Below, one piece after another: positions 1 through 12,708 of a stretch of DNA of 12,708 nucleotides. The notes beneath the pieces are model-generated. The model was not told the origin of the DNA and searched no databases. It worked only from the letters and a program-made list of their open reading frames with translations. Source of the stretch: a virus (taxonomy: Duplodnaviria > Heunggongvirae > Uroviricota > Caudoviricetes). How positions within the stretch are numbered: position 1 is the stretch's first letter; each line of letters begins with the position of its first letter. The position numbers and the translations under genes are program-made. The stretch is from the IMG/VR virus record IMGVR_UViG_2548876945_000010, positions 1 to 12,708 of that record; one strand, 5' to 3'.

Positions 1-996
1 TTATGGACGCATTATGGACATTCCTGACACCGGGTTAAGAGTCACAGCATCTTGTAAGAAATCCGGTGCAAAGTGTGCGTAGGTCATAGTTTGCTGAATG
101 TTAGAATGACCCAGGATGCGCTGCAATGTGATTATGTTACCTCCATTCATTATAAAATGTGTGGCAAATGTATGCCTCAAAACATGTACTGCTTGTCCGT
201 CAGGTAAATCGGGTTTTACTTCCCTGAGAGCGTTACGCACTTTGTAGTAACTGGCATTAAAAAGCCTGCCTGAATTTTTGGTCTTGATCCGTTTAATCAG
301 GTCCTGCGAAACGGGAATTGTCCTGCGTTTTCCGTTTTTAGTTTTCATAAACGTAACCATCTGGTTAATGATGTGTTCAGCTTTTAAATTAGACACTTCA
401 CTCCAGCGTCCACCAGTAGAAAGGCAGACCAGAGTTGCATTTAATTCATCACCATCAAGCATGGATAACAGCCGCGTAATCTCTTCACTGGACAAAAAAG
501 CCATTTCCGTAACAGCTTCACGTAACCGTTTAATCTCACGGAACGGGTTGTGGGAGTGGTATTCACCGGCGTCAATTAACTTGGTGAACATCCCGCTCAT
601 TATTGCCAGATGTCGATTTACGCTGGCTGGTTTTAGACCATCGTTCATCATTACAACGCGATAATCAGTTATCGTTTTCTTTGTTAGCTGGTCAGCTCTG
701 GACACTCCCATTTCTGCAAATTTGGCGATTATTGTCGTTAAACGCCCCCGTTCAATATCTCCACGCTCATGTGATTTTCCGTGATATATCCACCATCTAC
801 CTAACAACTCTGTAAGAGTTCGGCGGTCGGCTGGTTTCTCCAACCACTCTTTGTTGTGGTAGTTAACCAATACATGACGTTCGAATGCCTGAGCTTCACC
901 TTTAGTTTTAAATTTCCGCCTGATACGTTTTCCATCTGCACCCTGCGGTCTGACGTCCACTTCATAACGACCATCATCGAGCTTTTTAATAGACAT
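1..996 (-). CDS. int: tyrosine site-specific integrase (P2 Int-like)
   Basis: 331-aa ORF, ATG at 996..994, stop at 3..1. N-terminus MSIKKLDDGRYEVDVRP resembles P2-family integrases; C-terminal HVLRHTFATH ... LGHSNIQQTMTYAHF carries the His-x-x-Arg and catalytic Tyr motifs of tyrosine recombinases. GGAGGG Shine-Dalgarno lies upstream on the minus strand. Confidence 0.9.
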   Translation of the reverse strand: MSIKKLDDGRYEVDVRPQGADGKRIRRKFKTKGEAQAFERHVLVNYHNKEWLEKPADRRTLTELLGRWWIYHGKSHERGDIERGRLTTIIAKFAEMGVSRADQLTKKTITDYRVVMMNDGLKPASVNRHLAIMSGMFTKLIDAGEYHSHNPFREIKRLREAVTEMAFLSSEEITRLLSMLDGDELNATLVCLSTGGRWSEVSNLKAEHIINQMVTFMKTKNGKRRTIPVSQDLIKRIKTKNSGRLFNASYYKVRNALREVKPDLPDGQAVHVLRHTFATHFIMNGGNIITLQRILGHSNIQQTMTYAHFAPDFLQDAVTLNPVSGMSIMRP

Positions 997-1089
997 AAAG
1001 CCCTCCGATGACGCTGTTTACTTCTACTACTTGAAAATTAATGCAATTTTCTTTCGTACATTTACTACACACATATGCTGAATAAATCG

Positions 1090-1389
1090 TCAGCCAGTCT
1101 TCTGGTCTGAGTGGTGCAAGGTTGTTGAGTCTTGCCCAATGTGTGCGAGAGCCGGGGCTATTTGTCCAGCTGCTGGATCTGTTTCATCAAACATGAACCA
1201 GTCACGATACTTGCGAAAGCGTGGATGCTTAAACAGCTTCATACCTGCTTCCATAGGCATTTTTGATTTTCCTGATTCATATCCATGATATGTGTAGTAA
1301 TTAATTCCAATTAATTCAGCAAGTTCCTTAGTTTTAAGGCGTTCGGATTCACGGATGAGCTTTAGTTTCTCACTTTGTTCACTTGACAT
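1090..1389 (-). CDS. C: immunity repressor (P2 C-like)
   Basis: The ORF track starts at a TTG (1407); the in-frame ATG at 1389 gives 99 aa (MSSEQSEKLKLIRESERLKTKELAELIG...GQIAPALAHIGQ...HSDQKTG). Length and C-terminal GQIAPALAH..GQ....HSGQKTG pattern match my recollection of P2 C; it has an N-terminal HTH-like segment and a TATAAT/GGAG upstream. Confidence 0.8.
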   Translation of the reverse strand: MSSEQSEKLKLIRESERLKTKELAELIGINYYTYHGYESGKSKMPMEAGMKLFKHPRFRKYRDWFMFDETDPAAGQIAPALAHIGQDSTTLHHSDQKTG

Positions 1390-1497
1390 AATTTTGCTAA
1401 TCTCCAATTATATTGCTACTTGGCAATTTGTGATTCACTCAAAAAGGCTCTAGATGGCTCCAGTTGGTGAATCGCAAATCTTATGGAGGATAGCAAA
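1390..1497. promoter_or_regulatory. early genetic switch region between divergent C and cox (expected Pe/Pc promoters and C operators)
   Basis: About 100-bp AT-rich spacer between divergent repressor and cox ORFs. A perfect TATAAT reads on the minus strand at 1412..1407 upstream of the C start; on the plus strand TTGCTA (1394..1399) and TACTTG (1417..1422) are 17 bp apart. Operators were not identified with confidence. Confidence 0.4.
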
Positions 1498-1854
1498 GTG
1501 ACGACAAATGTAGAAATTTCTTGTCCAACTAGCGATGAGGCAAGTTTCGAAAATGAAGCCAAACGTAAAAGCATTCAGATTTCAGAGCGCCCATCTGATT
1601 TGCTGTCGAAAGAAGGTTTTGCTCTTTACATCGGTAAGACACCACGCGCGGTGGCTGAAATGGCTAAAGCAGGAAAGCTGCCAGCCTTCTACATGACAGA
1701 CCCATTAAAACCAAGAGGGAAAGCTGAATTATGGATTAATCGCCGTGAGTGGGACAAGTACGCAGCCCAACTGGTTGATGAAGCTCCGACAGAATGGCAT
1801 GACTGGAAAAATCGCATTAGTTACAGCAAATCAAGACATGGCCGTGCGGCTTAA
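1498..1854 (+). CDS. cox: Cox-like excisionase/transcriptional regulator with N-terminal extension
   Basis: Core FALYIGKTPRAVAEMAKAGKLPAFYMTDP resembles the P2 Cox HTH region (..GKLPVIDMTDP..). The ORF track starts at ATG 1483, but GGAGGA at 1485..1490 sits 7 nt before an in-frame GTG at 1498, so I call 1498 as start; 1483 remains possible. Confidence 0.6.
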   Translation: MTTNVEISCPTSDEASFENEAKRKSIQISERPSDLLSKEGFALYIGKTPRAVAEMAKAGKLPAFYMTDPLKPRGKAELWINRREWDKYAAQLVDEAPTEWHDWKNRISYSKSRHGRAA

Positions 1855-1864
1855 GGTGGAAAGG

Positions 1865-2035
1865 ATGAACGAGCCTCGTTGTATTGCTCAGTTATTGCGT
1901 AACGAAAGCCCCAGGGCGATTGACTTCACCATCACCCACGGTAAGGGGCGTAAGGGAATCATTATCCGCACCAAAAAACAGAGTCCGTTAAAAAAGGCTC
2001 TGACCTTTCTGAAAAGCCGGAGGGTATGGAAATGA
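1865..2035 (+). CDS. small hypothetical early protein (position of P2 orf78)
   Basis: ATG at 1865 preceded by AAGGTGGAAAGG, 56 aa; its stop TGA (2033..2035) overlaps the ATG at 2032 of the next gene (ATGA coupling). Call is positional only. Confidence 0.35.
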   Translation: MNEPRCIAQLLRNESPRAIDFTITHGKGRKGIIIRTKKQSPLKKALTFLKSRRVWK

Positions 2036-2532
2036 CAGTGATGACGCTCAATCTCGTTGAAAAACAGCCAGCAGCTATGCGCCGGATAATTGGCAAGCAT
2101 CTTGCCGTCCCTCGCTGGCAGGATACATGTGATTATTATAATCAGATGATGGAGCGCGAACGGCTAACGGTTTGCTTTCATGCACAGTTAAAACAGCGTC
2201 ACGCAACGATGCGTTTTGAAGAAATGAACGACGTCGAACGTGAACGACTGGTATGTGCAATTGATGAATTGCGTGGGGCATTCTCAAAACGCCGTCAGGT
2301 CGGTGCAAGTGAGTATGCATATATTAGCTTTTTAACTGTCAGTCAGCGCCGTACTTTATTTATGCATGCCGGATTGACTGAAAAAGAATTCAACCAGCCA
2401 TACTGGCGAATTAATGAAGAATCATGTTACTGGCGTGATGCCTTATTCCGTGCATTACGTGAATTATTCAGCCTGTTTGAGTATGCACCGACAATTCTGA
2501 CGTCGGTAAAACCAGAGCAATATCTGCATTAA
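2032..2532 (+). CDS. P2 gpB-like early replication protein (putative)
   Basis: About 166-aa ORF in the position and of the size of P2 B; GGAGGG lies 8 nt upstream of ATG 2032 (track start 2026 is too close to the SD). Function assigned by synteny and length only. Confidence 0.5.
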   Translation: MTVMTLNLVEKQPAAMRRIIGKHLAVPRWQDTCDYYNQMMERERLTVCFHAQLKQRHATMRFEEMNDVERERLVCAIDELRGAFSKRRQVGASEYAYISFLTVSQRRTLFMHAGLTEKEFNQPYWRINEESCYWRDALFRALRELFSLFEYAPTILTSVKPEQYLH

Positions 2533-2595
2533 GTAATTAACCAGAGTTTTTAACGCACTTAATTGTGCGGGGCTTCTTTTTGCCTGGAGAAAGTC

Positions 2596-2820
2596 ATGCA
2601 TACAGTTTCTGAAAATCAGTGCGGTAAATACGCATTACTGCTGCAACAGGCCAGAACCGAAGCACAGGCCGACGCAGCAACGCGCTTTTCTTCTCATCTT
2701 GACGCCATGATTCGCCACATCACAAAGGCGGAGTTATCCCGCGTAGAGATAGTCGAGCTGCTCAGTCAGGAGTCGGAAAAATTTCACAATATCGGATTGT
2801 CTCGCGGGGAGGTGCTTTGA
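2596..2820 (+). CDS. hypothetical early protein (position of P2 orf80)
   Basis: Track start 2563 is a TTG; ATG at 2596 is preceded by GGAGAAA. 74 aa, no recognisable motif. Confidence 0.5.
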
Positions 2821-3122
2821 TGTCCTGTTCTCGTTCAGTTGTATTACTGAATAACGCCTTAAAAATCACCGTTATGAAAAATGGCGATCTATCTCTTATT
2901 CAACTTGGTCTTGATAAAGAAAAACGCGAAATAACTGAGTCTGTTATCGCGATTTATCAGAACGAATTAAATCTCCTGTCTGATGTGGTCAATTTACTTG
3001 TTAAACGCGCTGTATTTCACAAGCAAATCTCCTCCGTGGATGAACTGACGAAATTAACGACAGAAATTGCCAGCTATTGCGCTGATGAATTTAAAAAACT
3101 TAACGACAAAAGGAGCTGGTAA
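2820..3122 (+). CDS. hypothetical early protein (position of P2 orf81)
   Basis: ATG 2820 overlaps the preceding stop (TGATG) with GAGGTG upstream; 100 aa; stop overlaps the next start (TAATG). Confidence 0.5.
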   Translation: MSCSRSVVLLNNALKITVMKNGDLSLIQLGLDKEKREITESVIAIYQNELNLLSDVVNLLVKRAVFHKQISSVDELTKLTTEIASYCADEFKKLNDKRSW

Positions 3123-3346
3123 TGCCGGACAACGTAGATTTTATTCAGGAACAACAGGCTGAATTACTGGAGCGTCAGATTAACGCGGCAAGGGTAAAAC
3201 ATTGCGGTGCTTCTGCGCTGGTTTGCGAAGAGTGTGACGCGCCAATACCTGCTGCCCGTCGTGCGGCTTATCCGTCAGCCACGCGTTGTGTTTCCTGCCA
3301 GTCAGTCTTTGAAGCAAAAAACAAGCATTACCGGAGAATGGCATGA
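3122..3346 (+). CDS. TraR/DksA-family C4 zinc-finger protein (position of P2 orf82)
   Basis: 74 aa with CxxC-(17)-CxxC (VCEECDAPIPAARRAAYPSATRCVSC) after a helical N-terminus, typical of the phage TraR/DksA zinc-finger family; AGGAG SD upstream. Confidence 0.75.
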   Translation: MPDNVDFIQEQQAELLERQINAARVKHCGASALVCEECDAPIPAARRAAYPSATRCVSCQSVFEAKNKHYRRMA

Positions 3347-3618
3347 GTATTCGTATCGAAATTGGCGAACGTTATGTCGTTACCAGTGACAGCTTTCAGT
3401 TTATTCTCCACGAGAAAAAGAGAGCGGAAAGCGGTAAAAACGCCGGTCAGGAATGGCTGGCGGTGGTTGGTTATTACCCGAAATTAAGCCAGCTCGTTTC
3501 CGGCCTGATGCATCACGATATTCTGACCGGAAGCGCAAAGTCTTTTGCTGATTTAAACGCGCAGGTTGAGCAACTCAGCAGGCGTTGTTCAGAGGCTTTT
3601 GGCTCATATGGCCGTTAA
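3343..3618 (+). CDS. hypothetical early protein (position of P2 orf83)
   Basis: ATG 3343 overlaps the previous stop (ATGA); 91 aa; 3' end overlaps the start of gene A. Confidence 0.5.
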   Translation: MSIRIEIGERYVVTSDSFQFILHEKKRAESGKNAGQEWLAVVGYYPKLSQLVSGLMHHDILTGSAKSFADLNAQVEQLSRRCSEAFGSYGR

Positions 3619-5779
3619 AGCCTCCGGGCGTTTTGTCCCTCCGTCAGCATTTGCCGCAGGCACCGGTAAGACGTTTGCCGGTGCTTATGCATGGAACGCG
3701 CCACGCGAGGCTGTCGGGCGCGAAAGACCCCTTACACGTGATGAGATGCGTCAGGTGCAAGGTGTTTTATCCACGATTAACCGCCTGCCTTACTTTTTGC
3801 GCTCGCTGTTTACTTCACGCTATGACTACATCCGGCGCAATAAAAGCCCGGTACACGGGTTTTATTTCCTCACATCCACTTTTCAGCGTCGTTTATGGCC
3901 GCGCATTGAGCGCGTGAATCAGCGCCATGAAATGAACACCGACGCGTCGTTGCTGTTTCTGGCAGAGCGCGACCAGTATGCGCGCCTGCCGGGGATGAAT
4001 GACAAGGAGCTGAAAAAGTTTGCCGCCCGTATCTCATCACAGCTTTTCATGATGTATGAGGAACTCTGCGATGCCTGGGTGGATGCGCATGGCGAGAAAG
4101 AATCGCTGTTTACGGATGATGCGCAGGCTCACCTCTATGGTCATGTTGCTGGCGCTGCACGTGCTTTCAATATTTCCCCGCTTTACTGGAAAAAATACCG
4201 TAAAGGACAGATGACCACGAGGCAGGCATATTCTGCAATTGCTCGTCTGTTTAACGATGAGTGGTGGACTCATCAGCTTAAAGGCCAGCGTATGCGCTGG
4301 CATGAAGCGTTACTGATAGCTGTCGGGGAGGTCAATAAAGACCGTTCTCCTTATGCCAGTAAACACGCCATTCGTGATGTGCGTGCGCGCCGCCAGGCAA
4401 ATCTGGAATTTCTTAAATCGTGTGACCTTGAAAACAGGGAAACCGGCGAGCGCATCGACCTTATCAGTAAGGTGATGGGCAGTATTTCTAATCCTGAAAT
4501 TCGCCGGATGGAGCTGATGAACACCATTGCCGGTATTGAGCGTTACGCCGCCGCAGAGGGTGATGTGGGGATGTTTATCACGCTGACCGCGCCGTCAAAG
4601 TATCACCCGACACGTCAGGTCAGAAAAGGCGAAAGTAAAACCGTTCAGCTTAATCACGGCTGGAACGATGAGGCATTTAATCCAAAGGATGCGCAGCGTT
4701 ATCTCTGCCGCATCTGGAGCCTGATGCGCACGGCATTCAAGGATAATGATTTACAGGTCTACGGTTTGCGTGTCGTCGAGCCACACCACGACGGAACGCC
4801 GCACTGGCATATGATGCTTTTTTGTAATCCACGCCAGCGTAACCAGATTATTGAAATCATGCGTCGCTACGCGCTCAAAGAGGATGGCGACGAAAGAGGA
4901 GCTGCGCGAAACCGTTTTCAGGCAAAACACCTTAACCGGGGCGGTGCTGCGGGGTATATCGCAAAATACATCTCAAAAAACATCGATGGCTATGCACTGG
5001 ATGGTCAGCTCGATAATGATACCGGCAGGCCGCTGAAAGATACTGCTGCGGCTGTTACCGCATGGGCGTCAACGTGGCGAATTCCGCAATTTAAAACGAT
5101 TGGCCTGCCGACAATGGGGGCTTACCGTGAACTACGCAAATTGCCTCGCGGCGTCAGTATTGCTGATGAGTTTGACGAACGCGTCGAGGCTGCTCGCGCT
5201 GCCGCAGACAGTGGTGATTTTGCGTTGTATATCAGCGCGCAGGGTGGGGCAAATGTCCCGCGCGATTGTCAGACTGTCAGGGTTGCCCGTAGCCCGTCGG
5301 ATGACGTTAACGAGTACGAGGAAGAAGTCGAGAGAGTGGTCGGCATTTACGCGCCGCATCTCGGCGCGCGTCATATTCATATCACCAGAACGACGGACTG
5401 GCGCATTGTGCCGAAAGTTCCGGTCGTTGAGCCTTTGACTTTAAAAAGCGGCATCGCCGCGCCTCGGAGTCCTGTCAATAACTGTGGAAAGTTCACCGGC
5501 GGTGACGTTCCGGTTATGCACCCTACACCGTCTGAGCATGCCGCAGCGGTGTTAAATCTGGTTGATAGTGGTGTTATCGGATGGGATGACCCGGAAGTTG
5601 TGACGGTGCTCAGGAGTGCATTAAAACATGGTGCACCGAGACCGAATTGGCAACAAAGAAACTGCGAACCATTAAAACCGTACCAGATAGCGCCATCAGG
5701 GCGGATGACAAAGGCTGAACGTTCGCAGATTCCACGCATCCATTTCGAGCTGGCACTAATTGGTAAAACCTATCAATAG
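3608..5779 (+). CDS. A: rolling-circle replication initiator endonuclease (P2 gpA-like, HUH superfamily)
   Basis: Large ORF; I place the start at ATG 3608 (MAVKASGRFVPP..., as I recall P2 A) rather than the track ATG 3566. It has an HUH-like motif PHWHMMLF (His codons 4802..4810) and the paired-tyrosine motif GYIAKYISK (Tyr codons 4955..4957 and 4967..4969), similar to phiX174 gpA YxxKY. Confidence 0.85.
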   Translation: MAVKASGRFVPPSAFAAGTGKTFAGAYAWNAPREAVGRERPLTRDEMRQVQGVLSTINRLPYFLRSLFTSRYDYIRRNKSPVHGFYFLTSTFQRRLWPRIERVNQRHEMNTDASLLFLAERDQYARLPGMNDKELKKFAARISSQLFMMYEELCDAWVDAHGEKESLFTDDAQAHLYGHVAGAARAFNISPLYWKKYRKGQMTTRQAYSAIARLFNDEWWTHQLKGQRMRWHEALLIAVGEVNKDRSPYASKHAIRDVRARRQANLEFLKSCDLENRETGERIDLISKVMGSISNPEIRRMELMNTIAGIERYAAAEGDVGMFITLTAPSKYHPTRQVRKGESKTVQLNHGWNDEAFNPKDAQRYLCRIWSLMRTAFKDNDLQVYGLRVVEPHHDGTPHWHMMLFCNPRQRNQIIEIMRRYALKEDGDERGAARNRFQAKHLNRGGAAGYIAKYISKNIDGYALDGQLDNDTGRPLKDTAAAVTAWASTWRIPQFKTIGLPTMGAYRELRKLPRGVSIADEFDERVEAARAAADSGDFALYISAQGGANVPRDCQTVRVARSPSDDVNEYEEEVERVVGIYAPHLGARHIHITRTTDWRIVPKVPVVEPLTLKSGIAAPRSPVNNCGKFTGGDVPVMHPTPSEHAAAVLNLVDSGVIGWDDPEVVTVLRSALKHGAPRPNWQQRNCEPLKPYQIAPSGRMTKAERSQIPRIHFELALIGKTYQ

Positions 5780-5882
5780 TGATTTAATGAAATTTCGGAG
5801 TCATAAATATTGTGTATTTAACTAGATGATTGCAATATAAGTGCTTATTATTTATGCGATTATAGCCATAACGGAGCTGAGT

Positions 5883-6812
5883 ATGAGTGTTGCAAGGCAT
5901 CATCATTTTTTATCCCAATGTTATTTGAAAGGGTTTACAAGTAATGGGGGGAAAAAATCAAAATTAACTGTAATAGATTTAAAGGAGCGCAAAACCTTTG
6001 AGAGTAATACTCGCAATGTCGGGGGGGTTAGAGATTTCAACCGATTAGAATTGGATGGAGTTGACCCAAACTATCTCGAGAGTTCTCTTGCAGAGTTTGA
6101 AGGCAGTGTCGCTACTCATTTAAGAAAACTTGAGGAGGGGGGCGAGTTTTCAGGCGAAACCAAAGATGTTATTCTGGAGTTTATTTCCTTATTGGCAATA
6201 CGTACGCCTGCTCAGCGAGAACATTTATCATCTCCATTGAAACAAATAGCAAAGTTTATCATGAAATCCTCAGTTAGTTCGGCTGAGCGTTGGGACGATT
6301 GCAAATTAGCTTATGAGAAAGAAATGGGTGAGTCTTTGCCATATGATCTCGCTTACGAAAAAATTAAAAATTTTGTGGATGGGGATAATTTCGAAATCAA
6401 TGTAATCAGAGAGTTCATGATAGATATGGAAATGAAATGTGTACCTGTTATCACCAAGTTGTTGCATCAACGCAACTGGTCTCTTATGACCATATCTGAT
6501 GGGCAAGGGTCATTTATAACTTCAGATAACCCAGTTTGCTTAATGTGGACTAATCCTGAATTAGCACGAGGCCCTTATTCCCCCGGGTTTGGTGTAAAAG
6601 ACACTTTAGTTTTGTTCCCAGTATCAAAAAACCTTCTTTTGGCGGGCGAGTTTGATGGTCATGAGGGTGTATTCAGTTGTAATGAGGAGCAGGCTGCGGT
6701 CTTCAATACTTCAGTCATTCGGCATACCGCAGAAAGAATATTTTCATCTAATGATAATTTCAAATTTTTAGACTCATCTAAAAAAATGAAGCAAGGCAAA
6801 AGCCTGGTTTGA
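5883..6812 (+). CDS. AT-rich cargo gene at the P2 tin/old hotspot; DUF4238-like candidate anti-phage defence protein
   Basis: 309-aa ORF from ATG 5883 (GGAG upstream; the track GTG at 5841 is less likely). N-terminus MSVARHHHFLSQCYLKGF fits the HHxxxQxYLKxF signature I associate with DUF4238. Strongly AT-rich unlike the flanking phage genes, and located between the A stop and cos. Confidence 0.65.
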   Translation: MSVARHHHFLSQCYLKGFTSNGGKKSKLTVIDLKERKTFESNTRNVGGVRDFNRLELDGVDPNYLESSLAEFEGSVATHLRKLEEGGEFSGETKDVILEFISLLAIRTPAQREHLSSPLKQIAKFIMKSSVSSAERWDDCKLAYEKEMGESLPYDLAYEKIKNFVDGDNFEINVIREFMIDMEMKCVPVITKLLHQRNWSLMTISDGQGSFITSDNPVCLMWTNPELARGPYSPGFGVKDTLVLFPVSKNLLLAGEFDGHEGVFSCNEEQAAVFNTSVIRHTAERIFSSNDNFKFLDSSKKMKQGKSLV

Positions 6813-6949
6813 TAGCGGTTTTTCTATGATTTTACTAGGAGAATTCTACCCTTAATCAGTGTGTTTAAAATGATTAATTGTCATAACATTTTTTCATTTT
6901 TAGGTGTGCCTAGAAATGCATTCAATTGCATGCGTTTTCCTCCCCTGTT

Positions 6950-7093
6950 GCGTCTGAGCGCCACCAGTGCCGGCGCGCCTCCGGTGTATTCGTGCACCTG
7001 CATTAAAACCGACCCATAAAGCGGGCAGGCGAGGCGGGGAAAGCACTGCGCGCTGGCGGTGGTGCTGATTTTATTTTTTCAGCGTCTGAGCGC
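6950..7093. repeat. 12-bp direct repeat GCGTCTGAGCGC flanking cos (6950..6961 and 7082..7093)
   Basis: Exact 12-bp copies lie 67 bp upstream and 36 bp downstream of the cohesive-end sequence; possible terminase recognition elements. Confidence 0.4.
7028..7046. other. cos: cos cohesive-end site (P2-type 19-nt GGCGAGGCGGGGAAAGCAC)
   Basis: Exact match to the P2 19-nt cohesive end as I recall it, in the expected place about 170 bp from the 3' end of portal gene Q. Confidence 0.75.
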
Positions 7094-7188
7094 GTCGTGG
7101 CGGCGTTTAGATTTTGCGCCGGGGCGTTGCTGTGTCTGCGGGCTGTTTTGTGCGGTGGTGAGCGTGTGAGGGCGTGATGACTGGGTGT

Positions 7189-7210
7189 AAAAAAGCCGCC
7201 CGCAGGCGGC
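7189..7210 (-). terminator. intrinsic terminator downstream of Q (end of leftward P-Q operon)
   Basis: On the minus strand: GCCGCC-TGCG-GGCGGC hairpin (7210..7195) followed by TTTTTT (7194..7189), starting 5 nt after the Q stop codon. Confidence 0.6.
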
Positions 7211-7215
7211 GATGT

Positions 7216-8250
7216 TCAGCCGTTGTCAGTGTCCAGTGAGTAGTTTTTAAAGCGGATGACCTCCTGACCGAGCCAGCCGTTTATCTCGCGGATCCTGTCC
7301 TGTAACGGGATAAGCTCATTGCGGACAAAGACCTTTGCCACTTTCTCAATATCACCCAGCGACCCGACGTTCTCCGGCTTGCCGCCCATCAACTGAAAGG
7401 GGATGCGGTGCGCGTCCAGCAGGTCAGCGGCGCTGGCTTTTTTGATATTAAAAAAATCGTCCTTCGTTGCCACTTCACTGAGCGGGATAATTTTAATGCC
7501 GTCGGCTTTTCCCTGCGGGGCATAGAGAAACAGATTTTTAAAGTTGTTGCGGCCTTTCGACTTGACCATGTTTTCGCGAAGCATTTCGATATCGTTGCGA
7601 TCCTGCACGGCATCAGTGACGTACATGATGTATCCGGCATGTGCGCCGTTTTCGTAATACTTGCGGCGGAACAGCGTGGCTGACTCATTCAGCCAGGCAG
7701 AGTTAAGGGCGCTGAGATATTCCGGCATGCCGTACAGCTCCTGATTAATATCCGGCTCCAGCAGATGAAACACGGAGCCGGGCGCGAAAGGTGTCGGCTC
7801 GTTGAAGGACGGCACCCACCAGTAAACATCCTCCTCCACGCCACGGCGGGTATATTTTGCCGGTGAGGTTTCCAGTCTGATGACCTTACCGGTGGTGCTG
7901 TAACGCTTTTCCAGAAACGCATTACCGAACACCAGAAAATCCAGCGCAAAGCGGCTGAAATCCTGCTGGGAAAGCCACGGATGCGGGATAAATGTCGAGG
8001 CCAGAATATTACGTTTGACGTAAATCGGTGAGCTGTGATGCACGGCAGCACGCAGGCTTTTTGCCAGACCGGTAAAGCTGACCGGTGGCTCATACCATCT
8101 GCCGTTACTGATGCACTCGACGTAATCCAGAATGTCACGGCGGTCGAGTACCGGCACCGGCTCGCCAAAGGTGAATGCTTCCATTTTCGGGGCGTTGGCG
8201 GTCATTTTTTTTGCCGCAGGTTGCGGTGTTTTCCCTTTTTTCTTGCTCAT
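7216..8250 (-). CDS. Q: portal protein (P2 gpQ-like)
   Basis: 344-aa ORF, ATG at 8250..8248 with GGAG upstream, stop 7218..7216. Length equals P2 Q and it sits next to cos and the terminase gene; its start overlaps the P stop (TGATG). Confidence 0.9.
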   Translation of the reverse strand: MSKKKGKTPQPAAKKMTANAPKMEAFTFGEPVPVLDRRDILDYVECISNGRWYEPPVSFTGLAKSLRAAVHHSSPIYVKRNILASTFIPHPWLSQQDFSRFALDFLVFGNAFLEKRYSTTGKVIRLETSPAKYTRRGVEEDVYWWVPSFNEPTPFAPGSVFHLLEPDINQELYGMPEYLSALNSAWLNESATLFRRKYYENGAHAGYIMYVTDAVQDRNDIEMLRENMVKSKGRNNFKNLFLYAPQGKADGIKIIPLSEVATKDDFFNIKKASAADLLDAHRIPFQLMGGKPENVGSLGDIEKVAKVFVRNELIPLQDRIREINGWLGQEVIRFKNYSLDTDNG

Positions 8251-9311
8251 CAGTAAAACTCCAGAATGGTGGATGTCAGCGGGGTGCTGATACCGGCGGT
8301 GAGTGGCTCATTTAACAGGGCGTGCATGGTCGCCCAGGCGAGGTCGGCGTGGCTGGCTTCCTCGCTGCGGCTGGCCTCATAGGTGGCGCTGCGCCCGCTG
8401 CTGGTCATGGTCTTGCGGATAGCCATAAACGAGCTGGTGATGTCGGTGGCGCTGACGTCATATTCCAGACAGCCACGGCGGATAACGTCTTTTGCCTTGA
8501 GCACCATTGCGGTTTTCATTTCCGGCGTGTAGCGGATATCACGCGCGGCGGGATAGAACGAGCGCACGAGCTGGAACACGCCGACACCGAGGCCGGTGGC
8601 ATCAATACCGATGTATTCGACGTTATATTTTTCGGTGAGTTTGCGGATGGATTCCGCCTGGGTGGCAAAGTCCATACCTTTCCACTGGTGACGCTCAAGT
8701 ATTCTGAATTTGCCACCGGCCACCACCGGCGGTGCCAGTACCACGCATCCGGCGCTGTCGCCACGGTGTGACGGGTCGTAACCAATCCATACCGGTCGGG
8801 AGCCGAACGGATTTGCGGCAAACGGCGCATAGTCTTCCCATTCTTCCAGCGTGTCGACCATGCAGCGTTGCAGCTCCTCGAACGGGAATACCGATGCCTT
8901 GTCATCAACAAATTCACACATGAACAGGTTTTTAAAATCGTCGGCGCTGTTTTCGCGTTTAAGCTGCTCAATGTCGAACAATGTGCAGCCACCTTTCAGG
9001 GCGTCCTCAATGGTGACAATCTGCCGCCACTGGCCGTCCGCACAGAGAAGACCTCCGGCAAGGGCGTTATGACTGACGTCGATTTCCACGCGTTCGGCGG
9101 CGCTGGCGCGTCCCCGGTTGAACAGTTCACCTGACCAGAACGGGTAGGCGTCGTGCGCCAGCGTGGACGGGGTGGAGAAATAGGTCGAGCGCAGGTGACT
9201 CTGTGAGGCCATACCTGATGCCACCTTACGCAGTACCTGAAAAGCCGCGCTGCATCGTGAGTCAAATCTGATGAAGACCTTTGCGCTACAGGGCGACACG
9301 CTTGACGCCAT
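8250..9311 (-). CDS. P: terminase large subunit (P2 gpP-like), C-terminal portion only; N-terminal ATPase region apparently missing
   Basis: 353-aa ORF directly upstream of and coupled to Q. Contains VWIGYDPSHRGDSAGCVVL, like the start of a terminase nuclease domain; no Walker A (GxxxxGKT/S) is present. P2 P is about 590 aa as I recall, and the first ~15-20 codons of this ORF overlap the X gene on the opposite strand so are probably not P-derived. Confidence 0.6.
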   Translation of the reverse strand: MASSVSPCSAKVFIRFDSRCSAAFQVLRKVASGMASQSHLRSTYFSTPSTLAHDAYPFWSGELFNRGRASAAERVEIDVSHNALAGGLLCADGQWRQIVTIEDALKGGCTLFDIEQLKRENSADDFKNLFMCEFVDDKASVFPFEELQRCMVDTLEEWEDYAPFAANPFGSRPVWIGYDPSHRGDSAGCVVLAPPVVAGGKFRILERHQWKGMDFATQAESIRKLTEKYNVEYIGIDATGLGVGVFQLVRSFYPAARDIRYTPEMKTAMVLKAKDVIRRGCLEYDVSATDITSSFMAIRKTMTSSGRSATYEASRSEEASHADLAWATMHALLNEPLTAGISTPLTSTILEFY

Positions 9312-9474
9312 TTGTGTCCGGTATTACGGGCGCACTGAGGGCGTGGTTGAGACCGTGCTCGCCGCAAATCCGGGACTGGCTGAACTGGGTGCGGTGCTGC
9401 CACACGGCACCGCCGTCGAACTGCCCGACGTTCAGACCGCGCCCGTGGCTGAAACTGTCAATCTGTGGGAGTAA
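9271..9474 (+). CDS. X: tail protein X (P2 gpX-like, LysM-like)
   Basis: 67 aa, MKTFALQGDTLDAICVRYYGRTEGVVETVLAANPGL..., matching P2 X in length and sequence as recalled; immediately precedes the holin. Confidence 0.8.
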   Translation: MKTFALQGDTLDAICVRYYGRTEGVVETVLAANPGLAELGAVLPHGTAVELPDVQTAPVAETVNLWE

Positions 9475-9477
9475 CGC

Positions 9478-9759
9478 ATGACAGCAGAAGAAAAAAGCGT
9501 CCTGTCGCTTTTCATGATTGGGGTGCTGATTGTTGTCGGCAAGGTGCTTGCCGGTGGTGAACCCATCACCCCGCGTCTGTTTATCGGGCGCATGTTGCTC
9601 GGTGGTTTTGTCTCGATGGTTGCCGGTGTTGTTCTGGTGCAGTTTCCTGACCTGTCACTGCCTGCGGTGTGCGGTATCGGCTCCATGCTGGGTATCGCCG
9701 GTTATCAGGTGATTGAGATTGCCATTCAGCGCCGCTTTAAGGGTAGGGGGAAACCGTAA
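9478..9759 (+). CDS. Y: holin (P2 gpY-like)
   Basis: 93 aa with hydrophobic transmembrane segments (LSLFMIGVLIVVGKVLAGG, LLGGFVSMVAGVVLV, GIGSMLGIAGY) and a charged C-terminal tail; stop overlaps the K start (TAATG). Confidence 0.8.
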   Translation: MTAEEKSVLSLFMIGVLIVVGKVLAGGEPITPRLFIGRMLLGGFVSMVAGVVLVQFPDLSLPAVCGIGSMLGIAGYQVIEIAIQRRFKGRGKP

Positions 9760-10256
9760 TGCCGGTTATTAACACGCATCAGAATATCGCCGCCTTTCTC
9801 GACATGCTGGCCGTGTCCGAAGGGACGGCAAACCATCCGCTGACGAAAAACCGGGGCTATGACGTGATAGTCACCGGACTGGACGGGAAGCCGGAAATTT
9901 TCACCGACTACAGTGACCACCCGTTCGCACATGGCCGACCGGCGAAGGTGTTTAACCGTCGCGGTGAAAAATCCACGGCCTCCGGTCGCTATCAGCAGCT
10001 TTACCTGTTCTGGCCGCATTACCGCAAACAGCTTGCCCTGCCGGATTTCAGTCCGTTGTCACAGGACAGACTTGCCATTCAGTTGATCCGCGAACGCGGT
10101 GCACTGGATGACATCCGGGCGGGACGCATTGAGCGAGCCATTTCACGCTGTCGCAATATCTGGGCGTCCCTGCCGGGTGCCGGTTACGGTCAGCGTGAGC
10201 ATTCACTGGAAAAACTGGTCACCGTCTGGCGTACCGCTGGCGGCGTACCGGCTTAA
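9759..10256 (+). CDS. K: endolysin (P2 gpK, lambda R-like lytic transglycosylase/lysozyme)
   Basis: 165 aa; FLDMLAVSEGT...GYDVIV...FTDYSDHP...SGRYQ...GALDDIRAGRIERAISRCRNIWASLPGAGYGQ closely parallels lambda R (FLDMLAWSEGTD...IWASLPGAGYGQ) as I recall it. Confidence 0.9.
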   Translation: MPVINTHQNIAAFLDMLAVSEGTANHPLTKNRGYDVIVTGLDGKPEIFTDYSDHPFAHGRPAKVFNRRGEKSTASGRYQQLYLFWPHYRKQLALPDFSPLSQDRLAIQLIRERGALDDIRAGRIERAISRCRNIWASLPGAGYGQREHSLEKLVTVWRTAGGVPA

Positions 10257-10270
10257 ACGGAGTAAACACC

Positions 10271-10696
10271 ATGAAGAAATTATCCCTTTCACTGATGCTG
10301 AACGTGTCGCTGGCGCTGATGCTGGCACTGTCCCTGATTTACCCGCAGAGCGTGGCCGTCAATTTTGTCGCCGCCTGGGCGATTCTGGCGACGGTTATCT
10401 GTGTGGTTGCCGGTGGTGTCGGCGTGTATGCCACTGAGTATGTGCTGGAACGCTACGGGCGGGAGCTGCCGCCGGAATCGCTGGCCGTGAAGATTGTCAC
10501 GTCGCTGTTTTTGCAGCCGGTGCCGTGGCGCAGACGGGCGGTGGCTCTGGTGGTGATGGTGGCGACGTTTATCTCGCTGGTCGCTGCCGGGTGGATTTTT
10601 ACCGCGCTGATTTATCTCGTGGCGTCGGTGTTCTTCCGGCTGATACGTACGGCCTGCCGTCAGCGTTTTGAGGGGCGGGAACCATGTCAAAGCTGA
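10271..10696 (+). CDS. lysA: LysA-like membrane protein (lysis timing)
   Basis: 141 aa with several hydrophobic helices; position and length match P2 lysA. Confidence 0.7.
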   Translation: MKKLSLSLMLNVSLALMLALSLIYPQSVAVNFVAAWAILATVICVVAGGVGVYATEYVLERYGRELPPESLAVKIVTSLFLQPVPWRRRAVALVVMVATFISLVAAGWIFTALIYLVASVFFRLIRTACRQRFEGREPCQS

Positions 10697-11109
10697 TGAT
10701 TGTGATGGTTGTGCTGTTATCGCTGGCGGTGGCGGGGCTGTTTCTGGTGAAGCATGAAAACGCCAGCCTGCGCGCCTCGCTGGACAGGGCGAACAACGTC
10801 GCCAGCGGGCAGCAGACGACCATCACCATGCTGCAAAATCAGCTTCATGTTGCCATCACCAGGGCAGACAAAAACGAGCTGGCGCAGGTGGCACTGCGTC
10901 AGGAACTGGAGAACGCCGCGAAGCGTGAAGCACAGCGCGAGAAAACCATCACGAGGTTACTTAATGAAAACGAAGATTTTCGCCGCTGGTACGGTGCTGA
11001 CCTGCCTGATGCTGTGCGCCGGTTGCACCAGCGCCCCGCCTGCACTGACGCCAGTGATTGTCGCCAACGCCTGCCCGAAAGTGAGCCTTTGCCCGATGCC
11101 GGGCAGTGA
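10684..11109 (+). CDS. lysB: LysB, Rz-like inner-membrane spanin
   Basis: 141 aa; N-terminal TM helix (LMIVMVVLLSLAVAGLFLV) followed by a charged, predicted coiled-coil region; contains the embedded +1-frame lysC gene. Confidence 0.75.
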   Translation: MSKLMIVMVVLLSLAVAGLFLVKHENASLRASLDRANNVASGQQTTITMLQNQLHVAITRADKNELAQVALRQELENAAKREAQREKTITRLLNENEDFRRWYGADLPDAVRRLHQRPACTDASDCRQRLPESEPLPDAGQ

Positions 11110-11152
11110 CCCGCAGACGAACGGCGATTTAAGTGCCGATAAGCGGAATTAA
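10964..11152 (+). CDS. lysC: LysC, Rz1-like outer-membrane lipoprotein spanin
   Basis: 62-aa ORF starting inside lysB in another frame; signal peptide plus lipobox (MKTKIFAAGTVLTCLMLCAGC) and a Pro-rich mature part. Confidence 0.7.
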   Translation: MKTKIFAAGTVLTCLMLCAGCTSAPPALTPVIVANACPKVSLCPMPGSDPQTNGDLSADKRN

Positions 11153-11414
11153 AACGGCCAGCGTGACGGCTTCTGATTCTGTTACTGCCACGGTGCCGGT
11201 GGTCATGGTGAAAGCATCAACCCGCGTCACCCTGGACACACCGGAGGTGGTCTGCACCAACAGGCTGATTACCGGCACGCTGGAAGTGCAGAAGGGCGGG
11301 ACGATGCGCGGCAACATTGAACACACCGGCGGTGAACTCTCATCAAACGGTAAGGTACTGCATACCCATAAACACCCCGGTGACAGTGGCGGCACAACAG
11401 GGGGACCTCTATGA
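11153..11414 (+). pseudogene. V: remnant of baseplate spike gene V (C-terminal fragment only)
   Basis: Only about 260 bp separate lysC from W, where P2 has R, S and V (about 1.5 kb). The ORF ends ...NGKVLHTHKHPGDSGGTTGGPL, which I tentatively recognise as a gpV-type His-rich C-terminal apex, and its stop overlaps the W start (ATGA). Confidence 0.4.
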
Positions 11415-11758
11415 CAGCGCGTTATCTCGGAATGAATCGCAGTGATGGCCTGACTGTCACTGACCTTGAGCATATCAGCCAGAGTATCGGCGATATCCTG
11501 CGCACACCGGTCGGCTCACGGGTGATGCGTCGTGATTACGGCTCGTTGCTGGCGTCAATGATTGACCAGCCGCAGACCCCGGCGCTTGAGTTGCAGATTA
11601 AAGTCGCCTGTTACATGGCAGTGCTGAAATGGGAACCCCGCGTCACCCTGTCATCCGTCACCACGGCGCGCAGTTTTGACGGGCGAATGACGGTCACGTT
11701 AACCGGCCAGCACAACGACACCGGCCAGCCACTTTCGTTAACCATCCCTGTGAGTTGA
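11411..11758 (+). CDS. W: baseplate wedge protein W (gp25-like)
   Basis: 115 aa (same as P2 W), MTARYLGMNRSDGLTVTDLEHISQSIGDILRTPVGSRVMRRDYGS..., a GPW/gp25-family pattern. Confidence 0.85.
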   Translation: MTARYLGMNRSDGLTVTDLEHISQSIGDILRTPVGSRVMRRDYGSLLASMIDQPQTPALELQIKVACYMAVLKWEPRVTLSSVTTARSFDGRMTVTLTGQHNDTGQPLSLTIPVS

Positions 11759-11762
11759 AACC

Positions 11763-11897
11763 ATGCCGATTATCGACCTGAACCAGCTACCCGCACCGGA
11801 TGTGGTCGAGGAGCTGGACTTTGAAACCATTCTTGCTGAACGCAAGGCGACACTGATTTCCCTTTACCGAATACAGCGTCGTGACCGGAGGCTCTGA
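11763..11897 (+). pseudogene. J: baseplate protein J, internally deleted/truncated (44 codons)
   Basis: ATG 11763 encodes MPIIDLNQLPAPDVVEELDFETILAERKATLISLY... (J-like N-terminus) but stops at 11895..11897, overlapping the I start (TGATG); P2 J is about 302 aa as recalled. Below the ORF-track length cutoff, found by reading. Confidence 0.5.
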
Positions 11898-12508
11898 TGA
11901 GTGATTCGCGACTGCTGCCGACCGGCTCATCACCGCTTGAAGTCGCTGCCGCAAAAGCCTGTGCGGAAATTGAAAAAACGCCGGTCAGTATTCGTGAGCC
12001 GTGGAACCCGGACACCTGCCCGGCAAATCTGCTGCCGTGGCTGGCGTGGTCATTTTCGGTTGACCGCTGGGATGATAAGTGGCCGGAAGCGACAAAACGC
12101 GCTGTTATCCGCGATGCGTATTTCATTCACTGCCATAAGGGCACTATAGGCGCAATCCGGCGTGTGGTGGAGCCGCTCGGCTATCTGATTGAGGTGAGGG
12201 AGTGGTGGCAGCTCAACGAGGAGCCGGGGACGTTCCGGATCGTTGTTGGCGTGCTTGAGCAGGGTATTACCGAGGAAATGTATCAGGAGCTGGAGCGCCT
12301 CGTTGCTGATGCAAAACCGGCAAGCCGCCATCTGACGGGACTGGCTATCAGTTTAAGTACAACCGGCAACATTTTTGCCGGTGCGGAATGCTATCACGGT
12401 GACGCCCTGACGGTTTATCCCTACACCCCGGAGGCCATTATTGTCGGAGGGGATTATTTCCCGGCCTCGGCCATTCATTTAATTGATAACCTGAGAGTAA
12501 ACGCATGA
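11897..12508 (+). CDS. I: baseplate assembly protein I
   Basis: 203-aa ORF, MSDSRLLPTGSSPLEVAAAKACAEIEKTPVSIREPWNPDTCPANLLPWLAWSFSVDRWDD..., in the P2 I position; stop overlaps the H start (ATGA). Confidence 0.8.
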   Translation: MSDSRLLPTGSSPLEVAAAKACAEIEKTPVSIREPWNPDTCPANLLPWLAWSFSVDRWDDKWPEATKRAVIRDAYFIHCHKGTIGAIRRVVEPLGYLIEVREWWQLNEEPGTFRIVVGVLEQGITEEMYQELERLVADAKPASRHLTGLAISLSTTGNIFAGAECYHGDALTVYPYTPEAIIVGGDYFPASAIHLIDNLRVNA

Positions 12509-12708
12509 CAGTGAAATACTACGCCATTCTGACTAATCAGGGCGCAGCACGGCTGGCTAACGCGACGATGCTCGGCAGTAAGCTGAATCTGACGCAAATG
12601 GCCGTTGGTGATGCGAATGGTGTCTTGCCGACACCAGACCCGGCACAGACAAAACTGATTAACCAGAAACGCATCGCGCTGAACCGCCCCGGGAATCCTG
12701 GAGACTAA
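12505..12708 (+). CDS. H: tail fibre protein H, N-terminal segment only (ORF stops after 67 codons at the window end)
   Basis: N-terminus ...TQMAVGDANGVLPTPDPAQTKLI resembles the conserved tail-fibre N-terminal domain (P2 H ...TTMAVGDGGGKLPVPDAGQTGLI). P2 H is about 669 aa, but here a TAA at 12706..12708 ends the frame. Confidence 0.6.
   Translation: MTVKYYAILTNQGAARLANATMLGSKLNLTQMAVGDANGVLPTPDPAQTKLINQKRIALNRPGNPGD

Follow-up and report, generated by a model that had tools for sequence, protein, structure and literature searches.

Packaging of cos-bearing DNA supplied in trans has been described for phage P2 (PMC9942202), and in Escherichia coli O157:H7 Sakai the defective P2-like prophage Sp13 is excised, replicated, and packaged with the help of other prophages (Asadulghani et al. 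2009, PMC2669165). The A-Q hotspot and the resistance to T7 conferred by DUF4238 have also been described, a cloned member of the DUF4238 family providing strong resistance to this phage (Rousset et al., 10.1101/2021.01.21.427644).

Here, we analyze a stretch of 12,708 nucleotides (12.7 kb, hereafter the window), which corresponds to the left half of a P2-type, pro483-like E. coli prophage (Peduovirus) with a full size of ~24 kb (Table 1). The closest intact relative is a prophage of ~30 kb in E. coli GPEC1209 (L001), which is 99.9% identical to the window, and the identity to Escherichia phage pro483 is 98.2%. The window is colinear with the GPEC1209 prophage in four blocks (1-9243, 9244-11141, 11142-11868, and 11869-12679), with three internal stretches missing, which bears out the description of a defective P2-like element in the initial annotation. 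The blocks are 99.6-100% identical to the intact prophage, except the V'-W-J' block, for which the identity is 98.2%. There are three substitutions in the first 9243 bp, two of which represent the common allele, and the 1898 bp that follow are identical, corresponding to a divergence of ~3e-4 per site.

Table 1. Features of the window, with their positions, strands, and the observations on which they are based.
Feature	Position	Strand	Basis or remark
Integrase, 331 aa, full length	1-996	-	No nucleotide difference from WP_000023390.1 of GPEC1209
Immunity repressor C, 99 aa	1090-1389	-	No nucleotide difference from GPEC1209 HTH regulator; P2 C position
Pc/Pe switch region, C-cox interval	1390-1482		Single difference from GPEC1209: 1424 C
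Cox, 123 aa, excision and switch protein	1483-1854	+	Pfam Phage_Cox
Early genes, whole block	1865-3618	+	Synteny with P2 orf78, B, orf80-83; 95% DNA identity; Pfam domains
orf78-like	1865-2035	+	P2 synteny
B	2032-2532	+	P2 synteny
DUF2732	2596-2820	+	P2 synteny, Pfam
DUF5405 (first)	2820-3122	+	P2 synteny, Pfam
TraR/DksA zinc finger	3122-3346	+	P2 synteny, Pfam
DUF5405 (second)	3343-3618	+	P2 synteny, Pfam
Replication initiator A, 723 aa	3608-5779	+	Pfam Phage_GPA
DUF4238 defense cargo gene, 309 aa	5883-6812	+	A-Q hotspot; PADLOC DUF4238-Pers
cos, 19-nt cohesive-end sequence	7028-7046		Exact match to P2 NC_001895 cosL and cosR
tQ terminator hairpin downstream of Q	7195-7210	-	Terminator scan; aligns with annotated P2 tQ
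Portal Q, 344 aa, full length	7216-8250	-	Promoter pP deleted (P2 2215-6479 interval)
P', C-terminal 331 codons of 590-aa large terminase	8250-9243	-	Alignment to P2 gpP; block boundary
Junction 1	9243-9244		4262-bp deletion (P2 2215-6479); microhomology 2 bp, AA
X	9271-9474	+	No difference from GPEC1209 in block
Holin Y	9478-9759	+	Pfam/PGAP name; coding sequence intact
Endolysin K	9759-10256	+	Pfam/PGAP name; coding sequence intact
LysA	10271-10696	+	Coding sequence intact
LysB	10684-11109	+	Coding sequence intact
LysC', truncated outer spanin, 62 aa vs 96	10964-11152	+	Translation compared with P2 and GPEC1209 LysC
Junction 2	11141-11142		2184-bp deletion (P2 8380-10665); microhomology 2 bp, TA
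V', C-terminal 90 codons of baseplate spike	11142-11414	+	Pfam Phage_spike; 69-aa ORF called from 11205
W, 115 aa, intact	11411-11758	+	Pfam GPW_gp25
J', 44 aa: 35 native codons, frameshift across junction 3	11763-11897	+	Exact 44-aa protein on 30 E. coli contigs
Junction 3	11868/11869		760-bp deletion; microhomology 4 bp, TACC; most of J gone
I, 203 aa, intact	11897-12508	+	Pfam Tail_P2_I
H': 58 native tail-fiber codons, 9 IS-encoded, stop	12505-12708	+	Translation; window end is this stop
IS3-family element, first 29 bp of 1310-bp copy	12680-12708	+	IS629/IS1203-like; inserted in H

Early region, cargo gene, and cos

The window starts at the stop codon of the integrase gene. A protein identical to this integrase contains the Pfam domains Int_N and Phage_integrase, and the int type of the window adjoins pflA in 10 of 10 places. 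The genes int, C, Cox, orf78, B, orf80-82, A, and DUF4238 show zero nucleotide differences from GPEC1209, and around the ori nick site, which is located inside A at ~5466, 60 of the 61 bases surrounding the annotated P2 nick are identical, confirming that int, C, cox, and A are intact as previously claimed. The orf83-like protein differs from that of GPEC1209 at one residue, in an allele that is widespread, and the sole other difference in the stretch from int to DUF4238 is one intergenic base. The 1424 C in the switch region is the common allele (eight of nine relatives), and a protein identical to Cox is present in many complete prophages. The repressor is of the P2 kind, which is non-SOS. 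No LexA box was found in the element, and an epsilon- or tum-like gene is absent between B and A.

The product of the cargo gene matches the PADLOC model DUF4238-Pers from end to end (E = 1.5e-219), in line with its earlier classification as a defense-type gene. The gene has a GC content of ~40%, and the cargo at the A-Q position varies between sister prophages. The cos sequence, GGCGAGGCGGGGAAAGCAC, is canonical, as the initial annotation proposed: it matches P2 exactly, and its flanks remain conserved for ~30 bp to the left and >150 bp to the right.

Deletions in the late genes

The fragments in the window are P', LysC', V', J', and H'. The losses reported earlier (capsid, scaffold, small terminase, and several baseplate functions) are real, since N, O, M, most of J, and the 5' part of V are deleted. 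What had been missed is that the large terminase P is truncated as well and has lost aa 1-259, including SRQIGAT, which we take to be a Walker-A-like motif. Deletion 1 has taken the 5' part of P, the promoters pP and pO with their activator site, O, N, M, and all of L except the last 28 nt. Deletion 2 has taken the 3' part of lysC, the attenuator, R, S, the terminator tO, the hypothetical gene orf30, the activator site and start of pV, and aa 1-119 of V. Under random joining, we estimate the chance of microhomologies of 2, 2, and 4 bp at ~4e-4.

The start and activator sites annotated for pP/pO and pV in P2 were mapped onto the deleted intervals. The P-O intergenic region, with the start sites of pP and pO and the activator site, falls within deletion 1, and of the four Ogr-dependent late promoters, pP, pO, and pV are gone, leaving the portal, holin, endolysin, and baseplate genes without a native promoter. 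The portal gene Q was correctly considered intact in its coding sequence, although pP is gone.

The lysis genes had been described as a complete holin-endolysin-spanin cassette. This is true for the coding sequences of Y, K, LysA, and LysB, but not for LysC, which consists of 59 native residues followed by KRN and a stop codon. No sigma-70-like site and no consensus promoter was found upstream of X-LysB on the plus strand, and terminator-like sites intervene upstream of the lysis genes. With pO lost and LysC truncated, the lysis genes are not a preserved working unit, and because the holin and endolysin genes lack the promoter pO and a consensus promoter, the element is probably no longer able to lyse the cell.

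The complete IS copy, found in L003, has a 3-bp target duplication (CGC) and shares 99.8% identity with copies labeled “IS3 family transposase” that are carried by E. coli plasmids, while related copies are named “IS1203 family” by PGAP. Beyond the IS, outside the window, the right half was recovered, with the rest of H, G, the invertase, FI, FII, E, T, U, D, ogr, and attR. The end with attR and ogr adjoins pflB, as do all right flanks seen.

Occurrence of the deleted form

The junctions recur unchanged in some 30 independent contigs of E. coli. The exact 44-aa J' protein is encoded on 30 contigs and the exact H'::IS protein on 12, all from E. coli. An IS-free deleted form also exists (L045 and 18 similar places), and the IS insertion is therefore secondary. 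An alternative reading is that the deletions are artefacts of assembly or extraction and that the real prophage is complete. In its favor, the deleted form is found in no complete RefSeq E. coli genome, and the exact junction 30-mers have 0 matches in GTDB representative genomes, JGI metagenomes, and IMG/VR. However, the junctions recur in independent NCBI, Logan (SRA runs), and ENA metagenome assemblies, including a contig of 5.0 Mb, from different projects and technologies, the junction-spanning J' and V' proteins have been deposited independently many times, and a microhomology of 2-4 bp is too short to mislead a k-mer assembler. The deletions are real, and the artefact explanation is effectively refuted, with a probability close to nil.

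The deleted form is rare, with J' found on 30 contigs, as compared to 2254 index blocks, mostly in complete prophages, for its DUF4238 allele. Two other P2-like prophages (L012 and L037) contain independent deletions, suggesting that this kind of decay is common.

Decay, selection, or mobilization

The element is likely to be an ordinary P2-like prophage in early decay, integrated at the pflA/pflB site, of which the right flank (pflB) has been seen, in a rare E. coli clone. Three illegitimate deletions at short microhomologies would have cost the prophage its head and packaging module along with the genes for tail completion, a portion of the baseplate, and all but one of the four late promoters, and an IS3-family element would later have inserted into the tail-fiber gene H in one sub-lineage. 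Such an element is no longer able to produce virions. The C protein, which is expressed in lysogeny and provides immunity to homoimmune P2-like phages, and DUF4238, likewise expressed in lysogeny, are probably still working, while Int, Cox, B, A with ori, and cos, which are structurally intact, may have been retained neutrally. The early machinery and cos would be intact because there has been too little time for point mutations: with three substitutions in 9.2 kb relative to the intact prophage, intact ORFs are expected by default and are uninformative about selection. The simplest account of the intact appearance of these genes is the recency of the damage and not a special function.

Overlapping and compatible with decay is a domesticated remnant, in which the host would have been selected to keep the C immunity and DUF4238, and perhaps to lose the virion and lysis functions, making the lesions an adaptive “grounding”. 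Bobay, Touchon, and Rocha reportedly found, in PNAS in 2014, that domestication of defective prophages is general. All four lesions are located in late genes and none in the early, immunity, or defense region, a pattern compatible with selection; neither C nor the switch region departs from the wild type, and the cloned DUF4238 family provides strong T7 resistance. However, the late genes make up about three-quarters of the genome, so that lesions in late genes only are statistically unremarkable (we estimate the chance at ~0.3), and a divergence of ~3e-4 per site from the intact relative gives no power to detect purifying selection. Nor are the lysis genes, which the initial annotation included among those selected for, kept as a working unit. 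We therefore consider domestication rather unlikely.

Far less probable still is a helper-dependent element, in which, after derepression, Int and Cox would bring about excision, A and B would drive replication from ori, and a P2-like helper, either co-resident or superinfecting, would supply the terminase, capsid, and tail for cutting the circle at cos and packaging it. The element would then resemble a large cosmid or a nascent satellite. This would be mechanistically possible, with Sakai Sp13, which lacks head genes, as a precedent (PMC2669165), but nothing in this analysis supports it. The genes int, cox, B, and A with ori are intact, as are cos, ogr, and attR, and P2 can package cos-bearing DNA in trans. 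Helpers should be common, since P2-like prophages are present in 2031 of 5426 complete E. coli genomes, at up to five places per genome, and recombination patches in A (L006) and H (L045) point to contact with other P2-like phages. However, each ORF corresponds to a P2 gene or to part of one, genes of the sid, psu, delta, or epsilon type are absent, and the dead fragments P', V', J', H', and lysC' are still present. A non-SOS repressor of the P2 type, with neither a LexA box nor an epsilon/tum-like gene, would not be derepressed by a helper unless the Cox or antirepressor of the latter cross-reacts. In P2, A acts in cis and the packaged substrate is monomeric circles, so the element must itself excise and replicate first. 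Moreover, a size of ~24 kb is optimal for neither the P2 nor the P4 capsid, and the deleted form is rare and adjoins pflB at every right flank seen. Of the earlier reading, the defective P2-like element stands, but the roles in host selection or helper dependence are neither borne out nor contradicted by the sequence.

A headless, tailocin-like domesticated tail, composed of the P2 contractile tail and the lysis cassette, is hardly credible: the head genes are gone and the coding sequences for sheath, tube, tape measure, U, D, and lysis are kept, but the deletion of R, S, and the greater part of both V and J, and with them of tail-completion, spike, and baseplate genes, contradicts this reading; in addition, H is split by the IS, pO and pV are deleted, and the replication and integration genes, which R-type pyocins do not retain, are still present.

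Comparison with known systems

P4 and the engineered P2/P4 cosmids have a P2-type cos in common with the decaying prophage and are packaged by P2 late proteins. P4 is 11.6 kb long, with a primase-type replicon of its own, and exploits its helper with sid, psu, delta, and epsilon, whereas the element of ~24 kb contains none of these four genes. Sp13 resembles it in keeping integration, regulation, and replication and in being without head and packaging genes, but has lost most of its morphogenetic genes, contains a P4 epsilon-like gene, and is mitomycin-inducible (PMC2669165), whereas the element keeps most tail genes and has neither an epsilon/tum-like gene nor a LexA box. The two are not the same, since no complete O157 genome holds the element. 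The DUF4238 gene shows no notable difference from the single-gene anti-phage system (10.1101/2021.01.21.427644): it is placed at the same gpA-cos/gpQ position and matches the model over its full length, and the identical allele is widespread. Relative to GPEC1209 and pro483, three deletions that add up to 7.2 kb have cost the element O, N, M, L, R, S, and most of J, the 5' parts of P and V, the 3' part of lysC, and the promoters pP, pO, and pV, and its H gene contains an IS of 1310 bp, but the element shares with these prophages the gene order, the int/C/cox immunity type, the 723-aa A, the DUF4238 cargo, cos, and the integration site on the pflB side.

Identity with intact P2-like prophages

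In a megablast search, Escherichia phage pro483 covers 100% of the window at 98.2% identity, and the complete E. coli chromosomes of GPEC1209, GPEC1210 and PE144 cover it at 99.6-99.9%. In pro483 and in all three chromosomes, the 12.7-kb query is split into four pieces that are spread over about 19.9 kb of the subject. The blocks are colinear with P2 (NC_001895) at 87-98% identity and with pro483 at 98%, and the deletions between them were placed on the annotated P2 reference coordinates (Table). The P2 gene order int-C-cox-B-A / cos / Q-P / O...S / V...G / F...D-ogr is preserved, as seen when the right half is taken from two other loci, L003 and L058. The full set of head, packaging, tail and lysis genes of an autonomous phage is not present. 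The element, a defective derivative of a pro483-type Peduovirus, carries truncated versions of P, L, V, J, H and lysC and has neither O, N, M, R and S nor the promoters pP, pO and pV. The initial annotation had described a defective P2-like element that retains int, C, cox, A, cos and Q, which is what the comparison with GPEC1209 and P2 reveals, and the losses that it listed are likewise accounted for, as the genes for the capsid (N), the scaffold (O) and the small terminase (M), and parts of the baseplate genes V and J, are gone in deletions 1-3.

Table. Features of the element in the window, in the intact prophage locus of E. coli GPEC1209 (L001) and in P2
Feature	Window	Reference	Details
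Block 1	1-9243	L001 15001-24243	3 mismatches
Difference	1424		intergenic; window allele in 8 of 9 relatives
A-gene patch of locus L006	3175-5314		60 substitutions
Difference	3581		orf83-like gene, non-synonymous; window allele in 32,150 index blocks
End of A	5779
DUF4238 gene	5883-6812
P2 cos 19-mer	7028-7046		exact match
Difference	8349		in the P fragment, P'
Deletion 1	9243/9244	P2 2215-6479	4262 bp; microhomology AA
Block 2	9244-11141	L001 28511-30408	0 mismatches
Deletion 2	11141/11142	P2 8380-10665	2184 bp; microhomology TA
Block 3	11142-11868	L001 32595-33321	13 mismatches
Deletion 3	11868/11869	P2 11398-12157	760 bp; microhomology TACC
Block 4	11869-12679	L001 34089-34899	2 mismatches
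Direct repeat, left copy		L001 14898-14910	5' end of pflA
Direct repeat, right copy		L001 44858-44870	after ogr

The window runs exactly from the int stop codon to that of H', an H fragment that forms a 67-aa ORF, and the final 29 bases of the window have no match in the GPEC1209 locus. The GC content steps sharply near position 7000, from 40-47% in the early region and cargo (about 40% in the DUF4238 gene) to 54-61% in the late genes. Block 3, which holds the gene fragments V' and J' and the intact W, is 1.8% divergent from GPEC1209, while the flanking blocks have 0-3 mismatches. The immediate parent therefore had another baseplate segment, and the boundaries of this patch are hidden inside the deletions.

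Retained early region, cos and cargo gene

The genes for Int, C, Cox, orf78, B, orf80-82, A and DUF4238 show zero nucleotide differences from GPEC1209. The initiator A belongs to the Pfam family Phage_GPA and contains the origin of replication inside its gene, with 60 of the 61 bases around the nick site as in P2. The flanks of cos and the terminator tQ are conserved, Q is of full length, and X, Y, K, LysA and LysB are the GPEC1209 versions.

The gene that was initially flagged as defence-type cargo encodes the DUF4238 protein, which matches the PADLOC model DUF4238-Pers over residues 1-309 of 309 (E = 1.5e-219; Pfam PF14022). It is located between A and cos, in the A-Q hotspot adjoining cos described by Rousset et al., from which a DUF4238 protein gave strong resistance to T7 (10.1101/2021.01.21.427644). 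The cargo is a member of a known defence family, and the allele in the window is predicted to protect against phage. Sister prophages of the same int/C/cox type have varied cargo at this position. The loci L048-L057 and L032-L041, which share the integrase, repressor, Cox and pflA site, carry very different genes here, including a PAPS reductase with a methyltransferase, a reverse transcriptase, AAA_13 and AAA_15/21 ATPases, DUF7380, and an S8 peptidase with an AAA protein; a cytolethal distending toxin is found in L014.

Deletions, gene fragments and late promoters

Deletion 1 takes codons 1-259 of the large terminase gene P, all of O, N and M, and L except its final 28 nt, together with the whole P-O intergenic region, which contains the start sites of pP and pO and their shared activator-binding site. 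Deletion 2 takes the 3' part of lysC, the attenuator, R, S, the terminator tO, orf30 and codons 1-119 of V, along with the activator site and start site of pV, and deletion 3 takes codons 36-289 of J, with a frameshift as the result. According to the translations, P' starts at residue 260, downstream of the motif SRQIGAT, which we take to be a Walker-A-like motif by analogy with other large terminases. V' consists of the final 90 codons of V, J' of 35 native and 9 frameshifted residues, and H' of 58 native and 9 insertion-encoded residues. The holin-endolysin-spanin cassette, thought at first to be complete, is damaged, since LysC is reduced from 96 to 62 aa (59 native residues followed by KRN and a stop) and pO is gone. 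No junction touches the IS or carries IS sequence, and an IS-mediated or IEE-type origin of the three deletions therefore has no support.

The P2 late genes have four Ogr-activated promoters according to the P2 annotation. The annotated coordinates of three of these fall inside the deleted intervals, which indicates that the element has lost pP for Q and P', pO for X, Y, K, lysA and lysB, and pV for W and I. A search for the activator motif TGT-N12-ACA gave 0 matches in the window, a result that was discarded because the pattern also misses the annotated sites of P2 itself. The plus strand upstream of X is the antisense strand of P' and Q. A consensus scan of this strand over positions 6364-12708 identified no sigma-70-like site and several terminator-like hairpins after cos, and the lysis coding sequences are therefore probably silent. 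A resident or helper Ogr would probably be unable to switch them on. An Rfam scan of the window identified no RNA family.

The repressor C and DUF4238 are expressed during lysogeny in P2-type phages; old, tin and fun are the P2 analogues of the cargo gene. C and DUF4238 are probably still functional. On derepression, Cox, Int, B and A could plausibly excise and replicate the element, while self-packaging and lysis would be impossible.

Insertion in H, right half and attachment site

The H' protein was identified on 22 contigs by exact look-up. In L003, a 5.0-Mb contig (GCA_974499335.1), H' is followed by a 1310-bp IS with two ORFs, orfA (HTH_Tnp_1, 108 aa) and orfB (rve, 295 aa). It has the terminal inverted repeats TGAACCGCCCCGGG...CCCGGGGCGGTTCA and is flanked by a 3-bp duplication of the target (CGC). 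Its length of about 1.3 kb, its repeats, target duplication and ORFs are those of the IS3 family; only its first 29 bp are inside the window. Many E. coli plasmids carry copies that are annotated as "IS3 family transposase" and share 99.8% identity with this IS, and related copies are labelled IS1203 family; we presume that its end sequence is IS629/IS1203-like.

On the same L003 contig, the IS is followed by the rest of H, G, an invertase, FI, FII, E, T, U and D, a stretch that aligns colinearly to the GPEC1209 locus at 99.8% identity. A homology search with the right-hand H fragment identified a 377-aa "partial" protein, which corresponds to 435 minus 58 residues, and the contigs with this protein begin exactly at the breakpoint. 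L058, which also begins there, extends past D, a 72-aa ogr with its terminator and an attR region identical to that of the GPEC1209 locus into pflB, which is the right flank seen for the deleted element. Of the features for which a check had been proposed, the remaining tail genes to D are found in L003, and ogr with attR in L058, which probably belongs to the deleted lineage. Put together from these two loci, the whole element would read attL-int...H'::IS::'H...ogr-attR at pflA/pflB, with a length of about 23.9 kb versus about 29.8 kb in the intact relative.

The GPEC1209 locus contains a 13-bp direct repeat, ACCAATAACTGAC, whose left copy is about 90 bp outside the window. This repeat may be the att core, in which case integration would exchange the first codons of pflA for phage sequence.

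Distribution and order of events

The initial annotation cautioned that the deletions could be assembly artefacts, but they are real, as identical junctions are present in separate contigs. Locus L005 is colinear with window positions 2505-12708 with 2 mismatches, and the same junctions are found in L003, L006, L007, L009 and L010. The J' protein (44 aa) occurs on 30 contigs and a V' protein (69 aa) on 31; these NCBI, Logan and ENA contigs all carry the label E. coli, and one strain is named H383. L046 (GCA_000446585.2, AIBB01000025.1) matches the window without a difference over positions 9263-12708 and shares a private SNP at 12000; its contig stops 26 bp past the window end. The window ends at a point where the IS interrupted a short-read assembly.

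The deleted form is rare. Neither the junction nor a colinear copy was present in any of 5426 complete RefSeq E. coli genomes queried with the 200-bp H'::IS junction and the whole window, and exact 30-mers over junctions 1 and 3 had no match in the GTDB representative genomes, the JGI metagenome contigs or IMG/VR. Exact look-ups of P' (320 aa), the orf83-like DUF5405 protein, DUF4238 and Cox, aimed at the left flank of the deleted lineage, returned no place with the deleted form; each of these proteins is common to hundreds to thousands of other P2-like prophages.

L045 and 18 similar places contain deletion 3 with an uninterrupted H, and the IS insertion must therefore be later and marks a sub-lineage. 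L045 diverges in H from position 12615 on. L006, from 9 samples, has all junctions and a 2.1-kb patch of substitutions in A, for which the best donor match among the fetched loci was only 98.6%. Both patches are due to recombination from other P2-like phages, in A by gene conversion.

An identical H'::IS fusion, with the same 67-aa protein and insertion point, is also seen in the metagenome contigs L008 (1-2308) and L011 (1-932). The backbone of L008 and L011 is about 2% divergent in I, and in L008 J is of full length as well (301 aa). This implies either a hot spot for IS3-family insertion in H or recombination, whereby either the IS-bearing H segment moved between P2-like prophages or J was restored. 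In L007, which belongs to the deleted lineage, an insertion or duplication has placed I and H' 28 bases further apart (about 8014-8039 in that locus). Two other loci are independent derivatives of P2-like prophages that arose by deletion or rearrangement: in L037 (14270-17008) only a 260-aa ORF separates P from U, D and ogr, and L012 (3842-11456) is a scrambled remnant. Decay by large internal deletions looks common among P2-like prophages.

Prophage decay and possible helper dependence

The element is an ordinary, recently decayed prophage. In the early region it differs from the complete prophage by about 3e-4 per site, and its intact genes are uninformative on selection because the time has been too short for chance disabling point mutations in almost any gene. 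All four lesions are in the late genes, which make up about three quarters of the genome, so that the estimated chance of this pattern is about 0.3. The earlier proposal that the host is selected to keep these genes, or that the element depends on a helper, is compatible with the sequence but has gained no positive support, and the lysis module that it invoked has lost its promoter and part of the outer spanin.

Helper-dependent mobilisation at a detectable level is improbable. The components needed that can be read from the sequence, int, cox, A with its origin, cos and attR, are all present. P2 packages monomeric circles and its A protein is cis-acting, so a still-repressed copy would not be mobilised by a helper alone. 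P2-like prophages are found in 37% of the complete E. coli genomes, the recombination patches show that encounters occur, P2 late proteins package cos-bearing DNA in trans, best when it has the size of the P2 or P4 genome (PMC9942202), and Sp13, a defective P2-like prophage of E. coli O157 Sakai without head genes, was excised, amplified and packaged (PMC2669165). Against helper dependence as an evolved strategy, the element, at about 24 kb, is of optimal size for neither capsid. It also has no helper-manipulating genes, keeps dead fragments, has a non-SOS P2-type repressor with no LexA box in the window, lacks an epsilon- or tum-like gene and is narrowly distributed.

Even less probable is a deleted form that spreads with the aid of a helper and represents an incipient large satellite of P2-like phages. 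Such an element would excise, replicate from its own A and origin and enter the particles of a heteroimmune P2-like helper by way of cos, and so move the repressor and DUF4238 between E. coli strains, with the A and H patches as traces of these contacts. An adapted satellite-like lifestyle is likewise very improbable. No sid, psu, delta, epsilon or equivalent gene was identified in the window, where each ORF is a P2 gene, a fragment or hotspot cargo, and a PADLOC scan of the small early ORFs identified nothing besides DUF4238. Membership in the satellite class was rejected, as genes for helper exploitation are lacking and the genome is not compact and free of its own structural genes, keeping Q, X, W, I, G, FI, FII, E, T, U, D and fragments. 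An R-type tailocin was also rejected, since int, A and cos are kept whereas R, S, V, J and H are either missing or damaged.

As a decayed prophage, the element represents a clean, datable case in which a few short-microhomology deletions and an IS disabled a P2-like phage, with late promoters and structural genes lost while the immunity and defence genes were untouched. Through such remnants the host retains repressor immunity and the validated defence gene DUF4238, and incoming P2-like phages can acquire sequence from them; the meaning beyond bookkeeping is slight. The nearest functional precedent for the helper-dependent idea is Sp13, which, in contrast to the element, contains a P4 epsilon-like gene. 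If helper packaging were true, it would extend the Sp13 observation to another lineage without adding a new principle.

Follow-up and report, generated by a model that had tools for sequence, protein, structure and literature searches.

What does the AT-rich DNA between replication gene A and the cos site of a P2-like prophage contribute to the cell that carries it, and how much of its mode of action can be read from its single product? The question is posed by a stretch of 12,708 nucleotides, hereafter the window, which represents the left part of a P2-like (Peduovirus) prophage, with the integrase gene (1-996, minus strand) at its start. At 98% identity, the window aligns with Escherichia phage pro483 (Peduovirus), and its positions 1-9243 are 99.97% identical to the prophage of E. 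coli GPEC1209. A preliminary description of this DNA had singled out about 1.15 kb of AT-rich sequence between the stop codon of A (5779) and the GC-rich cos region as a variable cargo island with one candidate defence gene. The AT-rich DNA is present just where that description had put it, and it is framed by the following elements.

3608-5779, plus strand: replication gene A (gpA), which forms the left, conserved edge of the hotspot (Pfam Phage_GPA, E 7.4e-123)
5780-6935, no strand assigned: AT-rich variable cargo island, a single-gene cassette, recognised by its GC content and its variability across genomes
7028-7046, no strand assigned: cos cohesive-end 19-mer GGCGAGGCGGGGAAAGCAC, an exact string match
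7216-8250, minus strand: portal gene Q, which forms the right, conserved edge of the hotspot (Pfam Phage_portal, E 1.5e-13)

In the 99.97%-identical GPEC1209 prophage, the counterpart of gpA is annotated as a replication endonuclease, and in the matching genomes Q is annotated as a phage portal protein; a terminator scan places a terminator-like hairpin of Q at 7195-7210. The cos 19-mer is also found within the P2 and P4 cos-proximal sequences of Table S2 of the principal study of this hotspot (Rousset et al. 2022, PMC9122126). At 37.4%, the GC content of 5780-6935 falls below that of the remaining window (52.3%), of gpA (52.9%) and of 6936-7215 (61.4%), and GC3 is 0.36 in the ORF of the island as against 0.54 in gpA. 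When the window is compared with other P2-like prophages, similarity is lost from 5697-5741 and regained at 6917-6986, so that the island limits given in the preliminary description are accurate to about 40-80 bp; the last codons of gpA are themselves part of the variable zone.

Is this interval truly a slot for exchangeable cargo? The gpA-gpQ interval of P2-like phages is a diversity hotspot in which 1,650 gene arrangements were counted among 18,150 loci (Rousset et al. 2022, PMC9122126), in agreement with the earlier view of the A-to-cos slot as a site of accessory P2-family cargo such as tin and old. Our own comparison took window 5000-7700 as the query (2.7 kb, comprising the island and both flanks) and covered 5,426 complete E. 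coli genomes, of which 1,765 gave matches to the A or Q flanks; the cassette was present at ≥99.7% identity in only 14 of the 5,426. With the cassette in 14 of the 1,765 flank-positive genomes, the gene is not a core gene and the interval behaves as the variable slot that had been postulated. Among the cargos that other prophages carry at the same place are a Panacea-domain gene paired with one for DUF2975, and a DUF3850 gene accompanied by genes for hypothetical proteins; furthermore, among 50,697 deposited phage genomes, a tblastn homologue of the island protein was found in pro483 alone. The history of the cassette is illuminated by IMG/VR locus L025, in which positions 1008-2304 correspond to window 5759-7054: the cassette and the cos-proximal DNA are 87% identical between the two, whereas identity drops to 76-77% in the flanking A and Q genes. 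This discrepancy indicates that the cassette moves between diverged P2-like phages at the gpA-cos site, and, to judge from the extent of the more similar segment, the cassette and the adjoining cos segment may have been exchanged as one unit.

The content of the cassette is simple, with two features that define its gene.

5873-5876, plus strand: Shine-Dalgarno sequence GGAG, 6 nt before the ATG, kept in 4 of 4 aligned alleles
5883-6812, plus strand: DUF4238 defence gene (Rst_DUF4238 type), assigned by Pfam and PADLOC matches and by near-identity to the pFR101 protein

The single ORF for a 309-aa protein that had been reported at 5883-6812 was found as described, with GGAG upstream, and is the sole family-matched ORF within 5780-6935. 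Its product (309 aa, 34.9 kDa, pI 6.0) has the N-terminus MSVARHHHFLSQCYLKGF, and it was from the signature in this segment that membership of DUF4238 had been proposed. The assignment is borne out by the match to Pfam DUF4238 (PF14022; E 4.2e-39, 135.1 bits against a cut-off of 27), which spans residues 7-291 of the protein and positions 2-280 of the 281 of the model, and by the full-length match (positions 1-309 of 309) to the PADLOC model DUF4238-Pers (PDLC03000; E 1.5e-219, 725.5 bits), whose gene name is presumably also the one used by DefenseFinder. The fallback reading that had been offered, an uncharacterised hotspot gene, thus falls away, given that the DUF4238 assignment holds. As had been noted by eye, nuclease, ATPase, TIR and transmembrane motifs are absent, none being found by profile scans and hydropathy analysis; the highest 19-residue Kyte-Doolittle mean is 1.09, with no transmembrane segment, and the protein is predicted to be soluble. 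The identical gene of E. coli GPEC1209 encodes the protein with accession WP_001515549.1, which is also annotated in the deposited phage pro483 and appears as a "DUF4238" entry in Table S5A of the hotspot study (Rousset et al. 2022, PMC9122126).

This last fact leads directly to the validated member of the family. A single DUF4238 gene cloned from a P2-like prophage of E. coli TA007 (pFR101) confers strong resistance to T7, in an assay with native upstream DNA, a low-copy plasmid and an E. coli K-12 host; the phenotype is narrow (T7 alone of the eight phages tested) and the molecular function was stated to be unknown, and eight further systems were cloned from the P2 hotspot in the same work (Rousset et al. 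2022, PMC9122126). The preliminary description had referred both to the hotspot literature and to a single-gene DUF4238 defence of unknown mechanism, in either case correctly (PMC9122126). The window protein and the pFR101 protein (Table S2A) align without gaps, with 284 of 309 residues identical (92%) and 302 of 309 similar (98%), and the two alleles are 90-92% identical at the DNA level; the protein of IMG/VR locus L026 is identical to that of pFR101. Both proteins have 309 aa, and both are the products of single genes in the gpA-cos position of a P2-like prophage, with like upstream blocks and ribosome-binding sites, whereas the core genes of the host prophage differ by about 23% in TA007-type loci. 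The 25 substitutions that separate the window protein from the validated one are concentrated in the helical region and the C-terminal tail, and none affects a conserved position. With dS of 0.40 and dN of 0.041, dN/dS is 0.10-0.11, a pattern of substitution by which the gene is seen to be maintained under purifying selection.

Does the window allele also retain the means for its expression? Two further elements of the cassette are relevant here.

5801-5831, plus strand: the 31-bp block TCATAAATATTGTGTATTTAACTAGATGATT, 52-82 bp upstream of the start codon
6867-6900, plus strand: imperfect, AT-rich hairpin formed by inverted repeat I8 (arms 6867-6881 and 6886-6900, 80% complementary), with a T-rich run after it

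The upstream block is identical in the window, in the pFR101 clone and in L025, in each case within a spacer that has diverged around it, and it falls within the native upstream DNA that is sufficient for activity in pFR101. We infer that it is a candidate promoter or operator, although a scan for the sigma-70 consensus finds no site upstream of the DUF4238 gene, 5801-5831 included. The hairpin at 6867-6900, which was not called by the terminator scan, might likewise serve as a weak transcription stop for the cassette. An Rfam scan of the window returned no family.

Taken at the level of sequence, then, the 92% identity to the pFR101 protein and the listing of WP_001515549.1 in Table S5A make this locus an already catalogued allele of a known, validated system rather than a discovery, and the gene itself is very likely to be functional in defence. 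With the same high confidence, we regard 5780-6935 as a horizontally exchanged cargo cassette in the gpA-cos-gpQ hotspot that carries a natural allele of Rst_DUF4238. The locus should be annotated as Rst_DUF4238 within the P2 hotspot, the original call having been correct for a system already catalogued; what interest remains lies in the mechanism of the family.

The tin and old genes of phage P2 likewise lie between A and cos; they are accessory genes which P2 itself can do without and which serve to exclude unrelated phages, but neither shows any sequence or domain relationship to the DUF4238 gene. Old of P2 is a nuclease of the ATPase-TOPRIM type, while in the DUF4238 protein neither an ATPase nor a nuclease domain can be recognised. 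PARIS (AriA/AriB), helicase plus DUF2290, and hydrolase plus TM are likewise cos-adjacent systems of the P4 and P2 hotspots that block T7 in the same assay. All three, however, are two-gene systems in which ATPase, TOPRIM, helicase or membrane components can be recognised, and for PARIS a trigger, Ocr, is known. The DUF4238 system, in contrast, is a single soluble protein for which neither a trigger nor an effector domain is known.

How widespread is the family, and does it travel with partners? A word-indexed search yielded 155 relatives at 41-54% identity, mostly from Gammaproteobacteria, and an exhaustive profile search recovered 7,552 clusters at E ≤0.001, with 854 at E ≤1e-30. The top 150 representatives are stand-alone proteins of about 300-350 aa, and the members of a second subfamily, which was seeded with a viral-contig protein only 21% identical to the window protein and has hosts among Chloroflexi, Geothrix, candidate division WWE3 and Rhodocyclales, are of the same size (about 300-350 aa). 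No domain fusion was detected among these 150 top representatives or among 120 members of the second subfamily, the latter matching PF14022 only. Neighbourhoods were compared for relatives 44-54% identical to the window protein and for one more distant copy (37% identical) from Burkholderia, which is on a conjugative plasmid. In E. coli, the relative is part of an integrative element and adjoins type I RM and GmrSD genes; in Vibrio, it is in a prophage, next to a KAP NTPase and HicAB; in Pseudomonas, one locus adjoins Gabija and another Hachiman; in Citrobacter, the gene is in an islet with a putative AbiC; and in Enterobacter, it is on a phage-plasmid. Across eight contexts of the relatives of the window protein there is no conserved neighbour gene, and the fact that the neighbours differ in each context supports the notion of a self-sufficient, mobile, defence-linked gene. 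DUF4238 accordingly stands as a validated defence family of at least 7,500 sequence clusters across bacteria, which is carried by prophages, phage-plasmids, conjugative plasmids and defence islands.

What kind of protein could this be? The AlphaFold model (pLDDT 89.6, pTM 0.86) consists of an N-terminal motif, a beta hairpin (28-41), a conserved loop (42-63), a six-helix bundle (64-195) and a beta-rich C-terminal part (198-304). In an alignment of 56 sequences, conservation peaks at residues 1-15, 46-60, 211-225 and 241-255 and reaches its minimum in helices 109-195 and the C-terminal tail; the conserved motifs are the N-terminal xHxxxQxYLxxF, RNVxGxR in the 45-50 loop and FITSDxP in the beta core. 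Thirteen polar or aromatic residues are common to subfamilies that are only about 20% identical, namely H8, Q12, Y14, N45, R50, E73, R112, E183, R/K197, W199, T213, D215 and N275. The model has no PDB neighbour, and a PDB search with the profile of the 56 homologues produced chance-level matches only (NusG, E 0.49). Likewise, a Pfam and PADLOC scan of the 56 aligned members (E up to 5) gave no cross-family match in more than two members, NCBIfam has no match for the protein, the PHROGs family to which it belongs is of unknown function, and neither sequence nor structure shows detectable similarity to PD-(D/E)xK, HNH, HEPN, TIR, SIR2 or P-loop effector folds. The only significant structural match, in the BFVD viral library (Foldseek E 2.8e-10), is V9IQH5, an uncharacterised protein of Stenotrophomonas phage Smp131, a P2-like phage. 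No mechanism, trigger or structure for DUF4238 was reported in the literature searched.

These observations can be accommodated in the following scenario. The protein, a soluble polypeptide of 35 kDa by prediction, would act alone as both sensor and effector; its core is beta-rich in the model, made up of the N-terminal hairpin and the C-terminal strands, with the helical bundle 64-195 as an insertion; and the conserved polar residues would line a catalytic, small-ligand or nucleic-acid-binding pocket, so that the protein would be an enzyme of a fold that is absent from the PDB. The polar set is kept across phyla that have no phages in common, which argues for conserved chemistry and not for an interface with a phage protein. 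In the lysogen, the protein would be silent and would be switched on by a cue specific to T7 infection, whereupon it would act on a nucleic acid or nucleotide that phage replication requires, either destroying or modifying it, and infection would be stopped directly or by abortive infection. The parts of this scenario differ in their plausibility. That the putative conserved pocket is catalytic has about an even chance of being right; abortive infection as the outcome is somewhat less probable than that, though a serious possibility; and a nucleic acid or nucleotide as the substrate is a tentative suggestion. Equally speculative is the scenario as a whole, in which DUF4238 would be a new class of enzyme with the 13 invariant residues as its active site, turned by a T7 cue upon a nucleic acid or nucleotide, and the window allele would be a natural variant in specificity. 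If it were true, the 25 substitutions, which lie mainly in the poorly conserved helical region and C-terminal tail, might shift the range of phages that are sensed.

The slot itself suggests a quite different reading, namely that the protein is a non-catalytic, stoichiometric inhibitor which, like Tin, poisons one essential protein, in this case of T7 (for example its RNA polymerase, the single-strand binding protein gp2.5 or the helicase-primase gp4). P2 Tin, whose gene occupies the same slot in P2, excludes T-even phages by binding and poisoning one essential phage protein. An inhibitor would be compatible with the failure to detect any known catalytic fold or motif in the DUF4238 protein, with the low conservation of helices 109-195 and of the C-terminal tail, as for a target-recognition surface, and with the narrow published phenotype (T7 alone of eight phages; PMC9122126). 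What it does not readily accommodate is the retention of 13 polar or aromatic residues across Proteobacteria, Chloroflexi, Geothrix and candidate division WWE3: the hosts of subfamilies only about 20% identical share no T7-like phages, a conserved phage-protein interface is therefore unlikely, and we consider the inhibitor a rather unlikely explanation. Could DUF4238 be instead a sensor or adaptor that needs a separate effector, here one encoded by the E. coli K-12 host? Pairing with a distinct effector is suggested by a 2024 survey of E. coli TIR defence, in which one of the validated TIR systems is reported to include a DUF4238 domain as well, the NADase residues of TIR being required (PMC11350192). 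Within the subfamily of the window protein, however, no neighbour is conserved in eight independent contexts, no fused effector domain occurs in the 270 relatives listed, and the DUF4238 gene alone is sufficient when cloned (PMC9122126), all of which makes a dependent sensor improbable.

The condition of the prophage raises the further question of whether the gene is anything more than a passenger. Comparison with the intact GPEC1209 prophage reveals three internal deletions (4.26, 2.2 and 0.76 kb) in the window.

9239-9243: deletion junction
11140-11141: deletion junction
11862-11868: deletion junction

With these deletions, the large terminase gene P has lost its 5' part, L and J most of their length, lysC its end and V its start, and O, N, M, R, S and a gene for a hypothetical protein are missing altogether; what is left of the terminase gene (8250-9311) retains positions 110-215 of the Pfam model of the ATPase domain only. 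Kept despite the deletions are int, the early genes, A, the DUF4238 gene and Q, along with cos. The junctions are absent from all complete E. coli genomes and IMG/VR loci compared, so the window is either a uniquely decayed prophage or an assembly artefact. A silent or non-defensive passenger, that is, unexpressed AT-rich DNA or an inactive allele, would not be out of place in a prophage that has lost its capsid, scaffold and small terminase genes and part of the large terminase, tail and baseplate genes. The island is strongly AT-rich, AT-rich foreign DNA is commonly silenced by H-NS, and the sigma-70 scan detects no consensus promoter upstream of the gene. Yet the ORF is intact, and its protein is identical to copies in intact prophages and in phage pro483; the gene is under purifying selection (dN/dS 0.10); and the upstream block and the Shine-Dalgarno sequence are as in the pFR101 clone, which is active from its native promoter. 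A mere passenger is accordingly very improbable, and the reading of the cassette as a defence gene, with the enzyme as our tentative proposal for its mechanism, is the one that we retain. To the study of that mechanism the present analysis adds a confident model without a PDB neighbour, a set of residues conserved across distant subfamilies that can serve as targets for mutation, and a second natural allele, 8% different, for comparison of phage range with the pFR101 allele.

Several minor observations concern the immediate surroundings of the cassette. Two short ORFs run across the boundary between the cassette and cos.

6861-7019, plus strand: short ORF across the cassette/cos boundary, with no Pfam family match
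6881-7003, minus strand: short ORF across the same boundary, with no Pfam family match

One of the two is ORF12 of pro483, where it is annotated as a hypothetical protein, and a comparable small ORF may form part of the "DUF4238 + hypothetical" arrangement in Table S5A (Rousset et al. 2022, PMC9122126). It is probable that neither of the two is a real gene and that both reflect annotation noise. A sister prophage with the same DUF4238 cassette (L018) contains an extra 1.3 kb at 7062-8352 of its sequence, just past cos on the Q side, which corresponds to a point between window positions 7054 and 7074. The insertion encodes a product of 333 aa with hydrophobic C-terminal stretches that resemble, by eye, transmembrane helices, and that has neither a PADLOC match nor a Pfam match above threshold; the gene for this protein is a second uncharacterised cargo gene in the same hotspot.

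Other DUF4238 genes are found in other slots. Distant members (30-35% identical) are present as accessory genes outside the gpA-cos slot in three GC-rich phage contigs, L028 (1674-2630), L030 (6001-6948) and L031 (5947-6945); in the first two the gene lies directly beside a homologue of Phage_GPD (tail gene D), and the ORF layout of L031 is as in L028 and L030. Together with the Smp131 match, these loci suggest that a related lineage of phages acquired the family at another slot. These genes and V9IQH5 are just 12-36% identical to the window protein. On a 17-kb contig (L036, 686-1615), an 84%-identical allele (P0002) keeps the ribosome-binding site and part of the upstream block, T[CT]ATAAATA, and is followed downstream by genes for an ECF sigma factor and DsbD/DsbC-type thiol-disulfide proteins; there is no portal gene after it, and this allele is therefore apparently outside the P2 hotspot. 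Finally, L032 (239-3601) contains a DUF4238 gene with 28% identity, next to ORFs whose products resemble, by eye, a secretin (415 aa) and a Zot-type P-loop assembly protein (345 aa), an arrangement that suggests an inovirus-like element.

Follow-up and report, generated by a model that had tools for sequence, protein, structure and literature searches.

Phage P2 and its satellite P4 prefer closed circular monomers as packaging substrate, and cleavage of these at cos leaves cohesive ends of 19 nt (PMC2231350). A 55-bp core common to the P2 and P4 sites is credited to Ziermann and Calendar (1990) in passages of three later papers (PMC5694545; PMC9594776; PMC2231350). Packaging from cos constrains the size of the substrate (PMC6893505). 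It does not always depend on an intact prophage. Sp13 of E. coli O157 Sakai is a defective P2-like prophage from which most morphogenesis genes are gone, and it is still packaged (PMC2669165).

The locus described here has a cos of this kind inside a prophage that has lost much of its own packaging machinery. Below, the host element is compared with its nearest relatives, and the cos region with those of P2, 186 and P4. Coordinates refer to the window, by which we mean the whole 12,708-nt stretch of DNA that was analysed. The features are collected in Table 1.

Table 1. Genes and sequence elements in and around the cos site (positions in the window; signed numbers are distances from the cut).
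Feature	Position	Strand	Remarks
Gene A	3566-5779
Cargo gene, DUF4238	5841-6812	+	Pfam DUF4238, E = 5e-39; sits in cos-proximal hotspot
Degenerate distal box, TGCCT	6907-6911	+	4/5 matches; in relatives [TC]GCAT, placed at -124 (37 loci) or -120 (18 loci)
Distal TGCAT box (-111)	6917-6921	+	G26, A28 and T29 invariant in the 17-region alignment; 49/68 species-representative loci
Distal TGCAT box (-101)	6927-6931	+	G36, C37, A38 and T39 invariant in the 17-region alignment; 44/68 loci
Spacer	6932-6998	+	Sequence variable, length constant; between distal boxes and core; holds left 12-mer
Left copy of GCGTCTGAGCGC (-78)	6950-6961	+	Exact match; sequence of one lineage
55-bp cos core	6999-7053	+	Opened by proximal TGCAT box (6999-7003); most columns invariant or nearly so in the 17-region alignment
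19-nt cohesive end	7028-7046	+	Equals annotated P2 cosL; predicted nicks 7027/7028 (top) and 7046/7047 (bottom)
T-rich tract	7068-7081	+	Directly before right 12-mer; A/T-rich tract also kept to the right of cos in P2- and Klebsiella-type loci and in many satellites
Right copy of GCGTCTGAGCGC (+54)	7082-7093	+	Belongs to a right-flank element that one sub-lineage conserves
Third, imperfect copy, GCGTGTGAGGGC (+134)	7162-7173	+	Usual partner of right copy, ~80 bp further right
Rho-independent terminator tQ of P-Q operon	7189-7210	-	6-bp GC stem, then T-run; homologous to P2 160-181, annotated tQ
Portal gene Q, intact	7216-8250	-	Pfam Phage_portal; collinear with pro483 gp13
Truncated large-terminase gene P (P')	8250-9311	-	Terminase_6C complete; Terminase_6N profile positions 110-215 of 215

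The Host Element

The window is a P2-like (Peduovirus) prophage, and its nearest relative is Escherichia phage pro483 (98.2% identity). Its genes run in the order integrase, repressor region, B, A, DUF4238 cargo, cos, Q, P', X, holin, lysis and baseplate, and the stretch from A through cargo and cos to Q and P is ordered as in P2 and pro483. A cargo hotspot between gpA and gpQ has been described (Rousset et al., 2022; PMC9122126), and the location of the DUF4238 gene agrees with it. The ORFs of int, gene A and Q are all full length. A scan of 6700-7300 for promoters and terminators left tQ as the sole convincing element, and a search of the whole window against Rfam gave no family above threshold.

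The 12.7 kb of the window correspond to 19.1 kb of pro483, from which it differs by three clean deletions whose junctions overlap by 2-5 bp. The first (4265 bp, pro483 9346-13610, junction at about 9243) removes the N-terminal ~260 residues of gpP, together with O, N, M and most of L. The second (1412 bp relative to pro483) takes out lysC, R, S and part of V, and the third (764 bp relative to pro483) most of J. Gone, then, are the small terminase (gpM), the start of the gpP ATPase domain, some tail genes and the genes for capsid, scaffold and head completion. An intact, self-packaging P2-like prophage has complete P, O, N, M and L, and the window element does not. The remark of an earlier note on this DNA that its terminase gene looks incomplete was correct: about 4.3 kb are missing relative to pro483, and the P' product keeps the whole nuclease domain, having lost the start of the ATPase domain with its N-terminus.

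The first deletion is real in an independent public assembly, because exactly the same truncated TerL protein is encoded in GCA_002110225.1, a natural draft, where it lies beside tail gene X and the holin gene on NCBI contig ADJW01000097.1. The collapsed arrangement occurs in none of 5426 complete E. coli genomes; the best matches there have 99.9% identity and fall into four pieces spanning 19.9 kb. The flank to the left of cos is 100% identical to prophages in complete genomes that have the full, undeleted 19.9-kb arrangement.

Could the element be a P4-like satellite? Such satellites were defined by the helper-exploitation genes psu, sid and delta and an alpha primase, with phage structural genes absent. 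This identity was rejected, as the window is collinear with phage pro483 and phage structural genes are present. Among the loci compared, psu adjoins cos in satellites only.

The Cohesive End and the cos Core

The 19-mer GGCGAGGCGGGGAAAGCAC occurs once in the window. It is the same as bases 1-19 of the P2 record NC_001895, where they are annotated as "cosL; left cohesive end", so that the earlier note had given the P2 end correctly. Any match with up to three mismatches was present in just 2 of 200 shuffles. Virion-derived genome records of relatives begin and end at the same point. The base equivalent to 7028 is the record start in P2, L-413C, fiAA91-ss (annotated cosL), R18C, PSP3, EtG and others, and the records of PSP3 and SEN1 end at the equivalent of 7027, with 29/29 identity to 6999-7027. 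In these relatives, virion ends thus map to the cos sequence. The cut geometry given for 7028-7046 is taken from the annotation in the phage 186 record.

Seventeen cos regions were aligned, namely those of the window, P2, 186, P4, a Klebsiella phage, two Yersinia/E. coli phages and ten metagenomic loci. All the invariant columns fall inside row positions 107-161 (6999-7053), barring two short boxes farther left and a single column that stands alone in the right flank. This conserved block has the same length as the published 55-bp P2/P4 core. In the window the core differs from that of P2 at four positions, from P4 at five and from 186 at three, and every mismatch is at a site that varies among functional phages. 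The exact 55-bp combination is absent from the isolated phages in the collection (best 98.2% over the full length). Its left 29 bp are equal to PSP3/SEN1 and its right 26 bp to P2. The site has the gene A/cargo hotspot on one side and the Q and P genes, transcribed convergently, on the other, and this position fits a P2-family cos. The assignment is secure because of the identity of the 19-mer, the ends of the related records, the 55-bp block and the confinement of mismatches to variable sites. By sequence, 6999-7053 with 7028-7046 is an ordinary P2-family cos, a kind of site that is already known, and in this the earlier note is borne out.

The flanks resemble each of the described sites in part. 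In P2 (NC_001895, cosL/cosR) cos adjoins Q as it does in the window, identity in the right flank exceeds 86% as far as tQ, and boxes lie at -123, -111, -101 and -29. However, the left spacer of P2 (-95 to -36) is unrelated, being an old promoter region without the left 12-mer, its right copy reads GCGTCTCAGCGC, and the first distal box is degenerate in the window. Phage 186 (NC_001317) and 186-like Yersinia phages have a left flank homologous to that of the window over ~130 bp. In its left half the core hardly differs (3 mismatches/55 bp), the TGCAT boxes are in the same positions, and CGTCTGAG copies are found at +57 and +135; the counterpart of the right 12-mer in 186 is TCGTCTGAGCGC. In contrast, the cohesive end of 186 differs at 2 of 19 positions (GGCGTGG...GCAT) and 186 has no left 12-mer, its best match being 7/12. 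Alignment to P2 and 186 therefore upholds the cohesive end proposed for the window, identical to that of P2, and does not uphold the left repeat, which is absent from both phages.

The satellite P4 (NC_001609) and its relatives share with the window the core, the TGCAT boxes and a homologous left flank (e.g., the common TTGCATGCGTTTTCCT), and P4 also has a left-hand motif core, CGGTCTGAGCGT, at -52. To the right, P4 parts from the window just past +26, at the start of its cargo hotspot, and has no right copies; on the left, its copy sits 26 bp nearer the cut. The window, for its part, has a P2-type phage genome (A, Q, P and lysis genes) and is not a satellite.

The Two 12-mers

The earlier note placed two exact copies of GCGTCTGAGCGC at 6950-6961 and 7082-7093, and both are there, on the same strand and 132 bp apart. 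No further match with up to one mismatch exists in the window. The pair exceeds what random composition would give, because the expected count is 0.06 and two or more matches were seen in 0 of 200 shuffles. A longer duplication or conversion tract around the 12-mers was rejected: identity between the copies stops exactly at 12 bp and the flanking bases are unrelated. The third copy, GCGTGTGAGGGC, matches at 10 of 12 positions and was not listed in the note.

Conservation of the right copy was followed in 121 cos regions, made up of the window and 120 IMG/VR loci with the exact P2 cohesive end. The loci were sorted by their neighbour genes, and those with a portal gene to the right of cos form the phage-type class (n = 93). 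At +54 the exact 12-mer is present in 45 of the 121 regions and the P2 variant GCGTCTCAGCGC in 15; others have CCTGAGCGC forms. The core CT[GC]AGC lies within +100 in 83 of the 93 phage-type loci. On the forward strand within 300 bp on either side of cos, the hexamer CTGAGC is found almost only at -74, -48, +57/58 and +67/68. The right block is kept in 186, in a 186-like Yersinia phage and in the Klebsiella phage, where the remaining flank is only ~70% identical. The longer motif CGT[CG]TGAG is found around the P2 cos at +55 in 46 loci and at +134/135 in 58. Copies are at +57 and +135 in 186 and at +56 and +135 in GCS667, and both right-side copies are present in four species-representative genomes (L167, L171, L191 and L192).

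Family-wide the picture is different. Over 54 unique true cos loci, sampled as one genome per species, the right 12-mer (+54 to +66) carries 0.06 bit, and it is absent from Erwinia ENT90, Aeromonas LPM4 and a Ralstonia phage. It was rejected as a family-wide element on both counts. In about nine phage-type loci, cargo is inserted right after +26 and the motif is on neither side. By these comparisons the right copy is a right-flank element of the P2/186/Klebsiella-type sub-lineage only.

The left copy lies in the spacer between the distal boxes and the core. Family-wide, information content is 0.42 bit in the spacer (-96 to -41), vs. 0.83 in the boxes and 1.54 in the core. The distance from the boxes to cos is constant within about 1-3 bp across 45 left-flank clusters. 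The best left-hand match to the 12-mer in P2 is 7/12, the same as in 186. The left core motif is found in only one of the 93 phage-type loci, a pro483-like one (L111). The left flank itself (6813-7027) is present in 14 of the 5426 complete E. coli genomes, always with at least 99% identity, among ~2000 genomes with some P2-like match. It is homologous to the flanks of 186, the Klebsiella phage and P4. The columns aligned with the left copy read CTGGTTGTGCGT, TGTGACGATCGC and TTCTGCAAACCG in these three and GCTTATGAGCGT in YpM50, and P2 is unrelated here. The same columns are unconserved in the 17-region alignment, and YpM50, a close relative in the same cluster, matches at 8 of 12. Purifying selection on the left 12-mer was rejected, since within its own cluster the bases beside it are at least as well conserved. 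Judged by its absence from P2 and 186, its presence in 1 of 93 phage-type loci, its rarity and its variable columns, the left copy is neither a required nor a general cos element.

A GC-rich inverted repeat at 6958-6976 shows no excess stability as a hairpin (-8.4 kcal/mol, z = -0.16 vs. shuffles). In ENT90 and RE2010 the positions homologous to this repeat do resemble true terminators.

There may be some selective or mechanistic cause behind the left copy, because 12 bp of identity are unlikely by chance and because GTCTGAGCGC is found with at least 9/10 matches in the left spacers of 2 of the 45 clusters, vs. 0.056 expected (P about 0.0015). The second of these clusters consists of P4-like satellites. 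In these, cargo takes the place of the right flank from +26 on, and 19 of 20 loci keep YCTGAGC at -48, even where Psu is only 50-62% identical, which suggests that a left-hand copy can be maintained.

The TGCAT Boxes

The elements that recur across the family lie to the left of the cut. TGCAT boxes are present in 44 of the 45 left-flank clusters, where GCAT starts at about -120/-123, -110, -100 and -28, and in P2, P4 and 186 TGCAT is at -123/-124, -111, -101 and -29. Among 68 species-representative loci, drawn from many enterobacterial genera, [TC]GCAT is found at -124 (37 loci), -120 (18), -111 (49), -101 (44) and -29 (54). The pattern is kept in ENT90, in Salmonella RE2010 and in a Ralstonia phage. 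In the window the -111 and -101 boxes are 10 bp apart and the -101 box is 72 bp from the proximal one, a spacing that would put the boxes roughly on one face of the helix.

Where the box sequence changes it tends to change at several positions together. TGCAT is the form of Enterobacterales and P4 satellites, CCGTCG/A that of Comamonadaceae and Burkholderiales, and CGCATGA that of some Pantoea and Erwinia. In Comamonas aquatica the boxes at -28 and -110 read CCGTCGA and the one at -100 reads CCGTCG. In an Acidovorax genome CCGTCG is found at -28, -38 and -100, with CCGTCA at -110; a Burkholderiales genome carries CCGTCA at both -28 and -100, and in two Pantoea/Erwinia genomes every box position reads CGCATGA. 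In 72 loci taken together, the distal 38 nt contain the proximal 5-mer 151 times, vs. 4 times for the adjacent 38 nt of spacer. The Aeromonas phages are an exception that breaks this covariation, with distal boxes of AAGGATC and a proximal TGCAT.

As far as the aligned sequences can tell, the family-wide accessory element of cos is this phased, co-varying TGCAT array to the left of the cut, and not the 12-mers. Since cos is the common factor of helper phage, satellite and distant relatives, the boxes would be read by the packaging enzyme, most plausibly by the small terminase.

A comparison with lambda is useful here. The lambda cos consists of cosQ, cosN and cosB and has R sites for the small terminase subunit. 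It resembles a P2-type cos in having a nicking site that gives 5' cohesive ends, together with short repeats on one side, an arrangement that might suit an oligomeric small terminase. However, the two have no sequence similarity, the overhang is 12 nt in lambda but 19 nt in P2-type sites, and the preference of P2 and P4 for closed circular monomers is a further difference. The conserved repeats of a P2-type cos, unlike those of lambda, are also on the side away from the terminase genes.

A broader reading can be put forward tentatively, although we regard it as somewhat doubtful. The P2-family cos signal would be the core plus a phased array of a single box (-124, -111, -101 and -29), with a spacer of ~72 bp (~seven helical turns) that is fixed in length but free in sequence, and one protein, probably the small terminase, would read it all. 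Under this reading the CGTSTGAG family would be an accessory of a sub-lineage, not tied to one side of the cut: it is on the right in helpers, on the left in P4-like satellites and on both sides in the lineage of the window. The co-varying array is the only part of this that might be new. The literature searched, to which the key 1990 paper of Ziermann and Calendar does not belong, gave no gpM binding sites or elements outside the 55-bp core and no mention of the TGCAT boxes.

How the Site Might Be Used

The element cannot package itself. Its cos would be usable only with a helper, because gpM, the start of the gpP ATPase domain, capsid, scaffold, head-completion and some tail genes are lost. 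The likely course of events can be modelled on what is established for P2, P4 and 186. Once the prophage had excised and circularised, the circular monomer would be nicked in a staggered fashion by a P2-type terminase (gpM plus gpP), at the positions given in Table 1, and the DNA would be packaged. A co-resident or infecting P2-like helper would supply the missing functions, and the likelier recognition array would be the TGCAT boxes on the left (near -124, -111 and -101), which share a helical phase with the -29 box. Packaging by a P2-like helper is plausible, given derepression and a total length that suits the capsid. We consider it highly probable that this account is right as a whole, i.e., that the window has a P2-family cos, that it could be used only through a helper, that the 12-mers are not a required pair and that the left boxes are the better candidates for recognition.

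What are the alternatives? The earlier note saw in the exact 12-mers a matched pair of terminase-binding sites that brackets the cut, and this version of events would need both. That 12 bp recur exactly and in the same orientation 132 bp apart is beyond chance, and the right copy does belong to an island of conservation common to P2, 186 and the Klebsiella phage. Against this, P2 and 186 are functional phages without the left copy. In the phage-type loci the contrast is between 1/93 on the left and 83/93 for the right core motif, and the left copy belongs to one rare lineage, its columns being unconserved in the 17-region alignment. The right copy is itself nearly uninformative family-wide (0.06 bit) and is absent or displaced in phage-type loci with cargo at +26. 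The repeat interpretation largely fails, and a matched pair of required sites appears very improbable. A milder proposal is that the left copy is a functional, recently gained extra member of the CGTSTGAG family, whose redundancy lets inserted cargo part the right flank from the core. The over-representation of the motif in left spacers and its retention by P4-like satellites, even those with a divergent Psu, fit this proposal. Two of the nine IMG/VR loci that have the window-type left flank and left copy (L132 and L133) carry cargo at +26, in L133 the right motif is displaced by 1.3 kb, and CGT[CG]TGAGCG is kept in two sub-lineages of the window's cluster. However, nine other phage-type loci with cargo at +26 have the motif on neither side, YpM50 of the same cluster has lost it, and the independent lineages number only two. 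Moreover, the block kept in the satellites overlaps an arm of a GC-rich hairpin, which is possibly the conserved feature instead, and L132, L133 and loci like them are predicted prophages that may not be viable. Overall, a gained and functional left element seems unlikely.

A different kind of doubt concerns not the 12-mers but the whole site. Perhaps cos is a dead relic in a decaying prophage, e.g., one that is too small to package or has lost excision or replication. Three independent deletions in morphogenesis genes are what decay would look like, and there is the limit on the size of cos-packaged DNA (PMC6893505). If the rest of the element resembles pro483 (29.2 kb), its length would be ~22.8 kb vs. 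33.6 kb for P2, and this may be limiting for packaging. On the other hand, the cos region is undecayed, and its left flank is identical to that of prophages with the full arrangement. The int, gene A and Q ORFs are full length, and a P2-like prophage that is more degraded is packaged in O157 Sakai (PMC2669165). A relic is thus improbable, though clearly less so than the matched pair, and helper-dependent use of an ordinary P2-family cos is preferred.

Implications

The finding itself is of little weight. The prophage is decaying and its cos is of the textbook P2 kind, and there are earlier reports of defective P2-like prophages that are packaged with the aid of a helper. Its value for annotation is that the site marks the exact virion end, at 7027/7028. 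The element keeps a cis-acting mobilisation signal along with its integrase and replication genes, without terminase and capsid genes. P2/P4 cosmids have been engineered for antimicrobial delivery, and the efficiency of transduction varies with the amount of cos flank included (PMC9594776). A map of the conserved flank elements, i.e., the TGCAT boxes, the fixed spacer length and the optional CGTSTGAG copies, could guide the design of such cosmids. It would also offer a testable model in which one terminase recognises both helper and satellite.

The TGCAT box array and the cos spacer

To the left of the cos cut lies a phased array of TGCAT boxes (see table), the positions of which are constant in P2, P4 and 186 and in phages of Klebsiella, Erwinia, Salmonella and Ralstonia (L004-L263 among the cos loci compared with the window). 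The array includes a 65 bp spacer that is variable in sequence, while the box positions stay fixed. The boxes themselves can differ between lineages, and in these cases the distal and proximal sequences co-vary: both are CCGTCG in Comamonadaceae and CGCATGA in some Pantoea and Erwinia.

A different arrangement is found in Aeromonas P2-like phages (L140, phage LPM4; L176, a MAG). Three copies of AAGGATC replace the TGCAT boxes at -130 to -92 and a further copy lies right of cos at +80. The proximal box is still TGCAT at both loci.

In ENT90 (L141) and RE2010 (L142), the spacer contains a GC-rich hairpin that is clearly recognisable, with a T-run behind it, at about -70 to -40. This looks like a terminator directed at cos. 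At the homologous position of the window, no more than a weak remnant is left.

Features around cos and deletion sites. Offsets are distances from the cos cut at 7027/7028.
Feature	Position	Remarks
TGCAT box array	window 6907-6931 and 6999-7003	phased, about -124, -111, -101 and -29 from cut
CGT[CG]TGAG pair	window 7082-7093 and 7162-7173; 186 at +57 and +135	same strand
DUF4238 gene	window 5841-6812	cargo of the cos-proximal hotspot
TCCCGGCGCGG-YCTGAGC block	P4 junction (L129+L128) at -52	also in satellites such as L014, L022, L041 and L099
Three deletions relative to pro483	window about 9243, about 11139 and about 11867	4265, 1412 and 764 bp

Cohesive end and right flank

The cohesive end of the window is the canonical P2 sequence, whereas that of pro483 (L002, 7131-7149) is the variant GGCGAGGCGGGGATAGCAC, with A to T at position 14. 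Several related loci share the variant (L132, L133, L134). In the right flank of P2/186-type phages, a T-rich tract precedes two CGT[CG]TGAG copies that are ~80 bp apart. P2-type and 186-type flanks share this conserved pair, their identity elsewhere being ~70%.

Deletions relative to pro483

The three deletions removed the gpP N-terminus, O, N, M, L, lysC, R, S, part of V and most of J, and their junctions show microhomology of 2-5 bp. None of the 5426 complete E. coli genomes contains them. The truncated TerL of the window is also encoded by NCBI contig ADJW01000097.1 (GCA_002110225.1).

Satellites and cargo on either side of cos

Of 20 P4-like satellite loci, 19 retain the TCCCGGCGCGG-YCTGAGC block, very divergent ones included. 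The block faces psu, at about -58 to -43 from the cut, and a GC-rich hairpin overlaps it with its 3' arm. The opposite cos flank of these satellites is cargo, starting at +26.

The DUF4238 cargo with its flank was found in only 14 of the 5426 complete E. coli genomes. In some P2-like prophages, cargo is inserted to the right of cos, between +26 and the portal gene (L012, L021, L054, L095, L100, L101, L132 and L133), exemplified by a low-GC ORF of 333 aa in L133. Across cos from the first insertion point, position +26 provides a second one, with a boundary that matches the P4 hotspot.

Follow-up and report, generated by a model that had tools for sequence, protein, structure and literature searches.

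The window analysed here, a stretch of DNA of 12,708 nucleotides, contains a large-terminase gene of reduced length that abuts the gene for tail protein X. This raises the questions whether a P2-like phage has really lost its head module, how the loss came about, and what kind of element is left. The original prediction, made from the sequence alone, held that a head-module deletion had fused the C-terminal part of P to X. A comparison with the intact prophage of E. coli GPEC1209 bears this out and locates the junction between positions 9243 and 9244. The same comparison revealed that the earlier interpretation was incomplete rather than wrong, as two more deletions, an IS629 insertion and the predicted loss of a divergent late-promoter region had been missed. 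We are highly confident that the window belongs to a P2-like (Peduovirus) prophage, namely its left two-thirds, and that this prophage is in the process of inactivation by structural lesions.

Gene layout and closest relatives

The ORF map and Pfam scans revealed a P2-type gene layout across the window (Table 1). The cos sequence lies between the cargo hotspot and Q, as expected of a P2-like element, and the linear phage records begin at a cos base (query position 29 corresponds to record position 1). In a megablast comparison with phage records, 96-98% identity was found to numerous P2-like phages from Escherichia, Yersinia and Salmonella; within the stretch from 7000 to 10000 no single phage match spans more than 75%.

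The closest intact relative is the GPEC1209 prophage (NZ_CM142785.1; locus L002), which is located between pflA and pflB. It matches positions 1-12679 of the window at 99.9% identity in four blocks that together span 19.9 kb, and the genes outside the lesions have the same lengths in both. The order int-C-cox-B-A-cargo-cos-Q-P ... X-Y-K-lysA-lysB ... W-J-I-H is common to the window, this prophage and the phages Escherichia phage 899, vB_YpM_22 and P2. Synteny, including the divergent Q-P pair and the rightward late genes, and a nucleotide identity of 96-99.9% thus agree with an assignment to the P2-like phages (Peduovirus). Unlike the GPEC1209 prophage, the window lacks segments of 4267, 2186 and 767 bp and carries an IS629 in H. 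Judging from its relatives, the element probably resides at the pflA/pflB site as well; the host flanks fall outside the window.

The integrase itself is widespread: an identical 331-aa protein is encoded in more than 13,000 blocks of the collection, and pflA adjoins it in all ten of the places listed. The cargo between A and Q varies among these ten pflA loci and includes a reverse transcriptase, SIR2, FRG, DUF2971, a metallo-beta-lactamase fold and others.

Table 1. Positions of genes, remnants and lesions in the window (L002 coordinates refer to the intact GPEC1209 prophage; a slash marks a junction)
Feature	Position	Strand	Details or basis
Integrase gene int	1-996	-	ORF map, Pfam
Repressor C and cox, then replication genes B and A	A at 3608-5779		ORF map, Pfam
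DUF4238 cargo gene	5841-6812	+	Between A and Q, adjoins cos; PF14022
cos, GGCGAGGCGGGGAAAGCAC	7028-7046	+	P2-type 19-nt cohesive-end sequence, intact
Portal gene Q	7216-8250	-	Full length, 344 aa; Pfam, comparison with intact relative
P', terminase remnant	8250-9243 (353-aa ORF 8250-9311)	-	BLASTP and Pfam
23 non-terminase N-terminal codons of the 353-aa ORF	9244-9311	-	Antisense to 3' end of L and 5' end of X
L remnant	9244-9271	+	Last 28 nt, including the TGA stop that overlaps the X start codon; L002 16511-16538
Gene X (tail protein X), intact	9271-9474	+	Phage_tail_X 1-60/60; 67/67 identity
Holin Y, endolysin K, lysA, lysB; then spike fragment, W, I, start of tail-fibre gene H	Downstream of X		
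lysC', truncated Rz1-like spanin gene	11009-11152	+	Coordinates derived from L002 18276-18521 and the junction
Deletion 2	11141/11142		2186 bp, L002 18409-20594; microhomology TA (11140-11141)
V', 3' part of baseplate spike gene	11142-11414	+	Residues 122-211 only; Pfam, comparison with L002
J', remnant of baseplate gene J	11763-11897	+	44 codons (intact J 302 aa)
Deletion 3, inside J	11865-11868		767 bp, frame shifted; microhomology TACC
H', start of tail-fibre gene H	12505-12679	+	First 58 codons; Phage_tail_fib 1-56/150
IS629, left end	12680-12708	+	29 nt; insertion at 12679/12680; window ends inside the IS

The head-gene deletion and the terminase remnant

With respect to the GPEC1209 prophage, 4267 bp (L002 12244-16510) are missing from the window at the head junction. 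In the intact prophage the sequence reads ...CAGTACCTGAAAA/TTCGGG on the P side of the break and ...CCAGGACAA/GCCGCGCTG on the L side, and the window reads ...CAGTACCTGAAAAGCCGCGCTG across the junction. The search for microhomology suggested with the original prediction uncovered a 2-nt overlap, AA at 9242-9243, that is common to the P side (GAAAA/TTC) and the L side (GACAA/GCC). Homology to P2-like phages stops at 9243 on the Q/P side and starts at about 9239-9244 on the L/X side. The lost DNA comprises codons 1-260 of P, the 173-bp P/O intergenic region, the genes O, N and M and most of L. This single deletion joins codon 261 of P to the final 28 nt of L, and its ends share only AA. Considering all three deletions, the shared stretches of 2, 2 and 4 nt are only weakly above chance, and illegitimate recombination is presumed for each of them. 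By our own estimate only the 4-nt overlap clearly exceeds chance.

The expected absence of O, N, M and L was found to hold for O, N and M, whereas L has left a 28-nt stub. More specifically, the scaffold O, capsid N and small terminase M of phage 899 gave no match in the window in tblastn searches (E>0.8), and the head-completion protein L matched only with its last ~10 residues (L residues 158-169). Nor were homologues of O, N, M or L encountered elsewhere, in either the window or the locus L005, whose 20 kb extend from B into D. Of the genes that make up a full head module (Q, P, O, N, M and L), Q and the part for residues 261-590 of gpP alone remain.

The P ORF had been described as 353 aa long instead of about 590 aa, devoid of the N-terminal part and of a Walker A motif, and this description proved accurate. 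In a BLASTP comparison with the 590-aa gpP of the GPEC1209 prophage, residues 24-353 of the ORF were identical to gpP 261-590 (330/330), and only this part of the terminase aligned. P' covers the C-terminal end of the ATPase domain and the RNaseH-like nuclease domain. The deleted residues 1-260 hold the Terminase_5/HTH (DNA-binding) region, the P-loop-like KSRQIGAT, which includes the Walker A-like SRQIGAT, and the Walker B motif LYVDE; the break point lies eight residues past the Walker B Glu. The Pfam profiles gave the same picture, as the match to Terminase_6N begins only at profile position 110 of 215 and Terminase_6C is matched over 1-154/155 (E = 1.4e-47). Thus, of the components of a functional large terminase, the Walker A/P-loop and the Walker B with its catalytic Glu are missing and the nuclease domain is present. 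The loss of the ATPase centre of the terminase, together with that of O, N and M, supports the earlier claim that the element is unable to build or fill capsids; the consequence of the deletion would be that no heads are formed and no DNA is packaged.

As had been noted before, P' abuts X and the first codons of the ORF overlap X on the opposite strand. These codons are antisense to L and X and do not derive from the terminase, and the 353-aa ORF is best read as a by-product of the deletion with an accidental extension, not as a new protein. Public gene callers give a 320-aa ORF (start at 9212, with AAGGTGG before it) more commonly than the 353-aa call. The proper label for either ORF is terminase pseudogene fragment, not terminase.

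Lesions in the lysis and tail genes and presumed loss of late promoters

The junctions of the other two deletions and of the insertion were determined by reading the sequences directly. Deletion 2 took with it the 3' end of lysC, both tail-completion genes (R and S), a hypothetical ORF of 246 aa, the DNA upstream of V and codons 1-121 of V. The lysC remnant has 44 native codons followed by KRN and a stop, versus 81 aa in the intact gene. In V' Pfam recognizes Phage_spike and Apex only, and the Phage_base_V domain is missing. The last ORF of the window is a fusion of H and the IS. A full copy of the latter is found in L005 (10176-11485), where it measures 1310 bp, is flanked by a 3-bp CGC target duplication and is followed by the rest of H. 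Over its 1310 bp it is 97.9% identical to an element that carries the annotation IS3 family IS629, and it has the terminal TGAACCGCCCCGGG inverted ends, the two overlapping transposase ORFs (108 and 295 aa) and the 3-bp duplication of an IS629. The junction 20-mers of deletion 2, deletion 3 and the insertion occur in 7, 7 and 9 of the fetched loci, respectively.

Thus, of the full set of tail and baseplate genes (R, S, V, W, J, I, H, G and further genes), R and S are gone, V and J are truncated and H is split. Deletion 2, the J deletion and the IS629 in H would disable the tail, and the element as a whole is predicted to be incapable of making heads or tails. The order of events can be read in part from a 2308-bp contig (L010, ENA ERZ24910122), which has the IS629 in H, yet encodes a 301-aa J without the 767-bp deletion. 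This contig represents an intermediate state, and therefore the insertion of IS629 in H probably preceded the deletion in J.

In the large contig of GCA_949281605.1 (L029 6472-7389), codons 1-264 of A are joined to the last 41 codons of H via an ambiguous base, and the segment from A' to H' is found on a separate contig of 8.3 kb (L009). We rejected the A-H fusion ORF of L029 as a fifth rearrangement; given the ambiguous residue at the join, it is most likely a scaffolding join.

The deletions may have had a second effect, on transcription. P2 has four Ogr-dependent late operons, namely P-Q, O-N-M-L-X-lysis-R-S, V-W-J-I-H-G and FI-FII-E-T-U-D. In line with the established biology of P2, two divergent late promoters that depend on Ogr, P_P and P_O, presumably lie in the P/O intergenic region. 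Deletion 1 would then remove the P_P/P_O region and deletion 2 would remove P_V, by which Q-P' and X-Y-K-lysA-lysB, and likewise V'-W-J'-I-H', would be left without promoters of their own. Both the promoter loss and the ensuing loss of expression are deduced from what is known of P2. The textbook Ogr site TGT-N12-ACA had no match in the window and, by eye, no exact match in the intact intergenic regions of L002. A shared 10-mer, TGTTGTGTCA, was used in its place, which constitutes weaker evidence. L002 contains two copies of this 10-mer and no others, at 13089-13098 (107 nt upstream of O) and at 20164-20173 (68 nt upstream of V), and it is probably part of the Ogr-dependent late-promoter sites. 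Both copies fall within the DNA that was deleted from the window, and the window has no copy of the 10-mer, even at one mismatch. In addition, no sigma-70-like promoter was predicted on either strand between 6800 and 9600.

Spread of the lesions and fate of the element

An identical 20-mer across the head junction was found in L004, L005, L007, L008 and L009, which stem from five or more independent public assemblies, and also in a metagenome contig from JGI (L034). Moreover, a look-up of the H'-IS fusion product returned 22 contigs that have the gene order of the window. They include a 5.0-Mb contig (GCA_974499335.1), contigs of GCA_965255975.1 and GCA_949281605.1, a Logan contig seen in nine samples and several ENA metagenome contigs. 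The head junction occurs in none of 5426 complete RefSeq E. coli genomes, and an exact-pattern scan gave no match in the GTDB species representatives or in IMG/VR. Because the junction is missing from the complete RefSeq E. coli genomes and the GTDB representatives, the carriers are taken to form a minor lineage that is represented by draft or other assemblies only.

This absence from complete and representative genomes could be taken to mean that the junction is an assembly artefact, caused by a chimeric read or a collapsed assembly, and that the real head module is intact. The same may be said of the quality of GCA_002110225.1. In this poor assembly the large contig has an N-run over the P' region (L006 5873-6795, ADJW01000018.1), and the junction, with the recorded 353-aa product, is on a separate contig of 1705 bp (L004). 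Nevertheless, the artefact deserves hardly any credence: misassembly is excluded because the identical junction recurs in independent assemblies from different sequencing projects and in a metagenome contig. The carriers moreover include the contig of 5 Mb and the Logan contig from nine samples, and the loci with the junction also have both other deletion junctions and the IS insertion with its proper target duplication. All four lesions are co-inherited in a set of related strains. The head deletion is genuine and heritable, and its occurrence is limited to a minor lineage.

Inactivation has proceeded entirely through structural events. Outside the lesions int, C, cox, B, A, cos, Q, the holin and endolysin genes and the DUF4238 gene are intact. 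Apart from Q and the lysis genes, these may well be the parts that the host can benefit from or tolerate. The loss of the head module is shared with the P2-derived, head-less R-type tailocins, and the holin, endolysin, W, I, sheath, tube, tape measure, U and D genes are still there. One could thus envisage a domesticated derivative that is kept for the production of R-pyocin-like, tail-only bacteriocin particles. However, an R-type tailocin has a full tail, baseplate and fibre set and a lysis cassette, whereas here the tail module is broken too: R and S are deleted, V is without residues 1-121, 44 codons are left of J, IS629 interrupts H and lysC is disrupted. Also lost is the DNA upstream of O and of V, from which P2 drives its lysis and baseplate operons. 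A tailocin was rejected once the alignment with the GPEC1209 prophage had shown two further deletions and the IS in the tail genes, and we regard it as extremely improbable.

With int, cox, B, A and cos intact and the DUF4238 defence cargo kept, the element might excise, replicate and be packaged via cos by a related helper, and so be a nascent defence-carrying satellite. There is a precedent in Sp13 of O157 Sakai, which is P2-like, lacks head and packaging genes and was observed in experiments to undergo excision, replication and packaging (PMC2669165). Nevertheless, the Pfam scans of the window ORFs gave no domain for functions specific to satellites, such as redirecting capsid size or derepressing a helper. 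Of the attributes of a P4-type satellite (capsid-size determination, helper derepression, an own primase and cos) only cos is present, the other genes being ordinary P2 genes. No helper is known in the carrier strains, and the lesion pattern, with its frameshift in J and IS in H, looks random and not streamlined. The estimated element size of ~24 kb (some 30 kb, less 7.2 kb, plus 1.3 kb) also speaks against packaging by a helper. Such a size is a poor fit to a P2-size head and to a P4-size head. We therefore rate helper dependence as quite unlikely.

It is also conceivable that the silencing itself was selected, in the sense that deletions were favoured over neutral decay for removing late promoters and thereby preventing lysis and late-gene toxicity. 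With two of the three deletions every copy of the motif TGTTGTGTCA, which lies upstream of the O and V operons, was lost. In addition, the inactivation was fast, because outside the lesions the sequence is still 99.9% identical to that of an intact phage. Independent P2-like prophages of E. coli carry other lesions in the 5' half of P, namely a deletion of the P N-terminus together with O and N that has a different breakpoint (L023 4205-4307) and an IS21-family element in P (L022 7491-9793). However, neither the J deletion nor the H insertion takes out a promoter, and the look-up that brought up these other lesions favoured truncated P. The look-up with the 320-aa P' is non-specific, as any frameshifted, IS-split or otherwise truncated P gives the same ORF. 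The 5' half of P may thus be a recurrent lesion target, or its lesions may reflect look-up bias. A further locus, L014, is a scrambled P2-like remnant. On balance we consider selected silencing rather doubtful. A more elaborate version is that of a stepwise-domesticated carrier of immunity and of the DUF4238 gene, in which the promoter-stripping deletions were selected and int, cox, A, B and cos would let it excise, replicate and enter the particles of a helper P2-like phage. It would make the element an early phage satellite, for which we see only a slim chance.

We conclude that the element exemplifies ordinary prophage decay. Its significance hardly extends beyond correct annotation, with immunity, integration and replication genes and the cargo gene staying intact, and the locus label should read defective P2-like prophage. 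The four shared lesions together with the intermediate provide a convenient clonal marker, and the element illustrates on a small scale how deletions and an IS insertion can inactivate a prophage fast.

The cargo protein matches the PADLOC model DUF4238-Pers (1.8e-219), and its gene can be considered a candidate anti-phage defence gene. Its position is like that of the systems of the P2 A-Q defence hotspot, with a single DUF4238 gene between A and Q that adjoins cos. Rousset et al. (bioRxiv 10.1101/2021.01.21.427644) report protection against T7 by a DUF4238 gene from the P2 hotspot. Unlike those systems, the allele described here is a candidate known from its sequence, and the prophage that carries it is defective.

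A comparable state of decay has been described for Sp13, a defective P2-like prophage of O157:H7 Sakai, which keeps the integration, regulation and replication functions and has no genes for forming heads or for packaging and lacks most of the morphogenetic genes (Asadulghani et al. 2009, PMC2669165). Sp13 is in addition mitomycin-inducible and carries a P4 epsilon-like gene (PMC2669165), whereas no epsilon-like gene was seen in the window. The two are separate elements with different lesions. Nevertheless, the element analysed here has, like Sp13, retained integration, regulation and replication genes and lost its head genes, and it joins the head-less defective P2-type prophages that are already known in kind.

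Follow-up and report, generated by a model that had tools for sequence, protein, structure and literature searches.

Phage P2 and its Peduovirus relatives carry a late region in the order lysA-lysB-lysC-R-S-V-W-J-I-H, as in Escherichia phage pro483 and the GPEC1209 prophage of E. coli, and their functional late set consists of Q, P, O, N, M, L, X, Y, K, lysABC, R, S, V, W, J, I, H, G, FI, FII, E, T, U, and D. The V product of P2, gpV, has a native start codon, an N-terminal OB-fold (PF04717), an intertwined beta-helix, and an HxH Fe cage (H197/H199). It is through the OB-fold that the spike docks onto the tube and baseplate. Cryptic E. coli prophages are the other described systems closest to the locus reported here. 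They carry multiple short-microhomology deletions together with an insertion sequence (IS), are inherited vertically within a lineage, and keep regulatory, replication, and moron genes while structural genes are lost.

We analyzed a stretch of 12,708 nucleotides, called the window below, in which the segment between lysC and W is much shorter than in the Peduovirus references. A preliminary description had reported the loss of R, S, and most of V from this segment. The loss is real, but that description missed that lysC is truncated as well and that the same element carries two further deletions and an IS629 insertion in H. Very probably, a single microhomology-mediated event in a defective P2-like prophage produced the segment as a deletion scar and left a nonfunctional remnant of V. 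The feature is ordinary prophage decay and not a new kind of system. It shows no difference in kind from other cryptic E. coli prophages, and its set of scars is specific to about 30 assemblies, including strain H383. The 12.7-kb element is accordingly a dead P2-like prophage rather than a compact or unusual phage, and it would mislead prophage predictors or readers that take the window for a phage genome.

Gene order and intact relatives of the element

The open reading frame (ORF) map and the sequence gave a P2-like gene order across the window. The integrase gene int (1-996, minus strand) is followed downstream by C, cox, B, A, a moron, Q, a shortened P, X, Y, K, lysA, lysB, and lysC. Past lysC lie a 93-codon ORF, W, a 44-codon ORF, I, and a 67-codon ORF that closes the window. 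Phage pro483 (L001) aligned to the window with 98.2% identity over 100% of the window, and the GPEC1209 prophage (L002) aligned with 99.9% identity, in each case as four collinear pieces. These pieces span about 19 to 20 kb in either reference, which leaves three clean BLAST breaks, and the flanks of the lysC-W scar are 96 to 99.9% identical to the references at the nucleotide level on either side. By identity and synteny, the window belongs with the P2-like phages. In the complete E. coli set, three genomes were at least 99% identical to the whole window, and all three had the intact 19.9-kb layout.

Unlike the Peduovirus references, the window is without the 3' end of lysC, R, S, and V codons 1 to 121, and it is also without O, N, M, L, half of P, and most of J, with H interrupted by IS629. 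Set against the functional late set, the element is incomplete: O, N, M, nearly all of L, R, and S are gone, and P, lysC, V, J, and H are truncated. The integrase adjoins pflA in every relative that we fetched, intact or degraded, and the same integrase at the same pflA-adjacent site is found in thousands of E. coli contigs. An integrase look-up returned 13,402 blocks, which are very common pflA-adjacent P2-like prophages, and it did not single out the scar carriers.

The moron between A and the portal gene Q (5841-6812, plus strand) encodes a DUF4238 protein that matches the PADLOC defense model 'DUF4238-Pers' end to end (E = 1.8e-219) and is intact. As is usual in such decay, genes for immunity and replication and a defense-type moron have outlived the virion genes of the element.

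The lysC-V junction and the gpV fragment

Three-way alignment against the two reference flanks, together with the BLAST coordinates, placed the junction of the lysC-W deletion, which we call deletion B, at 11140..11141. Window positions 9242-11141 correspond to L001 143-2042, and window positions 11137-11868 correspond to L001 3455-4186. The junction fuses lysC codon 60 to V codon 121/122. In the three-way alignment, the exact microhomology at the junction is 2 bp (TA), and the two flanks, CGATA and CGGTA, are identical at 4 of 5 positions. Both the deletion and its endpoints are direct observations from these alignments. The missing DNA amounts to 1,417 bp relative to pro483 and 2,186 bp relative to GPEC1209, which has an extra moron between S and V, so the length of deletion B is a reference-dependent range of 1.4 to 2.2 kb. 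By the annotations of intact relatives and the translations, lysC has lost its last 37 codons and V its codons 1 to 121, and everything between the two genes (R, S, and the S-V intergenic region) is missing.

The truncated lysC (10964..11152, plus strand) encodes an Rz1-like o-spanin. Compared with the 96-aa LysC of L002, its product has 62 aa, made up of 59 native residues followed by K-R-N, and the 37 C-terminal residues are lost. The Pfam LysC family (PF23793) covers only profile positions 1 to 42 of 69, and the gene does not encode the full-length 96-aa LysC lipoprotein. The preliminary description had placed the lysC stop at 11152 and the W start about 260 bp further on. The lysC-frame stop does lie at 11150-11152, W begins at 11411, and 258 bp separate them. 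The stop is not that of native lysC, however, since it was made by the junction, three codons beyond it, and lysC itself is truncated.

The deletion of the tail-completion genes R and S from this position, also claimed in the preliminary description, is borne out by the comparison with pro483 and GPEC1209. The idea that R and S had been relocated elsewhere in the window was rejected, because tblastn searches of the whole window with R, S, and the V N terminus found no copy elsewhere; V residues 1 to 121, used as a tblastn query, likewise gave no significant match in the window.

What remains of V, designated V' (11142..11414, plus strand), comprises gpV residues 122 to 211, and this identity is established by structure and family matches. 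The ORF as called mechanically runs from a GTG start at 11133 to 11414 and has 93 aa, residues 2 to 93 of which correspond to gpV 120-211; gene callers mostly begin V' at the ATG at 11205, which gives 69 aa. The Protein Data Bank matches of the ORF were 3qr8_A (full length) and the C-terminal constructs 3qr7 and 3aqj, with E values of about 1e-52 to 1e-51, and over residues 122 to 211 V' is about 97% identical to the crystallized P2 gpV. The triple-stranded beta-helical domain Phage_spike (PF18715) was matched over its full 53-position profile (E = 4.3e-30), and the GpV Apex family (PF18946) scored 21.4 bits against a cutoff of 20.8. In the Pfam search, the OB-fold family Phage_base_V (PF04717) was absent from the V' ORF but present in the full-length V of L002. 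A gpV-type spike is thus represented by its beta-helix and its HxH Apex and lacks its N-terminal OB-fold.

The His-rich string near the end of the ORF had been assigned tentatively to the gpV apex. This assignment was correct: aligned to 3qr8, HTHKH corresponds to gpV H195, H197, and H199, the H-K-H codons for His197 and His199 lie at 11367..11375 (plus strand), and the PF18946 match agrees. In the work on the P2 spike, His197 and His199 form the Fe-coordinating HxH cage, and the Apex comprises residues 191 to 211 (bioRxiv 10.1101/2023.02.25.529910). V has lost 121 of its 211 residues (~57%), and the 90 residues kept form a complete needle-plus-apex module that shares the intertwined beta-helix and the HxH Fe cage of P2 gpV. 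Unlike P2 gpV, V' has neither the OB-fold nor its own start codon, and its upstream region is gone too. The calls 'lysC' and 'V' in the window are truncated pseudogenes. An antisense ORF of 114 aa (11129-11473) was regarded as incidental to V/W coding.

Immediately beyond V', W (11411..11758, plus strand) is intact and encodes a gp25-like baseplate wedge protein (Pfam GPW_gp25); at 115 aa, it is as long as its counterparts in L001 and L002. The overlap of the V' stop with the W start by ATGA (11411-11414) is kept, as had been noted earlier.

Further lesions and the carriers of the scars

Besides deletion B, the element has at least three other inactivating lesions: deletions A and C and the IS629 insertion in H. 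Deletion A removed 4,267 bp, with a junction at 9242-9243 and a microhomology of AA. Lost with it are O, N, and M, the 5' end of P, the intergenic region between P and O, and nearly all of L, whose final 32 bases are now joined to the C-terminal half of P at a point 28 bp upstream of the X start. The resulting P' remnant of the terminase large subunit (8250..9243, minus strand) matches Terminase_6N partially and Terminase_6C completely in Pfam, and by alignment it keeps the C-terminal ~326 of 590 residues, with the N-terminal ~264 gone. The mechanical P' ORF (8250-9311, minus strand) encodes 353 aa with a chimeric N terminus. Searches of the window with tblastn found no copy of O, N, or M elsewhere.

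Deletion C removed 767 bp, out of frame, from inside J, with the microhomology TACC at 11865-11868. BLAST, alignment, and translation define the J' remnant (11763..11897, plus strand) as 35 native N-terminal codons with a frameshifted tail, a 44-codon ORF whose stop overlaps the I start. I itself (11897..12508, plus strand), a baseplate/tail protein, is intact (Pfam Tail_P2_I, E = 4e-55). The last remnant, H' of the tail-fiber gene (12505..12708, plus strand), has 58 native codons up to 12679, where similarity to L002 stops, followed by the first 29 nucleotides of IS629 (12680-12708), which include a stop. The complete element is seen in another carrier, L003 (10918-12227), as 1,310 bp with a 3-bp target duplication (CGC/CGC). 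It is 97.9% identical to annotated IS629, and the features of this IS3 family member are present: the 1,310-bp length, inverted repeats beginning TGAACCGCCCCGGG, and two transposase ORFs (HTH_Tnp_1 and rve). Beyond IS629 in L003 lie the rest of H, G, an invertase gene, FI, FII, E, T, and U, including the sheath, tube, and tape-measure genes.

With deletions A and C and the insertion in H added to deletion B, the element cannot make heads, baseplates, complete tails, or fibers. The expectation in the preliminary description that tail function is abolished is therefore true but adds little, since heads, baseplates, and fibers would be impossible anyway.

The intact W and I, the ATGA coupling of V' to W, and the intact sheath, tube, tape-measure, and U genes downstream in L003 could also be read as a naturally compact, functional tail module, in a lineage for which R, S, and the spike OB-fold are dispensable or encoded elsewhere. 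The preliminary description had named functional phages with the same compact arrangement as the finding that would overturn its reading. With window positions 11050-11500 as the query, none of 150 matching phage records spanned the junction; the best records covered 81% of the query and began exactly at 11137. The compact junction was also not found in the complete E. coli set, where 1,587 genomes matched and the best-ranked matches stopped at the junction. Moreover, the capsid, scaffold, and small terminase genes, the ATPase half of the terminase, and most of J are lost, H is split by IS629, and neither R, S, nor the V N terminus turned up elsewhere in the window. Truncation of lysC by the same event marks the deletion as accidental. 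The compact-module reading is effectively refuted, and we give it next to no probability.

The absence of the junction from complete RefSeq E. coli genomes and from phage records also bears on whether the scar is an artefact of assembly or sequencing, in which the contig skipped about 1.4 kb and lysC-R-S-V is really intact. The exact 37-nucleotide junction pattern had no match in species-representative genomes or in viral contigs either, but the genome collection scanned holds one genome per species, so that this absence is uninformative. Against an artefact, the scar junctions were present in all eight carrier contigs that we fetched from NCBI and Logan assemblies, wherever the contig spans them. 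Identical junctions thus occur in at least eight independently assembled contigs from different projects and assemblers, one of them 5.0 Mb long, and the alignments run uninterrupted across the junctions, with extra breaks elsewhere in L004. One contig, AIBB01000025.1, is 100% identical to the window and ends at IS629, as other draft contigs do. Scar-specific products were found on about 30 contigs (J' on 30 and the 69-aa V' on 31), all labeled E. coli, for example strain H383; the 44-aa J' product accounted for 55 blocks in the assembly collection. The 2-bp microhomology is also far below any assembler k-mer. An artefact has virtually no chance of being the explanation, and because the same scars recur in about 30 public E. 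coli assemblies, including H383, they are inherited. Some carriers have decayed further, with K and I split in L003 and A and P disrupted in L004. The scar set is a heritable state of a small, still-decaying E. coli lineage, and the three deletions with the H insertion could serve to mark an E. coli clade that includes strain H383.

One carrier, L007 (Logan ERR10781527), has all of the scars, and 60 of its 62 mismatches to the window are clustered in gene A, at the equivalent of window positions 3175-5314. This cluster suggests a recombination patch from another P2-like phage.

Expression, origin, and ancestry of the scar

We infer a RecA-independent origin for the deletions because each of the three junctions carries a microhomology of 2 to 4 bp. 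Illegitimate recombination or replication slippage of this kind would have joined lysC to V across the TA, stripping the spanin C terminus, R, S, the S-V region with any moron in it, and the spike OB-fold from the element. The cryptic prophage is inherited vertically within a small E. coli lineage.

P2 has late promoters ahead of V and, within the P-O intergenic region, upstream of O. From this biology and the deletion of the S-V and P-O regions, the element is expected to have lost both the V and the O late promoters. An Ogr-type TGT-N12-ACA late-promoter dyad, sought in the S-V spacer of pro483, gave no confident assignment there, and the loss of the V late promoter rests on published P2 biology. 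A promoter scan found no sigma-70-like promoter in 9000-12708, and the eight terminator-like matches in this interval all fall within coding regions. By our own reading of the sequence, both candidate starts of V', GTG 11133 and ATG 11205, have a poor ribosome-binding context. With the late promoters gone, no sigma-70-like site, and poor candidate starts, we infer that the V' fragment is most likely silent and inert.

Several features could instead suggest that V' was exapted, that is, that the needle and perhaps W and I are expressed and have been retained for some use, such as that of a dominant-negative decoy. V' falls within the crystallized C-terminal gpV constructs (3qr7 and 3aqj), its frame is open with two possible starts, and the element keeps its intact defense-type DUF4238 moron. 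The counterpoint to decay extends to W, I, X, Y, K, lysA, and lysB, which, like the V' frame, are still intact in the window. However, the region has no promoter-like site, the V and O late promoters would lie in the deleted DNA, both candidate starts are poorly placed for ribosome binding, and neighboring genes are still gaining lesions in other carriers. There are only about 30 carriers and they are nearly identical, so the intact genes are explained more simply by recent decay than by retention, and in so few and nearly clonal carriers an open frame is no evidence of selection. We consider exaptation very unlikely. Its most specific form, in which the gpV(122-211) needle, with W and I, would be a decoy disturbing baseplate assembly of incoming P2-like phages, appears more improbable still, and no finding supports it. 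Such a decoy, if true, would be a fragment of a structural protein exapted for superinfection exclusion.

The V'-W-J' segment (11140-11868) is 98.2% identical to GPEC1209 and 99.7% identical to EC50, and the rest of the window is 99.9% identical to GPEC1209. These identities indicate a baseplate segment of mosaic ancestry. With this split in identity, GPEC1209 is not taken as the exact ancestor, so the deleted length is given as 1.4 to 2.2 kb and the four lesions are listed in no order of time.

The spot between S and V differs among relatives. In GPEC1209 it holds a 741-bp plus-strand ORF (L002 31414-32154), in EC50 it holds a 786-bp minus-strand ORF (L021 2274-3059), and in pro483 it has no cargo gene (L001 3030-3097). 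The cargo genes are annotated as hypothetical proteins. The S-V intergenic spot appears to be a variable moron slot in P2-like prophages.

A different E. coli strain, represented by L016 (GCA_949281605.1), carries the same integrase by pflA with a different and much larger deletion. There, a chimeric product of 305 aa (L016 6472-7389) runs from a tail-fiber assembly gene into a DUF5405 gene, and gene A, the head genes, and the baseplate genes are no longer called. Decay at the pflA locus therefore appears to be recurrent and independent.

Follow-up and report, generated by a model that had tools for sequence, protein, structure and literature searches.

The stretch of DNA analysed here (the window, 12,708 nt) is a P2-like prophage (Peduoviridae) of E. 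coli that has become defective, as established from an ORF listing, Pfam scans and BLAST comparisons with phage records. Its gene order (int-C-cox-B-A ... Q-P / X-Y-K-lysA-lysB ... V-W-J-I-H) is that of P2, and its collinear blocks share 87-98% nucleotide identity with P2 and 98.2-99.97%, depending on the block, with the prophage of E. coli strain GPEC1209. The latter prophage, which is intact and adjoins pflA, is the closest relative among 5426 complete E. coli genomes (99.9% identical).

The genes for lysogeny and replication have been kept. The integrase gene (1-996, minus strand) and the replication gene A (3566-5779) enclose the C repressor, cox and B genes together with small ORFs, all assigned by ORF listing and Pfam, and int, C, cox, B and A are intact. 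Next to them, in the position of the P2 accessory (old/tin) hot spot, lies an intact DUF4238 gene (5841-6812, plus strand), with a PADLOC hit to the candidate defence family DUF4238-Pers (E = 1.8e-219). This candidate defence gene has been kept while the virion genes decay.

The late genes are in a very different state. The portal gene Q (7216-8250, minus strand) is followed by a fragment of the terminase gene P (8250-9243, minus strand) that comprises the C-terminal ~330 codons; the ORF listed for this fragment (353 aa, 8250-9311, minus strand) carries 22 foreign codons added at its N-terminus. The genes X, Y, K, lysA and lysB and a shortened lysC separate the P fragment from a fragment of gene V (11142-11414, plus strand), which consists of only the C-terminal 92 codons (Phage_spike and Apex domains) and has neither its native start nor the pV promoter. 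Gene W (GPW_gp25; 11411-11758, plus strand) is intact. It is followed by a 44-codon ORF in the position of the baseplate gene J (11763-11897, plus strand), by an intact and full-length gene I (Tail_P2_I; 11897-12508, plus strand), and by the 5' end of the tail-fibre gene H (first 58 codons; 12505-12679, plus strand), which is cut by an insertion sequence whose left end (IS629; 12680-12708, plus strand) closes the window. An Rfam scan of the window gave no match.

The complete head, tail and late-promoter functions of an intact inducible phage are thus missing: O, N, M, L, R and S are gone, P, V, J, H and lysC are shortened, the pO/pP site has been lost and the pV interval deleted. A similar condition has been described for Sp13 of E. 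coli O157:H7 Sakai, a P2-type prophage that has lost most morphogenesis genes and kept integrase, repressor and replication genes (PMC2669165). The prophage studied here belongs to a different lineage from Sp13, although both keep lysogeny and replication genes. Defective P2 elements that keep intact, near-identical defence genes have also been reported (PMC13586616).

The J remnant and its overlap with gene I

The 44-codon ORF starts with ATG and begins MPIIDLNQLPAPDVVEELDFETILAERKATLISLY. A sequence-only reading of this DNA had recognised a J-like N-terminus in it, and rightly so, since residues 1-35 align with residues 1-35 of P2 gpJ at 34 of 35 positions (97%; BLASTP, E = 8e-22). Residues 36-44 (RIQRRDRRL) do not align with P2 gpJ in the same search, and a Pfam scan of the 44-aa product gave no match. 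In the intact relative, the Baseplate_J domain (PF04865) covers residues 118-261 of a J protein of ~302 aa (E = 9e-24).

The origin of the ORF became clear when the window was aligned to P2, to phage T22-P2 (phage P2 of strain T22) and to the GPEC1209 prophage. The alignment consists of four collinear blocks separated by three gaps, one of which falls within J and measures exactly 767 bp against all three references. About 255 internal codons of J are missing, the whole Baseplate_J domain lies inside the gap, and both flanks are collinear with intact J. The retained 5' end contains codons 1-35 plus one nucleotide (11763-11868, plus strand) and the retained 3' end contains 36 nt, coding for EYSVVTGGSDE and the native TGA (11869-11904, plus strand). 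Since 767 mod 3 = 2, the reading frame is shifted by the deletion, and the 3' end is out of step with the ORF (+1 frame). That frame reads …FTEYSVVTGGSDE up to the native stop at 11902-11904, so that the gpJ C-terminus (TEYSVVTGGSDE and stop) is still present as DNA but not in the frame of the N-terminus. The ORF itself is made up of 35 native codons, nine out-of-frame codons and TGA. Because the deletion is out of frame, the residues RIQRRDRRL are what the shifted frame makes of the final 27 nt ahead of the start of gene I.

An in-frame internal deletion of about 250 codons that spared both ends of J had been suggested for this locus. The deletion is indeed internal, its size had been closely estimated and both ends were spared, but its length of 767 bp rules out that it is in frame. 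In the alignment with P2 J that had been proposed as a check, the N-terminal residues are represented in the 44-aa product and the C-terminal ones are not, both ends of the gene surviving as DNA in different frames. The remnant thus resembles P2 gpJ in its N-terminal 35 residues, in its start, in its place between W and I and in its 3'-terminal 36 nt, but it is no member of the gpJ family in a functional sense.

The junction of the J deletion is located at 11865-11868 and is formed by a TACC microhomology (…CCCTTTACC/GAATACAGC…; here and below, a slash within a sequence marks the break). The parental sites are TTTACC/CGGAAGAC and TGTACC/GAATACAG, in which TACC is exact and 10 of 12 positions are alike if a 2-nt gap is allowed, and the deletion is flanked by the imperfect match TnTACC(CG)GAAnAC. 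A single event of illegitimate recombination, either replication slippage or microhomology-mediated joining, probably fused these two similar sites. It would have joined J codon 35/36 (…CTT TAC C/CG…) to …TGT ACC/GAA…, 31 nt before the start of gene I, removing 767 bp with the whole Baseplate_J domain and shifting the frame by +1. Translation, if there is any, would run from the native J start through nine nonsense codons to a TGA that pre-existed out of frame in the J/I overlap (TCTGATGAGTGA).

The last base of the ORF's TGA (11895-11897) doubles as the first base of the gene I ATG (11897-11899), and the TGATG overlap noticed from the sequence is therefore real (11895-11899). In phage late operons, coupled genes likewise have a stop and a next start that share a base (ATGA or TGATG). 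However, the overlap at the J remnant is an old out-of-frame TGA that is read after the frameshift. The native J/I pair overlaps by 8 nt (ATGAGTGA), and the intact GPEC1209 relative has an identical TCTGATG (in the context GGAGGCTCTGATGAGTGA). P2 has TCGGATGA at this position, and the same frame would stop one codon later. A compensatory G-to-T change creating the TGA was considered and rejected, since the T is already present in the 99.9%-identical intact prophage.

The geometry of the gene end makes such overlaps frequent. Counted from the ATG of gene I, the last stops of the three frames in intact J stand at -15, -2/+1 and +5. When all 322,806 internal J deletions of at least 100 bp were enumerated in the intact relative, 52% of them gave an ORF ending within -3 to +6 nt of this ATG, and the proportion rose to 74% for deletions whose right end falls within the last 60 nt of J. 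Given these proportions and the presence of the TGA in the intact relative, the TGATG overlap is what chance predicts and is not evidence of selection; this tidy arrangement is inherited sequence plus geometry rather than adaptation. Gene I also has its own Shine-Dalgarno sequence, GGAGG (11887-11891, plus strand), which lies 5 nt upstream of its ATG and inside the retained 3' end of J.

Three deletions and a later insertion

The other two gaps of the alignment are also deletions with short microhomologies. At the first junction (9242-9243, AA; 4267 bp missing), the minus-strand P gene is cut at codon ~260 and fused to a position 27-32 nt ahead of X. This deletion has removed P codons 1 to ~260, the divergent pP/pO promoter region, the genes O, N and M and almost the whole of L. 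The second junction (11140-11141, TA; 2186 bp missing with respect to GPEC1209 and 2291 bp with respect to P2) joins lysC at about codon 44 to V codon 120, and the 3' end of lysC, the attenuator, R, S, an accessory ORF, the pV region and V codons 1-119 have been lost with it. All three deletions thus carry microhomologies of 2-4 bp (AA, TA and TACC), and none of their lengths (4267, 2186 or 2291, and 767 bp) is divisible by three. In their 2-4 bp of identity within longer imperfect matches, these junctions are like those of short-homology illegitimate recombination in E. coli.

With respect to promoters, the activator site of P2 pO/pP is found verbatim in the intact relative and is absent from the window, and the interval containing the site annotated as pV in P2 falls within the second deletion. 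A consensus scan of positions 8900-12708 detected no sigma-70-like promoter. Out-of-frame deletions together with the loss of the pO/pP and pV regions make retained expression of the downstream genes unlikely. The P and V fragments had been seen from the sequence as part of a pattern of clean deletions preserving downstream coupling. Both are indeed deletion fragments, but the lengths are not multiples of three, and the pO/pP region and the P2-annotated pV interval have disappeared.

The insertion sequence in H was identified by BLAST as IS629 (97.9% identity to annotated IS629), its end sequence having given no match in a literature search. It is complete in a sister contig (L004, 10918-12227), where it measures 1310 bp and is flanked by a 3-bp CGC target duplication. 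One sister lineage (L006) has an uninterrupted H at the insertion site, indicating that IS629 is younger than the three deletions. At least four lesions have thus accumulated in this prophage, namely three deletions and, later, the IS629 insertion that splits H.

The V'-W-J' block (11140-11868) shows 98.2% identity to the GPEC1209 prophage (13 SNPs in 729 nt), whereas the other three blocks show 99.6-99.97%, and its recombinational history seems to be unlike that of the rest. In two sister contigs (L008 and L010), the SNP clusters that distinguish them from the window are confined to gene A and its upstream ORFs (window 3175-5314). These clusters suggest recombination with other P2-like prophages after the deletions had taken place.

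Two alternatives to simple gene decay have been put forward for this locus, an artefact of assembly, scaffolding or cloning and a selected translational coupling, and both had been raised in the sequence-only reading. An artefact would be expected to leave the junction in a single assembly. None of the three junctions is present in the 5426 complete genomes of E. coli (a set taken from the complete-genome assemblies of RefSeq as a whole), a result that an artefact would also give, and the J junction is absent from the GTDB species representatives. However, the exact 44-aa product occurs in 55 blocks of a large assembly collection. The contigs that bear it number about 30, come from NCBI, ENA and Logan and include one of 5.0 Mb; the source names given to the product are 'hypothetical protein' or 'baseplate J family domain protein', from E. 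coli. The J junction together with the same shortened gene layout is carried by seven contigs from independent assemblies, and the exact P/X and lysC/V junction strings are found in six contigs each. One of the seven contigs (GCA_000446585.2, AIBB01000025.1) matches the window at 100% identity along 10,946 nt. SNP clusters and the presence or absence of IS629 set the sublineages apart, as expected for vertical inheritance. A search with the 320-aa P fragment was unspecific and returned frameshifted P genes of other prophages. The same junctions in many independent assemblies indicate that the locus is naturally inherited, and the probability left to an artefact is negligible.

In the second alternative, the J remnant and its overlap would have been maintained by selection to deliver ribosomes to gene I, within a pattern of clean deletions. 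Points in its favour are the existence of the overlap, the integrity of W and I and, for two of the three deletions, a right end about 30 nt ahead of the following ATG. The right ends of the first and third deletions lie about 28-32 nt before the starts of X and I, respectively, so that the ribosome-binding sites have been spared, and the chance of this, calculated post hoc, is about 0.009. These positions are the sole feature that could hint at selection, and they have been treated as a coincidence because the landing site of the third deletion is the one that best resembles the donor site. Against coupling stand the shifted frame, which makes the deletion anything but clean, an overlap that is unchanged from the intact phage and that most J deletions would yield, the ribosome-binding site that gene I itself possesses, the deleted late-promoter regions, with no late promoter found upstream of the remnant, and one sister contig in which gene I is split as well. 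In P2 baseplate assembly, moreover, the gene I product, a baseplate protein, is not known to have a role in the absence of J, V, H, R and S, all of which have been destroyed here. Selection to keep downstream expression is thus very improbable, and a neat stop/start overlap is in itself no evidence of it. The 44-codon ORF is most probably an ordinary, non-functional pseudogene remnant of J, left in a decaying P2-like prophage by an internal deletion that shifted the frame, and we assign to this reading a probability of about 0.9. A point on the other side is that read-through transcription may reach the block at 11100-12700.

Recurrent breakpoints in J and lysC

The position at which the deletion leaves J is not peculiar to this prophage. 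Public assemblies of E. coli and Salmonella contain at least 12 independent deletions that start at the left breakpoint CTTTA/CCCGG (codon 35/36; 11865-11868 in the window and 24318-24321 in L003, found also in L018, L019, L020 and L021) and three that end there. Every junction at this site fits a break directly after TA (TA/CC, 11866/11867). The survey was carried out by searching the 44-aa remnant against a database of 5.8 billion protein clusters, and 65 short stubs of the J N-terminus were returned. Twelve distinct stubs leave J at residue 35/36, each with a different out-of-frame tail, and the tails were mapped by tblastn to the J 3' end, I, H (two), FI, FII (two), T, D and the ogr region, two of them being unmapped. 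Between residues 28 and 56, 12 of the 21 structural junctions fall at residue 35/36 (P ~6e-13; 2e-11 after correction), a count that refers to protein clusters rather than to reconstructed events and comes from called short ORFs, which favour early breaks. Three of the junctions at the J site have been confirmed at the DNA level. In a control search with J residues 1-90, structural junctions elsewhere in E. coli-type J were few (about 11 at residues 28-142).

The search for the second junction led to E. coli LZHX12, which carries a different P2-like prophage (92-98% identical). In this prophage, a 2911-bp deletion has its left end at the lysC breakpoint of the window and its right end at the J breakpoint (GCCGATA/CCCGGAAG). 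The J site therefore also serves as a right breakpoint, in LZHX12 as well as in P0171 and P0165. The lysC breakpoint (GATA/TCCGGCAG, that is, GATA/TCCGG; window 11140-11141, L003 21407-21408) accounts for five events and has been reused in LZHX12, P0198, P0186 and P0188. A small quasi-palindrome (GCCGAT·ATCCGGC) is centred on it, and the attenuator hairpin of the O operon follows 20 nt downstream. The J and lysC sites have 8 of 10 nt in common (TAYCCGGMAG, a motif defined post hoc; chance 4e-4), and this motif has no other match in P2 or in the GPEC1209 relative. The sequences TTTACCCGG and TTTACCCGGAAG belong to the tract of the J hot spot.

Other breakpoints have been reused too. The V breakpoint of the second deletion (11142, V codon 120) occurs again in E. 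coli KTE156 (L021, 2376-2380), where it is joined to the end of Y, and the V'-W-J' block therefore has the same ends in two different contexts. In KTE156, the order of the fragments is L'-X-Y'/V'-W-J'/FII'-E'/J piece/FII'-E/L' (L021, 1549-4746), although this sequence adjoins a scaffold gap and part of its structure may be assembly-derived. A further remnant (L012, 3933-11545) has Q joined to the D/ogr region with the order inverted. Duplications and an inversion are seen in these P2-like remnants, which are pieced together from short stretches of late genes. Within the ogr region, one site (TGTCCTTTA/TGCCAGC; L001, ~24013-24019) is the right partner of three deletions anchored in J (at J residues 35, 44 and 89; P0018, P0016 and P0070).

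Gyrase or topoisomerase sites, a REP-like sequence (TATCCGGC), a Mu-type target pentamer, CRISPR PAMs and small quasi-palindromes centred on TA would be conceivable causes of the J hot spot. Several other candidate causes were examined. Nicking by P2 gpA at the replication origin (GCGCCTCG/GAGTCC; CG/G, the nick position being taken from the GenBank annotation) predicts junction sequences that were not observed. An invertase of the Cin/Gin type was discarded as well, because its natural site (TTCTCGCATACC-TT-GGTTTGGGAGAA) mismatches the sequence flanking the TA break. A search for an integrase att-like sequence next to int gave none. The folding of single-stranded DNA around the J site is unremarkable (z ~0), with no stable hairpin. 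Homopolymer runs abound at the site (T3C3T3AC3G2A2), and stubs with 1-nt frameshifts have accumulated there too, although sequencing errors may account for some of them. Owing to these runs and stubs, slippage or pausing of the polymerase is taken as the default explanation.

The recurrence of the left breakpoint in many unrelated prophages indicates that the initiating lesion may not be random slippage. The J deletion could instead have begun at a sequence-specific break or replication pause, at CTTTA/CCCGGAAG and at its lysC sister site GATA/TCCGGCAG, the free end being joined to any downstream sequence with a few matching bases, so that the J remnant would be just one of the products. Such a break would account for the concentration of junctions with different partners at residue 35/36, for the use of the J site as a right breakpoint and for the repeated use of a lysC site of similar sequence. 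It would also fit the supply of microhomology at the J site, which is only average and fails to predict the breakpoints. In this respect, breakpoints at the same nucleotide in unrelated prophages, with many partners, are unlike the short-homology recombination known from E. coli. However, the positions of the junctions agree with neither the gpA nick nor the natural invertase sites, the folding of single-stranded DNA is unremarkable, simple polymerase slippage may suffice in view of the homopolymer runs and the 1-nt frameshifts, the survey is biased to early breaks, and the shared 10-mer was recognised post hoc. We regard a sequence-specific break as rather unlikely, and slippage remains the preferred explanation for the J deletion.

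Significance for prophage decay

The 44-codon ORF is of little weight in itself. It is a gene remnant to be flagged as a pseudogene and not annotated as 'baseplate J family domain protein'. The locus as a whole is a textbook case of prophage domestication, in which the lysogeny and replication genes and the DUF4238 gene have been kept and the virion genes shredded.

The pattern of recurrent breakpoints might be the only part of this locus of interest to the specialist. Deletion hot spots, at least two in number (J codon 35/36 and lysC codon ~44) and marked by the 10-mer TAYCCGGMAG, could be inherent to P2-like phages, and a sequence-specific break, nick or replication arrest at them would time and again start large deletions in either direction. 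This proposal is doubtful. If it were true, deletion from these hot spots would be one of the chief ways in which E. coli and Salmonella prophages of the P2 type are inactivated, and the ORF described here would be one footprint of it. Provided that the breakpoints are real and sequence-specific, prophage decay would be channelled in part through defined fragile sites, which would bear on the dating of defective prophages, on the counting of independent losses and, possibly, on the recoding of P2-based vectors and tailocins.
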